From a virus, in the IMG/VR virus record IMGVR_UViG_3300043788_000114, positions 64,001 to 128,000 of that record: a stretch of 64,000 nt of DNA; one strand, 5' to 3'. Position numbers and translations under genes: made by a program. Every line of letters starts with the position of its first letter. Positions within the stretch are counted from its first letter, which is position 1. A model generated the notes under the pieces. The model made no database searches. It was not told the DNA's origin and saw nothing but the letters and a program-made list of their open reading frames with translations. Below, piece after piece: positions 1-64,000 of this stretch.

Positions 1-1
1 C

Positions 2-178
2 GCTGCGGTAGGTTATGTGTTCGACGGCCAAATAAAGTGCGACTCGGGTTGCATGATTGGCGGTACGCAAACTCGCGATCTGGTCTTCCGATTTGAGGAT
101 GGCGAGCAAGCCGCCAAGGCCGCAAGGAAACTGCGGGAACTGTCGGATGTGAGAGTCAACACGGCGATGGTGGCATAG
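2..178 (+). CDS. 3' end of hypothetical protein (partial)
   Basis: Open frame from window edge to TAG at 176-178. Confidence 0.5.
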   Translation, partial: AAVGYVFDGQIKCDSGCMIGGTQTRDLVFRFEDGEQAAKAARKLRELSDVRVNTAMVA

Positions 179-180
179 AG

Positions 181-274
181 TTGCGCGGGCCGAGGGATGC
201 TGCATACTGAGGAGCGAAGGTATGCAGCCCGAGAGGTTTGCAGACTCCCTGCTCTTTTTGACGGCCCGCTGCAA
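181..274 (+). ncRNA. candidate structured RNA
   Basis: Nested stems TTGCGCGGGCCG/CGGCCCGCTGCAA, AGGGA/TCCCT, GCTGCATAC/GTATGCAGC and CC-GAGA-GG. Confidence 0.35.
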
Positions 275-279
275 AACGT

Positions 280-309
280 AAGGCCCACAGATGTTCTTGT
301 GGGCCTTTT
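280..309. terminator. intrinsic terminator between convergent units
   Basis: AAGGCCCACA...TGTGGGCCTTTT hairpin. Confidence 0.7.
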
Positions 310-346
310 CGTTGAGCAACCTCTCGCAAGGTGAGTTGATTTTACC

Positions 347-1141
347 TTACTTCCAGCGCCTACCGCTGGATGGCTTCTTCGGAGAGTGTGGCCGTGCTGG
401 TACCGGAGGCACAGGAACACTTGGAATCGCCCTCACTGTGGCTGGACCGGTGAACACCCCGACGCCAACAGGATCATCATCCGTCTCAGTCTTCATTCCA
501 ACCGAACAACGCATCATCGGTGTGGTGTTGTCGTGCAGGAACGATTCGGACTGTGATGCGGAAGATCGTGCCATGTTTGCCGACGCAAACGCCATCGTCG
601 CATAGGTCGCACGGGCGTTCTGGGCGTTGTAATTCGCCGACGCTCCGACTCCTACTCCCAACGAACTGGCCTCGTTCCACGTTTCCGGTTGCGTGCCAAG
701 ATAGGTAAACGTCCAGTTGCCACGCTTGATCCGGTCGTCGATTGCCGCGTGAAGCGCCGTCTTTGAATATTCCTTGCTGGAGTTTTCCTCCCCATCCGTC
801 ACGATCACGACGATAGCCTTGTCGAATGTGATGCTCTTGTCGTCATCGAGTGCTTGGAGAGTTTTTCCAACCGCATCATAGAGCGCGGTTGCTCCGCGCG
901 GGCCGTATTTGGCAAGTTCGTCGCCGTCTATCTTGGCGATTGGAACCCCGAGGTACGGCGCATCTATTTGCGTGTCAAACGTGGTGAGCGAGAACAGATA
1001 CTCAACCTCGTTGTCCTTCTGTTGATCGGCCTGCATGTCCTTGACATAGGTCTTGAATCCGCTCAAGGTTTCCTGCCAAACGTTGGCCATGCTGCCGCTA
1101 CGATCCTGAATGAAACTGATTAGGACCTTCTTCATCTCCAT
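347..1141 (-). CDS. vWA domain protein
   Basis: MIDAS motif DRSGSM, GATALYDA, VTDGEENSS. Confidence 0.9.
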   Translation of the reverse strand: MEMKKVLISFIQDRSGSMANVWQETLSGFKTYVKDMQADQQKDNEVEYLFSLTTFDTQIDAPYLGVPIAKIDGDELAKYGPRGATALYDAVGKTLQALDDDKSITFDKAIVVIVTDGEENSSKEYSKTALHAAIDDRIKRGNWTFTYLGTQPETWNEASSLGVGVGASANYNAQNARATYATMAFASANMARSSASQSESFLHDNTTPMMRCSVGMKTETDDDPVGVGVFTGPATVRAIPSVPVPPVPARPHSPKKPSSGRRWK

Positions 1142-1362
1142 CTCCTTTTTCTGACGTAGATTGTGTGGGGCTTGAGATCGAGATGCGCAACCAAGTCCTT
1201 AGATGGAGGCCGCACGCCGTTGTATACCTGAGAAAGGTAGGAAGCAGAGACGCCAAGCGAACTCGCGTACTCTCGAAGACTGCGTTCGCCTTGGTCCTGC
1301 TTCAATTCACCAACGACCTGATCGGTTTCCAGTGTTTCGTCCATCTCTTCCTTGCGCCACAT
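1132..1362 (-). CDS. XRE-family HTH protein
   Basis: SLREYASSLGVSASYLSQVYNG. Confidence 0.8.
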   Translation of the reverse strand: MWRKEEMDETLETDQVVGELKQDQGERSLREYASSLGVSASYLSQVYNGVRPPSKDLVAHLDLKPHTIYVRKRRWR

Positions 1363-1410
1363 GAGAGCTAGTTAAGCATTGTGCTTAACGATTGTCAAGA
1401 GAGAAAATCA

Positions 1411-1439
1411 TTGACACCCTCCCTACGCGGCGCTACTCT
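1411..1439 (+). promoter_or_regulatory. sigma70-type promoter
   Basis: TTGACA-17bp-TACTCT; ATG 7 nt downstream (leaderless). Confidence 0.6.
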
Positions 1440-1445
1440 TCTGGC

Positions 1446-1667
1446 ATGGCAGACTCCGCCGCGCAGCCGATTATCGATCTTGCCAACTCTTGGATGAACA
1501 AGGCCAAGAACATTGAGGACAAAATTGTCGGCACCCCCGGCAGGATCAAAACCAGCACATCGCCCAAGCCTCCCGCAACCACGTGGCACGATGACCGGTA
1601 CAAAACGACCGATCAAAAGGCGGCACCCCGCAAGGCCGCTCCCCGGAAGAGAACGTCGAGCAAGTAG
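1446..1667 (+). CDS. small basic hypothetical protein
   Basis: ORF after promoter; KAAPR repeats. Confidence 0.6.
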   Translation: MADSAAQPIIDLANSWMNKAKNIEDKIVGTPGRIKTSTSPKPPATTWHDDRYKTTDQKAAPRKAAPRKRTSSK

Positions 1668-1669
1668 GC

Positions 1670-1897
1670 ATGGCGCTTGAGACGGAACTCGCCTTCTTCG
1701 ACTCCCACCGCACCGAGTGGACAGAGCATCACAACGCCAAGTTTGCCGTCATTCAGGGCAAAAAGCTGCTCGGGTTCTTCGACGAGTGGGAAGATGGATT
1801 CAAGGCTGGGATCAAAGCCTTCGGCGGCAGACGCGAATTCCTCGTGAAGCAAGTGTGGATCGTCGAGCCGGTTTATGTTATCGGGGCGGTTGCCTGA
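1670..1897 (+). CDS. DUF5678-like protein
   Basis: ELAFF...KFAVIQGKKLLGFFD...AG pattern. Confidence 0.6.
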   Translation: MALETELAFFDSHRTEWTEHHNAKFAVIQGKKLLGFFDEWEDGFKAGIKAFGGRREFLVKQVWIVEPVYVIGAVA

Positions 1898-1974
1898 AAA
1901 AATAGGCAACAATTACCTTGACTTACCCAATACCTGTGCTATTCTTGGGTTAGCTTAAGTAAAGGATTGCCGAT

Positions 1975-2931
1975 ATGTTTGAGCCTAAAACACTTGCCGA
2001 AGCTATTCGCTACTACAGCGATGAGCAGACGTGTATCGACGTGGTTGCAGGTCTCCGCTGGCCAGATGGCAAGCCGGTATGCCCGAAGTGCTGGACGGCT
2101 GAGGGCGAGCGCAAGCACTACTGGCTCAAGACCCAAAAGCGGTGGAAGTGCTATGCCTGCCGCAAGCAATTCTCGGTCAAGGTGAACTCGATTTTCGAGG
2201 ATTCGGCCCTCAAACTGTCGGATTGGCTTATTGGCCTCTGGATGCTTGTGAACTGCAAGAACGGCGTGAGTAGCTATGAGCTATCGCGGGCCACGGGGAT
2301 CGCTCAGAAGTCAGCGTGGTTCGTTCTACAGCGCCTTCGTTACATCCTCAAGGCAGTTGACCATCGGCCCTTGGGAACGCCGGGGCCGGTCGAGGTAGAC
2401 GAATGCTATCTCGGCCCCGACGCACGCACGATGCACGCGGACAGGCGAGCCAAGTTGCAACTGGCGACAAACGGCTACGCGAAGAAAACGGCTGTGATCG
2501 GTCTGCTCGATCGCAACACGCGGCAGGTCCGAGCTGAGGTCTTACCGGAAGTCACACGCGATGTGCTGCAAGCGCGGATTCTCAAGCATTGCGGCAAGGG
2601 AACGACCGTGTACACCGATAGCCACGCCGGATACGACAACATGGATTCGCAGCGTTTCGTCCACGAAACCGTGAATCACATGATGGAGCATGTACGCGGC
2701 GATGTTTCGACGCAAGCGATTGAGAATTTCTGGTCGTGCCTCAAGAGAACACTGACCGGGACGTACATCGCGGTCGAGCCTTATCACTTGGACCTGTACC
2801 TGAATGAGCAGGTCTACCGCTTCAACAATCGCGTGAATAAAGACGATGGTCAGCGTTTCAGAAAGGCACTGAGCATGATCGGGGATCGCAGACTGACTTG
2901 GAACCGGCTTACCGGGAAGGAGGGGGCCTGA
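1975..2931 (+). CDS. IS1595 (ISXO2-like) transposase
   Basis: Zn ribbon CPKC/CYAC, VEVDECY, VYTD, IENFWSCLKR, YRFNNR. Confidence 0.95.
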   Translation: MFEPKTLAEAIRYYSDEQTCIDVVAGLRWPDGKPVCPKCWTAEGERKHYWLKTQKRWKCYACRKQFSVKVNSIFEDSALKLSDWLIGLWMLVNCKNGVSSYELSRATGIAQKSAWFVLQRLRYILKAVDHRPLGTPGPVEVDECYLGPDARTMHADRRAKLQLATNGYAKKTAVIGLLDRNTRQVRAEVLPEVTRDVLQARILKHCGKGTTVYTDSHAGYDNMDSQRFVHETVNHMMEHVRGDVSTQAIENFWSCLKRTLTGTYIAVEPYHLDLYLNEQVYRFNNRVNKDDGQRFRKALSMIGDRRLTWNRLTGKEGA

Positions 2932-2933
2932 TT

Positions 2934-3116
2934 TCAGGAGGGCTTTGCGGGGACGTAACGGAATCTCTTACGAGATGAAAATTTCTCGGCCTTGGCTCTC
3001 TCGCGTGTCTCCTGAATATCCTTCGGCGAAGCTGAGAGGACGCCAGTCAAAACCTTAGTGAAGGTGCCGCTCGGCGGCCTGTCTAATTTATCGGGATTGT
3101 TCGGAGGAGTTTTCAT
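2934..3116 (-). CDS. small IS1595-associated protein
   Basis: Short ORF convergent with the transposase stop. Confidence 0.5.
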   Translation of the reverse strand: MKTPPNNPDKLDRPPSGTFTKVLTGVLSASPKDIQETRERAKAEKFSSRKRFRYVPAKPS

Positions 3117-3397
3117 TTCGCTGCCGGTCTCGCGATCACGGCATGGAGCGTCACTTCGTCATCGGTAAAAGAATAGAGCACGGTCAAATCCGGCTTATGC
3201 CACGCATGATCCCCGCTTTGCGAATACACCCAAAACCGTCCCTTGAAGTGAGTGCCTTTCTCTGGCTTATGCGCTAGCGTCCATTCCAGCGAACGGTAGG
3301 CCATCTCCCCGCGCGCAAATTCTCTTGTCGCACGGTCCATATCGACAGAAAATTCTCTGTCTTGGACCACCTGTCGCAATTTAGGATTCGTTTCCAA
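3113..3397 (-). CDS. putative RelE/ParE-fold toxin
   Basis: 94 aa, coupled to Panacea gene; C-terminal LTVLYSFTDDEVTL strands. Confidence 0.55.
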   Translation of the reverse strand: METNPKLRQVVQDREFSVDMDRATREFARGEMAYRSLEWTLAHKPEKGTHFKGRFWVYSQSGDHAWHKPDLTVLYSFTDDEVTLHAVIARPAAK

Positions 3398-3917
3398 AGC
3401 GCGAACTTATCACAGAATCGGCCCACGCGCGATCTTCATCTGTGATAGCTCGTGGTGTTGCCATGATAGCAAAGAGAGGAATTGTTTCACCCATTTCAGC
3501 TAGTTTCCACCACTCAGCGTGGGTCGCATCGCTGATAGATGCGGCTGTGTGAGAGCATACCGTGTCAGTCATTTTGTTAATAAACTCCAGATCGTCAGAA
3601 GTGAACAGACTTAGATCTGGCTCTGTTTTAGTTATGTATTCCGTCCGGAAGTAATTGACCACCCTTACGGTTCGAATTTCCAGCGCCCCCTCTTCCACTA
3701 ATTCCTCTAGGAGTGGGAGCATCGCGGCCACAACAGGACCATTCTTTTCCTTAATAAAGCGCGCGCCTGTCAACGCGTGCCCGTTCGTCTTCACGTAGTG
3801 ATTTGTCTCGACGTACCAAATCACCTTGTTAAGTTTCACTGCCCCCAGACGCGCAGGATTCTCCCGGCAACGTGAACACACGTAGTGCACGAGTCTTTTC
3901 AGTTTTGTCCTGTTCAT
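3381..3917 (-). CDS. Panacea (DUF4065/SocA-like) antitoxin
   Basis: KLNKVIWY, TGARFIKEKNGPV, ISDATH..W motifs. Confidence 0.85.
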   Translation of the reverse strand: MNRTKLKRLVHYVCSRCRENPARLGAVKLNKVIWYVETNHYVKTNGHALTGARFIKEKNGPVVAAMLPLLEELVEEGALEIRTVRVVNYFRTEYITKTEPDLSLFTSDDLEFINKMTDTVCSHTAASISDATHAEWWKLAEMGETIPLFAIMATPRAITDEDRAWADSVISSRFGNES

Positions 3918-4220
3918 CTCTTTGCCGCCCTTCCGCGTCCTAGCGAACGTGGCTCCATAAAGGGGGTTTCCCAAGTTGTGCCACGTTTGCTGGACGTGAC
4001 TACAACACGTTTTGCTTGCAGGTCAATTTAGCAGCAGATTTCCACACTTGCACGCAAAAATCAGCTAGCTGCTAATTTGACGCGTCGAGTGGGGAAATAG
4101 CTTCGCCGTTCGTTCGCCCACATGGTTCGCTTTTGGGCCGGGGAAACCTGTCCTCAATTCGACTCCTCTTTTATAATACCCTTTTAAGGGGGATTTCAAG
4201 GGTTATTTCAAGGGGGGTTT

Positions 4221-4493
4221 ATGGGGGATGAACCAGAGAATAAAGGAGGGCGACCGGGAGCCGGGCCTCGTTACCCGGTAGAGATTAGAACCATGGACGC
4301 TGTCACGTCCCGAATGCTAGACACACTTGTTACGTACGGTCGGTTCGGTGACTCAAGATCACAGGTGGCTCTTTTCATCATTCGAAAGTGGCTGTTTGAG
4401 AACGAGGACCGTTTACAGAAAGCAATCGCGGCTAGGAAATTTCCCCTCGGAGACATCGATTCCGACTTTGAACCGCCGACAAATCAGAGTTAG
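4221..4493 (+). CDS. putative ribbon-helix-helix regulator
   Basis: MLDTLVTYGRFGDSRSQVALFIIRKW. Confidence 0.55.
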   Translation: MGDEPENKGGRPGAGPRYPVEIRTMDAVTSRMLDTLVTYGRFGDSRSQVALFIIRKWLFENEDRLQKAIAARKFPLGDIDSDFEPPTNQS

Positions 4494-4557
4494 GAGACGG
4501 CCCATGAGCACCGGAGGCTCTGGGTTAGTCACAGTATTTATTGCCAAAAAATACGGC

Positions 4558-4586
4558 TTGACATTCTGCGCCGCCCGATGTACCGT
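4558..4586 (+). promoter_or_regulatory. promoter of tRNA array 1
   Basis: TTGACA-17bp-TACCGT. Confidence 0.7.
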
Positions 4587-4596
4587 CAAAAACGTG

Positions 4597-4680
4597 ATGA
4601 CTCGATTCCATAGCGACTTCCCAGCAACAGCGGCCACGCAGCCGCAAGGTAATCGCTCGCCTGAAATGGGGTCTCAATAG
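4597..4680 (+). CDS. leader peptide of tRNA array 1 (MTRFHSDFPATAATQPQGNRSPEMGSQ)
   Basis: GTG/ATG at predicted TSS; has codons for all 12 array-1 tRNAs; its 3' end is complementary to the terminator arm. Confidence 0.75.
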   Translation: MTRFHSDFPATAATQPQGNRSPEMGSQ

Positions 4681-4713
4681 GATTTTTCATCGCAATGGAG
4701 CGAAGAAAACTAC

Positions 4714-4753
4714 GAGGCCCCGGACACCGAAAGGTTTTCGGGGCTTCTGCTTT
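4714..4753 (+). terminator. attenuator terminator of array 1
   Basis: GAGGCCCCGGA...TTCGGGGCTTC-TGCTTT with inner ACC-GAAA-GGT hairpin; weak U-tract. Confidence 0.65.
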
Positions 4754-4808
4754 GTGCGGATGAATAAAGGCGATAGCTTGAGTGGTATTTTGATGTTAAA
4801 CTCTGTGC

Positions 4809-5420
4809 ATGGCTGCAATCGATATGGCTGTGTATATGGCAGAGCGCCGGAAGAATCGGCGCGATAAACTGATTGCGATGTCGGGCGGGAGATGCATCAA
4901 GTGTAATTCAACCGACGATCTCAATTTTGACCACAAAGACCCGAAGGATCGCTCATTCCGATTGACTGGTAAGGCGCTGGATGGTTCGTGGGAAAAGATT
5001 CTTAAAGAGTGGCGAAAATGCCAGTTGCTTTGTAGGGTTTGTCACCTTCGGAAGACAAAAGAAAATGACGAGTACGGCGAACCGCCGAACAAGGGCGTTT
5101 CGAAATGGGGAGAAGTTCTTCCTGAGCACGGATGTGAAGCGGCTTACGCGCATGGTTGCAGATGCGATGAATGCTGTAAAGCGAGATACGAAGCGCGAGT
5201 TCGTCGCGGCGAATTGAAAGGTATCCGTGGACCACGAGGAGCAAATAATCCGAAGGGCGTCATCAAACACGGAACGCGCTCCGGATACCAAGCGGAGTTG
5301 AGACAAGGTTTAACTGCTTGCGATGAATGCAGAAAAGCGAACGCGGAAGAGACGCGGCGGCGCAAGCAAAATGAAAAGTTTGTTCCGAGGGAACCAGACG
5401 GTACGGTAGCGCACTGTTAA
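4809..5420 (+). CDS. HNH endonuclease with Zn-binding C-terminal repeats
   Basis: CIKC..LNFDHKDP...CQLLCRVCH; HG...GCRCDEC. Confidence 0.85.
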   Translation: MAAIDMAVYMAERRKNRRDKLIAMSGGRCIKCNSTDDLNFDHKDPKDRSFRLTGKALDGSWEKILKEWRKCQLLCRVCHLRKTKENDEYGEPPNKGVSKWGEVLPEHGCEAAYAHGCRCDECCKARYEARVRRGELKGIRGPRGANNPKGVIKHGTRSGYQAELRQGLTACDECRKANAEETRRRKQNEKFVPREPDGTVAHC

Positions 5421-5458
5421 TGCGACAATAACAGGTTCGACTCCTGTCCTCGGAGCCA
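5384..5458 (+). tRNA. tRNA-Asn(GTT)
   Basis: Cloverleaf, loop CTGTTAA, GGTTCGA, CCA. Confidence 0.9.
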
Positions 5459-5467
5459 GTTTGAAGT

Positions 5468-5543
5468 TGGGGAGAAGTTCAACGGGTGGAACGCTCGGCT
5501 CTGACCCGAGAGGCAGCAAGTTCGAGACTTGCCTCCCCAGCCA
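5468..5543 (+). tRNA. tRNA-Gln(CTG)
   Basis: Loop CTCTGAC, CCA. Confidence 0.9.
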
Positions 5544-5558
5544 AGTTTGGAGGACCAC

Positions 5559-5730
5559 ATGAAGGATTATCGCGAAACGAAAAGGAACTACGCACGACGG
5601 ATGCGACCTCTCTGAAAGCAAGTTGGCCGGTGCATCTGTTGCGGCGCACGACCGGCTGAGCAAGATCGAGCGAAGTGTACGGTGTGTCTTTGAGCGCCAG
5701 AGACTTTATGCGAAGACACGAAAGAAATAG
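5559..5730 (+). pseudogene. decayed small Zn-finger ORF
   Basis: SD+ATG, in-frame TGA at 5613, CICC...CTVC, apparent frameshift at about 5691. Confidence 0.4.
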
Positions 5731-5801
5731 GGGAATGGCCGAGCGGCTTAGGCGAGTGTCTTTGAAGCACTTTCAGGTGGGTTCAACTCCTACTTCCCCT
5801 G
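5729..5801 (+). tRNA. tRNA-Gln(TTG)
   Basis: Loop CTTTGAA; no encoded CCA. Confidence 0.85.
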
Positions 5802-5802
5802 C

Positions 5803-5878
5803 GCGGGCGTAGTTCAATTGGCAGAACGTCGGAGTGCCACTCCGAAGGTTGCCGGATCGTTGCCGGTCGCCCGCTCCA
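5803..5878 (+). tRNA. tRNA-Gly(GCC)
   Basis: GCGGGCG acceptor, loop GTGCCAC, TCCA. Confidence 0.85.
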
Positions 5879-5969
5879 ATTTGAAAGGGTAGTTGCAATG
5901 GAACACAGGATGATTTTGATGAGCCCGGACTTGAAGGAAGTCCACAGAGTTGTAGTTGTAAGACGCAAG

Positions 5970-6044
5970 GCACCATTAGCTCAACAGGCAGAGCACGGGA
6001 TTCGTACCCCCGAGACTGGCGTTCAAGTCGTCAATGGTGCTCCA
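5970..6044 (+). tRNA. tRNA-Thr(CGT)
   Basis: Loop TTCGTAC, CCA. Confidence 0.85.
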
Positions 6045-6094
6045 CAAGATAGCGAGCCGTCAGAATAGCGACGATTCGTTATGTAAGGCCGCGA

Positions 6095-6171
6095 GGTATG
6101 GTACGGCCCGGTGATGTGAGCCGCGGCGGGGCATGGCAAGGCTTGGTATGGTCAGGTAGGGTGTGGCATGG
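6095..6171 (+). repeat. period-5 GGNNN degenerate tandem repeat
   Basis: 13 of 15 consecutive pentamers start with GG. Confidence 0.75.
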
Positions 6172-6716
6172 GCAGTTTAATGCGTAGATCGGTGCTTCAG
6201 TTGAACGCTTCACTAGAAGCGATTCGCATTATTTCTGCAAAGAGGGCTTTGACTTTGTTGACTAAGGGCAAGGCCCTCACTGAGGTTTCGACGGGGATTG
6301 AGATTTATCCCGGCGTGTTCTTGCCTAGCGTGATTAGGCTTCGGCACTACGCGAGGGTTCCGCATAAGAGGCCGATTCCTTCGAGGAAGAATATCTTTGT
6401 CCGCGATGGGAACCGTTGTCTTTACTGTGGGGCCAAGGGACCGAAGGTTACTCTTGAACTTGAGCATGTTATCCCGAGGTCAAGAGGAGGACAAGGGTCG
6501 TGGGACAACTTGGTTTCGGCGTGCCACGAGTGTAACCAGAAGAAGGGTGATCGTACACCACAGGAAGCTGGAATGACTCTGATTCATCGTCCTTTGCCAG
6601 CGACGGTACACACAAACCGTTTCGTGCTTAAGCAACTTGGGGAAGAAATTTCTGAGTGGAGTCCATTTTTGTGGCAGGACAACAAGGGCGACACTCGCTT
6701 TCAGTTTGTGCATTAG
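6168..6716 (+). CDS. HNH endonuclease (McrA-like)
   Basis: VLQLNAS, PSVIRL, RDGNRCLYCG, EHVIPRSRGG, WDNLVSACHECNQKKG. Confidence 0.92.
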   Translation: MGSLMRRSVLQLNASLEAIRIISAKRALTLLTKGKALTEVSTGIEIYPGVFLPSVIRLRHYARVPHKRPIPSRKNIFVRDGNRCLYCGAKGPKVTLELEHVIPRSRGGQGSWDNLVSACHECNQKKGDRTPQEAGMTLIHRPLPATVHTNRFVLKQLGEEISEWSPFLWQDNKGDTRFQFVH

Positions 6717-6737
6717 GATGGTGATCCTAAGTTTTGA

Positions 6738-6812
6738 GCCTCGCAAGCATTGCCGTCGATGCGCCGGTCCTGTAAATCGGTGAAGCCAGTTAGACTCTGG
6801 CGCGGGGCTCCA
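6738..6812 (+). tRNA. tRNA-Thr(TGT)
   Basis: Loop CCTGTAA (C33), CCA. Confidence 0.8.
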
Positions 6813-6822
6813 TAACTTTCAT

Positions 6823-6898
6823 GGAGCGATTGGCCGAGAGGTAAGGCACCAGATTGTGGCTCTGGTATACGTGGTTTCGAGTACCACATCGCTCCCCA
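6823..6898 (+). tRNA. tRNA-His(GTG)
   Basis: G-1:C73 pair, loop TTGTGGC, CCA. Confidence 0.9.
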
Positions 6899-6906
6899 AT
6901 TTTTAC

Positions 6907-6987
6907 GGGCCGTGGAACTGCATGGGGTGGTTGCCTCTCTTGCAAAGAGGAAATGTCAGGCGAGTTCGATTCTCGCACGGTCCACCA
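6907..6987 (+). tRNA. tRNA-Ala(TGC)
   Basis: G3:U70, loop CTTGCAA, ACCA. Confidence 0.9.
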
Positions 6988-6993
6988 ATTATT

Positions 6994-7239
6994 ATGAAGC
7001 GACCGAAGTGTACGAAAGTCGATTTCATTGTCTGCGGTCGCATCGACGATCCGAGGACGAACAATGCTCCCGGATCGGAACTCAGGAAGTGCTCTGAGTG
7101 TGAAAGTGAAGTGAGGATTCATCCGACAACTATCGACGCGAAGATCAATGTACCGATCCTGTGTTTGCAGTGCGCACTGGCCAAGATGGAGTGTTCGGAA
7201 GAGGAGATGGAAGAGCAGGGAACAAGATTGCAGGTTTGA
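6994..7239 (+). CDS. small Cys-rich hypothetical protein
   Basis: CSEC...CLQC; fills the gap between tRNAs. Confidence 0.6.
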   Translation: MKRPKCTKVDFIVCGRIDDPRTNNAPGSELRKCSECESEVRIHPTTIDAKINVPILCLQCALAKMECSEEEMEEQGTRLQV

Positions 7240-7246
7240 AGATTTC

Positions 7247-7321
7247 GGACTCGTAGCTCCAATGTAGAGCGGCACGTTGAAGCCGTGCGCGTTGCTGGTT
7301 CAAGTCCAGTCGAGTCCACCA
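7247..7321 (+). tRNA. tRNA-Phe(GAA)
   Basis: Loop TTGAAGC, ACCA. Confidence 0.9.
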
Positions 7322-7329
7322 AGTTTTAA

Positions 7330-7403
7330 CAGGGCGGAGCGCGGTCTGGCAGCGCACCAGTTTCGGGAACTGGCGGTCGGAGGTTCAAATCCTCTCGCCC
7401 TGA
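7330..7403 (+). tRNA. tRNA-Pro(CGG)
   Basis: Loop TTCGGGA; abuts next tRNA, no CCA. Confidence 0.88.
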
Positions 7404-7478
7404 CGGGGATTAGCTCAGAGGCAGAGCATTCGCTTTGGGAGCGAAGGGCCGGGATTTCGAAATTCCCATCCCCGACCA
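7404..7478 (+). tRNA. tRNA-Pro(TGG)
   Basis: Loop TTTGGGA, ACCA. Confidence 0.9.
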
Positions 7479-7490
7479 TTTTGAAGATGT

Positions 7491-7566
7491 GGGCTGTTAG
7501 TTCAACTGAAGAGAATATCGGTCTACGAAACCGAAGATGGAGGTTTGAGCCCTCCACGGCCTACCA
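7491..7566 (+). tRNA. tRNA-Arg(ACG)
   Basis: Loop CTACGAA, ACCA. Confidence 0.88.
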
Positions 7567-7587
7567 AAAATAAACTGCGCTTTTCTA

Positions 7588-7616
7588 TTGACGCGGTTTG
7601 GGAATAGCGATAACGT
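7588..7616 (+). promoter_or_regulatory. promoter of Y RNA/Ro60 unit
   Basis: TTGACG-17bp-TAACGT; predicted TSS at the first Y-like RNA. Confidence 0.6.
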
Positions 7617-7620
7617 TGAT

Positions 7621-7692
7621 TTTGTCGATGGTGAAGTTTACGGATACTTCTCTTCCAAAGAAAACCTCTGTGAGCGTTTGTTCCTCGACAAA
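7621..7692 (+). ncRNA. Y-RNA-like 1 (short)
   Basis: Terminal stem TTTGTCGA/TCGACAAA, GGTGAAG...TTGTTC, GATACTTC; upstream of Ro60. Confidence 0.7.
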
Positions 7693-7695
7693 GAT

Positions 7696-7833
7696 TTGCG
7701 GTTGGTGTAGTTTCAGTTACTTCTTAATCAGCAGGTCACGGGTTCGAGTCCCGTCAAGCAGCAATGCTTGTAGCTCAGTTGGTAGAGCAGCCGAGGCGAA
7801 AGCCAGTACCCTGAAGCGCCTGTTCCGCCGCAA
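7696..7833 (+). ncRNA. Y-RNA-like 2 (YrlA-type, permuted tRNA domain)
   Basis: GGTGTAG...CTGTTC stem; T arm, closed acceptor, then D arm TAGCTCAGTTGGTAGAGC. Confidence 0.85.
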
Positions 7834-7839
7834 TAAAGT

Positions 7840-7910
7840 TCTCCGGTAGTGAAGAGGACGGTTACTTCACTCGAAATGAAAAACAACCGTTTTCGCTTGT
7901 TCTCCGGGGA
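7840..7910 (+). ncRNA. Y-RNA-like 3 (short)
   Basis: TCTCCGG/CCGGGGA stem, AGTGAAG...TTGTTC, GTTACTTC. Confidence 0.7.
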
Positions 7911-7918
7911 TTAAGTAT

Positions 7919-8021
7919 GAGCCGTAGTGGTCGTAAGGGTTACTTCTTGGTTCGATTCCAAGGTTGGAAGCAATTCCTACCTGCCGATTGGTCGGCTACC
8001 CCTTGCAAATGTTCTCGGCTC
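7919..8021 (+). ncRNA. Y-RNA-like 4 (YrlA-type)
   Basis: GAGCCG/CGGCTC stem, GTTACTTC, T arm TTGGTTCGATTCCAA, D-like arm, TGTTC. Confidence 0.75.
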
Positions 8022-8028
8022 TCTAAGT

Positions 8029-8158
8029 TCGGGTTGGTGTAGGAAACAGTTACTTCGCCTGTGGAGCGAGTAGTTCGGGTTCGAATCCCGGCGTCTTCTT
8101 CGGAAGATGTAGTGTAATGGCAGCACGCTTACGTCACTGTTCCGTCTGTTCCGCCCGA
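8029..8158 (+). ncRNA. Y-RNA-like 5 (YrlA-type with anticodon arm)
   Basis: GGTGTAG...CTGTTC; anticodon-like arm, T arm, UUCG-capped acceptor, D arm. Confidence 0.85.
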
Positions 8159-8167
8159 TACTACTCA

Positions 8168-8203
8168 GAGAGCCTCTGCTTCGGCAGGGGCTTTTCTATT
8201 TTT
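8168..8203 (+). terminator. intrinsic terminator after Y RNAs
   Basis: AGCCTCTGC-TTCG-GCAGGGGCT-TTTCTATTTTT. Confidence 0.75.
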
Positions 8204-8220
8204 CACCGGGAGGGTGAACG

Positions 8221-9645
8221 ATGCGTACAAACGTAGCAGAAAAGAAGGCGCTCATCTACACGCACGAGGGCGCAGTGGCGGTGTTCATCAACCCCGTCGA
8301 TCAGCTTCGCCGCTCTGTCATGGCGAACATGTTATGGGAGGACGAGTTCTACGAGGATGGCCAGTCCATTGCAAAGCGGATTCAGGAAACGACCGCCGAA
8401 ATCCTCAAGCAGAAGAACGGCGCGCAGACCGTGGCGGACATTGCGTTTGAGGCCCGCACGAAGATGAAGCTGCGTCACGTCCCGTTGCTTCTATTGGTTT
8501 CGCTCATCCGTGCGAAGACCGATCAGACACGGAAGGTTGTGGCGGAAGCCATCGCGCGTGTGGTCCAGCGGCCAGACGAGATGGGTGAATTGATCTCGCT
8601 CTACTGGAAGCTGAATGACAAGCGTGCCATGTTGCCGCACCAGATGAAGATCGGCCTCGCGGCGGCGTTCCAGAAGTTCGATGCCTACTCGCTCGGAAAG
8701 TGGAACTCGGATGCGGCGGCGGTGAAGCTGCGCGACGTCCTGTTCTTGACGCACGCGAAGCCGAAGGATCAGGCACAGGCAGAACTCTGGAAGAAGTTAG
8801 CGGAGAAGACGCTGGAGTCGCCGGATACGTGGGAGGTGGCTCTCAGCGGCGGTGCTGACAAGAAGGAGGCGTTCACTCGTCTGCTCGCCGAGGAAAAGCT
8901 GGGTGCGCTGGCGCTGCTCCGAAATCTGCGGAATATGCAGCAGGCCGGTGTCGACGTTGAGGCGATCCGCAAGGGTCTCGGAACGATGAAGACAGAGCGT
9001 GTTCTTCCCTTCCGCTTCATCACGGCGGCAAAGTACGCTCCGCAGTTGGAGCCTCAGCTTGAGCAGGCCATGTTCCGGTGCCTCGCAAGTCAGGAGAAGT
9101 TGACGGGCAAGACAGTCTTGATCGTCGATTGCTCGGGATCGATGCATGGCGGAATCTCTGCCAAATCCGAACTGGACCGTCTCAGCGCGGCTGCTGCATT
9201 GGCTATGCTGGTGCGTGAGGTCTGCGAGGATGTTGCCGTGTACGCGACGGCGGGTGACGATGGTCGGCGCATCCACGCGACGATGCTGGTTCCTCCGCGT
9301 CGTGGTTTCGGTTTGCGTGATCTGCTTTCCTACGAGAGCACGAGCCGCAAGATCGGCGGAGGTGGAATCTTCTTGAAGCAGGTGATTGAGTACGTCCGCA
9401 AGGAAGAGAAGGACACGGCGGACAGGATCATCGTCATCACCGACGAACAGGACTGCGATCTGGTAAACAAGCCAGCAAGCGCCAAGCCATTCGGGAAGAA
9501 CAACTACCTTATCAACGTGGCTAGCTTCAAGAACGGCATCGGCTACGGAGAGTGGGTCCACATCGACGGCTGGAGTGAGGCGATCTTGGATTACATCCAG
9601 CAGTACGAGCGGTTGCAGGAAACCGGCAATGAGATTTCTGCCTAA
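8221..9645 (+). CDS. rsr: Ro60/TROVE RNA-binding protein
   Basis: THEGA, RPDEMGE, ALLRNLRNM, VLPFRF, vWA DCSGSM, ITDEQ; adjacent Y RNAs. Confidence 0.95.
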   Translation: MRTNVAEKKALIYTHEGAVAVFINPVDQLRRSVMANMLWEDEFYEDGQSIAKRIQETTAEILKQKNGAQTVADIAFEARTKMKLRHVPLLLLVSLIRAKTDQTRKVVAEAIARVVQRPDEMGELISLYWKLNDKRAMLPHQMKIGLAAAFQKFDAYSLGKWNSDAAAVKLRDVLFLTHAKPKDQAQAELWKKLAEKTLESPDTWEVALSGGADKKEAFTRLLAEEKLGALALLRNLRNMQQAGVDVEAIRKGLGTMKTERVLPFRFITAAKYAPQLEPQLEQAMFRCLASQEKLTGKTVLIVDCSGSMHGGISAKSELDRLSAAAALAMLVREVCEDVAVYATAGDDGRRIHATMLVPPRRGFGLRDLLSYESTSRKIGGGGIFLKQVIEYVRKEEKDTADRIIVITDEQDCDLVNKPASAKPFGKNNYLINVASFKNGIGYGEWVHIDGWSEAILDYIQQYERLQETGNEISA

Positions 9646-9665
9646 TTTCCCTTGGTACCATTTGC

Positions 9666-9917
9666 CTAAAGGGCACGGCTCAACACCGTGCCCTTTCTTT
9701 TTGCCTTCTCCAGTCGCTTGCGCGCCGCGTCGTTGCGGATCGCCAAGTTGAGCCCGCTGGTGTAGCTGAGCACGAAGGAGCCACGAGTTCCTTTGAGCCG
9801 GAAGATCATGTATCCCGGCTTGAGTTCCACGATGATCTGCCGCTGGCGTCGCCGGTCGTAGACGGTGTTCTCCGTCTCGACGATGAGTTTGGATTTACGC
9901 TGCGATAGCTTGCTCAT
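9666..9917 (-). CDS. hypothetical protein
   Basis: ORF coupled to upstream gene. Confidence 0.65.
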   Translation of the reverse strand: MSKLSQRKSKLIVETENTVYDRRRQRQIIVELKPGYMIFRLKGTRGSFVLSYTSGLNLAIRNDAARKRLEKAKRKGTVLSRAL

Positions 9918-10461
9918 CTGACACCTCCACTATTGCGATCTTCTTTGCGTAGTACCTGACCTTCGTTTCCCACTTCTTCCGGAGCGTGGTGGCACGCTTC
10001 TCGCGCGTGAGCGCCGCCTTGAGCATCCGCTGGCAGTGAGCCAGCTTGGCGTCCGGTGCAGGGCGAGTGGTCGTTACCTTCGGCCTTACCTCCAGCGGTA
10101 GCTCATTGGCCCACGCGTAGATTTGCCGGTAGCTGCCGAAGCGTCCGTACCTTGCCGAGTGACGCATCATGTACTCATCGCGCGCTCCACGCGTGTGAGC
10201 AAGTTCGTGCGCGATCACCATTGCGAAGTCCACCTTATCTGGCGTGCGCTTGGAGAGCCGCACCTTCATCCAGTTCCCTCTAATGCTGGCTTCGCCACTA
10301 GAGTACGTGCTGCCGTTTCTCCGGGTGTATACAACCTTCACATGTAGGGATGGCGCTCCGCGCTTGCATAGATCAGGACGTTCCTCCGGCATCTGCCGAG
10401 AGATGAATGCCCGGATATGATCATCGCGCCAGTGAGTTTTGTTGCTGAGTTTGATTCGCAT
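9895..10461 (-). CDS. zincin-type (HExxH) protein
   Basis: VIAHELAHTRG. Confidence 0.7.
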   Translation of the reverse strand: MRIKLSNKTHWRDDHIRAFISRQMPEERPDLCKRGAPSLHVKVVYTRRNGSTYSSGEASIRGNWMKVRLSKRTPDKVDFAMVIAHELAHTRGARDEYMMRHSARYGRFGSYRQIYAWANELPLEVRPKVTTTRPAPDAKLAHCQRMLKAALTREKRATTLRKKWETKVRYYAKKIAIVEVSDEQAIAA

Positions 10462-10611
10462 AGCCGTGTTTCCCCCTGCATCTATTTTCTCATCGACGAT
10501 TTTTGTAAACTGCGAAATCGCCTGTATTCATGCGGTCTCCGACGTGTAAGTAATTGACAGTACAGTGTCGAAATAAATCTCTTGACAAGAATTTCCCATT
10601 TTGCGGTTAGA

Positions 10612-10971
10612 ATGTTCTGGGGGAGAAAATTGCTCATCATTCTGGCGCTTGTATGGATTCACTTTGTGTCGGATTTTCTGTTGCAGTCCGACAAGATGGC
10701 GATCAATAAATCGAAGAGTTGGAAGTGGCTCGGCATCCATTGCGTAACGTACTCGACGCCGTTCCTGATCTTCGGCTGGCGCTTCGCGCTGGTCACCCTT
10801 GCTTTCCATTTCGTGACGGATGCGATCACGTCGCGTGGCACAGCGTACCTGTGGAAGCGGGAGATGCGACACTGGTTCTTCTCGCTCATCGGCTTCGATC
10901 AGGCGATCCACCTGAGCACGCTGATTTTGACCTACCATTTTTTGCTTGCAAAGAATCTGGAATGGGTGTAG
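10612..10971 (+). CDS. DUF3307 membrane protein
   Basis: HFVSDFLLQ, HFVTD, FDQAIH. Confidence 0.85.
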   Translation: MFWGRKLLIILALVWIHFVSDFLLQSDKMAINKSKSWKWLGIHCVTYSTPFLIFGWRFALVTLAFHFVTDAITSRGTAYLWKREMRHWFFSLIGFDQAIHLSTLILTYHFLLAKNLEWV

Positions 10972-10974
10972 GCT
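10946..10974 (+). promoter_or_regulatory. promoter of tRNA array 2
   Basis: TTGCAA-17bp-TAGGCT; GTG 8 nt downstream. Confidence 0.6.
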
Positions 10975-10981
10975 GATTTTC

Positions 10982-11068
10982 GTGCAGATAAGGACCAAAT
11001 CCGTGAACACGAGAATGACCGGGAAGCGGGTCATTTGGGGAATCGTGTCCGGGGGTTTGGGAACCTAA
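10982..11068 (+). CDS. leader peptide of tRNA array 2 (MQIRTKSVNTRMTGKRVIWGIVSGGLGT)
   Basis: Leaderless GTG; has codons for all 12 array-2 tRNAs; CCGGGG complementary to terminator arm. Confidence 0.75.
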   Translation: MQIRTKSVNTRMTGKRVIWGIVSGGLGT

Positions 11069-11096
11069 TCTGCAACAAGATTCGGAACTCAAAGCA

Positions 11097-11122
11097 CCCC
11101 GGCTCAGGCCGGGGATTTTTTT
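11097..11122 (+). terminator. attenuator terminator of array 2
   Basis: CCCCGGC-TCAG-GCCGGGG-ATTTTTTT. Confidence 0.85.
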
Positions 11123-11135
11123 GGTCTTTGAAAAA

Positions 11136-11210
11136 GCGGGTTTAAGCTAGTTGGCAAACTGCCTGCCTCCAAATCAGGACTCAGGGGTTCGATTCCTCTA
11201 ACCCGCGCCA
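11136..11210 (+). tRNA. tRNA-Trp(CCA)
   Basis: Loop CTCCAAA, G73, CCA. Confidence 0.82.
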
Positions 11211-11211
11211 T

Positions 11212-11287
11212 CGCGACGTAGCTCAGGTGGTGGAGCGCCGATCTCATAAGTCGGAGGGCGAGGCTTCGAGTGCCTCCGTCGCGACCA
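11212..11287 (+). tRNA. tRNA-Met(CAT), elongator type (Ile2 not excluded)
   Basis: Loop CTCATAA, paired 1:72, ACCA. Confidence 0.85.
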
Positions 11288-11293
11288 AGTTTT

Positions 11294-11388
11294 GCCGGAA
11301 TCCTCGGGCGAGGCGCTGGGATTTATAACCCCGGTTGTTGTCGGTAGATTGCCGATGTGCGAGGGATCATACCCCTCTTCCGGCCCCA
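11294..11388 (+). tRNA. tRNA with TAT anticodon (Ile) and long variable arm
   Basis: Loop TTTATAA; V-arm GTCGGTA/TGCCGAT; short D arm; CCA. Confidence 0.7.
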
Positions 11389-11390
11389 GT

Positions 11391-11467
11391 GAGCGCGTCG
11401 TATAGCGGCTGATTATACCTGCCTCTTAAGCAGGCTGACGCTGGTTCAAATCCAGCCGCGCTCACCA
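11391..11467 (+). tRNA. tRNA-Lys(CTT)
   Basis: Loop CTCTTAA, ACCA. Confidence 0.9.
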
Positions 11468-11474
11468 AAGTTTT

Positions 11475-11560
11475 GGGATCGTACTCGAATTGGATGCAGA
11501 GACCTGACTTTTAATCAGCGGGGAAACCCAATGGGGGTTCGAGTCCCCCCGGTCCCACCA
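11475..11560 (+). tRNA. tRNA-Lys(TTT) with variable arm
   Basis: Loop CTTTTAA; extra GGG-GAAA-CCC arm; ACCA. Confidence 0.85.
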
Positions 11561-11564
11561 AGTT

Positions 11565-11641
11565 GCTCCCGTATCGGCGCTGTCTTCTAAACAGCAGGCC
11601 GTAGACGGATGACGCGGGTTCGACTCCTGCCGGGAGCGCCA
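11565..11641 (+). tRNA. non-canonical tRNA-Arg(TCT), no D arm
   Basis: Intact acceptor, anticodon and T arms; CCA. Confidence 0.75.
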
Positions 11642-11647
11642 TGTTTT

Positions 11648-11725
11648 GCCGCTGTACCTCACCCGCCTCCTAAGCGGGATTCGAGTAACTGGATGATGCC
11701 GGTTCAACTCCGGCCAGCGGCACCA
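11648..11725 (+). tRNA. non-canonical tRNA-Arg(CCT), no D arm
   Basis: Same architecture; loop CTCCTAA. Confidence 0.75.
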
Positions 11726-11730
11726 GTTTT

Positions 11731-11807
11731 GCTGCCGTACCGGGTCGCCCTCCGAAGGCGAATACCGTAGATGGAGAAGGCAGGTTCGAGTCCTGTCGGC
11801 AGCGCCA
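11731..11807 (+). tRNA. non-canonical tRNA-Arg(CCG), no D arm
   Basis: Same architecture; loop CTCCGAA. Confidence 0.75.
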
Positions 11808-11811
11808 GTTT

Positions 11812-11889
11812 GCAGGGTTAACTCAGTCCGCTCAGAGTGCCTCTCCTACAAAGAGGAAGCCGCAGGTTGAAATCCTGCACCCTGCACCA
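11812..11889 (+). tRNA. tRNA-Val(TAC)
   Basis: Loop CCTACAA (C33), ACCA. Confidence 0.85.
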
Positions 11890-11894
11890 AGTTT

Positions 11895-11969
11895 GCCGGT
11901 CAAGCACATGCGGATGTGTACTCCCTTGGTAAGGGAGAGGCAGAGAGTTCGATCCTCTCGACCGGCCCA
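11895..11969 (+). tRNA. tRNA-Thr(GGT)
   Basis: Loop TTGGTAA. Confidence 0.85.
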
Positions 11970-11973
11970 GTTT

Positions 11974-12048
11974 GCCGATGTAGCTCAATGGGAGAGCATT
12001 CCCTTGATAAGGGAAAGGTCAGTGGATCGGTACCACTCATCGGCACCA
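11974..12048 (+). tRNA. tRNA-Ile(GAT)
   Basis: Loop TTGATAA, ACCA. Confidence 0.88.
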
Positions 12049-12065
12049 AGTGTAGAATTGCAGGC

Positions 12066-12392
12066 ATGGCTCAATGGGAAGTGACTATACGCGCAAACAT
12101 TCTCATCACAGACGATGATGATGACGAAAACCAGTTTGCTGAGCAGTACACTTTCATCTGGTCCGCGCCCGACTTCATTTCGGCAGTGATGTCAGTCCAG
12201 CAGAAGCTCGACACTTTGAACGAGCGCACGAAGAAGAAGTGGGAAGAGACTGCTCGCAAAGCACGATTCATGGAAGAATACAACATCGTCGGGTTGATCG
12301 AAACCGATCACGTGCTATTCGGCGACAAGTGGATAGATGAGTTCGTAGAACGAGGCGTAATAGATCGCAATTATGCCGAAGATGAAAGTTGA
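12066..12392 (+). CDS. acidic hypothetical protein
   Basis: ORF filling the gap between tRNAs. Confidence 0.65.
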   Translation: MAQWEVTIRANILITDDDDDENQFAEQYTFIWSAPDFISAVMSVQQKLDTLNERTKKKWEETARKARFMEEYNIVGLIETDHVLFGDKWIDEFVERGVIDRNYAEDES

Positions 12393-12467
12393 GCGGGTGT
12401 CGTCCAACGGTAGGGCCACAGCCTTCCAAGCTGTTGACGAGGAGTTCGAATCTCCCCACCCGCTCCA
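12393..12467 (+). tRNA. tRNA-Gly(TCC)
   Basis: Loop CTTCCAA, TCCA. Confidence 0.9.
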
Positions 12468-12538
12468 TCACTCTCCGGAATAAAATCTGGAATAATTTGT
12501 GCTCGGAATTTCGATTTCTCCCGTGCTAAACTGCGCTC

Positions 12539-13177
12539 ATGTCTCTGAGCCTTGTCCCAATGCCGCTTCCGCCGCAGCCGTCTTTCCTGAATCCCAAGCG
12601 CAAACGACTCTGGGAAAAGTACAACGGCAAATGCCACTGGTGCGGATGCGAAACGCGGTTGGTGAATGACACAGCGCCGGATAAGGCAACCATCGATCAC
12701 ATCATCCCGCGCTACAAAGGCGGCACAAACGATCCCGCAAATCTGGTAAATTCCTGCAATCTTTGCAACAACCGGCGAAACTACGAAGATCATTTCGGAC
12801 TTGCCGAAGGCACCTTGTTAGGGAAGTACAAGGGAGGCCAGAGCAACACGGAACGCAGGGCGGCGCGGCGCGCGCAACTGAAGCACATCGCTCTAACCGG
12901 TGACGAAAAACGGGCGATCCTCGAAAGACTCGACGCTGGGAAGACACAACCACAACCACAGCCGCAAGCACCGATTCAGACGCGTCCGCCAGCGGCCCGC
13001 TACAGCACGGAGGAGGTCCTTCGCGAGCAGCGCGATCAGGCGCAGAAACGCATCGTCGAATTGCAGAAGGAATTGGATCGAGTGCAGGCCATCGCGGCGA
13101 CGCAGGAAAAAGAATTGAAGTCGATCACTGTGGTGGGGCTTATCCGGAAGCGGATCGCCGAGTGGCTTTTGTCTTGA
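12539..13177 (+). CDS. HNH endonuclease with coiled-coil tail
   Basis: CHWCG, TIDHIIPRYKGG, NLVNSCNLCNNRR. Confidence 0.9.
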   Translation: MSLSLVPMPLPPQPSFLNPKRKRLWEKYNGKCHWCGCETRLVNDTAPDKATIDHIIPRYKGGTNDPANLVNSCNLCNNRRNYEDHFGLAEGTLLGKYKGGQSNTERRAARRAQLKHIALTGDEKRAILERLDAGKTQPQPQPQAPIQTRPPAARYSTEEVLREQRDQAQKRIVELQKELDRVQAIAATQEKELKSITVVGLIRKRIAEWLLS

Positions 13178-13919
13178 CACGCTGCTAGAAATGCCATACA
13201 ACCATGAGAGCGCGGTTTCCGCCGATCCCGCGCGGGGTGCGAGCACTCCCAAAAGGCTCAGCCCTCCCCCTTGCAGCGGCCTGTCGTTTTCTTCCGGTTG
13301 AGACGGGCCGTTGCTTCCTCACTTCTCCTTGTAAATAATGGATTCCTTCATCACGCTGCCGCCGTGAAACGACGGTACGATTTCAGAGAGGCGCACCGAA
13401 AGCGGCGATCTCATCGCCAGTTCAATCTGCGCTTGGCGGATCGTCGCGAGCATTCTTCTTCGCGTCCTGCGCGCGGCAGGGAATTGCGCGTGCGTACACA
13501 CCCACTCGCACCGAAAGTTGCACCAGTCGCCTCTGCTTTTCATCGAGCGTCACGGCATCGAACAGGACCCACTTTAGCTTATCGACGGCGGTCATGAATT
13601 CTCCTTCAGCAACTCTTGGTTCCTCCGCTTCGCCGCCCGCTTGAGCCTGTAGCGCGCGTTGGCGCACTTGCGGCACTCCTTGATGATCAGGCCCCCGCGA
13701 CGATGCTCGATCACGTTGGTCCCCATCTTCAGGTGGCCTTGGCGGCAGCGGTCGGATGGTTTGGGCGGCATGGAATTACGCTACCCCGAGTATGGAATTA
13801 CGTCAAGACGCGGCGATTCCTCGCCGCCGCTCGCCAGCGATGATCGAGTGGTGCTGAGTCGTGCTGAGAGTTTCCAGAGGCGGTACGTGGAGTGGTGCAG
13901 GTGGCGGGACTGGCGTAGC

Positions 13920-14108
13920 TTAGGCCGCTGCGGTCTCGTAGTCAAACTTCGAGCGGGCCATGAATCCTTCATCGAGAATCAGGGTGTTCAGGCGGTGCTT
14001 TGTATTGCGCGCGAGTTCCGGAAGATCGGGCCAGTGAACCTCGGCCTTTTCGCCACTGATCCCGACCACAACTCCCGGCTCCCCGGCGACAGCATTTGCC
14101 AGATACAC
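13920..14108 (-). CDS. hypothetical protein
   Basis: Protein-like ORF ending ETAAA. Confidence 0.5.
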   Translation of the reverse strand: MYLANAVAGEPGVVVGISGEKAEVHWPDLPELARNTKHRLNTLILDEGFMARSKFDYETAAA

Positions 14109-14199
14109 CCTGTCCCCGACTTAGATGCTTGCACTCATTGCTTGCAGTATGCGGCCAATTCCTGCGCCTGTCAAGCAAGGATGCTCCGTATTGCTTGCG

Positions 14200-14400
14200 C
14201 TAGATCGGCAGATTCATCGTCTCGGCCACTGGGGTGCCGGTGGGCATTTTGCAATCCCTATGCCTCAATCGGCCATCCACGCCAATAAACCAGCGTTCAC
14301 GCTTCCTGATTCGCTTGCCACAATCGGCGCAGATTCTTCTTCCCGCCTGCTGTAATACTGGCGGGTTGAGTTCGCTGCCGCATTTGTCGCAGATGGTCAT
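14200..14400 (-). CDS. small Zn-finger protein
   Basis: CDKC, CADC, HRDC. Confidence 0.6.
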   Translation of the reverse strand: MTICDKCGSELNPPVLQQAGRRICADCGKRIRKRERWFIGVDGRLRHRDCKMPTGTPVAETMNLPI

Positions 14401-15083
14401 TGCAGCCTCGCAAATTCGCCATGATAAACCGTTGCCGCTGCGCAATAAGCTGCATAAGCAGACTCCCTGTCGACGAAAACACCAAGATTTATTTGCCGAT
14501 TATCGCTGTCAATCCGTGCCCTCCACTTCTTGAGATGCTTTTCCCACGTTACGCCTTTATAGCCAGATTGATTGGACCTGTACCTCCGCTGATTCCGCTT
14601 TTGCTCAAAATCGTTCGCAATCCTGAGATTGATCCTGCCTTCAATAAGCCGTCGATTATCGAGTGTATCGCCGAAGGCGTGGTCGCCCTCCCGCTTGTCG
14701 CCGTAAGGAAGTCCGAGAATTTCGCGGTGCATGAAAATCGAATATGATTTCCCATTTACCCGTGGGCTACAGCGTGCGGCATAATAACTGCGTGTATGCG
14801 GGTTCCAGTGCGCTTGCCACCTAAAAAGAGACAGCCACTTATAGTCTGACTGCCAGACCAACGCGTATTGTCCCTTCGTGAGCGGAATGAGGCGGCACGG
14901 AACGCCGTCAATCTTGAACCCTCCAAGCTCTGTTCGCGGAACTATGCGACCATGGCCAGTCAGGTACCTTCTCGGCTCGCCTTTGCGAACGGCCTCTTTT
15001 GTCCGTGTTTTGTTAGAGATCGTAGTTTTTTCGCCGCAGCCGCATTGGCAATATCCGTAAGGAATGTTGGCTATTGAACTCAT
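14397..15083 (-). CDS. HNH-AP2 homing endonuclease
   Basis: CQCGCG, MHREIL, DH..DTLDNRR..NLR, SGYKGV..WRARI..LG.F. Confidence 0.9.
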   Translation of the reverse strand: MSSIANIPYGYCQCGCGEKTTISNKTRTKEAVRKGEPRRYLTGHGRIVPRTELGGFKIDGVPCRLIPLTKGQYALVWQSDYKWLSLFRWQAHWNPHTRSYYAARCSPRVNGKSYSIFMHREILGLPYGDKREGDHAFGDTLDNRRLIEGRINLRIANDFEQKRNQRRYRSNQSGYKGVTWEKHLKKWRARIDSDNRQINLGVFVDRESAYAAYCAAATVYHGEFARLQ

Positions 15084-15433
15084 TGTTTATCCTTCGGTGG
15101 ACATGGCTTTCCGCCTGCATTATGGCTTGCCGCGTGGCACCAGAAGCAGCCGCCGACTAAATTATCTAGTCCCCATCCGAATCGTCGTCTAGTGTGAATG
15201 TGGACAAGATGCCAACGTTCAAATAGTTCTCCATCAAATGGCAAAACTCCTGAAAGATGCCTAGCGTCGAGAGGTTTGCCGTATTCATCCCGTAGCTCAC
15301 AGCGCCCTCCAGATCGCTCGTAGACGGCTTTCCTGATCGCGGCCTTCTCTTCCCTCGTCGGCTCGCCACGGCGCGGCGTAGCGCGCTTCCGGCGCACCGG
15401 AGTGTAGCGTCGGATCGGCCCGCTGCGTTTCAA
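15080..15433 (-). CDS. HNH-like nuclease
   Basis: RSGGRCE...H...NLVGGCFWCH. Confidence 0.65.
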   Translation of the reverse strand: MKRSGPIRRYTPVRRKRATPRRGEPTREEKAAIRKAVYERSGGRCELRDEYGKPLDARHLSGVLPFDGELFERWHLVHIHTRRRFGWGLDNLVGGCFWCHAASHNAGGKPCPPKDKQ

Positions 15434-16455
15434 AGGAAATCCTCATCGATGCCTGCCGCTGAGAGAACTTTTTCCGGAACGAACAGGTGCCGGTGATTCT
15501 CCCGGACCCACATCCGGACAGTTGCGTTTCCTGCCGCGTCCTTCTCGCTGATTCTCAGTTCCGCCAGCAAAAGATCGAATTTCGATGGCTCCGGAGGCGG
15601 CTCGTGCGCGCCGCGCATCATCCCCAGTTGCCAGCCGGTCAACTTGCTTCGTTTCATGGAAAATAGGCCCTCTGTTCTGCCGGTGTACCGGTCACGTCCT
15701 CGTACATCGCACGTCTGACGCGCTCTCGCATCTCCGGATCGAGCGTCGCCACGAACTCAAGAATGTTCTCTTCCCAATTCAAATCCCGGTGGTAAAGCGT
15801 CTCCGCCTCTTTGCCTTCAAACGGCGTCAGCGACAGATGACAGCCAAGATCGCTCGTGACCGGTACCCAGCGCGCCTGCTTCAGACGGTCGAACTTTATA
15901 AGCATCCACCACTGGCCCTGAATGCGCTCGGGTGGTTTGGTGCGGACCACTCCCCGGTCATTGCGGTAGCACCAGTAGCAGTAGAAGACGACGGTCCCGG
16001 CAGGAAACATGGACGGATCGAACGGGCGAGGATTCCAGAACTTTGCGCCCAGCTTTTCGAGCAGCCTACGCGCAACTTCTCCTTCATTTGGTGAGCCCGG
16101 TCGCTCCGCGAGACGACGGAGGGATTCAATCGTTTTGCTTTTGTTCCTCACAAACCGTCTCCTCGCTGTAATTCACGGTGCGCGTGGCCCAAACGTCGCG
16201 AGAGCGACCAAAGGACAACGTGATTTGGGTTCCACTTTTTCTCGCAGTGAGTCCGCCGCACGACAATGACAGATGATTGTCCCTGAGCGTTTGATGGAAA
16301 AGCCTTATAGCCTCAGCCTTCAGTTCTTCCTTCGAGGGCACGTGAGATTCTCTTCTGTCGCCCCATTTCCAGCGCGGAACTTGGTTCATTCGTTGCTGGA
16401 TTTCCGCAAATGGAAATTCTTCCATCAACGTCTCGAAAGCGTCTGCGAGTGTCAT
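15430..16455 (-). other. three coupled hypothetical genes (15430-15657, 15654-16151, 16126-16455)
   Basis: Overlapping stop/start codons in a minus-strand operon. Confidence 0.65.
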
Positions 16456-18161
16456 ACCGTCACCTCAAACAAAGGCTGGCTCTTCCCGTGCTTCTCCAAA
16501 TAGCGACGCGCCAGATTCTTGATGCGATCAGGATCGAGTTGCAACTTTTCTACCAATTCGGCGTTGGGATCACGGATACCTTTGATCTGCTGCTCCTTCA
16601 CGCCGTTTACTTCGACCATGAACGGATCGGAGCCTTCGTCGCTGACCATGAAGTAGACGTTGACCGGATTCTCCTGCCCGTCCCGCCAGACGCGGCCAAT
16701 GTTCTGCTCGTGGACCCCCGGCGACCAGTCTAATTCACCAAACACAACCATGTTGCAACTGCCTTGCAGGCCGTCGAGCCCAGCCCCGGCGCGCAGCGAC
16801 ATGATCAGAACCTTCGCTTCGCCGGAGATGAACCTCTTTTTTGCTTCTTCTTTCTGGGGGATGGATTCCTGCCCAGTGTACATCGCAAACGGAATGTCTT
16901 TGAATTTGTCCCTCCAGATCGCGTACACCGCGTGGTGCCAGCCGTAGAGAACGACCTTTTCCCCAGACTCGACGAGCAACTTGACGAACTCAGCCACGTA
17001 AGGAGCTTTGGCAACGCCTGTCGCTTGGCGGAGCCGCCAGTCAAACTCCTCGGCTGCGCGCATCTTGTCGAGCCCCGTGCCGCCAGCCTTCAAGAGCATT
17101 TCCGCCAACTCCGCACACGTCTTGCTGACTTGTTCGAGCGCGTAAAGATCGGCGTCCACGTGCTGCACATCGGAATAGCATGGCGGCAGTTCCCGGCCAA
17201 CTTCCTTGCGGGTTCTCCGCAACATCAGACCGGCCTCACGCATATAGGAACCGAATTCTGCCGGAGAGTGGATAGTGGCTTTGTCGCTCGATCCTCCGGA
17301 AGAGCACCATTCGGTAAAGAACTCATCAGCGGAGCCGAGAGCGCCGGGAGAGATCGTCTCCATCACGTTGTATATCTCACCGCCATAGTTGTAAATTGGC
17401 GTTGCGCTCATGCCCATGCGGAACTGAACGCTGTCGGCAATATGCTTGGCCGCTTCATAGCGATTACTTCCCCCATGCCTGAGTTCCTGCACCTCATCCC
17501 AGATCACAGATCGCGACGTCCTTGCGAGGGTGTCGGCCCATCCGGACAACTTGCTGTAGCTCAGGATCGCAACATCAGGATAAGGAATAGTGTGACCTCG
17601 TTTCCTCGTCAGATCGTATGGCTGACCTTTGTTGATCACCTGAACCGCAAGCCACGGAGCAAACTTCTCCAGCATGTTCTTCACTTGGATCGGAAGATGC
17701 GTAAGCGTCACATAGATCGCCGGACGAGTTCTTGGATCGCTCAGCGCCATAAAGGCCACGATGGTCTTTCCCAGCCCCACGTCATCGGCCAAGAGCAGAG
17801 AGCCGGTGGTCAGAAAGAGTGACGCCGCGACCGTTTGGTACTCGCGTTTTTCGCAGTTAATCTCGAACGCCAGAGGAGCCTGTTGCGCGCTCAGGAATTT
17901 GTCAACCAGAGCCATCTTCTCGCGATACTGCTTTGCCATCGTACTGATTTTATCGAGGCTTTTGCTCTCCAGCGGGTAGCGCTCCAAAAACCATTCCACA
18001 TCGCGGCAGTTTTCCGGTGTCATCGAAATGGTGAGCAGCCCGACTCGACTCTTGTTGACTTTTGGGAAGACACGCTTGAATCGCAAAGCGACATGCGGAA
18101 GCAGTTTGACACCGATCATTCTGCCATCCGTCGACACTTCAATTCTCCCGTAAGTCTTCAA
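16452..18161 (-). CDS. SNF2-family helicase
   Basis: LADDVGLGKT, DEVQ, SATP, LRRT, GLDG, QNIGRVWRDGQ. Confidence 0.93.
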   Translation of the reverse strand: MKTYGRIEVSTDGRMIGVKLLPHVALRFKRVFPKVNKSRVGLLTISMTPENCRDVEWFLERYPLESKSLDKISTMAKQYREKMALVDKFLSAQQAPLAFEINCEKREYQTVAASLFLTTGSLLLADDVGLGKTIVAFMALSDPRTRPAIYVTLTHLPIQVKNMLEKFAPWLAVQVINKGQPYDLTRKRGHTIPYPDVAILSYSKLSGWADTLARTSRSVIWDEVQELRHGGSNRYEAAKHIADSVQFRMGMSATPIYNYGGEIYNVMETISPGALGSADEFFTEWCSSGGSSDKATIHSPAEFGSYMREAGLMLRRTRKEVGRELPPCYSDVQHVDADLYALEQVSKTCAELAEMLLKAGGTGLDKMRAAEEFDWRLRQATGVAKAPYVAEFVKLLVESGEKVVLYGWHHAVYAIWRDKFKDIPFAMYTGQESIPQKEEAKKRFISGEAKVLIMSLRAGAGLDGLQGSCNMVVFGELDWSPGVHEQNIGRVWRDGQENPVNVYFMVSDEGSDPFMVEVNGVKEQQIKGIRDPNAELVEKLQLDPDRIKNLARRYLEKHGKSQPLFEVTV

Positions 18162-18514
18162 CCAAGCATCCCCCAGCCAAGGAATAGCACTTCCACTTTC
18201 TTACCGTTTATGATTCCGGGAACAATCGAATGGCGGCAGCGGTTAGTAATAATCAGCAAGTCTCCAACTTTTTCAGATTGCATGTAACGATGGACCTGCC
18301 TCATGACCGACGCGAGTGGATGACCAACTTTCACTTCGACCCCCGTGGTGCCTACCATGAAATCTATGCGGTCATGTTTCGTAAGCCTGACTTCGGCCAA
18401 AAACTCGATCTTCTCCTTTTCAAGCGCAACGCGAATGCCATCTTGTAATTCAGCCTCGCGTGTGTAATTGAAGCGATATGTGCCGAGAAGGTTGGAAAGA
18501 TCGCTCGCTGTCAC
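18158..18514 (-). CDS. PD-(D/E)xK nuclease-like protein
   Basis: EAELQ..RIDF..GVEVK..QVHRY. Confidence 0.75.
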   Translation of the reverse strand: MTASDLSNLLGTYRFNYTREAELQDGIRVALEKEKIEFLAEVRLTKHDRIDFMVGTTGVEVKVGHPLASVMRQVHRYMQSEKVGDLLIITNRCRHSIVPGIINGKKVEVLFLGWGMLG

Positions 18515-18939
18515 GCCGTCACCAACTGATTCACCTGATGCTTCGATCCCTTTCTTGGCCCTCTCTTACGCGCTGACATTATCCTGATATGCTCCATAAG
18601 TTGCGCCGTAGCGCAGCGCTTCCACACAAGCAGCGCGTCGGATGTACGAACTGGTTCACATGCCTCAGCGCGGTTGACTAAAACCATAATCGGAACATAT
18701 GGAGTGATCCTTTTTATCTTTACAACTAACTGTTGGGAAGTTACCTGACCTTCCAGATACGGTGACTCGTCTACGATCACTACCAGATCGATTACTCGCT
18801 CAGTGCGGACAATGTTCATACATTCCTGAGTGCTGCTCGCCGCGAGTGGTTTGTAGCCCTTGATGTCGAGCATATACTTCACCACTGAAAGCTCGCTCTC
18901 GTTGCTGTTGACGTAGATAATAATTTTGCGCGGCCTCAC
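18511..18939 (-). CDS. degenerate response-regulator receiver protein
   Basis: Receiver-like pattern with VNSNE in place of VDD; C-terminal ARKRGPRK. Confidence 0.75.
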   Translation of the reverse strand: MRPRKIIIYVNSNESELSVVKYMLDIKGYKPLAASSTQECMNIVRTERVIDLVVIVDESPYLEGQVTSQQLVVKIKRITPYVPIMVLVNRAEACEPVRTSDALLVWKRCATAQLMEHIRIMSARKRGPRKGSKHQVNQLVTA

Positions 18940-19883
18940 GCGGCACCTCCGGGGAATTGGTGATATACCTTTCCGTAAAGCGTATCTGCGGAACTCCTAC
19001 GGCCTATGCGAACCAGCGTGTGTACGTCGGAGTCCTCGTTTTCCAACGCTGGATCACCTAGCGGCCATTCGGTGCCGTCAGAGCGAAGGAACTTATGTGA
19101 GACGGAAGGATGCCTGCCAAATTCTTCATGGCCAGAATCGACCCATTCACCGTTCTGTTTGAAGAAAAACGGAACCTTCGCGTTCTCACATTGCTCGCGG
19201 ATGTCATCGGCCCAGTGACTCAACATCGGCCTTGCGTTGGCTCCAGACTCTCCACCAACAATCACCCATTCAAGTTTTTCGTGACCCTCACTACTACCGC
19301 CCATGTGACCATGAGACCCTGTAAGGACATCCCAAACAGAAACGAAGTTTCTTTCTGGATGTAGAATGCAACGCAAGTTAATTTCACTCAACAATGGCTC
19401 AGCGCTGATCCCATGGACGACTGCTGGAATGGATAGCAGGATAGGAATACGATGGTTTGCCGCTTCTTGATTCTCCGTCGAAGTGAGTAACCATACATTC
19501 GGATACCCAGCACCCCAGTCTGGCGGCAAACTATCTGCTATTCTCTCAGGCCGCTTCGTGCAAAGCTGGTAGATGAACTGTGGAGTGCGGCGCATGATTT
19601 CCCAAGCATCCGCGCGCCAAGGGTCGGCCTCTTCGATAAAAAAGTCAGACCACGAATCAACAAAGATACGCTTGATGTGTCCGTATTTCGCTGGATTAGC
19701 CGCCCATTTCAGCGGCGCGTTGAAGGTCGTGTCAGAAGATCGCACTACTACGCTTGGATTCTGCCCATAGCGTGATTTCTCTGCAAACATATAACAATTT
19801 TTGCAGCCTTGGCTGACTTTGTGGCAACCCTGCCAGCAGTTCCACGTCGCGTCGGTCCAGCTTATACCTGTTTTTTCGCCCAT
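18936..19883 (-). CDS. DUF5131 (phage Gp37/Gp68) radical-SAM-like protein
   Basis: TGISWTDATWN, C..VSQGCKNCY, TKRPER, WVIVGGESG, PFFFKQ. Confidence 0.93.
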   Translation of the reverse strand: MGEKTGISWTDATWNCWQGCHKVSQGCKNCYMFAEKSRYGQNPSVVVRSSDTTFNAPLKWAANPAKYGHIKRIFVDSWSDFFIEEADPWRADAWEIMRRTPQFIYQLCTKRPERIADSLPPDWGAGYPNVWLLTSTENQEAANHRIPILLSIPAVVHGISAEPLLSEINLRCILHPERNFVSVWDVLTGSHGHMGGSSEGHEKLEWVIVGGESGANARPMLSHWADDIREQCENAKVPFFFKQNGEWVDSGHEEFGRHPSVSHKFLRSDGTEWPLGDPALENEDSDVHTLVRIGRRSSADTLYGKVYHQFPGGAA

Positions 19884-19893
19884 TCGCTCCCCC

Positions 19894-21396
19894 TTAGAAA
19901 GGCGCTTCTTCGTCCGGCTCTTTCGTCTGACTGTAATTCATCTTTGCCTGCTCAGGTCCTTCCTTCTTCTTTTTCTTTCCGTGCCCATATTGCGGTTGCT
20001 GGATCGGAGCATTGTCCACCTGCTGGAGCGACAAGTCATCCTCGCCGCCAACGATCCGATAGTAAATGGGAGGGCAAGCTACCGAACTTTTTGTATGGAA
20101 TTGTACCTTCCTGATCAGGTTCTTCGGCTCAACTTCAGGATTCTCGACCGTCAGGCCCATGCCCCACTCTTTCCACCCGTTGATACCTCCGCCGCGCGCC
20201 CGGTCGAAGATGGTGCCTTTTTCGCTTTTCGAAAGGTGGTGAACGATGCACACCTGACACTTGCCTTCACGCTCGATTCTTTTCGCTGCTGCAAGGACTC
20301 TGGATGTTTCCTGATTGTCGTTCTCGTTGCCTTCCCAAAGACTTCGGAAGACGTCGAAGAACACAAACTCAATCTGCCGTTCTTTGATGTTCTCAATGAT
20401 GTCAACCAGATCGGGATTGCTTTGCAGTGTCCAGCTTTCACGCTGAGAGCGGGTGTTGACGTAGAGATATTCTTCAAGGTCGATCATGCCGATGAACTCT
20501 TTAACGCCGATGTCGGCACCGTTGAGCATTCTCTTCAATCTGCTTTGGGAGAGACCCGGAGCGTCTTCTCTGGCGACTAACCCGACTTTCACGCGCTTGG
20601 GAATGCGATGCTGAAACCACGCTACCCCGGAGACCAAGTGCAAAGCCAGATCGAAAATGAGAACGGACTTTGAAGTGCCTGAGTCGCCAAGGATGAGGCC
20701 GTTGCCTTCTTTCTGAATAATCCCGTCGACCGTCCATTCGATCTGCTCTGGCGCGGAGGCGATGAATGTGCGGGCTCCGATGAAGAACGGCTCTGGATTG
20801 CGAATGAGAGCGCGGCTCGACTCGCGCAGAGACTCAGTTTCTCGCTCAAGAGACTCAAGTGTGCTGATAGCATCTTCACTCTGGTCCGCCGCTCGGGCGA
20901 TGGTGGCCGAGCAGATGCCCATAAGACGGCGTGCAATGCTTTTATCCTTGCAAATCCGGATGTAGGCGTCGATGACTGGGCGGCGGGGAAGACCCTCGGT
21001 GAGTGAAGCCAGATAGGCAACACCGCCGATAGACTCCACTTCCTTGAATTTCGACAACCGCGCGCACAGCGTCACGATGTCGATGGTTTGACCATCTTCT
21101 TCAAGTTCGGCCATGCGCAGGTAAATGCGGCGATGAGAGTCGAGGCTGAAGTCATCCGGCGTGAGAGTCAGAGCGGTTTCTTTAATTGCGCGCTGATCGA
21201 GCAGGATGGCCCCGAGGATCGTCTTCTCCGCGTCGATGTTTGCGGGGAGACCAGCTTCGAGAGTTAAATCAGGAACCGGCTTGCGCGCCTCTCGCTGACG
21301 CTCAGGCGGAGCATTGTAGCTGGGCGCGGGCGCTTCTTCCTGCGGCGGCTCAGGAGTTTTATCGTCTGCGAAGAAATCTGTTGCGTCGACCGTCAT
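19894..21396 (-). CDS. replicative helicase: DnaB N-domain plus AAA_25/RepA-type ATPase
   Basis: LPANIDAEKTILGAILLD, GGVAYLASL; GDSGTSKS; VHHLSK; RARG. Confidence 0.85.
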   Translation of the reverse strand: MTVDATDFFADDKTPEPPQEEAPAPSYNAPPERQREARKPVPDLTLEAGLPANIDAEKTILGAILLDQRAIKETALTLTPDDFSLDSHRRIYLRMAELEEDGQTIDIVTLCARLSKFKEVESIGGVAYLASLTEGLPRRPVIDAYIRICKDKSIARRLMGICSATIARAADQSEDAISTLESLERETESLRESSRALIRNPEPFFIGARTFIASAPEQIEWTVDGIIQKEGNGLILGDSGTSKSVLIFDLALHLVSGVAWFQHRIPKRVKVGLVAREDAPGLSQSRLKRMLNGADIGVKEFIGMIDLEEYLYVNTRSQRESWTLQSNPDLVDIIENIKERQIEFVFFDVFRSLWEGNENDNQETSRVLAAAKRIEREGKCQVCIVHHLSKSEKGTIFDRARGGGINGWKEWGMGLTVENPEVEPKNLIRKVQFHTKSSVACPPIYYRIVGGEDDLSLQQVDNAPIQQPQYGHGKKKKKEGPEQAKMNYSQTKEPDEEAPF

Positions 21397-21773
21397 GCCT
21401 TCAATCTCCGTACCTGCGTCTCCGCAACCACCGGATCGGTAAGAATCTTCTCGCGTCCAGCCGCAAAATTAGGCCACACTTCGCGCGCTTCATCCATCGC
21501 TGCGAGGATGTCACCAAGGGATGGGAGCGCCGTCTCCCCCTCCTCCCTTTGGCTTTCCGCTAGCACCGCCATCGCCACCTGAAACGCCCTTAGGTCTAGC
21601 TGGCTCAAAATCTCCGTGTATAGTTCGAGGCTCACCTTGTCGAACTTCGCCTGACGGCAGATCGCCATCTTGGTCAGGAGGACTTTGATATTCTGCTCCT
21701 CCGAGAGATTCGGCAAGAACTGCCAAGTTGCTTTCTGCCTTGCTTGTAGGTACACGGGCATTATTTCCTCCAA
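21393..21773 (-). CDS. putative helicase loader/inhibitor-type small protein
   Basis: Lies between initiator and helicase; LY...LS.LD...LPSLGDI pattern. Confidence 0.5.
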   Translation of the reverse strand: MEEIMPVYLQARQKATWQFLPNLSEEQNIKVLLTKMAICRQAKFDKVSLELYTEILSQLDLRAFQVAMAVLAESQREEGETALPSLGDILAAMDEAREVWPNFAAGREKILTDPVVAETQVRRLKA

Positions 21774-22539
21774 GTGTGAGCGGCTTACCGAAACGATCTA
21801 TCGGGCCTCGTGCGTAATCGGTCAGGTTCCTAATCCACTTTGCAGGCCGTTCGCCATGGTTGACGTCGGATCGGGCGCGGTGCCCAAGTAGGTTCTTCAT
21901 CTCGACCCCAGTGATCCTCGGATTTGCCCGAAGAAACATCGCAAGGATTTTCCCCTCGGAGCCATCCCACGGAACTGTCATTCCGGGGTTCTGCGATTCC
22001 CAATAGAAACGGATTACTTCTTTGCAGACTCGGTACCGCTCGTCCGTGCTCTCGGTACGAGAGAGTTTTTGCTTTTGAGGTTTTACTGTCTCTGTCTGTG
22101 TCTTTGTTAGAGGGGGTTCTAGGGGGGGGGCGACACTACTACGCTCTGCGTGCGCTGTCCGTGCGCTGTCCACATCTTCCATACACGCTGAGCGTGCGCT
22201 GTTCGTTCGCTCTGCGCCAATCTTATGCTTTTCATAGACTGCTTTCGCTTCCAGCCAGCGGGCGTACTGCGGTAGGTTTCGAAGCCTGTTTGAGCCGTCT
22301 ATCTGCTCAAATTTACGCAGTATGCGTGGCCCATGGATCGCCCAGAGTTCATCCCCCAAGCCGCTTTTGTCGGCGAGGTCTATTGGGTCCATAGGTATGG
22401 TGCAGTCATCTGTTTGCCATGAATCGAGGAGGAGCCAGACATAGCCAGCGCGGGCGGCGGGGTGCATAGCTTGAACAGCGGGACTCGCTTTGAGCGCGTC
22501 AACCTCCATCGGCATCCACCTTTGCCATTTAGCTGGCAC
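21511..22539 (-). CDS. phage replication initiator (DUF1376/YdaU-like)
   Basis: WMPM...AGYVWLL..SW...IP.D...LA N-domain; operon position. Confidence 0.7.
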   Translation of the reverse strand: MPAKWQRWMPMEVDALKASPAVQAMHPAARAGYVWLLLDSWQTDDCTIPMDPIDLADKSGLGDELWAIHGPRILRKFEQIDGSNRLRNLPQYARWLEAKAVYEKHKIGAERTNSARSACMEDVDSARTAHAERSSVAPPLEPPLTKTQTETVKPQKQKLSRTESTDERYRVCKEVIRFYWESQNPGMTVPWDGSEGKILAMFLRANPRITGVEMKNLLGHRARSDVNHGERPAKWIRNLTDYARGPIDRFGKPLTLGGNNARVPTSKAESNLAVLAESLGGAEYQSPPDQDGDLPSGEVRQGEPRTIHGDFEPARPKGVSGGDGGASGKPKGGGGDGAPIPW

Positions 22540-22933
22540 TGTTGTAAATCCTGTTCGCGCTGAGGTAGTGATTGGGCTTCTTATCTGTGATCCGAGAGTT
22601 TTTGCCCGCGATCAGAGAGTTAAATCTAGGCCGGTACTTGGCAATAAACCAGCCTTCCATCGCGTCTCTGAAGTTCTTGGAAGCGCACGGTTGTATAGAA
22701 AACCTGAGATTACTTGCGGTTTCCGACGATACGATGAAATTGCCGACAAGATGTTGCGTTAAACAGATCGAGAGGTGGTTCTGGAGCCTCGCGCGAAGGT
22801 ATTTTGTCTGGCCGATGTAGACAGGACGATCTGAAAGAAACAGACAATAAATGCCGGGTCCGCGTGGGACCATGGACCATTTTCTGTCAGCTAAGCGCCA
22901 CAGCGAGACAGCCATAACCCCTCTTCGGGGCAC
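22529..22933 (-). CDS. GIY-YIG nuclease
   Basis: PGIYC...VYIGQT..LRARL..H, E..FI..YRPRFN. Confidence 0.85.
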   Translation of the reverse strand: MPRRGVMAVSLWRLADRKWSMVPRGPGIYCLFLSDRPVYIGQTKYLRARLQNHLSICLTQHLVGNFIVSSETASNLRFSIQPCASKNFRDAMEGWFIAKYRPRFNSLIAGKNSRITDKKPNHYLSANRIYNSAS

Positions 22934-23087
22934 ACTTTACCCGTAAGCTAAACCAAATGATTTGCTTGGAGAAAAGGATGCCAGCGAATTTGCCACGCCT
23001 AAAGAGTCACGCGGGGCCGGTTTTGAAGACCGACCCCGGAACTTTTCGCTGGCGGGGCATCCCGGTCATGACTCCGGGACATCCGCA

Positions 23088-23116
23088 ACCCTAAACGTTC
23101 GTTTCCCACATGTCAA
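23088..23116 (-). promoter_or_regulatory. leftward promoter (replication operon)
   Basis: TTGACA-17bp-TAGGGT on minus strand. Confidence 0.6.
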
Positions 23117-23270
23117 CTGTGAATATTGCGGAAAAAGCAACCTCTGCGCTTTTATATGCAACAAACCATTACTACTTTGGTTCAATAATCAGATGACATG
23201 TGGTGGAACAAATCGAGTAAGTATCTGAATATAAAGGACAACAAAAATCATAATTCCATACAGATACCGC

Positions 23271-23299
23271 TTGACATCCTCTGCGCTCGGGTGTACGGT
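23271..23299 (+). promoter_or_regulatory. rightward promoter
   Basis: TTGACA-17bp-TACGGT. Confidence 0.65.
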
Positions 23300-23363
23300 T
23301 TCATCAATAAACGGGCAATTACCGCAGCGAACCGGCAAAATCAGGCACACCGGGAGTGAGAAC

Positions 23364-23783
23364 GTGAAAGAGCGTACTTTGCAGGATGTGAAAGCGGGCG
23401 ATCTGATCGGCCCGGTGCGAATTCCACTTCGTGGGCAGGAAGAGGAGTGGACCGGAGTTCTCCATCCAGTGACCAGAGTCGCTACCAAGCGATTCATGAT
23501 GGGTGGGCGCTGGTACGACAAAGCAACCGGGCGAGAAATTGGGGCGCGTTTGTCGAGCTACCGATACATCCTAGCAACGCCGGAGATGATCGCCAAACAC
23601 CGCGCCAAGCAGACCGCCGCCCAAGAGGCAGAGGACACGTTGAAGGCTTTCCATGCTAGGCCCGACTACCGCGACGCCTCCGCGATCCACTTCCTGCTCG
23701 ACCAGATGAGCCCCGGCGAGCATCCTCTCGACAAGTTGACGCCAGCGGAGTGGGCTGAGTTCCGCAGAAAGTTGGAAGCGTGA
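23364..23783 (+). CDS. hypothetical protein
   Basis: SD and GTG after promoter. Confidence 0.65.
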   Translation: MKERTLQDVKAGDLIGPVRIPLRGQEEEWTGVLHPVTRVATKRFMMGGRWYDKATGREIGARLSSYRYILATPEMIAKHRAKQTAAQEAEDTLKAFHARPDYRDASAIHFLLDQMSPGEHPLDKLTPAEWAEFRRKLEA

Positions 23784-24064
23784 GCGAGCCTAACTTCACA
23801 CCGGGGCCGTGGACGCTCACTAAGTTCGACCAAGGCTTTATGATCCACGATGCTGACGGCAACCTTGTGGAGACTGTATACACGGGCGAAGCCAACGCTC
23901 GCCTGATAGCCGCCGCGCCGGACCTGTACGCCGCTCTAAAAAGGTCACGCGCATTGCTGAGTTCACTTGCGGGCGCGAGGTTTAGCAACGAAATTGTGCC
24001 TGCGTTAATTAACGAACAGGTTGCGTTGATCGACGCTGCACTCGCAAAGGCATCTAAGCCATGA
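23780..24064 (+). CDS. phage TPGPW...ANARLIAAAP family protein
   Basis: Signature motifs. Confidence 0.8.
   Translation: MSEPNFTPGPWTLTKFDQGFMIHDADGNLVETVYTGEANARLIAAAPDLYAALKRSRALLSSLAGARFSNEIVPALINEQVALIDAALAKASKP
23799..23931 (+). repeat. 133-bp perfect inverted repeat, copy 1
   Basis: Identical to reverse complement of 43064-43196. Confidence 0.95.
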
Positions 24065-25727
24065 AATCACCAACGTTTCACGCGGAACCTTTTATGGCCG
24101 ACCACTACGAAGTGGAAGGAATTGACGCGTACAATCCTGCGGCGACTCAGCCTGTCCATTTGGGCACCGCGATTTTGTACGGAATCGTGGTCGTAGCGGT
24201 CGTGGGCGTGATAGCCGTTGCCGCGACTATCGCCGCCCTTGTTTGTGGAGTTACGCTCCTTTTCGGATGGATATTTGAGGCGCTGGGAGCAACTGCTGGG
24301 TAAGTGCCACATGAGCGAGATCGATCTTATTCCAATCCCGGAGGGTGCGGAGTGCCAAGAGGCGAGCACTTTATCTACCAAGCGTTACATCCCTTGCTGC
24401 CGTCCAGCCGTGGCGATTATCTACCACGAGCGTGACAAGCGCGGGTACCTGATGTGCGTCGGATGCGCCCAGCACAATGTCATGAACCGTGGTGGCAAGT
24501 GGGTAACCGGGACTAAGGAAACAGAGTATCTGCGTAAGTGAAAGGAACCGGGGGATCGATGGAGCAGATAAAAGAGAAATTAGCGAAGTTTGAGGACGTT
24601 GAGGTAACTGATTGCCATCCTGAGAGCTTAGACAGGATAGTGCAACAACTTGGACCAGCAGCAGTTATCGAAGGATCGGCGCACGGAAACACCTGCACTG
24701 TGCGGTGCTTTGCCAACTCGGCAGGATTCATCAAGTTCGCAATTAACCATCAAGGTTACGGAAAGGTGGCAGCGGCGTGACAGAATACTCAGAACGTTTC
24801 AGCCAACCAGAACCTCCGTCTCAATCAGAAAAGATTGATAAGTTGCGTTCGGCGCTAAGGCTGATCTTGGATCAAACCGACTACGAGGTTGGGAACTGCC
24901 GCGTGAATGAAATGGTCGGCGCGGTCCTTCCAAAAGAAGTGTTACGCATCGCGAAGGAAGCCATAAATCTATGAACTACGGCCTCTATGTCGCGCGCTCG
25001 CAGGACCCGATCTTTACCGGGACGGCGGGAGAGTGCCGCGCGCAGGTGGACAAGCTGACAGACGAGCAGAAAACCAGCGGGTGGACAATCGGGCCGATTC
25101 AGGATGTTCCTCCGCCGCTGCCCAGCGATCCGAATTTTGCGTTACGTCTCACCTTGACATCCGCTGTCATTATTGGCGTCCCGGCCTTGTTGGCGCTTGG
25201 TCTGTATCTTAGGGGGTGCAGGTAAATGGCCGGGGATATTGTCTATAGCTGCGATCTTCCGGGTTGCGACCGCACCTACAGCGCGACGAATAACTGGTTC
25301 GCGGTGCAAGCTGATGGCTTAGGACGAGTCTGCATTTACCGGTGGGAGTATGCGAAGGAAACCAGAATTCTTGAATCGTCGAAGCATTTCTGCGGTGTAG
25401 GTCATACGATCCAGCATGTCAGCAATCTTTTGACGCCAAACACGACCGACCCCAACCGCGAGTCAACACTGGAACTCAAACCGCCGCTAACGCGAGACGG
25501 CGGAGAATTAGGCAGCAATGGAGAGACTCCAGATTCTTGAAACAACCGACAATGTAAAGATCGTGCGCCTCTATCTCGAAAAGTATGAACTGCTGACGGA
25601 GGAGGACAAGCGGCTTATCCGCTTGGCACTGCACTCACTGATGAACCCGCCGATGATTTTCCGGACACAACCCGACGAAAGCACAACCGACCCGGCGCAC
25701 CGGGCAGAGGACGGCAATGGCAACTGA
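24061..25727 (+). other. run of small hypothetical genes (24061-24303, 24311-24541, 24538-24780, 24777-24974, 24971-25225, 25226-25540, 25518-25727)
   Basis: Tightly coupled plus-strand ORFs. Confidence 0.7.
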
Positions 25728-26847
25728 AGGCGAATATCTTAGCCCTGAGAGCGAGAACGATCCACCCGATTCAATCGAAGCGGCCCCGTCCACGCTGGCC
25801 GTCATCACTCAGTCCGAGTACGCGGCAATGGTGGCGACGGCGAACCTGAAAGGCAACAAGCGGAGTGTCGACGAGTTCTCGAAAAAGCTGATGCTCTACG
25901 CTACGCATTCGCAGCCGGTCGCGCTGGGAATGTTTTACAGCCTGCCGCGCGCCGGGAAGCAGATTGTCGGCCCCTCGGTGCGGTTTGCGGAAGTGGTGGC
26001 TCCGTGCTGGAAGAACAACTCGACAGGCTCGCGGATCATCGGCGAGACGGAGCAGACGGTTACCGCACAGGGCGTGTTCCTCGACTACGAAGCCAACATG
26101 AGGAACGTGAAGGAGATTCCTCGCCGAATCACCAGCGGCGACGGGCGGAAATTCAACGCGGATATGATTTTGACGACTTCCAAGGCCGCGCTGAGCATCG
26201 CCTACCGCGAAGCGATTTTGAAGGGCGGTGTACCGCAGGCGCTCTGGACCCCGGCATTCGAGGAATCCAAACTGACCGCCGTGGGCAAGGCGATGAGCCA
26301 CAGCGCCCGCGTGGACGCCGCCATGGAGTACCTGACCAAACTGGGCGTGACCGAGTGGCAAATCCTCAATGCGGTGGGACTCGCATCGCCAAAAGAGATG
26401 GAGACCGAGCACCTTGTCACCCTGAAAGTGATGTGCGAAGAGATCAAGCGCGGCGACAGGACCATCGAGGCTGTCTTTGGCTCGCCGCACGACAAGGAAA
26501 TCGATGCCCTGTTCACGCAACTCAAGAAAGGCGAAGCGGAAAAGACTCTGCTGCGCCGCTCGTACATGGGCCGCGCCAAGGACCTGCTGGACTACCTGAA
26601 GGGCCAACTCGCTCCTTCCGGACAAAGCAGATCAGTCGAGACAAAGCCGGAGGCGCAAGCATCGCAAGCAGACACCGGAAGCACGCAAGCATCCAGTAAA
26701 GGAAAGGGCAAGAAGGGCAAGGATGCGGCTCAAGCCGAGCCTACCGGAGCGGCGACCGAGGAAAAGAAGCCGGAGGCCGCGCCAGAGGAGAAGGCGGAGA
26801 CCAAACCGGAAACCAAGAGCGGCGAGAGCCAGTCATTTAACTTTTAA
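25717..26847 (+). CDS. conserved phage protein, possible ssDNA-annealing/recombination protein
   Basis: YSLPRAGKQIVGPSVRFAE..W.N motif; low-complexity C-tail; nuclease in same operon. Confidence 0.5.
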   Translation: MATEGEYLSPESENDPPDSIEAAPSTLAVITQSEYAAMVATANLKGNKRSVDEFSKKLMLYATHSQPVALGMFYSLPRAGKQIVGPSVRFAEVVAPCWKNNSTGSRIIGETEQTVTAQGVFLDYEANMRNVKEIPRRITSGDGRKFNADMILTTSKAALSIAYREAILKGGVPQALWTPAFEESKLTAVGKAMSHSARVDAAMEYLTKLGVTEWQILNAVGLASPKEMETEHLVTLKVMCEEIKRGDRTIEAVFGSPHDKEIDALFTQLKKGEAEKTLLRRSYMGRAKDLLDYLKGQLAPSGQSRSVETKPEAQASQADTGSTQASSKGKGKKGKDAAQAEPTGAATEEKKPEAAPEEKAETKPETKSGESQSFNF

Positions 26848-26871
26848 GTAAGTGCAACCGGGAGGAAAGAC

Positions 26872-27204
26872 ATGAAAACATTTGGAGTTGTAGTGGGGGG
26901 CGTCGTCTTGGCGCTCGCTCTAATCGTCGGGATCGACCAGTTTGGTTTCGCTCTCGGCTTGTGGGATACGACGTTCTGGGGTGTAAAGCAGCAGGACGCC
27001 CAACGGAAAGTCTTCGAACAAACACAGAGCTACGTGCAAGGCAAGATTCAGAACATCGAACAGGAATGCTTTGCATACCAAAAGGCCGATGGCGCTCAGA
27101 AGAAGGCGCTCGCTGGCGAAATCCGCAACGAAGCATCCACCATCGACATAAGCAAACTGCCATCTGATGAGCAGTCCTGCGTCGAAGAAGCGAGGGGACA
27201 ATGA
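26872..27204 (+). CDS. membrane-anchored protein
   Basis: N-terminal TM; VFEQTQSYVQG. Confidence 0.75.
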   Translation: MKTFGVVVGGVVLALALIVGIDQFGFALGLWDTTFWGVKQQDAQRKVFEQTQSYVQGKIQNIEQECFAYQKADGAQKKALAGEIRNEASTIDISKLPSDEQSCVEEARGQ

Positions 27205-27782
27205 AAATCACTCTGATGGGATTTTTGGCTTTGGTGGTTCTCGGGTGCTGCGCTTTCGATGACAACGGGTGCGGCACTGCGCCCACGTCGGACACCACTC
27301 AGCAGGTACAACAAGAAAAGATGTCTCAAGAATCAAACGCGCAGGTCGGGATGCCGGGGATAACCAACTTCACCGAGAAGAAGGTGATGAAGCGGCTCTA
27401 CGAGATGCGCGACAAGAATGTGGCGACCTACACCTATCTAGTGGACTTACAGGGGCAGTTACACCATGTCTGCGATTCGATGGGTTACGGACTTCCCTAT
27501 GGTGTCCAGTTCAGCAATCCAGAGAAGGTGATGAGTTCCAGCACTTACGCGCTGATGCCGCAGTCAGAGCCGAACGGCTTGTTTATGCCGCCAAGCGCGG
27601 AGGGAACTTGGGTAATCTGCGCATCGACCAGCGGAGAATTCACGCCGATGTATCTGGAGCCGCGTGTCATTGTCAGCCCGTTTCGTCTACGAGCGGTGGA
27701 CGACTACGCGCTCTCTGGCAACACGAACGATGCGCTCACGAAGCAGGAACTCCACTCGAAGTACATACCGGCTGTGAAGTGA
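27201..27782 (+). CDS. conserved phage lipoprotein
   Basis: Lipobox VLGC; GLPYGVQFSNP, EPNGLF. Confidence 0.75.
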   Translation: MKITLMGFLALVVLGCCAFDDNGCGTAPTSDTTQQVQQEKMSQESNAQVGMPGITNFTEKKVMKRLYEMRDKNVATYTYLVDLQGQLHHVCDSMGYGLPYGVQFSNPEKVMSSSTYALMPQSEPNGLFMPPSAEGTWVICASTSGEFTPMYLEPRVIVSPFRLRAVDDYALSGNTNDALTKQELHSKYIPAVK

Positions 27783-28057
27783 GCTACGTCATCCATCTCG
27801 AATGGCTGGAAGGAACCAGCGTTAACGGTAGGAACGTCGATGGTCAGTACCTCCGCTCGTATGATCCTGATGCCTTTGACGGACAAGGCGACATGACGGC
27901 GACACATGACCTGAAAGAGGCGAAGCACTTTTCGGACATCAAGGCCGCGATGGAATTCTACCGCCAAGTCAGCACCGTCCGGCCTGTTCGCGGAGACGGG
28001 AAACCAAACCGACCACTCACAGCATTCACGGTGAGTTTTAAGAGTGTAGCGGATTAG
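27779..28057 (+). CDS. conserved phage hypothetical protein
   Basis: RGDGKPNRPLTAF motif. Confidence 0.7.
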   Translation: MSYVIHLEWLEGTSVNGRNVDGQYLRSYDPDAFDGQGDMTATHDLKEAKHFSDIKAAMEFYRQVSTVRPVRGDGKPNRPLTAFTVSFKSVAD

Positions 28058-28072
28058 CAACCGGGAGGAATC

Positions 28073-28708
28073 ATGTTCACAAGTGAATTTCGTAAAGTAG
28101 GAGAGTTGACACTCCCGTCATTTTCCGGGACGCGGGTGATGATGCTGCCCATCGTGATCGGTGAGCGCGGGAGTCTCCCTGACTTCGTATCGCACTACAA
28201 ACACACAGCATGGCGATTAGCACAGATGTGCGACGCGGACCACCTTGGCAAGGTTGGCTATCTAACTATCGACGAGAAACTTGTTCCGTCTGGGCGCACA
28301 CATCGCCGCGCCGGGATGCACGTGGACGGCGGAGAAGGCCGTGGATGGGGCGGCGGACGCCCGTGGGCCAGCAAGGCGGGAATGCTCACAGTTTCTTCGC
28401 ACCCCGGATGCCGCGCGTGGGCTCAGGAGTTCGACGGCGAAGTTGGAGACGAGGGAAGCTGCGATCATCTGGCCGATCAACTCAAATCGGATGGGACCGT
28501 GCTCGGAGCCGGGGAAGTGTACTGGCTCGGCGGTCTGTGCGTCCACGAATCTCTTCCACAACCGGAGAACGTGAAGCGTCAATTCATCAGGCTTTCCTTC
28601 CCTTCGACGGCCCCATGGTACGAGGGCTACACCGAAAACCCGTTGGGGATAAAACCGACAGGACCAATCCTGCCGCGACGCAAGTTTATGGATGAGGTAG
28701 CCGCATGA
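28073..28708 (+). CDS. 2OG-Fe(II) oxygenase-like protein
   Basis: HVD, distal HES, RQFIRL. Confidence 0.7.
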   Translation: MFTSEFRKVGELTLPSFSGTRVMMLPIVIGERGSLPDFVSHYKHTAWRLAQMCDADHLGKVGYLTIDEKLVPSGRTHRRAGMHVDGGEGRGWGGGRPWASKAGMLTVSSHPGCRAWAQEFDGEVGDEGSCDHLADQLKSDGTVLGAGEVYWLGGLCVHESLPQPENVKRQFIRLSFPSTAPWYEGYTENPLGIKPTGPILPRRKFMDEVAA

Positions 28709-29439
28709 AGCCGGAGGAATCAATGACGGATGTACTCGAACTGGAAGATGCGCTCGCAGGAACTCACATCAAGAGTGCTTGCGAGAAAGCCGCCGCGATG
28801 GCACAGACAGCGAACAAGCCTGTGCATTTTGAATTCAACGGCACTCATGTAACTGCGCAACCGGGGGAGACAGCGGAGACGCTGGTAAACCGCTGGCAGG
28901 ATGATTTTGATGCGGCGGCGAGAGCGTGGCGCGAATCTCCAGAACGGAAGATCGAAGAGGAGAAGCGAGCAGCGGAGGAGAAAGCTGCACGCGAAGCGCA
29001 CATAACGGAAGCGGCTTCCACCGAAGCTGAGATGCGTGAAGCGAAAGTGCCGTGGCCGAAAACCAAGGAACAACTTACGGAGTACATCGAATCGCTCGTG
29101 AGCAAACAGCACGACTATGGAACCTGCGTTTACGCGATGAGCATGGCCGCAGAGGCCGCGTTTAACTACGTCTCTAATTGTCTCGGCGTGACAGGATTCC
29201 AAGCATCCTGCGCCGATCTTGACTTCATCAAGAGGACGCGCGGCATAGATGGTCCATTCATGCTCATCAAAGGCGAGGACATGCTATACCCGCAATACAA
29301 CCTAGTGGACAATCTACTCGAAGCGATGAAAGAGTGGAAGCCTTGGGCAAAAGAGGAAGCGGAGAAAAAGCTGAGCGAGAATACCTCCGCACATCCCGAT
29401 GTAATCGCGCATTGGAAAGCGCTGGCTTCGCAAAAGTAA
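28705..29439 (+). CDS. hypothetical protein
   Basis: Coupled ORF; HDYGT, TGFQA motifs. Confidence 0.75.
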   Translation: MKPEESMTDVLELEDALAGTHIKSACEKAAAMAQTANKPVHFEFNGTHVTAQPGETAETLVNRWQDDFDAAARAWRESPERKIEEEKRAAEEKAAREAHITEAASTEAEMREAKVPWPKTKEQLTEYIESLVSKQHDYGTCVYAMSMAAEAAFNYVSNCLGVTGFQASCADLDFIKRTRGIDGPFMLIKGEDMLYPQYNLVDNLLEAMKEWKPWAKEEAEKKLSENTSAHPDVIAHWKALASQK

Positions 29440-29440
29440 C

Positions 29441-30021
29441 ATGGCAATCACTCTCAACTTCGCCTGCAATAACCCAGACAATGGGAACTTTATTGGTCAC
29501 TTCGACCGCATGGATGTGGATGCTGGCGATCTGCACATGGAGTTCGAAGGATCAGAGGAAACGATCACTTTTGATTTCCCGGCACGCGGCGGATACGGAA
29601 GCGTCACGATTAACGAGGAACATTTTCCTTCGCTTGCCTACAACGAGTGGTACGGAAATTGGTGCTGGAATGCAGCGTCGTTCACGTGGGTAGAAGCGCT
29701 GACCATCATCAATTATTTGGGAGCGAAAGGTTGGAGCATGACTGAGGGACCCTGTGAACTCTTTGACGCCTACAAAGATAGGCATCAGATCACGCCGCTC
29801 GAATGGAAAGCGGAGAACGAAAGAAAGATCGCATGAGACGCCAGCGCGACATCTTAGTTCTCACCATCCGCAGCCTTCACGTAGGCGAGGAGTTCTGCTG
29901 CACGTCTCGCTCCTATGAAGGGATCGAGGAGAGGCTAGAAGCCTACCGCATATCGAATCCCGGAAGGCGTTTTGCAATTCAAAAAACCAACCGTATCTAT
30001 ACGGTGAGGAGAGTCCGTTGA
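29441..30021 (+). other. two hypothetical genes (29441-29836, 29833-30021)
   Basis: Coupled ORFs. Confidence 0.65.
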
Positions 30022-31325
30022 CGGCCAAACTAGTCAAAATAGACCCAGCGAAAGTCCCCCCTACCCACCAGAGCACAGAGCTTTTGATGGGGTGCAAGAA
30101 AAACTACGTCACGCAAATCATCGAAGGCCGCAGGAATCCGGGTGGTGTGGAATCGGCTCGCGGCAGGGAGATTCACCACACTATGTCCCTGTACCTTTCC
30201 CACTGTGCGCGCAAAGGCGTTGCAATGGACCTGAGTGCCTTTGATGAATTCGCAAAGGGTGCAGGAGCCGTAGCGTCGAAGATTCTCGTTGGCGTCCGCG
30301 ACAGCTACGAGGTAGACTTCGCCGCCCTTTTTGCCACCGAGCTACGGATGTGCCTAGATGAAAACTTTCGACCGACAGAGCTATCGCCGGAAGTCGAAGG
30401 AATCTGCGAAGACAGCGGCGAGGAAGCGGCCTACGTCGGCACGCTTGATGGGCTGAATCTTTATCGCGAAGAAGGCAGGATCGTCGTGGATGACTTTAAG
30501 AGCCATCCAAGGCCGTACAATCCATTCGACCCAGACAAGAGTATGCAGGGGAAAGAGTATAGCCTTTTCTGCTTTCTGCATTTTCCGTGGGCGAACGAGG
30601 TGAAATTCCGATTGGTATTCGTTCGCTTTCGCAAGTTGGTACGCGAAGTGACTTACGTGCGTGATGATGTTCCAGAACTAGTCGAAGCCGTGAGGTCCAT
30701 GCGGTCGCGCCAGAAGGGGATTCACGAGGAGTACATCGCCGGAAAGGAAATCGAGGCGACAGGTAATGATGGGTGCGTGTACTGTCCGCTCCTCTCAAAT
30801 CGCGAATGCCCGATTCTGCAAGACAATCCAAACGCGCAGGGTGAACCTTCCGAGTGGTTGAGTAGCTCACTCGTCTATAGCGCATACGCCAAAGTGAACA
30901 ACGCTAGGATGCGGGCACATGTGCAGGGAACAGGCAGACCAATCGTTCTGCGCGACTATAACCAGAAGGCTTACAGTTTTGGCCCCGTAGAAAGTGAGAG
31001 TAATATCTACCCTCTTTTCAAAAAGACAGCCGATGGGATCGCCTTGGATGTGCATGGCAATCCAGATATGCCAATCGTGAGCCTTCTGCTCGATTACGCT
31101 CATGCGACTCCAGATGATACGAAATGGATGGGTAATCTTCTCATTTCATCAACAAAACTTAATAGTTACTTGGGTACTAAAGGCCGCGCGATGCTCGATC
31201 AGGCTGTTTCCGACACCGCAGACAAAGTAACTAAAGCCACTTTGAAGGTGAGCAAACCATTGGATTCTATCGACGAAGAGCCCGACGAGGGCGGCGAGGG
31301 TTGGGACGAGGACGAAGACTTTTAA
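30018..31325 (+). CDS. PD-(D/E)xK RecB/Cas4-like exonuclease
   Basis: RGREIH, GTLD, VDDFKS, CVYCP..C. Confidence 0.8.
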   Translation: MTAKLVKIDPAKVPPTHQSTELLMGCKKNYVTQIIEGRRNPGGVESARGREIHHTMSLYLSHCARKGVAMDLSAFDEFAKGAGAVASKILVGVRDSYEVDFAALFATELRMCLDENFRPTELSPEVEGICEDSGEEAAYVGTLDGLNLYREEGRIVVDDFKSHPRPYNPFDPDKSMQGKEYSLFCFLHFPWANEVKFRLVFVRFRKLVREVTYVRDDVPELVEAVRSMRSRQKGIHEEYIAGKEIEATGNDGCVYCPLLSNRECPILQDNPNAQGEPSEWLSSSLVYSAYAKVNNARMRAHVQGTGRPIVLRDYNQKAYSFGPVESESNIYPLFKKTADGIALDVHGNPDMPIVSLLLDYAHATPDDTKWMGNLLISSTKLNSYLGTKGRAMLDQAVSDTADKVTKATLKVSKPLDSIDEEPDEGGEGWDEDEDF

Positions 31326-31340
31326 GAAAGGTGTGAGGAA

Positions 31341-31955
31341 ATGGCAAAGCTCATAGTGAACGAGGAAACAACGATGAAATGGCCGGATGGTGTAGACAGA
31401 ACATTCATCCAGCTACGCAAAGAAAACAAAGCGTGGAAGAAACCGTGGAAAGCATTGGTAACTTCGCTGACCAAGGAACTGGAGGGCCTTGGGGCAACTG
31501 GCTCCGTGCTGATTTGCCGGTCGGAAGATGAACGTCAGGACCCCGGTGTTGCCGTGTGGTTCTCGATGAAGAAAGTGGACTTTGGCTGGCAGCAGGGGCT
31601 CGGGCTCCCGACTCCATCTCCGACACTCGATCAGATCGACGCGGCCTTCAAGGTCAAGGCCAAGCGGTTCCATCCTGACAACCGCGAGACTGGCGACCCG
31701 GAGCAGTTCAAGAAACTCTCCGCGTGGAAAGACGCAGCAATCGCGTGGATCACCGGAACCCACGATCACAGCCGCGAATCGGTGATGGCGATTGACCAGT
31801 ACACGGAAGCCAGATTGAACCTGTGCGCCATCCGGCTCGCCTTCGGACACATTCGTGGCCTCGCACGGGTGGGCGCTCCGGGCATCCTGTCGCAGACCCT
31901 CGGAGCATTCAGGGCCAAGCTGGCTGCGACCAGCAGTGAAGGGAAAGTGCTGTGA
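31341..31955 (+). CDS. J-domain-containing protein
   Basis: AKRFHPD...GDPEQFKKL; DPGVAVWF. Confidence 0.8.
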   Translation: MAKLIVNEETTMKWPDGVDRTFIQLRKENKAWKKPWKALVTSLTKELEGLGATGSVLICRSEDERQDPGVAVWFSMKKVDFGWQQGLGLPTPSPTLDQIDAAFKVKAKRFHPDNRETGDPEQFKKLSAWKDAAIAWITGTHDHSRESVMAIDQYTEARLNLCAIRLAFGHIRGLARVGAPGILSQTLGAFRAKLAATSSEGKVL

Positions 31956-32652
31956 CGAGAAAGATCAAAGTCCGCACCCGCGATGACATCAAGCCGGGAT
32001 TTATCCAGATCAGGACGGTGAGCACGGCAAAGATTTGCGTGGACATCATCCTCACCGAGGATCAAATCTACGGGATTGTCGAAGCATTGAAGAACGGTAC
32101 CGTGCCGCGTTACGAAGAGGCTCCGGAACAGAAGTGGAGAGAACTATGAGCAGCATGTCGATTCTTAGCCCGTTGCCCGATCCGTCAGTGAAGCTCCGCG
32201 AGTTGACGGAAGAGAATGCGCGCCTCGCCGACCGCGTGGATGAACTCGAAACGGAACTACGCAAGGAGCGCCGGAAGAATGAAGGAATCGAGAAAGGTGT
32301 GGCGGAGTTGAGGAAAACGCTCACACCACTTTATCAGGGCCTCCAGATGATGTTCGGCCACATGGAGGCGATGGGAGTGAGTGGGAGCAACCAAGCCACA
32401 GCATCGGCACCGGGCACCGACCCACGCAAAGCGGCTGTCTGGGAGGACTGGGTTGGGAAACTCGGCGGGAGAGAATCGTTTGCTGGCAAGATGATCATCG
32501 CGCTTCTACAGCACGGCGCACTTACATCGAAGCAGATCGCTATTCACATCGGAACCAAGCGTATGCAGACGGTCTACGAGACAACGCTCAAGGTCAATAA
32601 GGCTGGAATTCTGGATAAGAACGGCGACAAATTCTCGCTGAAGGAACTCTGA
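31952..32652 (+). other. two genes (31952-32149; 32146-32652 coiled coil plus wHTH-like)
   Basis: Coupled ORFs. Confidence 0.65.
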
Positions 32653-32653
32653 C

Positions 32654-33022
32654 ATGCAAATCTCGATCCTGAACAGCTTCCACGGTGACAAAGAAAAGGA
32701 CATCGATACCGCGACCGACGATGGCCGCGCGCAGGCGGCGAAGCTCGTCGATGAGTTGCTTCGCTCAGGATCAGCCGTCTTTCTCGAACGGGAAGTGAAT
32801 GGGGAAACCTACACCTACCGTGTGACCGGATACGACCAGAAGACGAACAAGCTGATGATTCGTCTTGACGCTGAACAGGTTAAGGATGTGGCTGTGGAGA
32901 TGCCGAGAAAGAAGAACGCCGGACGAAAAGGACGCCCTCTTGGCCCGTATCGCAAGCGTCACGCGACGATAGATGCCAACAGCGGAAGAACAGTAGCGGT
33001 AGCTCCCCGGAGCGGCGGATAA
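32654..33022 (+). CDS. hypothetical protein with C-terminal Gly-Gly
   Basis: Ends TVAVAPRSGG-stop. Confidence 0.75.
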   Translation: MQISILNSFHGDKEKDIDTATDDGRAQAAKLVDELLRSGSAVFLEREVNGETYTYRVTGYDQKTNKLMIRLDAEQVKDVAVEMPRKKNAGRKGRPLGPYRKRHATIDANSGRTVAVAPRSGG

Positions 33023-33023
33023 G

Positions 33024-33779
33024 ATGGCGACGACAGAATTAAGCTGGAATGACGTTCGGCACGGCGTAGCCAAACTCTGCGAGGAGCGTGGCTGGCACCA
33101 CGGCGTAGCGATGATGAGCAGCACCGATCCTACGCGCAGAGTGATTATGGCAAAGGGGAGTCCTTTGTCAGAAAAGCACGGTCACGACGTGCCTGTGGCC
33201 ATCGGAGGCGCACCGGAAGTTCGCGTGTGCTCGGCAAGCGATGTGAACGAATGCCAAGATGAGGATTATGTCGTAAACACGTGGCACACAACGCGCAAGA
33301 TGATTGCAGTGTGCAATAACCGGAAAGGTGCATCAGTCCACAAGTTCGAGGCAACCACAGAGCGTTTCGAGATGTACCTTCGGACTCTCCTGTGCCAAGC
33401 GGGAGCCGTCGATTCCGATGCGGAATTCAAGGCAATGATCGCGCTCAGGAAAAGAATCAACGATAACCAATGGGACTGCTACGTGCTTGGAAATGCTTTT
33501 ACGGAGACGAGCGAGCGATCAAATGTCACGTACATCTTCCGCAAGGGACTTCCGACGATTGCGATGCGATGCAGGCCGCGACCCGAAGGCGGCGAGACGA
33601 GGCATTTTCTAGCAGCGTTATGCTCGCACCCGCTGGCGTGGTTCGAAGGAACGCATGTTGGAGCCTATCCGCCAACAGATGAAGTGTTGGCAAATCTTCT
33701 GGCTGTCCGGGCAGACGAACACATGTACTGGCGGAAAAGCATTCAGCACACGCTCGATGATCCACTGGCGGCAATCTGA
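33024..33779 (+). CDS. conserved phage protein (LCxHP...PTD...DE motif)
   Basis: ORF starting 1 nt after the GG-ending gene. Confidence 0.75.
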   Translation: MATTELSWNDVRHGVAKLCEERGWHHGVAMMSSTDPTRRVIMAKGSPLSEKHGHDVPVAIGGAPEVRVCSASDVNECQDEDYVVNTWHTTRKMIAVCNNRKGASVHKFEATTERFEMYLRTLLCQAGAVDSDAEFKAMIALRKRINDNQWDCYVLGNAFTETSERSNVTYIFRKGLPTIAMRCRPRPEGGETRHFLAALCSHPLAWFEGTHVGAYPPTDEVLANLLAVRADEHMYWRKSIQHTLDDPLAAI

Positions 33780-33997
33780 TGAAAGCAATTCTCAAGGAAG
33801 CCGAAGAGTTCCCGGAGGTGATGGACGTGCGGATGTGCGCGCGATACATGCGTATCTCCGCCGACACGCTCTACAAGTATGTTTCGGATGGCTTCATACC
33901 CGCTTTCAAGATGGGAAACCGCTGGCGTTTCAGAAAGACCATGATCGATGAATGGATGGATGAACAGATCAAGAAAAACGGAAAGGGAAAAGAATGA
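33779..33997 (+). CDS. HTH_17 excisionase-like DNA-binding protein
   Basis: EVMD...TLYKY..G.IPAFKMGNRWRF. Confidence 0.9.
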   Translation: MKAILKEAEEFPEVMDVRMCARYMRISADTLYKYVSDGFIPAFKMGNRWRFRKTMIDEWMDEQIKKNGKGKE

Positions 33998-35886
33998 GGC
34001 TGAGCAAGATCGAACTGGAGAGCTACAGAAACCACGCACACTCCGTCATCGAGATAGGTGGCGCATCGTTCATTGTTTTTCGGGGTCCGAATCACGCCGG
34101 GAAGAGCAGCATCCGGGAAGCAATTTCGATGGGGCTCGCACTGACGACATCGAGTCTCGATCCACAAGGCCGAAACTTCACGCGCAAAATCAAGCGCGGC
34201 TCGGATAAGGGAGTGGTCAAGCTGGACATTCAGGGAAACCACCTGATCCAGCAGGTAGTGACGCTCAACACGAATACCACCGGTCGCACGGTTCGCTCGA
34301 CATGTATTGACGATCCAGATTGGAGGCCGCTACCATTCGATAACTTTCTTGAGCGATTCAAAGACGCTCTTTTGGTTGCGGCGAACACTGACTACTTCCT
34401 GCTGCGGATGGATGAGAACCGGCAGAAGAGTCTGCTAGCCAAACTGGCTCTGCCGGAGCGCTACGATTTCCCGGAAGAGATTGTGCAGGGCGTTGTAAAA
34501 GCTCTCGGAGAAGGCGCGATCAAATTCGATGGCGAGCCATTCGCCGTGATAGCTCAGGCCTACAAGAAACTCTACGAGGAGCGGGCCGTAGTCAATCGGC
34601 AGGTGAAGGACTTTGTGATCCCGGAGAAACTTCCCATTGTAACGGGAGTGGATTCCGATTCACTGCAAAAGAAACTGGGAGAAGCACGCGCCGAGCGCCA
34701 GAATATCGAAAGCGAGAAAGATGCTGCGGTGAAGGCGGCGGGCGACGTGGAAGTGAAGCGCGCCAAGATGACGACGAAGATGGACGGCCTCAAAGAGAGG
34801 TGCATCCAGCTTTCTACGCGCATAAAGGAGATTGAAAACGCTCTTCTGCCCGACGAGCAGATCGACTCGCTCAAGATTGTGGCGAAACGGAAAGAGGAGC
34901 ACGACAAGATCGTTACACGACTCTCCGAACTCGACACCAAAATCACGGATGCGAGAAAAGAGTGGGAGGCGTGGAAGAGTCTGGGAACTGATTTACTGCG
35001 CTGCCCAAAGTGCGAGCAGCCGATCACCAAGGAATACGTGGAAAGCAATGTGAGCGGATCGCTTGCTGTATTGGAAAACGCGAAAAGTTCACACGCTGAA
35101 TTGTTGACGGAACTCAAAGCACTGGGCGATGTGGACGGTGCGGTTGCCAGCATTGCAAAGCAGGAAACCGATCTGAGGGAGAAGGCCACTCTCCAAAAGA
35201 CGCTGGATGACACGATCAAGGAAGGCAGAGAGTTACGCAAGGATGTAGACGCGCTGGGTCCAGCGGTGAACGCAGCGGCGCAGTATGGCGATCCACTTGA
35301 AGCGGTGGATAAGAAGATCAACTGGATCGTTGAAGAACTGCGCCCGGTGATTGCCGCCGAGGAGAGAGTGAAGGAGATCAAGACCAAGACGGAGGCATTG
35401 GAGGTTCTGCAAAAGCAGGCGTCTCGGCTGGACGAACTTGTCAAGTATTTCGACAAGGATGGGATCAAAGCCAAACTTCTCGCGGAGCACATTGGCGGAT
35501 TCGAGAACAAGCTGAATGAGACGCTAGGCGCGTTCGGATACAAGTGCGCCCTATCCATCGAGCCCTACGAGATGCAAGTCACGAATACGGCTGGCGACAC
35601 GATCCTGACCACGGAACTATCCGACTCGGAGCAGTTGATGTTTTCCGTGGCTCTGCAATGCGCCGTGAGCCGGGTTGCTGGCATCGGCTTCATCGTGGCG
35701 GACCGGATGGATACCTTTCTTCCAGAAGAGCGCAAGAAGGCGAACAGGTGTCTATACATGATGGCCACTGACAAGATTCTGGAGCAGGTGATCATGGTCC
35801 TCTCCGATGAGAGCACGGAAGTGCCGAATCTACCGGGCTCCGCATTCTTCTTTGTGAACAAGGGCACGGTAAAGCGACTGGAGTAA
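33994..35886 (+). CDS. Rad50/SbcC-like ABC ATPase
   Basis: GPNHAGKSS, coiled coils, Zn hook CPKC, LSDSE signature. Confidence 0.88.
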   Translation: MRLSKIELESYRNHAHSVIEIGGASFIVFRGPNHAGKSSIREAISMGLALTTSSLDPQGRNFTRKIKRGSDKGVVKLDIQGNHLIQQVVTLNTNTTGRTVRSTCIDDPDWRPLPFDNFLERFKDALLVAANTDYFLLRMDENRQKSLLAKLALPERYDFPEEIVQGVVKALGEGAIKFDGEPFAVIAQAYKKLYEERAVVNRQVKDFVIPEKLPIVTGVDSDSLQKKLGEARAERQNIESEKDAAVKAAGDVEVKRAKMTTKMDGLKERCIQLSTRIKEIENALLPDEQIDSLKIVAKRKEEHDKIVTRLSELDTKITDARKEWEAWKSLGTDLLRCPKCEQPITKEYVESNVSGSLAVLENAKSSHAELLTELKALGDVDGAVASIAKQETDLREKATLQKTLDDTIKEGRELRKDVDALGPAVNAAAQYGDPLEAVDKKINWIVEELRPVIAAEERVKEIKTKTEALEVLQKQASRLDELVKYFDKDGIKAKLLAEHIGGFENKLNETLGAFGYKCALSIEPYEMQVTNTAGDTILTTELSDSEQLMFSVALQCAVSRVAGIGFIVADRMDTFLPEERKKANRCLYMMATDKILEQVIMVLSDESTEVPNLPGSAFFFVNKGTVKRLE

Positions 35887-35888
35887 GC

Positions 35889-36086
35889 ATGAAGACACCG
35901 TTCGGCGAGTTCATTGAAGACGAGAATATCCCAGAAGGTACGTTCTACATCATCAACCAGCGATACAAAACCGTGCAGGTGAATCAGGGAGAGCCGCCGA
36001 TTCTCAAAGAAGTGTTAGACATTGAAGCGACGGCCAACGCTTCTTTGGTCATCAAGAATATCGGAACAGGAAAGGAAAACAAATGA
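35889..36086 (+). CDS. hypothetical protein
   Basis: Coupled ORF. Confidence 0.6.
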
Positions 36087-36283
36087 AGGGCACAGTGAAA
36101 TGGTTTAGCAAAGCGAAGGGATTTGGCTTCATCGGGCGCGAAGGCGGCGAGGACGTCTTCGTGCATTTCACAGGCATTGTCGCAGATGGCTACAAGGAAC
36201 TCAAGGAAGGCCAAAAAGTGGAGTTCGACATCGTGCAGGGCCAAAAAGGAAAACAGGCCGAGAATGTAGTTGTGGTGGGATGA
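36083..36283 (+). CDS. cspA: cold-shock protein
   Basis: GTVKWF..KGFGFI...DVFVHF. Confidence 0.97.
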
Positions 36284-36849
36284 TGCCCAAGCCAATCGGT
36301 ACCGGCGTGCTATTTCAGAAAGATGTGCACGGAGACTTTATGAGGTTGACCGGCTCGCGCTACAACGCGATGATGGACAGGCTCGCCAAGAAAAAACTGA
36401 TCGACAAGGAACATCCCCCGTTTACGTGCGACCAGTACCGTGCGCAACTATTGACGGCCATGAATGGTAAAGAGGATGGAGCAGCAAAGTGCCGCTACTG
36501 TAATCTTTATTTCGGAATTTCTGATCTAGCGTCTGACCACGCAATACCGCTGCACAGGAAGGGATCGTTCGGCCTCGACAATATCGAATTCCCGTGCCGC
36601 GATTGCAATAATCAGAAAGGGAAGATGACGCCGGATGAGTTCCTAAAACTTCTGGCATTCCTTGAAACGCTTCCCTTTGCGCGGGTGGATATTCTTCATC
36701 GCCTGCAAATGAGCGTGCAGTTGGCGGCGGGGATGCGCAACCAAGCTCCAGTTGTGAAGGAACTCAAGGACAGCGGAGCGTGGGAGCAAGCACAGCGGAT
36801 TCGTAAGCAGCGCAAACGGGACAAGGAAGCGGGTCTGGGAGCGTTCTGA
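36280..36849 (+). CDS. HNH endonuclease
   Basis: CRYC..DHAIP..N...CRDCNNQKG. Confidence 0.88.
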
Positions 36850-37208
36850 TGCCGAAGAGAATACAGCGTAAGCGCACCAAAGGCTGGAAGATGCCAGCGA
36901 CGGCTGTTTATGTTGGAAGACCTTCTCTATACGGTAACCCATATCCAGTTTCGGTCTACGGTGTGGACCTGAGCCTCAAGCTATTCAGGAATACCGCAAA
37001 CGGAGTTTGGAATGCGGCGATGTTGCCGGGAGGATATAAATACGAGATCGCCGAGAAGCAACATTGTGCGTGGCTGCGAAGGTTTGGTAATCATCACCCC
37101 CAAGAGTCCATCAGGACGTACCTACGTGGGGTGGACCTTGCCTGCTGGTGCCCGCTGTCGCAACCATGTCACGCAGATATTCTTTTGGAGATCGCAAATG
37201 AAGGCTGA
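36849..37208 (+). CDS. DUF4326 protein
   Basis: YVGRPSLYGNPY, LRGVDLACWCP, CHADIL. Confidence 0.92.
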   Translation: MPKRIQRKRTKGWKMPATAVYVGRPSLYGNPYPVSVYGVDLSLKLFRNTANGVWNAAMLPGGYKYEIAEKQHCAWLRRFGNHHPQESIRTYLRGVDLACWCPLSQPCHADILLEIANEG

Positions 37209-37457
37209 GACGGTTTTGAAGAGCATCAACGAAGCTATTTCATTGGTGGAGTCAGCGTGTTATTTCAGCCAGCACGATATGCCGGAATCAACACAGGAGA
37301 AGTGCTGCGAGGCTATCGGACATCTGAAAGCTACGAAACTCCACCTTGAAGCTGACGGAGAGGTGCCGCATGAAGGCTCTTAGCATCCGCGCCCCGTGGT
37401 GGTGGGCGATCCTGCATGGGAATTGACCGTAGTGTTTATTTGTGTCACAATCTCATC

Positions 37458-37598
37458 ATGAATAAGAAACGCAAACCGGGAGGCGGACGTAAGAAGATTT
37501 TCACTCTCTGTCCATACTGTAAAAAGTCCTTTAGTGCAAGAGAGTTCCGAGCACATCTGCCTAAGTGTAATCATAGGCCAGATCAAAGGGTGCGATAA
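37458..37598 (+). CDS. small Zn-finger protein
   Basis: CPYC...HLPKC. Confidence 0.6.
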   Translation: MNKKRKPGGGRKKIFTLCPYCKKSFSAREFRAHLPKCNHRPDQRVR

Positions 37599-38243
37599 AT
37601 GGGGAGAGGATTGGGTGTTAGAGGGCACAAACGAATAGTTGCTCCAGCCGGAGAGAAAATTCGTAAGAATCGTGTATGCCCATTTACATGCGGTTGGAAT
37701 CTTTCCTGTGCGTGCGGATGGTACGGGGGCCATTTTCCTAACAACACTGCGGCTGATATTGCCTATTCCGCTCACATAAAGGCGATCCTTGCCGAACTTT
37801 TCACGTGTGAGACATGTGGTGGTCAGTACGATATTTCTAAGATGAGAAAAGACTATCGCTACATGTGCAAGCGATGCGGCAATAAAAAAGGAAACGCTTG
37901 GCAGAAACAGAACACGGAAGCTAGCCAGCACCACAAGAGGCGGCACTACTACCGAAACACTTATGGGATAACCATTGAGGAATTTGACGCGTTACTAGCT
38001 TCACAGGAGGGAACCTGCGCGATTTGCAGGAGGAAGATCATGGACCCGCGCGGCTACCATCCCCACGTAGACCACGATCACATAACTGGCAAGGTGCGCG
38101 GCGTCCTATGTTTTAGCTGCAACATAGGACTCGGCGGGTTCAAAGACAACGCTGAATTTCTACGCGCTGCGATTGACTATCTGGAACACCACGCCAAGCC
38201 GATCCCCTTTCAAGGGCGCACTAGGATTTTTCAATGTACCTGA
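37599..38243 (+). CDS. endonuclease VII domain protein
   Basis: YGIT, QEGTCAIC, VDHDHITGKVRGVLCFSCN. Confidence 0.92.
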   Translation: MGRGLGVRGHKRIVAPAGEKIRKNRVCPFTCGWNLSCACGWYGGHFPNNTAADIAYSAHIKAILAELFTCETCGGQYDISKMRKDYRYMCKRCGNKKGNAWQKQNTEASQHHKRRHYYRNTYGITIEEFDALLASQEGTCAICRRKIMDPRGYHPHVDHDHITGKVRGVLCFSCNIGLGGFKDNAEFLRAAIDYLEHHAKPIPFQGRTRIFQCT

Positions 38244-38272
38244 CGCAATAAGTCTTTATTGAGAGGAGCACC

Positions 38273-40011
38273 ATGCCAAAACGGCTCGACAAAGAAACCT
38301 TGTATCTGAGACACGATTTTTCAGATGCGGAACGGCTCGAAATGGGCACCAACCTCGCGCAAGCGCACAACCGCCTCGCCCAGATAGACGAGGAAGAGCA
38401 AGTCATCAAGGCACAGATCAAGGACAAGAAAGCGACGGTGGAGCAGACCATTGGGAGCCTCGCCAGAAATCTGAGCACCGGATGGGAAATGCAGAATGTG
38501 ATTTGTTCGGCCAAGTGGGATGATCCTCACGTTGGGGAAGTGACGTACTACGACCCTGACGGGAAGGCAGTCAAGACACGCGCCATGAGCGAGCAGGAGC
38601 GCCAGTTGGACCTACCGCTGGAGGAGCCAGCCACGGAAGCAGCAGTTGAGGCGTCGGTAGCCAAGTCCGCCGAGGCTGTAGACGACTTCTTTGGCAAGCC
38701 AGATGGCGAGGAGCCGGACGGTGAAGCCGATGAGCGACCTCAAGCCGCCCAGCCGAAATCTGGCCCCGCCGAGCTACAGGCCTTTCACGATACTGAAGTG
38801 GCAAAAGAAGAGAAACGTGGACGGGGAAGGCCCAAGAAGACGGCTGATTTTTAGGTAGCAAATCCTGACGGGCCGGGGCTACAGTCGAAGAGGACAAGCT
38901 CCGGTACCGCGCGGGATGCGGAGGAGAGAAGAATGGGTCACAGATGGGATTGTCCGACTGACTACGAAGCTGAGCGCGAAGGAGGAAGAGCAGCCGAGCG
39001 TGGGCGCTCCATCTATTCAAACCCCTATTCCGATCACGGATTCCAGCCATGTCACGAAGCGGAAGAAAATTGGGAGCGTGGATTTCGACGTGAGCAGCGT
39101 GCGATAGAAGATCGCCAAGAAGAGGAGCGCATGGAGGCACGTCGCGCGGAGCAACGGCGGGAGGAAGCGCGGTGGGAAGAATATTGGTCTCAGCAACAGT
39201 ATGAAGAGCAGGAATATCCTGAACCTCCAACCGAAGAAGCACCTAGCGCCTGACCCGGCGCAGCGAGGGGAGTATGGACGACGAGGACGGAATTGTGATC
39301 ACTAAAATCGAAGTTAGCTTTGCGCGTCCTGTTGAGTTGACGCAGCGGGAAATGCAGGCGATCCATGAGATCGTTGGAAATGCGGCGAGACGTACAGAAA
39401 CTCCCGAGTTCGTCCATTGGGCCGCTGGGACTGGATCAAAACCAAATTGGTCGAAAACCGATTGCAAGATATTCAGCTATGAACCAACCGCCGACTCGCC
39501 TGAAAGCGGAGAGCCTACTTGGGATGATTCGGTGTACTTCATAGAAACTGCGACGCGGGAACGTTACGACAGTGAGCCGTTCAAGCCCTACCAGAAGCCC
39601 AAGACTCAGGCTGATCGTTTCTGCGAGTTATTGGAAGCCATTGATCAGCGGTGCGCTGCGGCTGATGGACCTGTGACGCCAACACTACTAGAAGCGACTG
39701 CGGATGAGTTGAGGAAGTTGTATGTATTCGCTGACAGGATACGCAAATCGGCAATCTGACAACGAGCGCGGACTGAGAGGACTGAAGGCATGATCGACAT
39801 GAAGGCGAATCAGTCGATGCCAAGGGGTTTAGCGATTTGTACATTAGCCGTAGGGGCGTTTGCTGTTTGGTGCGTGTGGGAATCTTTTCACAATGAGGCC
39901 ATCGCTATACGCGTATTGGCCATACTTTTCGGAGTCACTGCGTTGGCTGCGCTTTTAGGATTCTTGCTTATTATGATAAACGCCGTTTTATCACTGTTTG
40001 GGAAAGGTTGA
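38273..40011 (+). other. hypothetical genes (38273-38854, 38933-39253, 39274-39759, 39790-40011)
   Basis: Plus-strand ORFs with SD sequences. Confidence 0.7.
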
Positions 40012-40014
40012 GGC

Positions 40015-40683
40015 ATGATCGACAGCGAGAGAGTAGAGGCAGAGTTGAAACCATGTCCGTTCTGCGGGAGCGCAGATGTGGGGGTAACTCAAGGTGGTTG
40101 GTTCTTTTGGACGCGGTGTCGTCAGTGCAAAGCGCAAGGAGCCTCGGAGGGCACGTTTGAAAAAGCGATGACAACATGGAACACCCGCGCCGCCCTCACC
40201 GCCGACGAGCAGCCGGTCGCACCGAAGAACTGGGCTAGCAGCGATCCAGAGGCGCATCGGCAGGCTTATGCTGACGCGCGCGATCAATCTCCCGCCCCCG
40301 AGCCGTTCGTGTACAAGGACGCGGATGCAGCCCAGCAATACGCAAGTGGAAACGGAGAACATGGAGAACCAACTCCCGCGCAGGGACGGTGGATTACACT
40401 GGACGCCCATCAAGCAGAGATTGAGTCCATCGACCGTGAGTGGGAGAAGGCAATCTTGGCGGACGCATTGGTGCTGCACGCGAGCGAGAGTCATCCTATG
40501 CGGAAGGAAAGGTTGGCGTACATTAACCGGCTCCGCGCCCGTCTCACAGCGCGCGAGAGAGTGACAGGCCAGCATACCTATAGCTACGAGACAGTGCGCG
40601 GCTTGGTAAAGTGGCGCGATGAGAGGATTGTCGCATTAGAATTGGAACTCGCCCAGCATAAGGCAGTGAAGGAGGGACAGTGA
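40015..40683 (+). CDS. Lar-family (restriction alleviation) Zn-domain protein
   Basis: ELKPCPFCGS...CRQC..WNTR. Confidence 0.8.
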   Translation: MIDSERVEAELKPCPFCGSADVGVTQGGWFFWTRCRQCKAQGASEGTFEKAMTTWNTRAALTADEQPVAPKNWASSDPEAHRQAYADARDQSPAPEPFVYKDADAAQQYASGNGEHGEPTPAQGRWITLDAHQAEIESIDREWEKAILADALVLHASESHPMRKERLAYINRLRARLTARERVTGQHTYSYETVRGLVKWRDERIVALELELAQHKAVKEGQ

Positions 40684-41877
40684 GCGACGGAATCAATGAC
40701 GGCCACGCATACACGCAGGGAGCACCGATAAGCGTTACGGGCAAGAGTCCGCGCCGCGAGTTGGCTGAAATGAACGAACAAACGAACATGCTCCGTAAGC
40801 AGGAGCAAATGTTTCGGAGCAAACCAGTGACCGATAACCCGAAGGTGCCCATCGCGGAAGATTTGCGCGGGTTGCACACGCAGGCCGTGACAGACAAGTC
40901 GGGTCCATCTACCGTGCGGGGATTTTTGTACGCGAATATCCAGCAACTCATCCTGCGCACCTCCCGCGCCGAGGCCGCGCTGGAAGCCTTGCAGTGGACC
41001 CCGATAAGCGCGAAGGAATTGCCCGAGATAGGGGATGAGGTGCTTTGCTGGAACAACGGTCAGCCCATGGTTGGCAATGTTCTGGAACCGCTGCCCGTCA
41101 AACGTTTCCGGCTCCGAGCAGCAAAGAGAAATGGCTGGACCCACCGCCGCCCGCTCACCCCACCCCGCAGAGAGGAGAAGCAACCATGAAAATGAGAATG
41201 AAAATCCTGATCGTTGTGCTCCTGTCACTAGCAGCGAGCAACGTGACTGTACATTCACAATCATGGCAGTCGTCACAATTCCACCCACCAAAGACAACGG
41301 TGTGGGTCATCATCGGCTATTCGTTGGACCTGAACTGCGATAAGAGCGGCTGTCTCGGGGTCAACGCCTACTGGACCGGCTTAGATAAGCCGTTTCGAGA
41401 TCATTGGCCGAATGGCTGGTCGCCCAACTGGAAAGACGCCAAAAGATATGGCAAAGATGATCCAGACCCTTACTACGACGTTCCTAACGGGATGCACTGT
41501 TGCTACTCGGAATACCCAACGCCCATCAACTCAAAGACAGGCAGAGAAGACTACAAGGGAATTCCTTAGCGAGGAGAAGCCGAATGGCGAACGGAGTTAA
41601 AGCAACCACCTACGGTCATGAATTCACCGGAGCGGATAAGGACATCGATCCTGATGACATCTACGTGAGACGATGTGACTACGCCGCCCTTGGGCAGGAG
41701 AACGCGCAACTGCGGGAGGAGAATACGAAGTTGAAGCAGCCGGTGAGCGATGCGGAGAAGATTCGCAGTATTGCGCTTGCGGCGGCGAGAGAGATTGCTG
41801 AGAGCTTCAATATCTCGACGCCGCGCGGGATGAGCTACAGCAATGGGATTCTGCACACGATCAGGGATCATCATTGA
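40680..41877 (+). other. hypothetical genes (40680-41189; secreted 41186-41569; 41584-41877)
   Basis: Coupled ORFs; signal peptide in 41186-41569. Confidence 0.6.
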
Positions 41878-42060
41878 AACGCATCTGCGCGGCGAATCGC
41901 GTGAATCCCTCCTCGCCGCCCGCTCCCAGACTGAGGGTGGCAAGTAGTTTCTGATAGTTAAGCTAGTTTTGTATCAAATAAGACATTTTCATACACACCA
42001 CGTTATTCCATGCAGGTTAGCGCAGAGCAGGCGCAGGAATGAGAAAACTTTTGGTTCCTG

Positions 42061-42771
42061 TCAGGCCGCTTTCTGACGTTCTCTGGCCAGAATCTTGGCA
42101 ACGACCGACGCGCGCCATGACTTGCCTCTGCGGGATGGAATGCCAGCCGAATTGAGGTTTGCCGCGATGGAGCCGCAGGCGACATTGGCCCGGTGCCACG
42201 CGAGGATCATGCGCAATGGCTCGGCCTCTCCGGGTTTCTGACCATACGGTTTTCTTCCCTCAGCGTTCTTATTTAAGGCCGGGTCCGGCGAGTAGTTCTT
42301 CGCCCCCGGCGCGCGGCCTTGCTCCTTTATCCGCTCTCGCGCGGCCTTTAATTTGCTCGTGATCATGGCGCGCTCGTACTGGAAGAAGGCTCCGAGAATC
42401 TGCCGGATCACTGTGCGGGTGGGATCGGCGGAGAACAGATCGGGCTCTGAGACGGAGATGAGGGTAATCCCCTTGCGTTGTAGGTCTTGGACGATGGATT
42501 CCTGAATCATCAGGTCTCTCGCCAGCCGATCTAACTTCTCGATCAGCAGGATGCGTGTCCCATTCGCCAGCAGGGCATCGATGCAGGCCCGGAGCGCGGG
42601 CCGGTTGTCGAGTTCAGACTTTCCCGTGACGCCCCTCTCCGGGTAGGAGACGACGATTTTAAGGTCGTTCTTGGCCGCAAAGTGCTCGCAGGCAGCGAAC
42701 TGGCGCGGGAAACCATCCCCATCGGCCTGAGAGAGACCAGAGACGCGCAGGTAGGCGAAGGCGCTATCCAC
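42061..42771 (-). CDS. serine recombinase (resolvase/invertase family)
   Basis: AYLRVS, ERGVTG, RPAL, KLDRLAR, ER..I. Confidence 0.93.
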   Translation of the reverse strand: MDSAFAYLRVSGLSQADGDGFPRQFAACEHFAAKNDLKIVVSYPERGVTGKSELDNRPALRACIDALLANGTRILLIEKLDRLARDLMIQESIVQDLQRKGITLISVSEPDLFSADPTRTVIRQILGAFFQYERAMITSKLKAARERIKEQGRAPGAKNYSPDPALNKNAEGRKPYGQKPGEAEPLRMILAWHRANVACGSIAANLNSAGIPSRRGKSWRASVVAKILARERQKAA

Positions 42772-42954
42772 GTGTCCTCAGCCTCCTGTAAATGAAGAAT
42801 CCAAGGCACACAGCGAGGCAAATCTGGCTCGTTATCCAGAACGGATCGTCCCATAAACTGCGATACCTAGAGCCAAACAGGTGAATCCCAGCAATCACGT
42901 AGCACACGGTGCTCACTACGAGAAACCCTGCGTTGACGGTCAATGCGATCTTTC

Positions 42955-43230
42955 TCACGGCTTCACCGCCTTGGCGAGCGCCGTATTTGCTTTCAGGACT
43001 GCGTACATCAGAGGTGACCCAAACTTCACATCGCCGATTTCGTCACGTAGCTTTTCCAGCGCCGCGTACAGGTCCGGCGCGGCGGCTATCAGGCGAGCGT
43101 TGGCTTCGCCCGTGTATACAGTCTCCACAAGGTTGCCGTCAGCATCGTGGATCATAAAGCCTTGGTCGAACTTAGTGAGCGTCCACGGCCCCGGTGCAAA
43201 CCTGAGCACCTCAGAAGAATTCTGTGTCAT
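42955..43230 (-). CDS. second PGPW...ANARLIAAAP family protein
   Basis: Shares 133 bp with 23780-24064. Confidence 0.8.
   Translation of the reverse strand: MTQNSSEVLRFAPGPWTLTKFDQGFMIHDADGNLVETVYTGEANARLIAAAPDLYAALEKLRDEIGDVKFGSPLMYAVLKANTALAKAVKP
43064..43196 (-). repeat. 133-bp perfect inverted repeat, copy 2
   Basis: See 23799-23931. Confidence 0.95.
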
Positions 43231-44480
43231 CGCTATTCCTCACTTTCAAAGGTTTCGGTAGTTCGATCTTCGGTCGCTTGGCAGGCTTGCGTTTCTTCTT
43301 CACACCGTCCCACTCGCGGCTACGGCAGAATTTGCAGTGCGACGGCGGGCGCTTGGACAGGGTGAGCCATGCTTTCCCACATCCTTGCACTTCACACTGG
43401 CACTCAAGAGCGGATACCTGAACGATCCTCTTCATGCTTGCAACATCCCAGAGCGGAGTTCATCCAACGCCGCCTGCTCGCGGGCCATGACGCGCGACCA
43501 TGTGGCTACCTTTGCTTTAACCCACGGCACTTTCCAATCGAGAGTGCGCGTGGCCTTCAATTCGGTTTCTACCGCGTATATTTCCTGCTCGACATTCGCG
43601 ATCTGCTTCAGGCGCTCACGCGTAAACTTCGCAGCTTCATCCCACAATTCCTTTTGACTGACGCGCGCCAAGATTTTCACGTAGAGATCGTTTGTCGTGA
43701 AGAATGCCCACACAGGTTCATTATTGAGCGTGCTGCCACGGCGGTGAATCTCCACATTCCCCCAGTGCTTCCTCACAAACTCCTCGTTCGCATCCATCAC
43801 ACACCTGCTTTCGGATGGTTGTGGTCCCAGAAGATCGACTTCTCAATCTGGTTACGGGAGACTTCAACGTGTTCCCCATCAAAATCCAGAATGATCGAGT
43901 CCGGGTCAGTGCTGGGGCCGACGACGCGACCGAACTCCTCGCGGCGCTTGTGCCAGACGGTCACGCCCGCAGGCGGATCAGGATATGCTTCGTACATGGG
44001 TATCTCCTTCAATGCGTGGTAGCCAGTGCCGCCGCAGGTTAGAGAACGGCACATCGATCTTCTCTTCCGGTAGTCCCAAGAGGATCGCCTTCTCGGCCAT
44101 CCCGTAGGCTGTTTCCAGATAGCGCCGGTTGATGTCCGCATCGCGGTAAGGAGCAAGACGGAGTGCCCGGTAATACTCGACGATGGCCATCTTGCGGTAC
44201 CAATCCGCCACATAGGGATCAGGCACGACAGCTTGATCGAGCGCGCGCAGGATCGACCGTATCTCCTCCCGGACAGACGGCATCACCGGCCTCGCTTCTT
44301 TGGTTGGCTATCATCATCCTTGCGTCGTTTGTCAACACCGTTCCACGTGTACCGGTGGCACCAGTTACAACGCGTGGGAATGCGTTCGTCCTTCGAGAGC
44401 CACGGCTTACCTTTGCCGATGCAGTCATCTAACTCGCACCGGCATTCATTCACTTTTTTCGTTATGACTTTGACGCTCAT
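43211..44480 (-). other. small genes, incl. two paralogous Zn-ribbon proteins (43211-43435, 44283-44480) and 43432-43800, 43797-43997, 43978-44286
   Basis: CxCE..C..W....P..C..C...W[DN]G in both paralogs. Confidence 0.65.
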
Positions 44481-45313
44481 TGCTTCGCCTTTCCGCGCTC
44501 TGCTTCTAGCGCCTCCAGATAGAGTTTCTGTGCCTTGGCCACGTGCTCCTCGGTCTGCGGTACCCCGCCAGTGTTTATCGATAGGAACAGCCATAGGATG
44601 TCAGCCTTCGACACTTTCTCAGAATGCATAGTGGCTATCTGGACCGTCAGGTCCTCGAACACATTCTTGTCATCACGGCTGAACTGGAACCACGTCTTAC
44701 CTTCATAAGGGAAACGTCCCTGAGTGAAGTCTAGGATCGCATTGAGGCGTTGCTTTCCGTCGACTACTTCGTAACGATTCTCCGGATAAGGACGCTCAAG
44801 AAAGACAAACTTCCCTATGTCCATCCTGTTCATAATGCTCTTGACGAGACGCTGTTTGTCTTCGAGCGTCCACACGTAGTCACGCTGGTAGTCTGGCGAG
44901 TCGAGCAACCCTCTCCAATAGGCGTAGTGCAACAGGGCACCCATCGAAGTCTGGGTGTATTGAATGTTGATTCGCGGGCGACCGAAAGCGGTGTCTTCTT
45001 CGAGCGCGATAGGATCAACCGACGTCCACCACACTAACACTGGAATACGGCGGTGGTTGTCCCAGTCCTTCCCGTAAGTAGTTCCACGGTCATGGACGCT
45101 GAGATGGAGCAGGCGACCATCCTTGAGAACTTCTTCCACCCTCGGCTCGTGACGGGCACCGTAGCGAACCGACTCTCCAACCTTGAATGGATAGTTGGAC
45201 GGCGGCACGTTGGCGTCGTAGTCCCCAGAATGAACATGGAAACTTTTCCACTCTCTGGCGAGAAACTCTTCGTAGGTCTGCGGCTCTTTGATTTTCGGTT
45301 CACGCTTTGCCAT
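44477..45313 (-). CDS. DUF262 (ParB-like) domain protein
   Basis: PDYQRDYVW, VVDGKQRL, F.SINTGG. Confidence 0.9.
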   Translation of the reverse strand: MAKREPKIKEPQTYEEFLAREWKSFHVHSGDYDANVPPSNYPFKVGESVRYGARHEPRVEEVLKDGRLLHLSVHDRGTTYGKDWDNHRRIPVLVWWTSVDPIALEEDTAFGRPRINIQYTQTSMGALLHYAYWRGLLDSPDYQRDYVWTLEDKQRLVKSIMNRMDIGKFVFLERPYPENRYEVVDGKQRLNAILDFTQGRFPYEGKTWFQFSRDDKNVFEDLTVQIATMHSEKVSKADILWLFLSINTGGVPQTEEHVAKAQKLYLEALEAERGKAKQ

Positions 45314-45714
45314 CACTGCTCTCCTTCTTTCTTCCACATCGTCATCAATCCACGGCCCAGTACGCGGGCCTCGTCCACGGACATGTCAATCGTCAAGCGC
45401 CGGTCGTCATCGCTGTCAAAGTTGATATGGACGCGCTCCGGTCCATCATTACGCTGCGATCCGCTAACATGCGCCTCGCAGAGGACAGGTTTCTTGGATC
45501 GCCGCTTTCCGAATCGTGGCCACGCCATCATCGCTCATTCTCCGCTTGTGCTGCTCGTTCTCTGCCGGTGACGGGCAGAGGTTTGACAGTTCCTTTTCCG
45601 AGGCACCATGGACACACGCGACTTACCCGCACTGTCATGGGCCTGCCATAGATACCGCTCACATCCTTCTGGCCGAAGAGCCAGCGTTCGCCCCCGCATA
45701 CCGTGCAAACCCGT

Positions 45715-45966
45715 TCAACAGTCACGCCTGTTCTCCTTGATCGTCACGACGCGAAGATTCGCAGGACGATTGTCGTGAATATCCCCATTGATGTGATCGA
45801 TTGCGAGGCCTTTGTAAATGTGTCCTCCGACAAGTGCGAGCACGGCATCAGCGATGATCTCGCGTGCGTCGTCATCGTACAGGTCGGGATTCTGCAAGTA
45901 ATGCAGGCAGACGCGATTCAAGATCGCCAATCCTCGCTCGACTCGTGTGTTCATGGCGACTTCCAC
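45715..45966 (-). CDS. small HNH_3-motif protein
   Basis: IDHINGDIHDNRPANLR..EN. Confidence 0.7.
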   Translation of the reverse strand: MEVAMNTRVERGLAILNRVCLHYLQNPDLYDDDAREIIADAVLALVGGHIYKGLAIDHINGDIHDNRPANLRVVTIKENRRDC

Positions 45967-46412
45967 GCTACCATCCCCCCCGTATCACAGCGGCAGGATG
46001 CACGCTGGCGTTCGTGATGAACCCGTAGGGATTGCCTACTGTCTTCTCCGTGTGGTCCATCTCCACCGTGACCCGCTGTACCTTGAGCGGCTTAGGATTG
46101 GGCATGGGTTCGATGTTCAATTTGGTAAAGTCGATCTTCACTTCTCTTCTCCTTTTCGATTGGGTGCGTAGGGAATCGGAGCTTCTTGATGCACAATCTG
46201 ATGTATGGTGGCTGAACGCCCAGCAAGTGCGGCAGAGAACTGAGCTTCCAGACTCTCTAGGCTTACCTCCGCATGACAAGCCAAGAGCAATGTCTTCTCT
46301 TTACCCATCACGTAAAAGTGCTCACTCTCCCATTGCCGCAGAAGGTCACGCACGCGAGCGTCTACGTGCGCTTGGTCACCCTCGACTTTGAATATCACAA
46401 ATGCAGTCGTAC

Positions 46413-47633
46413 TCATTTGGTTGTCCCTTCAAGAGTCGCTTCTGCTTCGTCAAGAGCCTTGCGTAGCTCTTTCTTCGAGACGCGGCCCTCCCACACCTTG
46501 ATATGTTTGCCGCGCGACCACGATTCGCCTTGGCGAATAAGAGTGTGATCCGAGCGGCCATACTGGCTCAACTGCCCGTTCATAAAACGGTGACCGGGAA
46601 TCCGGAAGATGGCGAACTTCTCGCCACGCATCACCAGCTTGGTTATGCGGTGACAGCTAAGGCCGCTCGCGTATGCGTCGATCAATTCTTGGTCGGTAAG
46701 GTTACTCATCGTCTTCGTCCTTTCCCAAGAAGTCACGGCATCCCAGTGATCACTGACTGTTTCCAGTTGCTTCTTCTGGTTATCCTCTTCGTCCTTCCGC
46801 TCCTCATACGCTTCATCGTCGCGGATTTCGGCAACTTTGCCCCGTATCAGGTCGGACAGGACTCGCGGCTCCAGCGCATCAAGCTCCCAGCTATCATCCC
46901 CGTGTTGATCTTGGTACCCCTGAAAGCGGCTGTCTGTGGACTTGGCCGGGTTCGGCGGAGGATTGTACTGCTGAATCTGATCCATGTTGAGAGCGATGCG
47001 GGAGACTTCAAAGTGGGAATCCCCGAAACCCTCATAGTCCATGAACATGCGGATGCGATCCTCAATGTCGCGGCTCATGTCGATGCCTGAAGGATCGTGA
47101 TCCCCAAGGTGGATGATGTGCGTCTTCTGGCCTTTCTGGGCACGCTGAATGAAGCGCTGCGCCGCTTCCCACATTTCAGACTGGGAAACGTAACCGCGAC
47201 AGGAGAAGTATTCGACATCTAACTCATCACAGATACGCTTCACTACTCCGACAAGGGCATCTTTTTCGATCCACACTTCAGGCCGCACATCCTGCGTGTC
47301 CCACTTGTCGATGGCGTACTGATTGGCCACGGCCCGGATGATCTGCTCTGGAGAATCCCAGTGCGAGATAGATTTGACGTTGCGTGTCCGGTCTTCCAAC
47401 ATGCTCCAGTCGATCAACCCGGCAAGACGTCCATCGTTCACGATGGAGCCAAGCCGCTTATACTCGCTTTGCTTGTTGGGAATGATATCCCTAGATACAC
47501 ACTGATAATACAATTGGCGTAGTGTCAGCACGTACCCGGCAGCGGTGTACTCGCGGATGATCTGGTTGCACACGGCAATCAGGTCCAACGACTTCTGTCC
47601 CAGCTTGATGTCTTGATACTTGATCTTCGGCAT
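46413..47633 (-). CDS. TOPRIM (Topo VI-A/JetD-like) domain protein
   Basis: TLRQLYY, EVWIEKDAL, HLGDHDPSG, ELDAL. Confidence 0.85.
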   Translation of the reverse strand: MPKIKYQDIKLGQKSLDLIAVCNQIIREYTAAGYVLTLRQLYYQCVSRDIIPNKQSEYKRLGSIVNDGRLAGLIDWSMLEDRTRNVKSISHWDSPEQIIRAVANQYAIDKWDTQDVRPEVWIEKDALVGVVKRICDELDVEYFSCRGYVSQSEMWEAAQRFIQRAQKGQKTHIIHLGDHDPSGIDMSRDIEDRIRMFMDYEGFGDSHFEVSRIALNMDQIQQYNPPPNPAKSTDSRFQGYQDQHGDDSWELDALEPRVLSDLIRGKVAEIRDDEAYEERKDEEDNQKKQLETVSDHWDAVTSWERTKTMSNLTDQELIDAYASGLSCHRITKLVMRGEKFAIFRIPGHRFMNGQLSQYGRSDHTLIRQGESWSRGKHIKVWEGRVSKKELRKALDEAEATLEGTTK

Positions 47634-47644
47634 TGCTTTCTCCC

Positions 47645-49744
47645 TCAGTAATCCCTATCAGCGCACTCATCGTAGTTCTTGCACTTGCAGCGTTCGTCTG
47701 GTGTTGACCAAGTAGCGGTTTTCGCGCACCACCAAACGTGGTCACAGAGAACATTGTTATCCTGAGTCGGGAATCTCTCGCGGCAAACGGAACAATACTC
47801 CGTGTCGCTTTCGATGGCGTTCTGTTGGAGCCATTCGAGGAGATTCGATACGCCTTCCATGTCGAACGCTTTCGGCAGCTTCAGGAGCCGTCGCGTGCGG
47901 TTCCGCTCACGGATCGCTTTGGTACGCTTCCCACGCCACGGTGGCTTATCACGCGCATCAACCAGAGTGCATGGCGTTTCCTTCACCTTCATGTCGCCCC
48001 AGAGGAAATAGATACCACTCACTGTCGGCGTGTGGAATCCACTGCTCGAATTGTGGAAGATGTAGCCGTAGGTGTCGGACCAGTCCACGTCGTATCCATC
48101 GGCCCCGTAGTAAGTCTTCCCATCATGGCGAGAGATAGCCTCGGTGCGCGTGTAGAGCGAGAACAGTTTGAGCCGTCCGCCTGAGTCTTTGTGAAACTCA
48201 GCCGCAATTCCGATTACCTTTTCATCGCTCGACATTTGCTTTCTCCCGGTTGGTGCGTTATCAATCCTCAATCCCCATCAGTTGCAGGATAGTGACCTGA
48301 ATCTTGTGGTGCTTCGTGAACTCGCCTATATGCGAGAAAACTGTAACGCGATCCGGCGACAGAGAAAGTACAGAATCGTCCCTCGCTACCTTACATTGAT
48401 TCGCCCACATGATCGATCTCCCGGCACATTGCGCCTCTTTCTTCCCACTGGTCATGTGGCAGGGGATTTGAACATCGTTATTCGCAATTATCGCGAACTG
48501 CTTCGGGTCGTTCTTGCCAAGCCAACCGGGAAAACTGCGGCGGCGGAAAGGACACTCTTTGCACGGCTTGGTGTGTTGACGCATTGCATTCCCTCCCGGT
48601 TGTTCTGTCATCAGAGCAGGATCAACTTCCGCAGTCTCCACGTCACAAAAGCGGCGAGGAGACTAAAGCCGGAAGCGAACCCCACGATGAAACCCTGTAA
48701 CGTTGTCATGTCGTTGGCTCCTCACGCTGCGATAGGTAACTCGTCTTCATCCTCATCAGGCGGCGGAGTGAGCGCCCGGATATTGGCGCGCGCTTCCCGG
48801 AGCCGCTCTGCCAGTTTCCGCAGGGTGTCAACGTCTTCCGAACGCTCCCACTGCCACGGCACCCTATACGTCTTTCCCTTGGGACGCTTGGCGATGAACG
48901 AGTCAACCCAGTAGCCGCCGTCTTCGAGCGATGCCCACTCATGCCAGCGGGGAGGATAGAGAGCCTTGAATTCAGATTCCAGCTTCCCGATCTGGTAGAC
49001 AGCCGCCGCGTACTGCATGGCGTCTTTCTTGCGCCTGAGCACCGTCGTCTTCCCGATACAAGTCCGGCGACGGCGAGAGTAGATGCTGATACGCGGTTTC
49101 TCTTCATACTCCCGCTTCTCGGTTGTCATCGCTTTGACTTGCTCCCGCAACTTCGCCAGTTTCCAACGGATGACGGATGCCCGCTTGCGATTGAAGCGAT
49201 GGGAACGGAACTCGCTGTACTCCGCAATGACCCGCGCACGCGACTCCTCATCATCCGGAGTAATATCGGGGAAGACGCGAGACCTTGCCTGCGCAAGGAT
49301 TTGAGCTTCTTCCCGCTGGGCCGCTATCAGTTCCGCATTGCGCCGTCTCTCTTCTTTCTCCATTGCCTCTTTTAGCTTGAGAGCTTTGCGCTCGGCAGGA
49401 TTGAGGATGCCCTGAGAGATAACCTTGACGCGTTTTTCCCGTTCCTTATCGGCCCACTTGCTCAATTCCAGCCACACAAGATGGTTCCGCGTGTTAGTCA
49501 CAACGATCTTGCAGGATGTACGCACGCCGCCCTCAGCGATGCCCTTGATCTGAAGCCAGCGCCCGGAGTCACTGGTAGTGGAAGGGTTTGCGGTGATGAT
49601 CTTGACAGAGTGAACTTTCACGCCTTTGAGAGCGCCCTTCAGTAGCGAAGAGCGCACACAGGCCGGAGCGTGACCTTCGACTGGGATAGCGACAAACGGC
49701 GCGGTTCCCCGGAGAGCCGCTTCAACTGACTTGACGTATTGCAT
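47645..49744 (-). other. hypothetical genes (47645-48271; 48261-48641 with PCKECPFRR; 48722-49744)
   Basis: Minus-strand ORFs with SD sequences. Confidence 0.65.
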
Positions 49745-49753
49745 GGCTCTCCC

Positions 49754-50668
49754 TTATGCCGCTTGCGCGACAGGTGTTTCGTTGACAGCGAAGGACGCGA
49801 GTTTAAGAAGCAAGAGGCGGTTGACCGTCACACGATCCTTGCTCCCATCACTCAGGTCAGTCACAGCCACATCCTCAAGCAACTCCTGTACGACTGCAAG
49901 AATGGCCGGTGACGGCGGAGCCGGTTGCGCTTTGATGACTGGACGCCCAGCCGGACCGCGCTTGCCGCGCGCTTTGCGCTCGCTGGCAATAGCCTGAAGG
50001 GACTGCACGGCGGCAGAGCCGTTGACGCGCAAGTGCTCCAAAGCGAGCGATGGAGTCACGGCCTGCGAAGAGAGCATCTGCTTGACTTCGACCGGCGCAT
50101 CGGCAAGCGCCATTGCATCGACAATGAAGGTTGCCCGGTACCCAGTCTTTGTGGCGATTTGCTCATCGCTCCATCCGAAGTTGCGGAGCCGCTGAAAGGC
50201 AGTTCCCAGTTCCCACTTGGAGAGCGGTTTGCCAGTGTTTGCGGTGATTGATTTGAGGAGCCTGTCCGCTTCATTGCCGCCCGACACTTGCACAGTCGGG
50301 ACCGCCAAGATTTCAACACCTTCCGCAATCAACTCAAGGTTAGCTCTCAGGCGGCACTCGCCGTCTACGAGAATCGCGGACTTCGCCGCCACGTCGTAGC
50401 GTACAAGCAACGGCATCAGTGTGCCGTTCTCGCGGATGGAACGTTTCAGTTCATCCAAGTGCGCCCGGTTTTCTGGAAGGCTGTAATCGCGCGGATTATG
50501 ACCGTCTTCCACAACGATGATCCGGGGATCGATCATCGGCATATCGCGGGCTGATTCTTTCAGGTCTCGCAGCCGGTTGACTACGAGAGGTTTCTGCTCC
50601 GCTGATTCGGTAGACCCATTCTGCGCTCTCAGCTTTGCCAGTAAGTCAGCACTGGACTCGTATCGCAT
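49754..50668 (-). CDS. ParB/Srx-like protein
   Basis: NPR..LKRSI..G...PLLV..LVDGECRLRA; HTH. Confidence 0.88.
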   Translation of the reverse strand: MRYESSADLLAKLRAQNGSTESAEQKPLVVNRLRDLKESARDMPMIDPRIIVVEDGHNPRDYSLPENRAHLDELKRSIRENGTLMPLLVRYDVAAKSAILVDGECRLRANLELIAEGVEILAVPTVQVSGGNEADRLLKSITANTGKPLSKWELGTAFQRLRNFGWSDEQIATKTGYRATFIVDAMALADAPVEVKQMLSSQAVTPSLALEHLRVNGSAAVQSLQAIASERKARGKRGPAGRPVIKAQPAPPSPAILAVVQELLEDVAVTDLSDGSKDRVTVNRLLLLKLASFAVNETPVAQAA

Positions 50669-50705
50669 TGTCTTCACTCCCGCCGATAGATTCGGCATAT
50701 CCGAT

Positions 50706-50734
50706 ACTCTGCGCTTCTCACAGTATAATGTCAA
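50706..50734 (-). promoter_or_regulatory. promoter
   Basis: TTGACA-17bp-CAGAGT; near-copy of 56623-56651. Confidence 0.55.
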
Positions 50735-51054
50735 GTGTTATTTAACACCATACTGTTAATTACTAGGAAATCTTATCCCAGTTGATGTAGTGGGACTTGT
50801 GATCGAGGGAGCTTGCGGCAAAGATGCCAAACTCCAGAGGAGCCTCGCCGCGCCTCTCGACGGCGATAGGATTCAAACATGCGTAAGCTACTCTCCGGTG
50901 GAAGTTCCTTCCGATCCGCACGATGGGATAGGTTCTCACTTTGCCGGTCAGCTTCACGCGACTGCCAACCTGAAGCGATTCAAACGTGTCGTATGTCATC
51001 GGTCACCTATCAAGGAAAAGATTGAGGCAGGCGGGGAGCCTGCCCCGGTGTGTG

Positions 51055-51276
51055 CTACTTCTTTGCGGCCTTCGCCTTCTTGATTGCCGCCCAGCGTTTG
51101 CGTTGCGCCGCTACGATCCGCTTCTTGCCTGCGGCGCTCAGGTGCCGCTTCTTGGCCTTTGGCTTGGCCTTCGGTTTGGCGTGGTGGGTTGCGAAGATGG
51201 ATTCTACGTCCGCGCGCAGCTTCTTCAGTTTGGCAATCTCCGCGTCGATGAACTGCAAAAGGATATTGACCTTCAT
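51055..51276 (-). CDS. small basic protein
   Basis: IDAEIAKL...LSAAGKKRIVAAQRKRWA; family recalled from Acidobacteria. Confidence 0.75.
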   Translation of the reverse strand: MKVNILLQFIDAEIAKLKKLRADVESIFATHHAKPKAKPKAKKRHLSAAGKKRIVAAQRKRWAAIKKAKAAKK

Positions 51277-51322
51277 TCATTGCCCCCTCCCGGTGGGCTG
51301 GTTATGCTGCGTTGGTTGCGTA

Positions 51323-53164
51323 TCAACGGTCCAGTGCGACCATTGCGGTGGAAACGCTCGCGCCAGATTCGGCGGTGAGCGCAGGGGAAAACTCTTCGTG
51401 GATCGGGCAATGCTTGACGCCTGTGTGCTCGAAGATCGCGCGGCACAGTTCGCATTCAACCGCTTCCACTTCGTCAATCTCAGGGTCATTGCAATACTGG
51501 CAAACGCCGTTCACAAACCTGTGCCCGCTCCGGCATCGGTAGTCATCGGCTTGCATCCCGTCTGCGCGCTTCTTTGGGCGGTACTGCTGGGTGTCTTCGC
51601 CCAGCCACTTCTTACCGGCTGCGGCGGTCTTGTTGAATGCTTCCCACAAATCATCGCGCTTCCACTTCAGATGAACGGTGCCTTTCTTGAAGAAACGGCC
51701 TTCGAAGTATTCACTCTCAAACGTGAACCCTCCCCCGGAGCGCCCCTTTGCCTGTCTTGCCGCAACTGCCAGCGCGTCGCCAACCCTATAGCACTTATCG
51801 AACGGTTGACCGTCCAGCACGCAAAGGATGCGGTCAAGGTCCGAGTAGAGCCTCATCGCCTCCCAGCTTGAGTAAGTATCAAAGTCGCCCCACTTCGAAT
51901 CGTAGCGAACGCCGTAAGGAAAGATGAGTTTCTGATTGACCTTGTAATTGTCGTTCGTCTTCCATCCCTCGCCGTGGTTCCAGCGATTATTCTTGATGCT
52001 GTCAGGCATGGCAGGCCCGCACCCGTTCTCTACGGCATGGCCGCATAGCTCATCAAACACATTCGCCACGGACTCATCAAAGAGTTTTTTGCGAGACAGG
52101 AACACGTTTTCGAGTGTGGCTTTGATATTCTGCGCCGTAAACGGTATGGTGCTATCCCGTTCCACGTCGCGCATGAATCTCTCTTGCTGTTTCGAGTCCA
52201 GCCAACGGTTGAATTCCATTTGCTGAAAGACGCTCGTCCACGCCAGTCTCCGGTGACGGCGAAGGAATTCCGCACGGCAGGTTTGCACGTTAGACAATGC
52301 GAGCGAAAGGATTGTCTTAAAGTCATCGTCGCGGTTGCCGCCGTAGTCTTTGACTTTGTTTTGATCCATGTACAGCTTGGCTTTCCGGATATGTTCGATC
52401 CCAGCCGCCCAGTGCTGATTCGCCATATTGAACCAGTGCTCCATGTTTCCAAGGTTGTCACGGATGGCGAGCATGTTTGGGTCACCATCATACTCGACAC
52501 CGTAATGCTTCTCTTGGGTTGTTTCTTTCGCCCAGAGGTCCGGCGCATCATCGGCGGCAACTTTCTTGAGATACACCATTGCCACGTTGACAGAGGTCTT
52601 ATGCTCGGCGGATGAGAAACAATCGCCCAGATATTCAACACTGCCAAACTGCGCAATGATCTGAGTGAGCCGGAGCCGGTCCGCCGTGCAAGGATTCTTT
52701 ATCGTCTCCTCATTGAGCAGGCAGACAATCTCCCCGTTATGGAGAAAGTCCCACGCCTTCAGGAGATGCTTTGCGCCTTCACTGAAAGGTGGATTCATCA
52801 GTATGGCATCGTAGTACGACACGCCCTCATAGGTCAGCCAGTCGTAGCCTACAACGTCGTATTCCTTGCCGTGGAGTACCTGTATCAGCGCCGGATAGTT
52901 CTCTATCACGTCGATGTTGACGCGCCGGTCCTCATCAGACCATCGCCATGAGCTACGGTACTCGTGGCGGTCCTCCTTATCCTCTCGCGGGCATTCTTTT
53001 TCGTACTCCTCAAATGTGCATGGACGGCGTATCACATCCGCAATGTCACCCTTGCCCGCGCTCGGCTCAAGAAAATACTTCGCGTCTTTGTTCGTGATCT
53101 TCGCGTACATCTTGCGCGCCACGTGACGTGGAGTAGGATAAAAGTCTGGATTGTCGGCAAACAT
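51323..53164 (-). CDS. DUF4942 class I SAM-dependent methyltransferase
   Basis: DFYPTP, LEPSAGKG, MNPPF, FFKKGTVH. Confidence 0.9.
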   Translation of the reverse strand: MFADNPDFYPTPRHVARKMYAKITNKDAKYFLEPSAGKGDIADVIRRPCTFEEYEKECPREDKEDRHEYRSSWRWSDEDRRVNIDVIENYPALIQVLHGKEYDVVGYDWLTYEGVSYYDAILMNPPFSEGAKHLLKAWDFLHNGEIVCLLNEETIKNPCTADRLRLTQIIAQFGSVEYLGDCFSSAEHKTSVNVAMVYLKKVAADDAPDLWAKETTQEKHYGVEYDGDPNMLAIRDNLGNMEHWFNMANQHWAAGIEHIRKAKLYMDQNKVKDYGGNRDDDFKTILSLALSNVQTCRAEFLRRHRRLAWTSVFQQMEFNRWLDSKQQERFMRDVERDSTIPFTAQNIKATLENVFLSRKKLFDESVANVFDELCGHAVENGCGPAMPDSIKNNRWNHGEGWKTNDNYKVNQKLIFPYGVRYDSKWGDFDTYSSWEAMRLYSDLDRILCVLDGQPFDKCYRVGDALAVAARQAKGRSGGGFTFESEYFEGRFFKKGTVHLKWKRDDLWEAFNKTAAAGKKWLGEDTQQYRPKKRADGMQADDYRCRSGHRFVNGVCQYCNDPEIDEVEAVECELCRAIFEHTGVKHCPIHEEFSPALTAESGASVSTAMVALDR

Positions 53165-53193
53165 TTAGTCTCCTATCAGGCACTTTGAACGGT

Positions 53194-56100
53194 TTACCTC
53201 GCCGCCACAGGCATCGTCTTGCAGTAGACGGTAATCACATCCCCGTCACGTTCCGGCATGTGGACGCCCAGTTCGCCCTTGTCGCATGGCTGTGTCTGGA
53301 TGGAGATAGACCACTCCCCGGCCATGACTTGACGGTCCTGAATCTGAAAGTGGCTGTTTGGTGGAAAGACCCATCCAATGACCCCACCGATAATGAAACT
53401 GGCTACTGCTCCGATAGTGCCTATATATGTTTTCACGTGCTTTCCTCCCGGTTTGAATTTTTGTTCCGTATCACTGATTAGGTGTGTTGCCTATCCTTGT
53501 GCGCTCCTCGGCCTCGCGTAGAGTAGCGGCGCTGTATTGCCGTGTCTCCTCGGCGTCTGTCATATCGCGGTAGGAGTGAAACTTTCCTCGCGCATCGAAC
53601 CATGCCCGGTAGACGTGAAGCTTGCCATCGGCGCGGGTACGGTGTTTGTTGTGCCGCGCTGCGCAGGTGAGAGCCGCGCGCCACGTCTTATGCTTGTGCC
53701 CGCATCCCTCATGGCGCGTTGCCGCAAAGAAGTGGAGCCGGTAGGAAACAGACGGCGGCACAGTGCGCCGGACTTTCCCCGGAGTGAAGGTCTCTATCAC
53801 CCTCCCGTCCGCCTTGGAGTTCCTATAGTCGCCGTATGCGACGGCGCGGTAGGACTTCCCGTGCTTGGTTACGTACCACTCGCCGCCTTTGTAGAGAGCC
53901 GCGATACGCGCCTCCCGGATTGCTTCATTCTTGGTCATGGTGCCCTCCCGTTTTCAGATACCCATTGTCGCCAAGGAATCTTAGTTCCACTCCCGGCTTA
54001 CGATTAGCGTGCATCCAATCGACCATCTCCTGCACAGTCTTTTTCTCAGACCGTGCAACAAACTCCCCATGCTCGCCGTTCACCGTGGCCTGTACTGTGA
54101 CTCGTGCGGTCATCACTTGCCAGCCACAGCACGCAAGAATGCCTCTTGTGTCCTTTCCCTGATAGTGATTTCATGCTTAAGGTCGGATAAAGCGGTTGCG
54201 AATTGTCCTCTGGTCTCTCGATCTATTGCGCCTTTGCCCGGTTTGAAATACCAGTCCCATTCCTTGATAAAAGCTGTTGCCATGTTCGCGACGGATGCGC
54301 TTGCGCTGTCAAATTCCCGCAGCGCCTTGGCGACACGGTTAGCCCCTTCCGGCGATGTCATGCCTACCGGGGTTATGTCCACTGTGCCGGTGACAACTTC
54401 TCCGATGTGCTGCTCGTGCGCCGCTGCAACGATAATCGCGTCCATCTTGCGCTCTGTGCGGTCGATGAGTTTCTGAGTAAGATCGATATAGCCGCTGTAC
54501 TTCGCGTCTTCGTCCTCGCCATCCCAACGCGGGTTGATCCTGCGCACTCCGCTCTCAAAAGCATCGAAGCCGAATGTTTTTTTGAATTCCTCGCCACGGT
54601 TGCATAACCCATTGTTGTACAGGTCGTAGTAGCAATTGGACGCCACACGGTACTTCTCCAATGCTGGGTTGCTATCAGCGTTTTCGACTTCGCCGCTGGA
54701 CGGAACGAGTTTCCGGAGTTCCTTATCAAGCGCCTCATGCTTGCCCTTTTGACACCAATAGGTGTTGGCGTAGTCAGGCTTGCCGTCCGGAGGGACTTCA
54801 GTAATAGTGAGATTGGATTGTTCCACGGTGTTACCCCCTATCCGCGTATCAGGCCCACGGACGGGCAAGATTGTAAAAGCAACGTGCCGGTGTTTAGTGC
54901 GTGTCCCAGTGCTCCGGACGCGGATAGGTTGGCTTGCCCAGCGCTTCGCGGGCCGCATTCAATGCGTACCACAGAGCATCAGCGCGCATCCGTCCATCGT
55001 TCGGCCCAACAAACTTGGGAACCAATTCCCCGCAACAATCCGGGTCCGGCCACAGTGAAGCTATCTGCTCTAGCGCCGCGTGCATCACTTCTGCCTTGTC
55101 TCTCTTCGCCTTCAAAGCGATGGCCGCTTTGTTCTCTTCCGCCTCGCGGTCTTTCTCCCGTTGCGTTTCCTGTTTGGCTTTCTCCCACAGACCCTCGCGG
55201 TCCGCGATCTTGCGCGCTTCGGCAATCATGCGAGCGTTAGCTTTGGCGGACTGGCTGAGTTTGCGGGTTTGGAAGTACCCCGGACCCTTGTATTTCACAC
55301 TCTCAGGTGGGTTGCAAAACAATACCCGGTCCGGGCTGTTCGTCCAGATGTGGTAGCGCTTCCCTTTGTGCTCCCATGAAAGCGCCATAATCGATCCGTA
55401 CTCTCTGACTGTTACGTTTTCCATCTTTCCTCCCGGTGTCATTCGATCCCGGCCCATGGACGGGCAAGGATGGTTTCAAACTATCCGTACTCCCACGTAG
55501 CCGCCAGCGTCGTACTCCCGGCAGGCCTGCCAGAATTCAGCCATCGCGCTCTCGTAGAAGGGAACGAATTTATTCCCATCGGAGAACACTGCAAAGTAGG
55601 TTTCAGGGTCGATGCCGTCAAACTCACAGGCTTTCACCCAAAGCTGATGCGCAGTCGTGGCAATGCACGCGATGAACTTGCGGCCCTCTTTACGATCTTC
55701 CCTCGCTTTGTAGGGTGCCGTCCTCATTCGATCCCCGCCCGTCTCTTGGCATCCGCCAATGACGTTCCGTAGATGGTTCGCTTCTCTTCGTGCATCGTTG
55801 CCAGTCCCAGCGCGATTTCATGGTTTGGCGGAACGACTAGGACGTTGACGGTGTACGCTTTCATCCGCTCACTCAATGGTTTACATGGCGGATCGCTCTT
55901 GCATGACTCACGTTCGTAATGAACGTGGCCGTGCAGTTCGCCCACAGCGTTGGGTTCCATAAGACGTGCCGCTCCTCTTTGCCGTGCAGGAGCGACCACT
56001 CCCACACAGGTGTGTCCGGCGTTCATGTGATAATCGTGGTTCGCTTCGTCGGCAGTCGCGTAGGTTTCTTCTGATACGCGCTGATGGGTCAGGCAATCAA

Positions 56101-56622
56101 AGATACTGAATTGCCCTGCGCTGGGTTTGGCGTGCCGTGCCCGGTTGCGTGCGATTGCATCCTGTAGGCTCATGCTCCCGCCTCCAAGTGAATCGGGCAA
56201 TGATGCCGCCCGGTGACTCCCGCGATGGTACGGCAGTATTCACAAGACGGTGATTCATCGACACGGTAAAAGCGAGAATAGAGCGGTGATCCACCTTGCC
56301 GGATAACGTCTCTGGCAAAGTCGGCTTGCTCGGAGTGTTTCATCCCGTCGATCCCCAGCGCCTTTGCGGTGTAGTCGCCAAGGCCAAACATATAGCGCGT
56401 TCTGCCATCCTCTTGTTTTCCAGCCGTCACAAAGAACGTGCTCCCATTCGTCGGGTCCATTGCCGCAAAAGCAAACGGGATTCGCTCCCTATCAAGGAAC
56501 AGAATCCCGTTCGTCTTCACACGGTAGAATCCGGCGAAAGATTCTTGCTTCGCTTCGCCCTGATTCTTTGCGTATACCTTGCCTGCCAAGGTGAGCATTG
56601 GTTTTCCTCCCGGTTGATTCAT
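53194..56622 (-). other. run of small early-type hypothetical genes (53194-53436, 53471-53938, 53925-54116, 54113-54826, 54894-55424, 55476-55727, 55724-56200, 56170-56622)
   Basis: Coupled ORFs, several with CCGGGAGG SD. Confidence 0.65.
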
Positions 56623-56651
56623 ACTCTGCGCTTTTCACACTGTACTGTCAA
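56623..56651 (-). promoter_or_regulatory. promoter
   Basis: TTGACA-17bp-CAGAGT upstream of SD. Confidence 0.6.
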
Positions 56652-56681
56652 GTATAAAATCACAGTAAAGTGCGAAAAAGT

Positions 56682-57155
56682 TTATTTGGCTATCAGGGAC
56701 AGGATTCGTATAGCCTCTCCTGCCTGTTCCTTGGTTAGCCCGTAATCGGCTTGGGTCCGTATCAGGTGAGGTGACAGCGTGGCGTCGTGGGTCGGCTCCG
56801 GGGCAAGGATGACAAAGGATTCCACCTTGCCGAGTCCGGCCTCATAACTCCCCGGCGAGTCTGCCAATCCAAACCACCTAATAATAGAATTGGCAACGGA
56901 GATAGACGGGGATGGAGTAACGTCGACAACTTTCGCGGTGACTTCCCACTCTTTGAATTGGGCAACTAACCATCCAAGGCCCATGGACCGGAGCCCATCC
57001 GTTACGACTAGGCTCGCATTGGTTTGGGCCGCTATCAGGTTCAACGCGTGGACACACGGCGCAAAGGCTACGTGTTGCTTCTGTAGCAGCCGCGCCGTGT
57101 TCCGCGATACGCGGTTGATGAGCACGCCTTCGATGTCAAGGAATATGACTTTCAC
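56682..57155 (-). CDS. HAD-like (Swiss Army Knife RNA-repair type) protein, degenerate
   Basis: VIFLDIEGVL, DVTP, SFVIL, GLT. Confidence 0.75.
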   Translation of the reverse strand: MKVIFLDIEGVLINRVSRNTARLLQKQHVAFAPCVHALNLIAAQTNASLVVTDGLRSMGLGWLVAQFKEWEVTAKVVDVTPSPSISVANSIIRWFGLADSPGSYEAGLGKVESFVILAPEPTHDATLSPHLIRTQADYGLTKEQAGEAIRILSLIAK

Positions 57156-58549
57156 GTTGGCTCGCTATCAGGCGCACGAAATTCTTTCCAGAATTCCCGT
57201 TCCATAAACGATTGAACGGCGATAGGGTTCATACGGTCCAGCGTTTCCAATATAACCGCTGCGCGTTTCAGTTGAGGCGTGTATCCCGTTCGGAGCACGG
57301 CATCGCGCCATTCCTTCCAATGTGTGTTTTGTTCCACAGGTCACCTAACTATCATCGACTCGCTATCAGGAGCGCTCTGCTATCTGCGCATCGATTGACC
57401 ATTCCGCCGCTGCATCTGCATCCTGCGGACTCGAGGCCGGGAATTGCGCACGGTCGATCTGCCGGAGTTCTATGCGCTCCACGTCACATGCAAGATTCTC
57501 GTGGGCAACCGCCGCGTGCTCGTGCTCCGCAATCGTACTTTTCTTTGTGCGTCCGATCCGTGCGGATGCGCGCTCCTGCCATGCACGGTGACGGAGTTCC
57601 GTAACGATCTCCGCGCGGAATTCCTCTAACGTAATTGCAGCATAGGCCATTTTCATAAGTCACCTCCCGGTGTGTGCTGTGAATCCGTCACGGCGCGGGT
57701 TGGTTGGTTCGCTATCAATCGGCTGGGTGCGCAGCTTCGAGTTCCGCCACGTGTATCAGGTGCCGTGCGTATGCTTCGCGCACCTTATCCTGTGCGGGTG
57801 CCGGTAGACGTTGCAGCATGTTTACCGCGCCGTAGGTATAGCAGCCGGGGATTCCTGCGACCATATCCCGGCGCTCTTTCTCGCTAATCATGATCCACCA
57901 TTGATGTATGGCGCGCTCCGCGTCTTGCATCGCTTTCATCTGCTCATAGGTGGGCTCCGGCTCCCTCTCCGGCTCCTCAAGCGACGCCTTGCACGCTGCG
58001 AGCGTGGGGAATGCTTCGCCAGCTTGTGCGACACGCATCGCCCCTTGCGGCCAGTATCGCCAATCTCCGGTATGGGAGCCTTGACGCCGAATCTTGCCGG
58101 TGTATTTTCCGTCTACACGCACAATCACATCTTCCCGTGATGCGCCCGGTATAACTTCATAAGTAATCGCCATGTGTCAGCCCCTCCCATGGGCCGGTTG
58201 ATTGTTTTGGTTCGCTATCAGTTGGGCCGGTATCAGTCAGGCACTACGACCTGTCTACATGCGCTTGGAGTTCGTCAATCCTGCGCTGGGTTTCCGCTTG
58301 TTTCTCATCGGCCAATTGTGCAATGCGGTACTGGGCAAAATCCCGCAGTGCCACAGTTGAGTTCCACACGTCAAGGTCGAGTTTGCGGCCAATCTCTGCG
58401 ATAGCATCGAAGCACGCATTTCTCGATTCCGGTTGGTTCTGGACGTCAAGCGCCAGAACATATTGCTCAGACGCCACCTCCGCCTGTGTCTTCGTTTTTC
58501 TCGCCACGTTTCCCCCTTGCCGGTGTACGCTCCGGGAACGGTTTACCAC
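57152..58549 (-). other. small hypothetical genes (57152-57337, 57366-57656, 57715-58173, 58244-58549)
   Basis: Minus-strand ORFs. Confidence 0.6.
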
Positions 58550-58748
58550 TCGCGGTTTTTCCGCTCTTGACGGTTAGGCAATACAAAGCAAGCGATGATT
58601 GCCAAACCCGCTAGACTCCCCCAGAAAATGACCCATAGGGTTGCATATAGGTCTGTAAGGTTCATAACTCCCCGTTTCCCGCGCCTTAGAATGCCTCTAG
58701 GCCGCGCTGCAAGATGCCGGGGGATGCCGTAGCATCCCCCGGTTTGAA

Positions 58749-59906
58749 TCATCGATCTACAAAAACCGTCTCCCCAAAGGGAGCCGTCTTTCCTTCAGTA
58801 GTGGACAGCCACAGCGTAGGAATCGCCGGGGGATGCGGCGGGAAGGTTGCATATAGGTCCGTAATGCAAACCACGCATACCGGCTCATACTCGCCCCGTT
58901 CCACACGTTCAAAGAACGTTGTAAAATCCGTGCCCCCTCCCCCTTTTGGTTCCCACGTCAACGGCTCCCCGCGCTCAAGTCGCCGCTCGCCGCATACTTT
59001 CGCGTCGACAAAGTAGAGAGTGACCCCAGTCGGGTTGCATTCATCCAAAACTTGCTCAAGAATGCCGCGCGCGTAGCCTAAGCTAGTTTCGTCAACGGAG
59101 CCGGACGTATCGACCATAACGGCAACCTCCCCCAGCGCTTTAGACTCCAACGCGGGAAGATACAGGCCTTGACTGAGGTACCGTGTGTTAGGACGGCTCC
59201 AAGAATAATCGCCCGTTGACCGCTCGGAGAAAAACCGTAAGAGTAGGGAGCGAACGTCAACGCGCGGGCGCAAAGACTGTTGCACCAATCGATCCAACCC
59301 AGCCGGTAACATGCCCTGTAACTTTGCCTGTTGGGATGCGCTTGCGGCCCGTTGCTTCCATTCCTGTTCCGTTGGTTCCGGGGTTCCGTCCGCATCCGTG
59401 CCCGTGGGAGCGTCCCGGACTTCCCCTAACGGGTCCGGCTTGCTCTGTCCCTCCCCGTCCCCTTGCCCGTCTCCCGGTCCGGCTCCTCCGGGGTTATCGC
59501 CGTCCGAGTCATCCCCCAGCCGCGCCGCAATCCACTCTGCGGACTTGCCCACCTCATCACCCTCCGCAACGTGCGCATCCGGGGGAAGAGTAAACCCGGC
59601 TCCCTGTAACTCAGTGTTGATAGCTTTGTCGCAAGCCACGTTCCAACGCTTCATTGACCTAGCTTCGCGCCGCCACGGGTGCCCTAGTGCGCAATGCATG
59701 ACTTCATGCGCGATTAGCGCGGTCCGTTGCTCATGCGTCAAGGATTCAATGAACGCGGGCTCATAGCCCAGTGTGCGCCCGTCCACCCATGCCGTACCGG
59801 ATCCGGGGTCCGGCTCCATCTTGAGGGACAGAGCCAGACTCCCGAAAAACGGTTGCTCGATCACAAGAGACGTGCGCGCCGCCGTCATCTTACTTTGTGC
59901 GCTCAT
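58749..59906 (-). CDS. DUF2201 metallopeptidase-vWA protein
   Basis: PFFG, TAWVDG, HEVMH, DTSGS, GGGGTDF, ITD. Confidence 0.92.
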   Translation of the reverse strand: MSAQSKMTAARTSLVIEQPFFGSLALSLKMEPDPGSGTAWVDGRTLGYEPAFIESLTHEQRTALIAHEVMHCALGHPWRREARSMKRWNVACDKAINTELQGAGFTLPPDAHVAEGDEVGKSAEWIAARLGDDSDGDNPGGAGPGDGQGDGEGQSKPDPLGEVRDAPTGTDADGTPEPTEQEWKQRAASASQQAKLQGMLPAGLDRLVQQSLRPRVDVRSLLLRFFSERSTGDYSWSRPNTRYLSQGLYLPALESKALGEVAVMVDTSGSVDETSLGYARGILEQVLDECNPTGVTLYFVDAKVCGERRLERGEPLTWEPKGGGGTDFTTFFERVERGEYEPVCVVCITDLYATFPPHPPAIPTLWLSTTEGKTAPFGETVFVDR

Positions 59907-60880
59907 CCTACCAGTACCCCCTTGCCGTAGGTTGCGACCATGGCGTCAAGGATGGATTGCGCGCGGTCCGCCGTTTGCTCCCGGACGTGTGAGAGTTCCC
60001 GCAAGGTATCGGGCGCAACGGTTGCGAGTTTCGCCGCTTGCTCCCGGAAGTCTTCTAACCGGGGGTCATCGGCCACGTTTAACCGCGTCAACACGTCGCA
60101 AACTTCGCGCGCGTTATCGATCAAGGAATCACGGAAAGTCGCATCCGTCTTGCCCGCGCCGTCACATAGCCAACATGGGACCGTCGCGCCTTTGTTGACC
60201 ATGTTCCGCGTTTCCGTTGCTTGCCCGGTCCCGTTGCAGTTGGAGCAAACGTTCTGAGTTGTGAGCCGTTCCCTGATACGGGAGAGAACTTCAAAGAGAC
60301 GGTTAACCGCGTCAAGCTGGGCGGACTCGAAAGCGGCCTTGACTCTCTCTTCACTCCGGGCCGCTATGATGCCTATCTCTTCATCCGTCAAAGTGACGCG
60401 AAAGTCAGAGGCAACGGGCACGGGCGCATAAGCAATTTCAATCGTGTACTTGCCCTCTAAATCGCTTGGGTAGTCATCCTCCCGAAACATGCCGTTTAAC
60501 CGTTGCTTCGCGGTTTCTTTGAGCGCCGGATAGTCGGCAAGGAATTCCGCCCGGAGACGGTTAAACGTGTGTTGACCGGCCCGGAGTAAGTCCGTATAGG
60601 CCTGATAGTTCTTGACGGGGAGCAGTCTCCATCCCTCATCGGACCATGGCAGGGTTTGACCGTAATGCGTGAGCCTCAAAGCGCTGATGTGCGAGTGCAG
60701 CGCTTTGTAGGTTGCGGCATCGGACGGCATCAGGTGTTTGGTGTACCGGCCCGCATCGGACGTTGCACCATGGGTGCGGTTAGTCTCTTCTGTGATCTTG
60801 CGGTCATACTTGCGAGCGCTCCAAGCGTTCATTGTTAGCTTGGCGAGTAACCCGCGCGTACTCAAGTCTTGAGAGTTCAT
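59903..60880 (-). CDS. DUF3150-like protein
   Basis: WSARKYD, TLPW..G.RLLP, DYP, LNV.DDP; position in the AAA-vWA triad. Confidence 0.7.
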   Translation of the reverse strand: MNSQDLSTRGLLAKLTMNAWSARKYDRKITEETNRTHGATSDAGRYTKHLMPSDAATYKALHSHISALRLTHYGQTLPWSDEGWRLLPVKNYQAYTDLLRAGQHTFNRLRAEFLADYPALKETAKQRLNGMFREDDYPSDLEGKYTIEIAYAPVPVASDFRVTLTDEEIGIIAARSEERVKAAFESAQLDAVNRLFEVLSRIRERLTTQNVCSNCNGTGQATETRNMVNKGATVPCWLCDGAGKTDATFRDSLIDNAREVCDVLTRLNVADDPRLEDFREQAAKLATVAPDTLRELSHVREQTADRAQSILDAMVATYGKGVLVG

Positions 60881-60937
60881 TTTCGTATTCCCCTTTCAAG
60901 AGAATGCCCGGTTACGGTCCGGGAACGGCGAAAGGAA

Positions 60938-61984
60938 TTAGTCGACGCTTCCCGATATGAGTTGACCCAACGGGCCGCAATTGAGCCGGATATAAGCGTC
61001 CGTGTGTTGAATGCGCCCGTCTTTATCGCGGCGGATGGTATCGCGGACCATTAGGACGGCAAACTCGCCTTTATCGGCTTCAGTAAACATGCGGCCCGCG
61101 TAGGTTGCAATCCGGCTGAAATTCTGGTCATTCGCCTTTGCCGCGAGTCCCACGCAAGTTGCATAAAGTTGGCTGGGATCGTTGGGGATTTTCGCGTTAG
61201 CAGGGTCCATCAGAATCGCGTCAAGGTTGACCATGGAATTTATCATGGAACGGAAAGAGGTGTATTCCGTTGCGGCCCCGGCTCCAACGGCTCCGGAAAA
61301 TGCCTCAAGTTCCAATGCCGGGGAGAGTCCCAACGTTTCAAGCCGGAACAGATTCGACCATGTACGCGGGCTAGGGGAGTTGGTTAGGTCCGCCGTGGCT
61401 TCAAAGGCTGAGAGCAACCCTTCCCGCCATCTAAGAAAGGCGAGACCATGGGCGGGAATGAAAGGCTGATTCATGGCCCAGTTGCACCAGTCGTTTATGG
61501 TGGGTTCCAATTCGACAATGGTCCCAAACCGTGACTTGACCGGCTCCAATATGCCGGATACTCCGGCCCGGTCCGTCCGCCGGTTGGTTGCGGCCACAAA
61601 GGTTACATGGTCCGGCAGAGCGTGCCCGTTGACACGGCGCGCAAGGATCAACTGCATAAAGGATGCTTGCACGGCGGGAGTGGCTTGCCCCAAGTCATCA
61701 AGCAACCAAACGGTAGGAACGGTGGAATTGATAGCGCGGGCAAGTTCCCCGAACGGTAGGAAAGTGGCCTCATTCCCGCCCGGTTTGGGCCATGGCAACC
61801 CTTTGGCGTCCGTTGGGTCCGCCACGGCGGGATGGCTGATAATCAAGTCGCAATGCGCCGCCGTTGCCGCTTGCCCGATAATGTCGGACTTCCCGACACC
61901 GGGCGCGCCGGTAATCAAGAGCGGTTGACGCGCTGCAATCATCTTGGCGAGTAATTCTGCGAGTTGTTTCGGTGTGACGCTCAT
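60938..61984 (-). CDS. MoxR-type AAA+ ATPase
   Basis: GAPGVGKS, LLDD, AATNR..D, SRF, PSPRTW. Confidence 0.92.
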   Translation of the reverse strand: MSVTPKQLAELLAKMIAARQPLLITGAPGVGKSDIIGQAATAAHCDLIISHPAVADPTDAKGLPWPKPGGNEATFLPFGELARAINSTVPTVWLLDDLGQATPAVQASFMQLILARRVNGHALPDHVTFVAATNRRTDRAGVSGILEPVKSRFGTIVELEPTINDWCNWAMNQPFIPAHGLAFLRWREGLLSAFEATADLTNSPSPRTWSNLFRLETLGLSPALELEAFSGAVGAGAATEYTSFRSMINSMVNLDAILMDPANAKIPNDPSQLYATCVGLAAKANDQNFSRIATYAGRMFTEADKGEFAVLMVRDTIRRDKDGRIQHTDAYIRLNCGPLGQLISGSVD

Positions 61985-62145
61985 TCTGGTATTCCCTCCG
62001 GGTTGGATTGATTCAACACACTAATAACGCTATAGGAGAACATAACTAACACTGTACTGTCAAGTAGTATGGAATAACTTTAGTGGGAATGTGCGCGCAA
62101 TGCGGCGCGCGCGGTCATCTATATATGAGTGGGGGACACGTGGAA

Positions 62146-63020
62146 CCATGGCGGGAAGGATGAGACACCAAGCCGGTAGACTCCGGGGGTATCCCCCGGA
62201 TGCCGGGGGAGCCCGGACGCGCGGCCCGCTCGCACCTCCCCGGCTCCGGCTCCCGGACCGGCCCGGATGCCTCAAAAAGTCGATACCCCGATTTTGTCTG
62301 TAATCGACAGTTGAGTGTCGAAAGGTACTGACCCCCGATAATCCGGACCCGTGAGCAGGAAGGGGCATTACAGCGCGATTGACGGCCTGTGCATAAACCT
62401 GTGGAAAAGTGCCGTTTTTGGCTTGGAAGTTTATTAGAATCTATGAGTCAACACATTAGCCAATAAAGACGCGGTGATTTGTAAATCCCCTTTATTCATG
62501 CGCCTTTCAGCGATGGGGTACAAAGGTAATACCCCCTCCCGGTTCTCACAGTCTAATGTTAGATAGGTACCGGATAGCAGCGCGCAAGGTGGCAAGGTTG
62601 TCACCCGCGAAGCCTAGCATCGTATTGCAGGATGGGCAGAGCATCCCCCGGAGTTTACCTGTAGCGTGGCAGTGATCCAGTACAAGGCCGCCCGTGCATT
62701 CGTCGCCATGCTTGCCACATATCGCGCATCGATTCTCTTGTGCGAGGAGAAACGCGCGCCGTTCCCTTGCGCACTTGGGAATCGCTTTCCGACACTCCCA
62801 ACACAACCCCTTGCGCCGTCCCTTATCGTTTGGGTGATACAGGTACGGCAGGAAACACCGTCGACACTTCGCTTCGATTAGGTTCCATTCAAGATACGTT
62901 TCAGCGTGCGCCATAGGCATAAAGGTTAGCACGCGTTCCCATGGGCGGGAGGATGAGACACGCTCTCACAGTAGAACGGGGGCTCCCCGGTCTCCGGGGA
63001 TTCCCGGACCGGCTCCCGCC
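62146..63020 (+). repeat. imperfect direct repeats flanking the EndoVII gene
   Basis: CCATGG(G)CGGGA(A)GGATGAGACAC at 62146 and 62939; CTCCCCGG..TCCCGGACCGGC at 62236 and 62983. Confidence 0.65.
62546..62932 (-). CDS. endonuclease VII domain protein
   Basis: QENRCAICG, LDHCHATGKLRGMLCPSCN. Confidence 0.9.
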   Translation of the reverse strand: MLTFMPMAHAETYLEWNLIEAKCRRCFLPYLYHPNDKGRRKGLCWECRKAIPKCARERRAFLLAQENRCAICGKHGDECTGGLVLDHCHATGKLRGMLCPSCNTMLGFAGDNLATLRAAIRYLSNIRL

Positions 63021-63668
63021 AAAGTCATCGGGCAAAGGGTCACCCTACGGCGGGAGGATAGAACAGGTGTCACGTAGTGTCGGGATAGGACGGGGGTACC
63101 CCGTCACCGCTCACCGTCCCCCGGCCCGCGTACCGCTTCGGTCCCTTGCGCCCAGCGTCCCCGCTACGCGCCATCCGCGCACGCCTGCAAGCCGTCTCCT
63201 GACTACCTGCCCACCCGTTGACGTTCCCGCACAGATAGACAGACAAGCAAACGGGCAAGCAAAAACCCCTTTTGCGGTCCGGGGCGAAACGTCAAGCGCT
63301 ATCAGGGAAAACGGGCGCAGAGTATCGGCGCGCGGGGCTCCGGGTTGTCATGCGCGCATTGCACGCTTGGGGATGGGTCAAACCGGCTGAAAATAGGGAC
63401 TTGGGGATGGTAAACGCTATTCCTGTAGGATTGGAGACACTTTGACGGCTGGGGGCGGGGGATTGTCCCGGATCGTTGGAACCGGGCCGGTACGAGGTGC
63501 GCGAGTTGTCCGGGCTAAGGCCATGCGCCGAACCCTTCGACGCGTTTGAGCCCTTTCAAATGTGGTGGTGTAAAAAACAGAAGCGCAGAGTTTCACAACA
63601 AAAAATAGCTAAGAAAAAAATTGCGCGGAGATACGGCGCAGAATTTAAGGCGCAGAGTTTCGCGAAGA

Positions 63669-64000
63669 TTATTCCATACTAAATAACGATAGCTGGTTGA
63701 TTTTATTAGATTTATCGCGATGTTTTTTCATGGACATAAGGGCGACGATACGGGCACGCTCTTGGGGATTACTGCCGTTTGATTTCCAAGTATTTGCGGC
63801 CATAGAGATGACCCAGACGTTTCCTGAGACGTAGCCGAGTTCGGGAACTTTACGGTCAACGCTGGCCCAGCAACGCATATCACGGCCCTTGTTGTAATCA
63901 AGCTTGATATGAGGGAAGATCGGGCAGAAAACCGGAAGCGCCCCTGTTGCCACGTTGTAAAGATCGGAAGGCTTGAAATTGCGCGGGATATGTTTCTCGC
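63669..64000 (-). CDS. HNH-type endonuclease, 5' partial
   Basis: CPIF...SVDR..PELGYVSGNVWVIS..ANTWKS. Confidence 0.75.
   Translation of the reverse strand, partial: EKHIPRNFKPSDLYNVATGALPVFCPIFPHIKLDYNKGRDMRCWASVDRKVPELGYVSGNVWVISMAANTWKSNGSNPQERARIVALMSMKKHRDKSNKINQLSLFSME

What the first reader, a model, noticed from the sequence alone, without database searches (positions are those of the whole stretch)
10946..12467. Codon-sampling attenuator 2: an independent leader matches all 12 tRNAs of array 2
Seen: promoter (10946-10974); leaderless ORF GTG CAG ATA AGG ACC AAA TCC GTG AAC ACG AGA ATG ACC GGG AAG CGG GTC ATT TGG GGA ATC GTG TCC GGG GGT TTG GGA ACC TAA; terminator 11097-11122. Leader CCGGGGGTTTG (11049-11059) can pair with CAAAGCACCCCGG (11090-11102). 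Matches: TGG Trp, ATG Met, ATA Ile-TAT, AAG Lys-CTT, AAA Lys-TTT, AGA Arg-TCT, AGG Arg-CCT, CGG Arg-CCG, GTG Val-TAC (wobble), ACC Thr-GGT, ATT/ATC Ile-GAT, GGA/GGG Gly-TCC. That is 12 of 12, including the typically rare ATA, AGA and AGG. All three Arg codons used are exactly the three Arg anticodons in the array, and every match occurs upstream of the antiterminator strand. The sequence is unrelated to leader 1 but has the same architecture, giving an internal replicate.
Basis: partly seen in the sequence, partly recalled or inferred. Interest (0 to 1): 0.95.

Follow-up and report, generated by a model that had tools for sequence, protein, structure and literature searches.

The report
Codon-matched attenuator before phage tRNAs
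A soil phage puts a tiny test gene, written in the codons read by the 12 tRNA genes behind it, in front of a switchable transcription stop, so it probably makes those tRNAs only when ribosomes read these codons slowly.

Summary
A 28-codon ORF (10982-11068) lies between a promoter-like site and a strong intrinsic terminator (11097-11122), 14 nt before a tRNA array. It has a cognate codon for all 12 tRNA genes of that array. ARAGORN of them; 4 are atypical.

This is not chance. It occurred in 4 of 2,000,000 random ORFs and 1 of 100,000 dinucleotide shuffles. It is the only such locus among 132,437 six-frame windows of the 138.5-kb phage genome.

The same layout precedes two other arrays of this phage and arrays in nine related phages. 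Leaders cover 209 of 221 tRNAs of their own array, against 121 of 360 in the phage's other arrays. Where Asp/Glu tRNAs moved into an array, its leader has Asp/Glu codons.

Folding supports a trp-type switch: a ribosome stalled early frees an antiterminator, and one at the stop codon lets the terminator form.

Translation and stall-dependent readthrough are inferred, not shown. Five literature searches found no published account. This scan has noted the same kind of element on other phage DNA before. Verdict: a new variant of leader-peptide attenuation, applied to tRNA genes.

The parts
10946..10974 (+). Promoter-like site: -35 TTGCAA, 17-nt spacer, -10 TAGGCT. The GTG start lies 7 nt downstream, so the mRNA would be leaderless.
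   Evidence: Read directly. The TTGCA[A/G]-N17-TAGGCT motif is shared with L006, although the upstream gene differs there. It was not listed by the consensus scan. In one search, 15 of 23 leaders have a promoter-like site ending 4-9 nt before the start, against 170 of 6132 of all ATG/GTG.
10982..11068 (+). Leader ORF: 28 codons plus TAA. It has a cognate codon for each of the 12 downstream tRNA genes.
   Evidence: Homologous ORFs occur in L004, L005, L006, L030 and L034.
10983..11074 (+). Long imperfect hairpin (segments 1:2) that pairs the 5' half of the ORF with its 3' half. It holds the antiterminator 5' strand when no ribosome is present.
   Evidence: MFE of 10972-11125 is -69.4 kcal/mol, z = -6.47, and 0 of 200 shuffles fold as well. 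The same hairpin appears without a ribosome.
11049..11102 (+). Antiterminator (segments 2:3). 11049-11061 pairs with about 11088-11102 and takes up the CCCCGG of the terminator's 5' arm.
   Evidence: It forms in nascent-RNA folds when a ribosome footprint is placed at A-site codons 4-13. Relatives carry GGTCTG/CAGACC at the homologous place, overlapping their terminators.
11097..11122 (+). Intrinsic terminator (segments 3:4): 7 G-C pairs, loop TCAG, then A and T7.
   Evidence: Hairpin dG is -15.3 kcal/mol. It is conserved as a structure in six phages, and 3 of its 7 pairs show compensatory changes.
11136..11287 (+). tRNA-Trp(CCA) 11136-11210 and tRNA-Met(CAT) 11212-11287.
   Evidence: ARAGORN. 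Rfam tRNA scores 48.5 and 61.3 bits.
11294..11388 (+). Atypical tRNA-like gene with a long variable arm; the anticodon is read as TAT (Ile).
   Evidence: Fold. Not called by default ARAGORN. Relaxed ARAGORN calls it with a different anticodon (aac). L005 has a canonical Ile-TAT at the same array position.
11391..11560 (+). tRNA-Lys(CTT) 11391-11467 and tRNA-Lys(TTT) 11475-11560.
11565..11807 (+). Three atypical tRNA-Arg-like genes (TCT, CCT, CCG). Each has a 7-nt linker in place of the D arm and an 18-19-nt variable region.
   Evidence: Folds. Rfam tRNA-Sec gives 31.1 bits for the first, below its threshold. The acceptor and T arms are close to the canonical L004 Arg tRNAs.
11812..12048 (+). 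tRNA-Val(TAC), tRNA-Thr(GGT) and tRNA-Ile(GAT).
12393..12467 (+). tRNA-Gly(TCC), the last gene of the array. It follows a 108-aa ORF (12066-12392) that has no Pfam match.

Best explanation
This is a ribosome-mediated (leader-peptide) transcription attenuator that controls a phage tRNA operon.

Proposed sequence of events:
1. Transcription starts at or next to the GTG at 10982, so a ribosome can load on the emerging 5' end.
2. With no ribosome, the leader folds into a long 1:2 hairpin, the 3:4 terminator forms, and transcription stops 14 nt before tRNA-Trp.
3. If the ribosome runs quickly to the TAA, it covers the 2 strand (11049-11061) and the terminator again forms.
4. If the ribosome is slowed at any of roughly codons 2-18, strand 1 is held in the ribosome. 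Strand 2 is then free and pairs with strand 3 (up to 11102). The terminator cannot form, and RNA polymerase reads into the 12 tRNA genes.

Those codons include ATA, AGG, ACC, AAA, GTG, AGA, ATG, GGG, AAG, CGG and ATT. The codons are the ones read by the tRNAs behind the terminator. The unit therefore works as a demand sensor with negative feedback: slow decoding switches the array on, and the new tRNAs switch it off.

Shown: the sequence architecture, the codon match and its rarity, frame specificity, conservation, specificity for the leader's own array, and the predicted alternative folds.

Inferred: use of the promoter, leaderless translation, and the direction and size of the response.
For: 1. 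The codon match is far beyond chance.
- 4 of 2,000,000 codon-usage ORFs reach 12/12.
- 0 of 29,705 gene windows do.
- Only this locus does among 132,437 six-frame windows.
- 1 of 100,000 dinucleotide shuffles does. Frames +1 and +2 cover 3 and 4 of 12.

2. The layout is replicated within the genome. Leader 0 (Leu/Ser/Cys/Tyr codons) precedes the Leu/Cys/Ser/Tyr array, and leader 1 precedes the Asn/Gln/Gly/Thr/His/Ala/Phe/Pro/Arg-ACG array. Each has a promoter, a start 7 nt after the -10, and a terminator.

3. Specificity across 10 phages and 23 leader/array pairs.
- Own-array coverage was 100% in 13 of 23 pairs with default ARAGORN calls. All 23 had simulated P below 0.06.
- In the 8 phages with two or more leaders (21 of these 23 pairs): own array 209 of 221, other arrays of the same phage 121 of 360.
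- Leader codons cognate to the own array 294 of 539, to other arrays 121 of 913.

4. Leader content follows array content.
- L030 and L034 carry Asp/Glu tRNAs in array 2, and their leader 2 has GAA, GAC or GAT.
- The other four leader-2 ORFs have none, or only in the optional 5' extension of L004.
- L006 has Asp/Glu tRNAs in array 0, and its leader 0 has GAT and GAG.
- L012 has one 42-codon leader before a merged array and covers 25 of 25.
- L042 has a different array (Lys, Pro, Arg, Tyr, Gln, Thr, Cys, Gly), and its leader covers 10 of 11.

5. Structure.
- The terminator is conserved, with compensatory changes in 3 of 7 pairs.
- The distance from the stop codon to the terminator arm is 17-37 nt in 20 leaders.
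- The terminator's 5' arm is predicted to be more sequestered with a ribosome at early or middle codons than at the stop codon in 20 of 20 leaders. For this leader.

6. The leader travels with the array, not with the upstream gene. That gene is DUF3307 here, Rsr in L004 and L006, and an RtcB-like ORF in L005.

7. The order of residues in the peptide is shuffled between homologues while the codon set is kept.
Against: - There are no expression data. No RNA run holds the stretch, so neither the transcription start, nor translation, nor termination at 11122 has been observed.
- For this leader alone, the ribosome-position effect on the antiterminator is not distinguishable from shuffles. 33 of 100 shuffles reach the observed difference. 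G-rich shuffles pair readily with the C-rich arm.
- The -10 hexamer is weak (3 of 6), and the start codon is GTG with no Shine-Dalgarno sequence. The host is unknown, so its leaderless translation capacity is unknown.
- The match is not perfect in relatives. AGG is absent from 4 of 6 leader-2 ORFs although Arg-CCT is in all six arrays. ACY codons persist in L006, L030 and L034 without a Thr-GGT call in their array 2.
- For anticodons whose presence varies among the six arrays, the association is modest (12/2 against 11/11, p = 0.039).
- 8 of the 28 codons here are not cognate to the array.
- Four of the 12 tRNA genes are non-canonical and may not be functional.
- By my routine, 3 of 23 leaders had no terminator. 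L017 LA ends 20 nt before its first tRNA.
- The 23 leaders were curated partly by eye, and the phages are related, so the pooled P values overstate independence.
Confidence: 0.8

Rival explanations
1. The short ORF is translated and the terminator is real, but they do not form a stall-sensing switch. The terminator would simply insulate the array or set a fixed low readthrough. Alternatively, translation of the ORF acts in another way, for example by opposing Rho or by the reverse logic in which stalling favours termination.
For: The antiterminator of this leader is not individually better than shuffles (33 of 100). Predicted sequestration of the terminator arm without a ribosome varies widely among the six leader-2 homologues, from 0.10 to 0.88.
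Against: A fixed insulator does not explain why each leader is written in the codons of its own array (209 of 221 against 121 of 360). It also does not explain why the hairpin that overlaps the terminator starts at or next to the stop codon in relatives. In 20 of 20 leaders the ribosome-position difference exceeds the shuffle mean.
Confidence: 0.09
2. The leader is a non-translated RNA sensor. It would bind tRNAs directly through anticodon-triplet pairing, like a T-box with many specifiers.
For: It lies upstream of tRNA genes, has alternative terminator and antiterminator folds, and contains triplets complementary to the anticodons.
Against: No Rfam family, T-box included, matches 10972-11135 at E up to 1. 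All matching triplets lie in one phase bounded by a start and a stop codon: 12 of 12 in frame 0 against 3 and 4 of 12 in the other frames. In 15 of 23 leaders the start codon sits 4-9 nt after a -10 box. ORF length grows with array size in L012.
Confidence: 0.03
3. The ORF encodes a functional micropeptide. Alternatively, the stretch is merely the structured 3' UTR and terminator of the DUF3307 gene, and the codon match is coincidental.
For: The DUF3307 gene ends 11 nt before the GTG. The region folds very stably (z = -6.47).
Against: The order of the peptide is not conserved. The leader and terminator follow the array behind different upstream genes. Chance is excluded at about 1e-5 to 2e-6, and the ORF is the single best window in the genome.
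Confidence: 0.04

Closest known systems
Leader-peptide transcription attenuators of amino-acid operons (trpL, hisL, and the multivalent thr and ilvGMEDA leaders). This description is from my own knowledge of the textbook systems. PMC1183508 was seen only as a listing and the start of its abstract.
   Same: A short ORF sits in the 5' leader and holds regulatory codons. The leader has 1:2, 2:3 and 3:4 alternative pairings that end in an intrinsic terminator. A ribosome at the stop codon favours termination, and a ribosome stalled upstream favours readthrough.
   Different: The regulated genes are tRNA genes, not biosynthetic enzymes. The leader has no run of one codon; it samples 11-12 different codons, and up to 25-26 in L012, usually once or twice each. 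The mRNA looks leaderless. The element is in a phage, and one genome holds several copies that divide the genetic code between them.
Leaderless polycysteine short ORFs that act as cysteine-responsive attenuators in mycobacteria (bioRxiv 10.1101/834739; listing and start of abstract only).
   Same: A leaderless short ORF at the 5' end of a polycistronic transcript. Its codon content is said to set expression of the downstream operon.
   Different: That system senses one amino acid and controls protein-coding genes. I did not read whether it relies on an intrinsic terminator.
T-box riboswitches (Rfam RF00230). This description is from my own knowledge.
   Same: A leader RNA with a terminator/antiterminator choice that responds to the state of a tRNA.
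   Different: T-boxes bind one uncharged tRNA directly without translation, and they control synthetase or amino-acid genes. No T-box match was found here, and the triplets here are in one reading frame.
[quoted passage not shown] The Anabaena trn operon is silent in standard culture and induced under translational stress (PMC8421152). It is repressed by the transcription factor TrcR (PMC10272220). For both papers I saw the start of the abstract and term searches only.
   Same: An accessory tRNA operon whose expression rises when translation is impaired. HNH/homing endonuclease genes are associated with such arrays.
   Different: As described there, control is by a repressor protein. The words 'attenuat', 'leader peptide' and 'terminator' occur 0 times in the main text of either paper.

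Membership tests
Ribosome-mediated leader-peptide transcription attenuators | A short ORF lies in the transcribed leader, upstream of the regulated genes and downstream of the promoter. | tested here: met
   A 28-codon ORF at 10982-11068 lies between the promoter-like site 10946-10974 and the array. The transcription start itself was not observed.
Ribosome-mediated leader-peptide transcription attenuators | The ORF holds regulatory codons tied to what the operon supplies. | tested here: met
   12 of 12 downstream anticodons are matched. 4 of 2,000,000 random ORFs do as well, and the locus is unique in the genome. Own array 209 of 221 against other arrays 121 of 360.
Ribosome-mediated leader-peptide transcription attenuators | An intrinsic terminator lies between the leader ORF and the first regulated gene. 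| tested here: met
   11097-11122, with 7 G-C pairs and T7. It is conserved with compensatory changes. 20 of 23 leaders have one by my routine.
Ribosome-mediated leader-peptide transcription attenuators | An antiterminator overlaps the terminator's 5' arm. Its upstream strand is covered by a ribosome at the stop codon and is free when the ribosome stalls earlier. | tested here: inconclusive
   It is predicted for this leader. The effect exceeds the shuffle mean in 20 of 20 leaders, and at most 5 of 100 shuffles reach it in 9 of 20 leaders. For this leader alone, 33 of 100 shuffles reach it. All of this is in silico.
Ribosome-mediated leader-peptide transcription attenuators | A 1:2 protector or pause hairpin gives termination when the leader is not translated. 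| tested here: inconclusive
   It is strong here (-69.4 kcal/mol, z = -6.47). Among homologues, predicted sequestration without a ribosome ranges from 0.10 to 0.88.
Ribosome-mediated leader-peptide transcription attenuators | The leader is translated, and stalling raises readthrough. | not testable with these tools
   No RNA run holds the stretch. This needs reporter, Term-seq or ribosome-profiling data.
Ribosome-mediated leader-peptide transcription attenuators | The regulated genes encode amino-acid biosynthesis enzymes or aminoacyl-tRNA synthetases, as in all classical members (my own knowledge). | tested here: not met
   The genes behind the terminator are tRNA genes. For this reason I class the element as a new variant, not as a member of a described operon family.
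T-box riboswitch | A match to the T-box covariance model (Stem I specifier and the conserved T-box sequence). | tested here: not met
   No Rfam hit of any family in 10972-11135 at E up to 1.

The most novel reading that the evidence does not exclude
The three attenuators may be independent tRNA-damage alarms. When a host defence nuclease or phage-induced decay removes particular host tRNAs, ribosomes slow on exactly those codons in one leader, and only the matching replacement array is switched on. The arrays sit together with the phage's Rsr/Ro60 and Y-RNA-like gene, its tmRNA, and in relatives an RtcB-like ligase. Together these would form a self-regulating island that senses, replaces and repairs the translation apparatus. 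The odd D-arm-less Arg tRNAs would then be nuclease-evading replacements.
Probability: 0.3. Interest if true: 0.92.

Novelty: new variant of a known kind. Interest (0 to 1): 0.85.

Why it matters
Why phages carry tRNA genes is a long-standing question. [quoted passage not shown]

A switch that reads decoding speed at exactly the codons served by the downstream tRNAs would show that at least some phages make tRNAs on demand, not constitutively. It offers a simple reporter for which tRNAs run short during infection. The codon-supply and defence-evasion hypotheses could then be separated by experiment.

It would also extend leader-peptide attenuation from amino-acid supply to tRNA supply. The leaders would be multivalent far beyond the two or three amino acids of the ilv and thr leaders.

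As a natural, compact, modular sensor of the availability of chosen tRNAs, it could serve in synthetic biology and in studies of tRNA-targeting toxins.

Tried and rejected
- Chance and base composition as the explanation: rejected.
- A known RNA family: none matches the leader at E up to 1.
- The leader as the 3' UTR of DUF3307: rejected, because the leader follows the array behind other genes in relatives.
- Close relatives among cultured phages: blastn of 10500-12500 against 50,697 phage records gave only short tRNA matches in 8 records.
- tblastn with Rsr found 72 records, all under 60% identity. In the one I opened (CcrColossus) Rsr is not next to an array, and I did not scan the rest of that genome.
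- An exact 28-nt leader word found nothing in viral contigs.
- A DUF3307-based search gave two loci (48% identity) with a single suppressor-like tRNA and no array.
This was uninformative.
- The Rsr profile against genome contigs gave 80 loci, mostly Acidobacteriota MAGs. The five best that I scanned had no arrays.
- No RNA holder was listed for the stretch, and read laying was not used.
- MAFFT could not align the atypical tRNAs structurally. It also could not place this leader's antiterminator strand under that of the relatives. I therefore made no formal covariation count for the antiterminator.
- An unbiased scan of 91 small ORFs upstream of tRNA runs ranked curated leaders at the top. It gave nothing convincing in L009, L020, L054, L058, L059 or L063, so not all Rsr phages with arrays have such leaders.
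- Literature: five searches and term look-ups in two papers found no account of leader-peptide attenuation of tRNA genes.
Full report
WHAT IS THERE

The window is bases 64001-128000 of a 138,516-bp IMG/VR phage record rated complete. The upstream gene is DUF3307 (10582-10971; Pfam E 9.6e-09). At its end lies TTGCAA (10946-10951), then 17 nt, TAGGCT (10969-10974), 7 nt, and GTG at 10982.

The GTG opens a 28-codon ORF that ends with TAA at 11066-11068. At 11097-11114 there is a hairpin of 7 G-C pairs, followed by A and seven T. tRNA-Trp begins 14 nt later.

It listed TTGACC-N18-AAGAAT at 10927-10956 instead. However, L006 has TTGCAG-N17-TAGGCT at the same place before its homologous leader, although the gene upstream there is Rsr.

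THE TWELVE tRNA GENES

ARAGORN calls eight of them, and Rfam confirms these. Four stretches between them are not called.
- Each folds with a 7-bp acceptor stem, an anticodon hairpin with a U33-NNN-A37 type loop, and a T arm. Three of the four show a CCA end in the stretches folded.
- The three Arg-like genes have a 7-nt linker in place of the D arm and an 18-19-nt variable region.
- Their acceptor and T arms are close to the canonical Arg-TCT, Arg-CCT and Arg-CCG of L004.
- The Ile-TAT reading rests on the loop and on L005, which has a canonical Ile-TAT at that position. Relaxed ARAGORN reads another anticodon.

So "12 tRNAs" means 8 canonical genes and 4 atypical ones. Whether the atypical four function is open.

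IS THE CODON MATCH MORE THAN CHANCE?

Twenty of the 28 codons belong to the 16 codons read by the array. Those 16 codons make up 26.5% of codons in 110 long ORFs of the phage.

- 12 of 12 coverage occurred in 4 of 2,000,000 ORFs drawn from the phage's codon usage.
- None of these ORFs had 20 or more codons in the set; the maximum was 19.
- 0 of 29,705 in-frame 28-codon windows of real genes reached 12 of 12.
- 13 of 132,437 stop-free windows in all six frames reached it. All 13 start at window 10946-10982 in this frame.

With a general wobble rule (U34 reads A and G), 64 of 132,437 windows reach 12 of 12, and this ORF still ranks first.

Base composition does not explain the match. One of 100,000 dinucleotide-preserving shuffles of the 84 nt reaches 12 of 12. 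Frames +1 and +2 cover 3 and 4 of 12. The three reverse-strand frames cover 2, 5 and 4.

REPLICATES IN THE SAME GENOME

Earlier notes on this genome pointed to two more units, and I checked both.
- Before array 1 (window 4559-4753): TTGACA-N17-TACCGT, 7 nt, GTG. A 28-codon ORF (window 4594-4680) rich in Thr, Arg(CGN), His, Phe, Ala, Pro, Gln, Gly(GGT) and Asn codons follows, then a terminator.
- Before array 0 (outside the window, L029): TTGACA-N17-GAGGAT, 7 nt, GTG. A 22-codon ORF made largely of Leu, Ser, Cys and Tyr codons follows, then a terminator 9 nt before tRNA-Leu.
- Array 0 starts with Leu x3, Cys, Ser x4 and Tyr. Three of the Ser genes are called only with relaxed thresholds.
- The Asp and Glu tRNAs and the tmRNA further downstream are not sampled by leader 0, and I found no leader of their own.

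RELATIVES

The Rsr/TROVE protein (8221-9645) served as a handle. It fetched 25 and then 80 viral loci. Of 103 loci held at that point, 23 have five or more tRNAs.

Homologues of leader 2, with an ORF, an upstream hairpin overlapping a terminator, and tRNA-Trp, are present in L004, L005, L006, L030 and L034.

Leaders of the other two families, or of different make-up, precede arrays in these phages and in L012, L017, L032 and L042. L036 has one like L042's.

In 15 of 23 curated leaders a promoter-like site ends 4-9 nt before the start codon, against 170 of 6132 (2.8%) of all ATG/GTG in the same loci. Others, such as L006 leader 2, have a short 5' UTR.

SPECIFICITY

For the 23 leader/array pairs, using default ARAGORN calls only:
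- Coverage of the own array was complete in 13 pairs.
- All 23 had simulated P below 0.06.
- Codons cognate to the own array were about two to three times as frequent in frame 0 as in frames +1 and +2.

Within the 8 phages that have two or more leaders (21 of the 23 leaders):
- Leaders cover 209 of 221 tRNAs of their own array, but 121 of 360 tRNAs of the other arrays (odds ratio 34).
- With curated extra tRNA calls the figures are 233 of 247 against 137 of 409.
- 294 of 539 leader codons are cognate to the own array, against 121 of 913 to the other arrays.

These pooled P values overstate independence, because the phages are related and I chose the leaders partly by eye. The codon usage of this phage was used for all loci.

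An uncurated scan of 91 small ORFs upstream of tRNA runs nevertheless ranked the curated leaders at the top.

COVARIATION

- L030 and L034 carry Asp (and Glu) tRNAs in array 2, and their leader 2 has GAC/GAT and GAA.
- This phage, L005 and L006 have neither. L004 has GAG only if its ORF starts at the upstream GTG.
- L006 has Asp/Glu tRNAs directly behind Tyr in array 0, and its leader 0 has GAT and GAG. This phage and L005 lack both.
- L012 has arrays 1 and 2 merged behind one 42-codon leader, which covers 25 of 25.
- L042's array of Lys, Pro, Arg-ACG, Tyr, Gln, Thr, Cys and Gly is matched 10 of 11.

Against this:
- AGG is missing from 4 of 6 leader-2 ORFs, although Arg-CCT is in all six arrays.
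- ACY codons persist in three leaders whose array 2 has no Thr-GGT call.
- GTC and CAG are conserved without a cognate tRNA in the array.
- For anticodons that vary among the six arrays the table is 12/2 against 11/11 (p = 0.039).

MECHANISM

The free RNA 10972-11125 folds into a long hairpin (10973-11085) plus the terminator. The energy is -69.4 kcal/mol, z = -6.47, and 0 of 200 shuffles fold as well.

I folded the nascent RNA up to the terminator loop with a 30-nt footprint held unpaired.
- With the A site at codons 4-13, 11049-11061 pairs with the stretch up to 11102 and takes up the CCCCGG of the terminator arm.
- With no ribosome, or with the ribosome at the stop codon, that arm is largely free.
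- With the A site at codons 16-19 the program closes the outer stem around the footprint. I regard that as sterically unrealistic.

Eleven of the 12 tRNAs have a codon at positions 2-18. Trp (codon 19) is borderline, because the leading edge of the ribosome would reach about 11049.

Across 20 leaders with a detected terminator:
- The terminator arm begins 17-37 nt after the stop codon.
- Predicted sequestration is higher with an early or middle ribosome than with one at the stop codon, and it is above the shuffle mean in 20 of 20.
- At most 5 of 100 shuffles reach the observed value in 9 of 20 leaders.
- For this leader 33 of 100 shuffles do, so on its own it is not significant.

RNAalifold recovers the terminator in the six leader-2 sequences, and 3 of its 7 pairs show compensatory changes.

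In relatives the upstream hairpin is GGTCTG/CAGACC and starts at or next to the stop codon. Here it reads TTTG/CAAA at the corresponding pair, a change on both sides, and the ORF runs through the strand. I could not make a formal count, because MAFFT does not align that strand.

COMPARISON WITH KNOWN SYSTEMS

The logic is that of the trp, his, thr and ilv leaders (my own knowledge). The element differs in three ways: the product regulated (tRNAs), the many codons each sampled once or twice, and the leaderless start.

- Leaderless short ORFs acting as attenuators are reported for mycobacteria (10.1101/834739; listing and abstract only).
- No T-box or other Rfam family matches.
- Accessory tRNA arrays induced by translational stress are described for Anabaena, under a repressor protein. 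The words 'attenuat' and 'leader peptide' do not occur in PMC8421152 or PMC10272220.
- Five full-text searches gave no account of leader-peptide control of tRNA genes. Supplements and subscription journals were not searchable.

This scan's own earlier notes describe the same kind of element on other phage genomes, including near relatives of this one. Apart from the notes on this genome itself and the papers one note led me to, I did not test those notes, and they are not independent evidence.

VERDICT

Translation of the leader and stall-dependent readthrough remain to be shown. I rate it a new variant of a known kind, with high interest.

Noticed in passing
window 11565-11807 and 11294-11388: Three tRNA-Arg-like genes (TCT, CCT, CCG) have a 7-nt linker in place of the D arm and an 18-19-nt variable region. 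Their orthologues in L004 are canonical. An Ile-TAT-like gene has a long variable arm, as do the Ile-TAT genes of L012 and L017 (92 nt).
   Followed up: partly
window 7731-7791, 8032-8101 and 8221-9645: An Rsr/Ro60-like gene (TROVE plus vWA domains) is preceded by a YrlA-like Y RNA match (46.5 bits, below the threshold of 69) and a 70-nt tRNA-like call ('His'). The same pairing occurs in L004, L005 and L006.
   Followed up: partly
own genome 62838-63263 (outside the window; L029 4839-5264): The phage encodes a tmRNA (tag AEPFALPMAA) between array 0 and the Asp/Glu tRNAs. L012 also has one.
   Followed up: no
window 4809-5420, 6168-6716 and 12539-13177: HNH endonuclease genes are interspersed in the arrays. 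The first lies between the terminator of attenuator 1 and the first tRNA of array 1 (Asn-GTT, 5384-5455, Rfam only). Any readthrough would therefore also express it.
   Followed up: partly
window 11123-11133; L004 about 11598-11608; L012 about 4922-4932: A conserved TCTTTGA(C/A)AA motif lies between the terminator T-run and tRNA-Trp in the leader-2 family and in L012. It looks like a -35 box, but no -10 follows before the tRNA. Its meaning is unknown.
   Followed up: no
L005 11465-12640; L017 about 9000-9388: ORFs that I recognise by eye as RtcB-like RNA ligase sit directly upstream of leader 2 (L005) or of the Arg tRNAs (L017). I ran no family search on them.
   Followed up: no
L017 5075-5161: A Leu/Ser/Cys/Tyr-rich 28-codon ORF ends only 20 nt before tRNA-Ser, with no terminator by my routine. 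This is either a variant without the switch or a different mechanism.
   Followed up: no
L225-L227 and most of L228-L304: The closest cellular Rsr homologues (65% identity) are in Acidobacteriaceae MAGs, and most other hits are Terriglobia. The best DNA holders of the stretch are soil metagenomes. The host is therefore probably an acidobacterium, though this inference is weak.
   Followed up: partly
L002 7211-7285; L003 5573-5647: A tRNA with anticodon CTA, called Pyl (amber-suppressor-like), lies near DUF3307 homologues in two unrelated viral contigs.
   Followed up: no
window 12066-12392: A 108-aa acidic ORF with no Pfam match is embedded between tRNA-Ile and tRNA-Gly of array 2.
   Followed up: no
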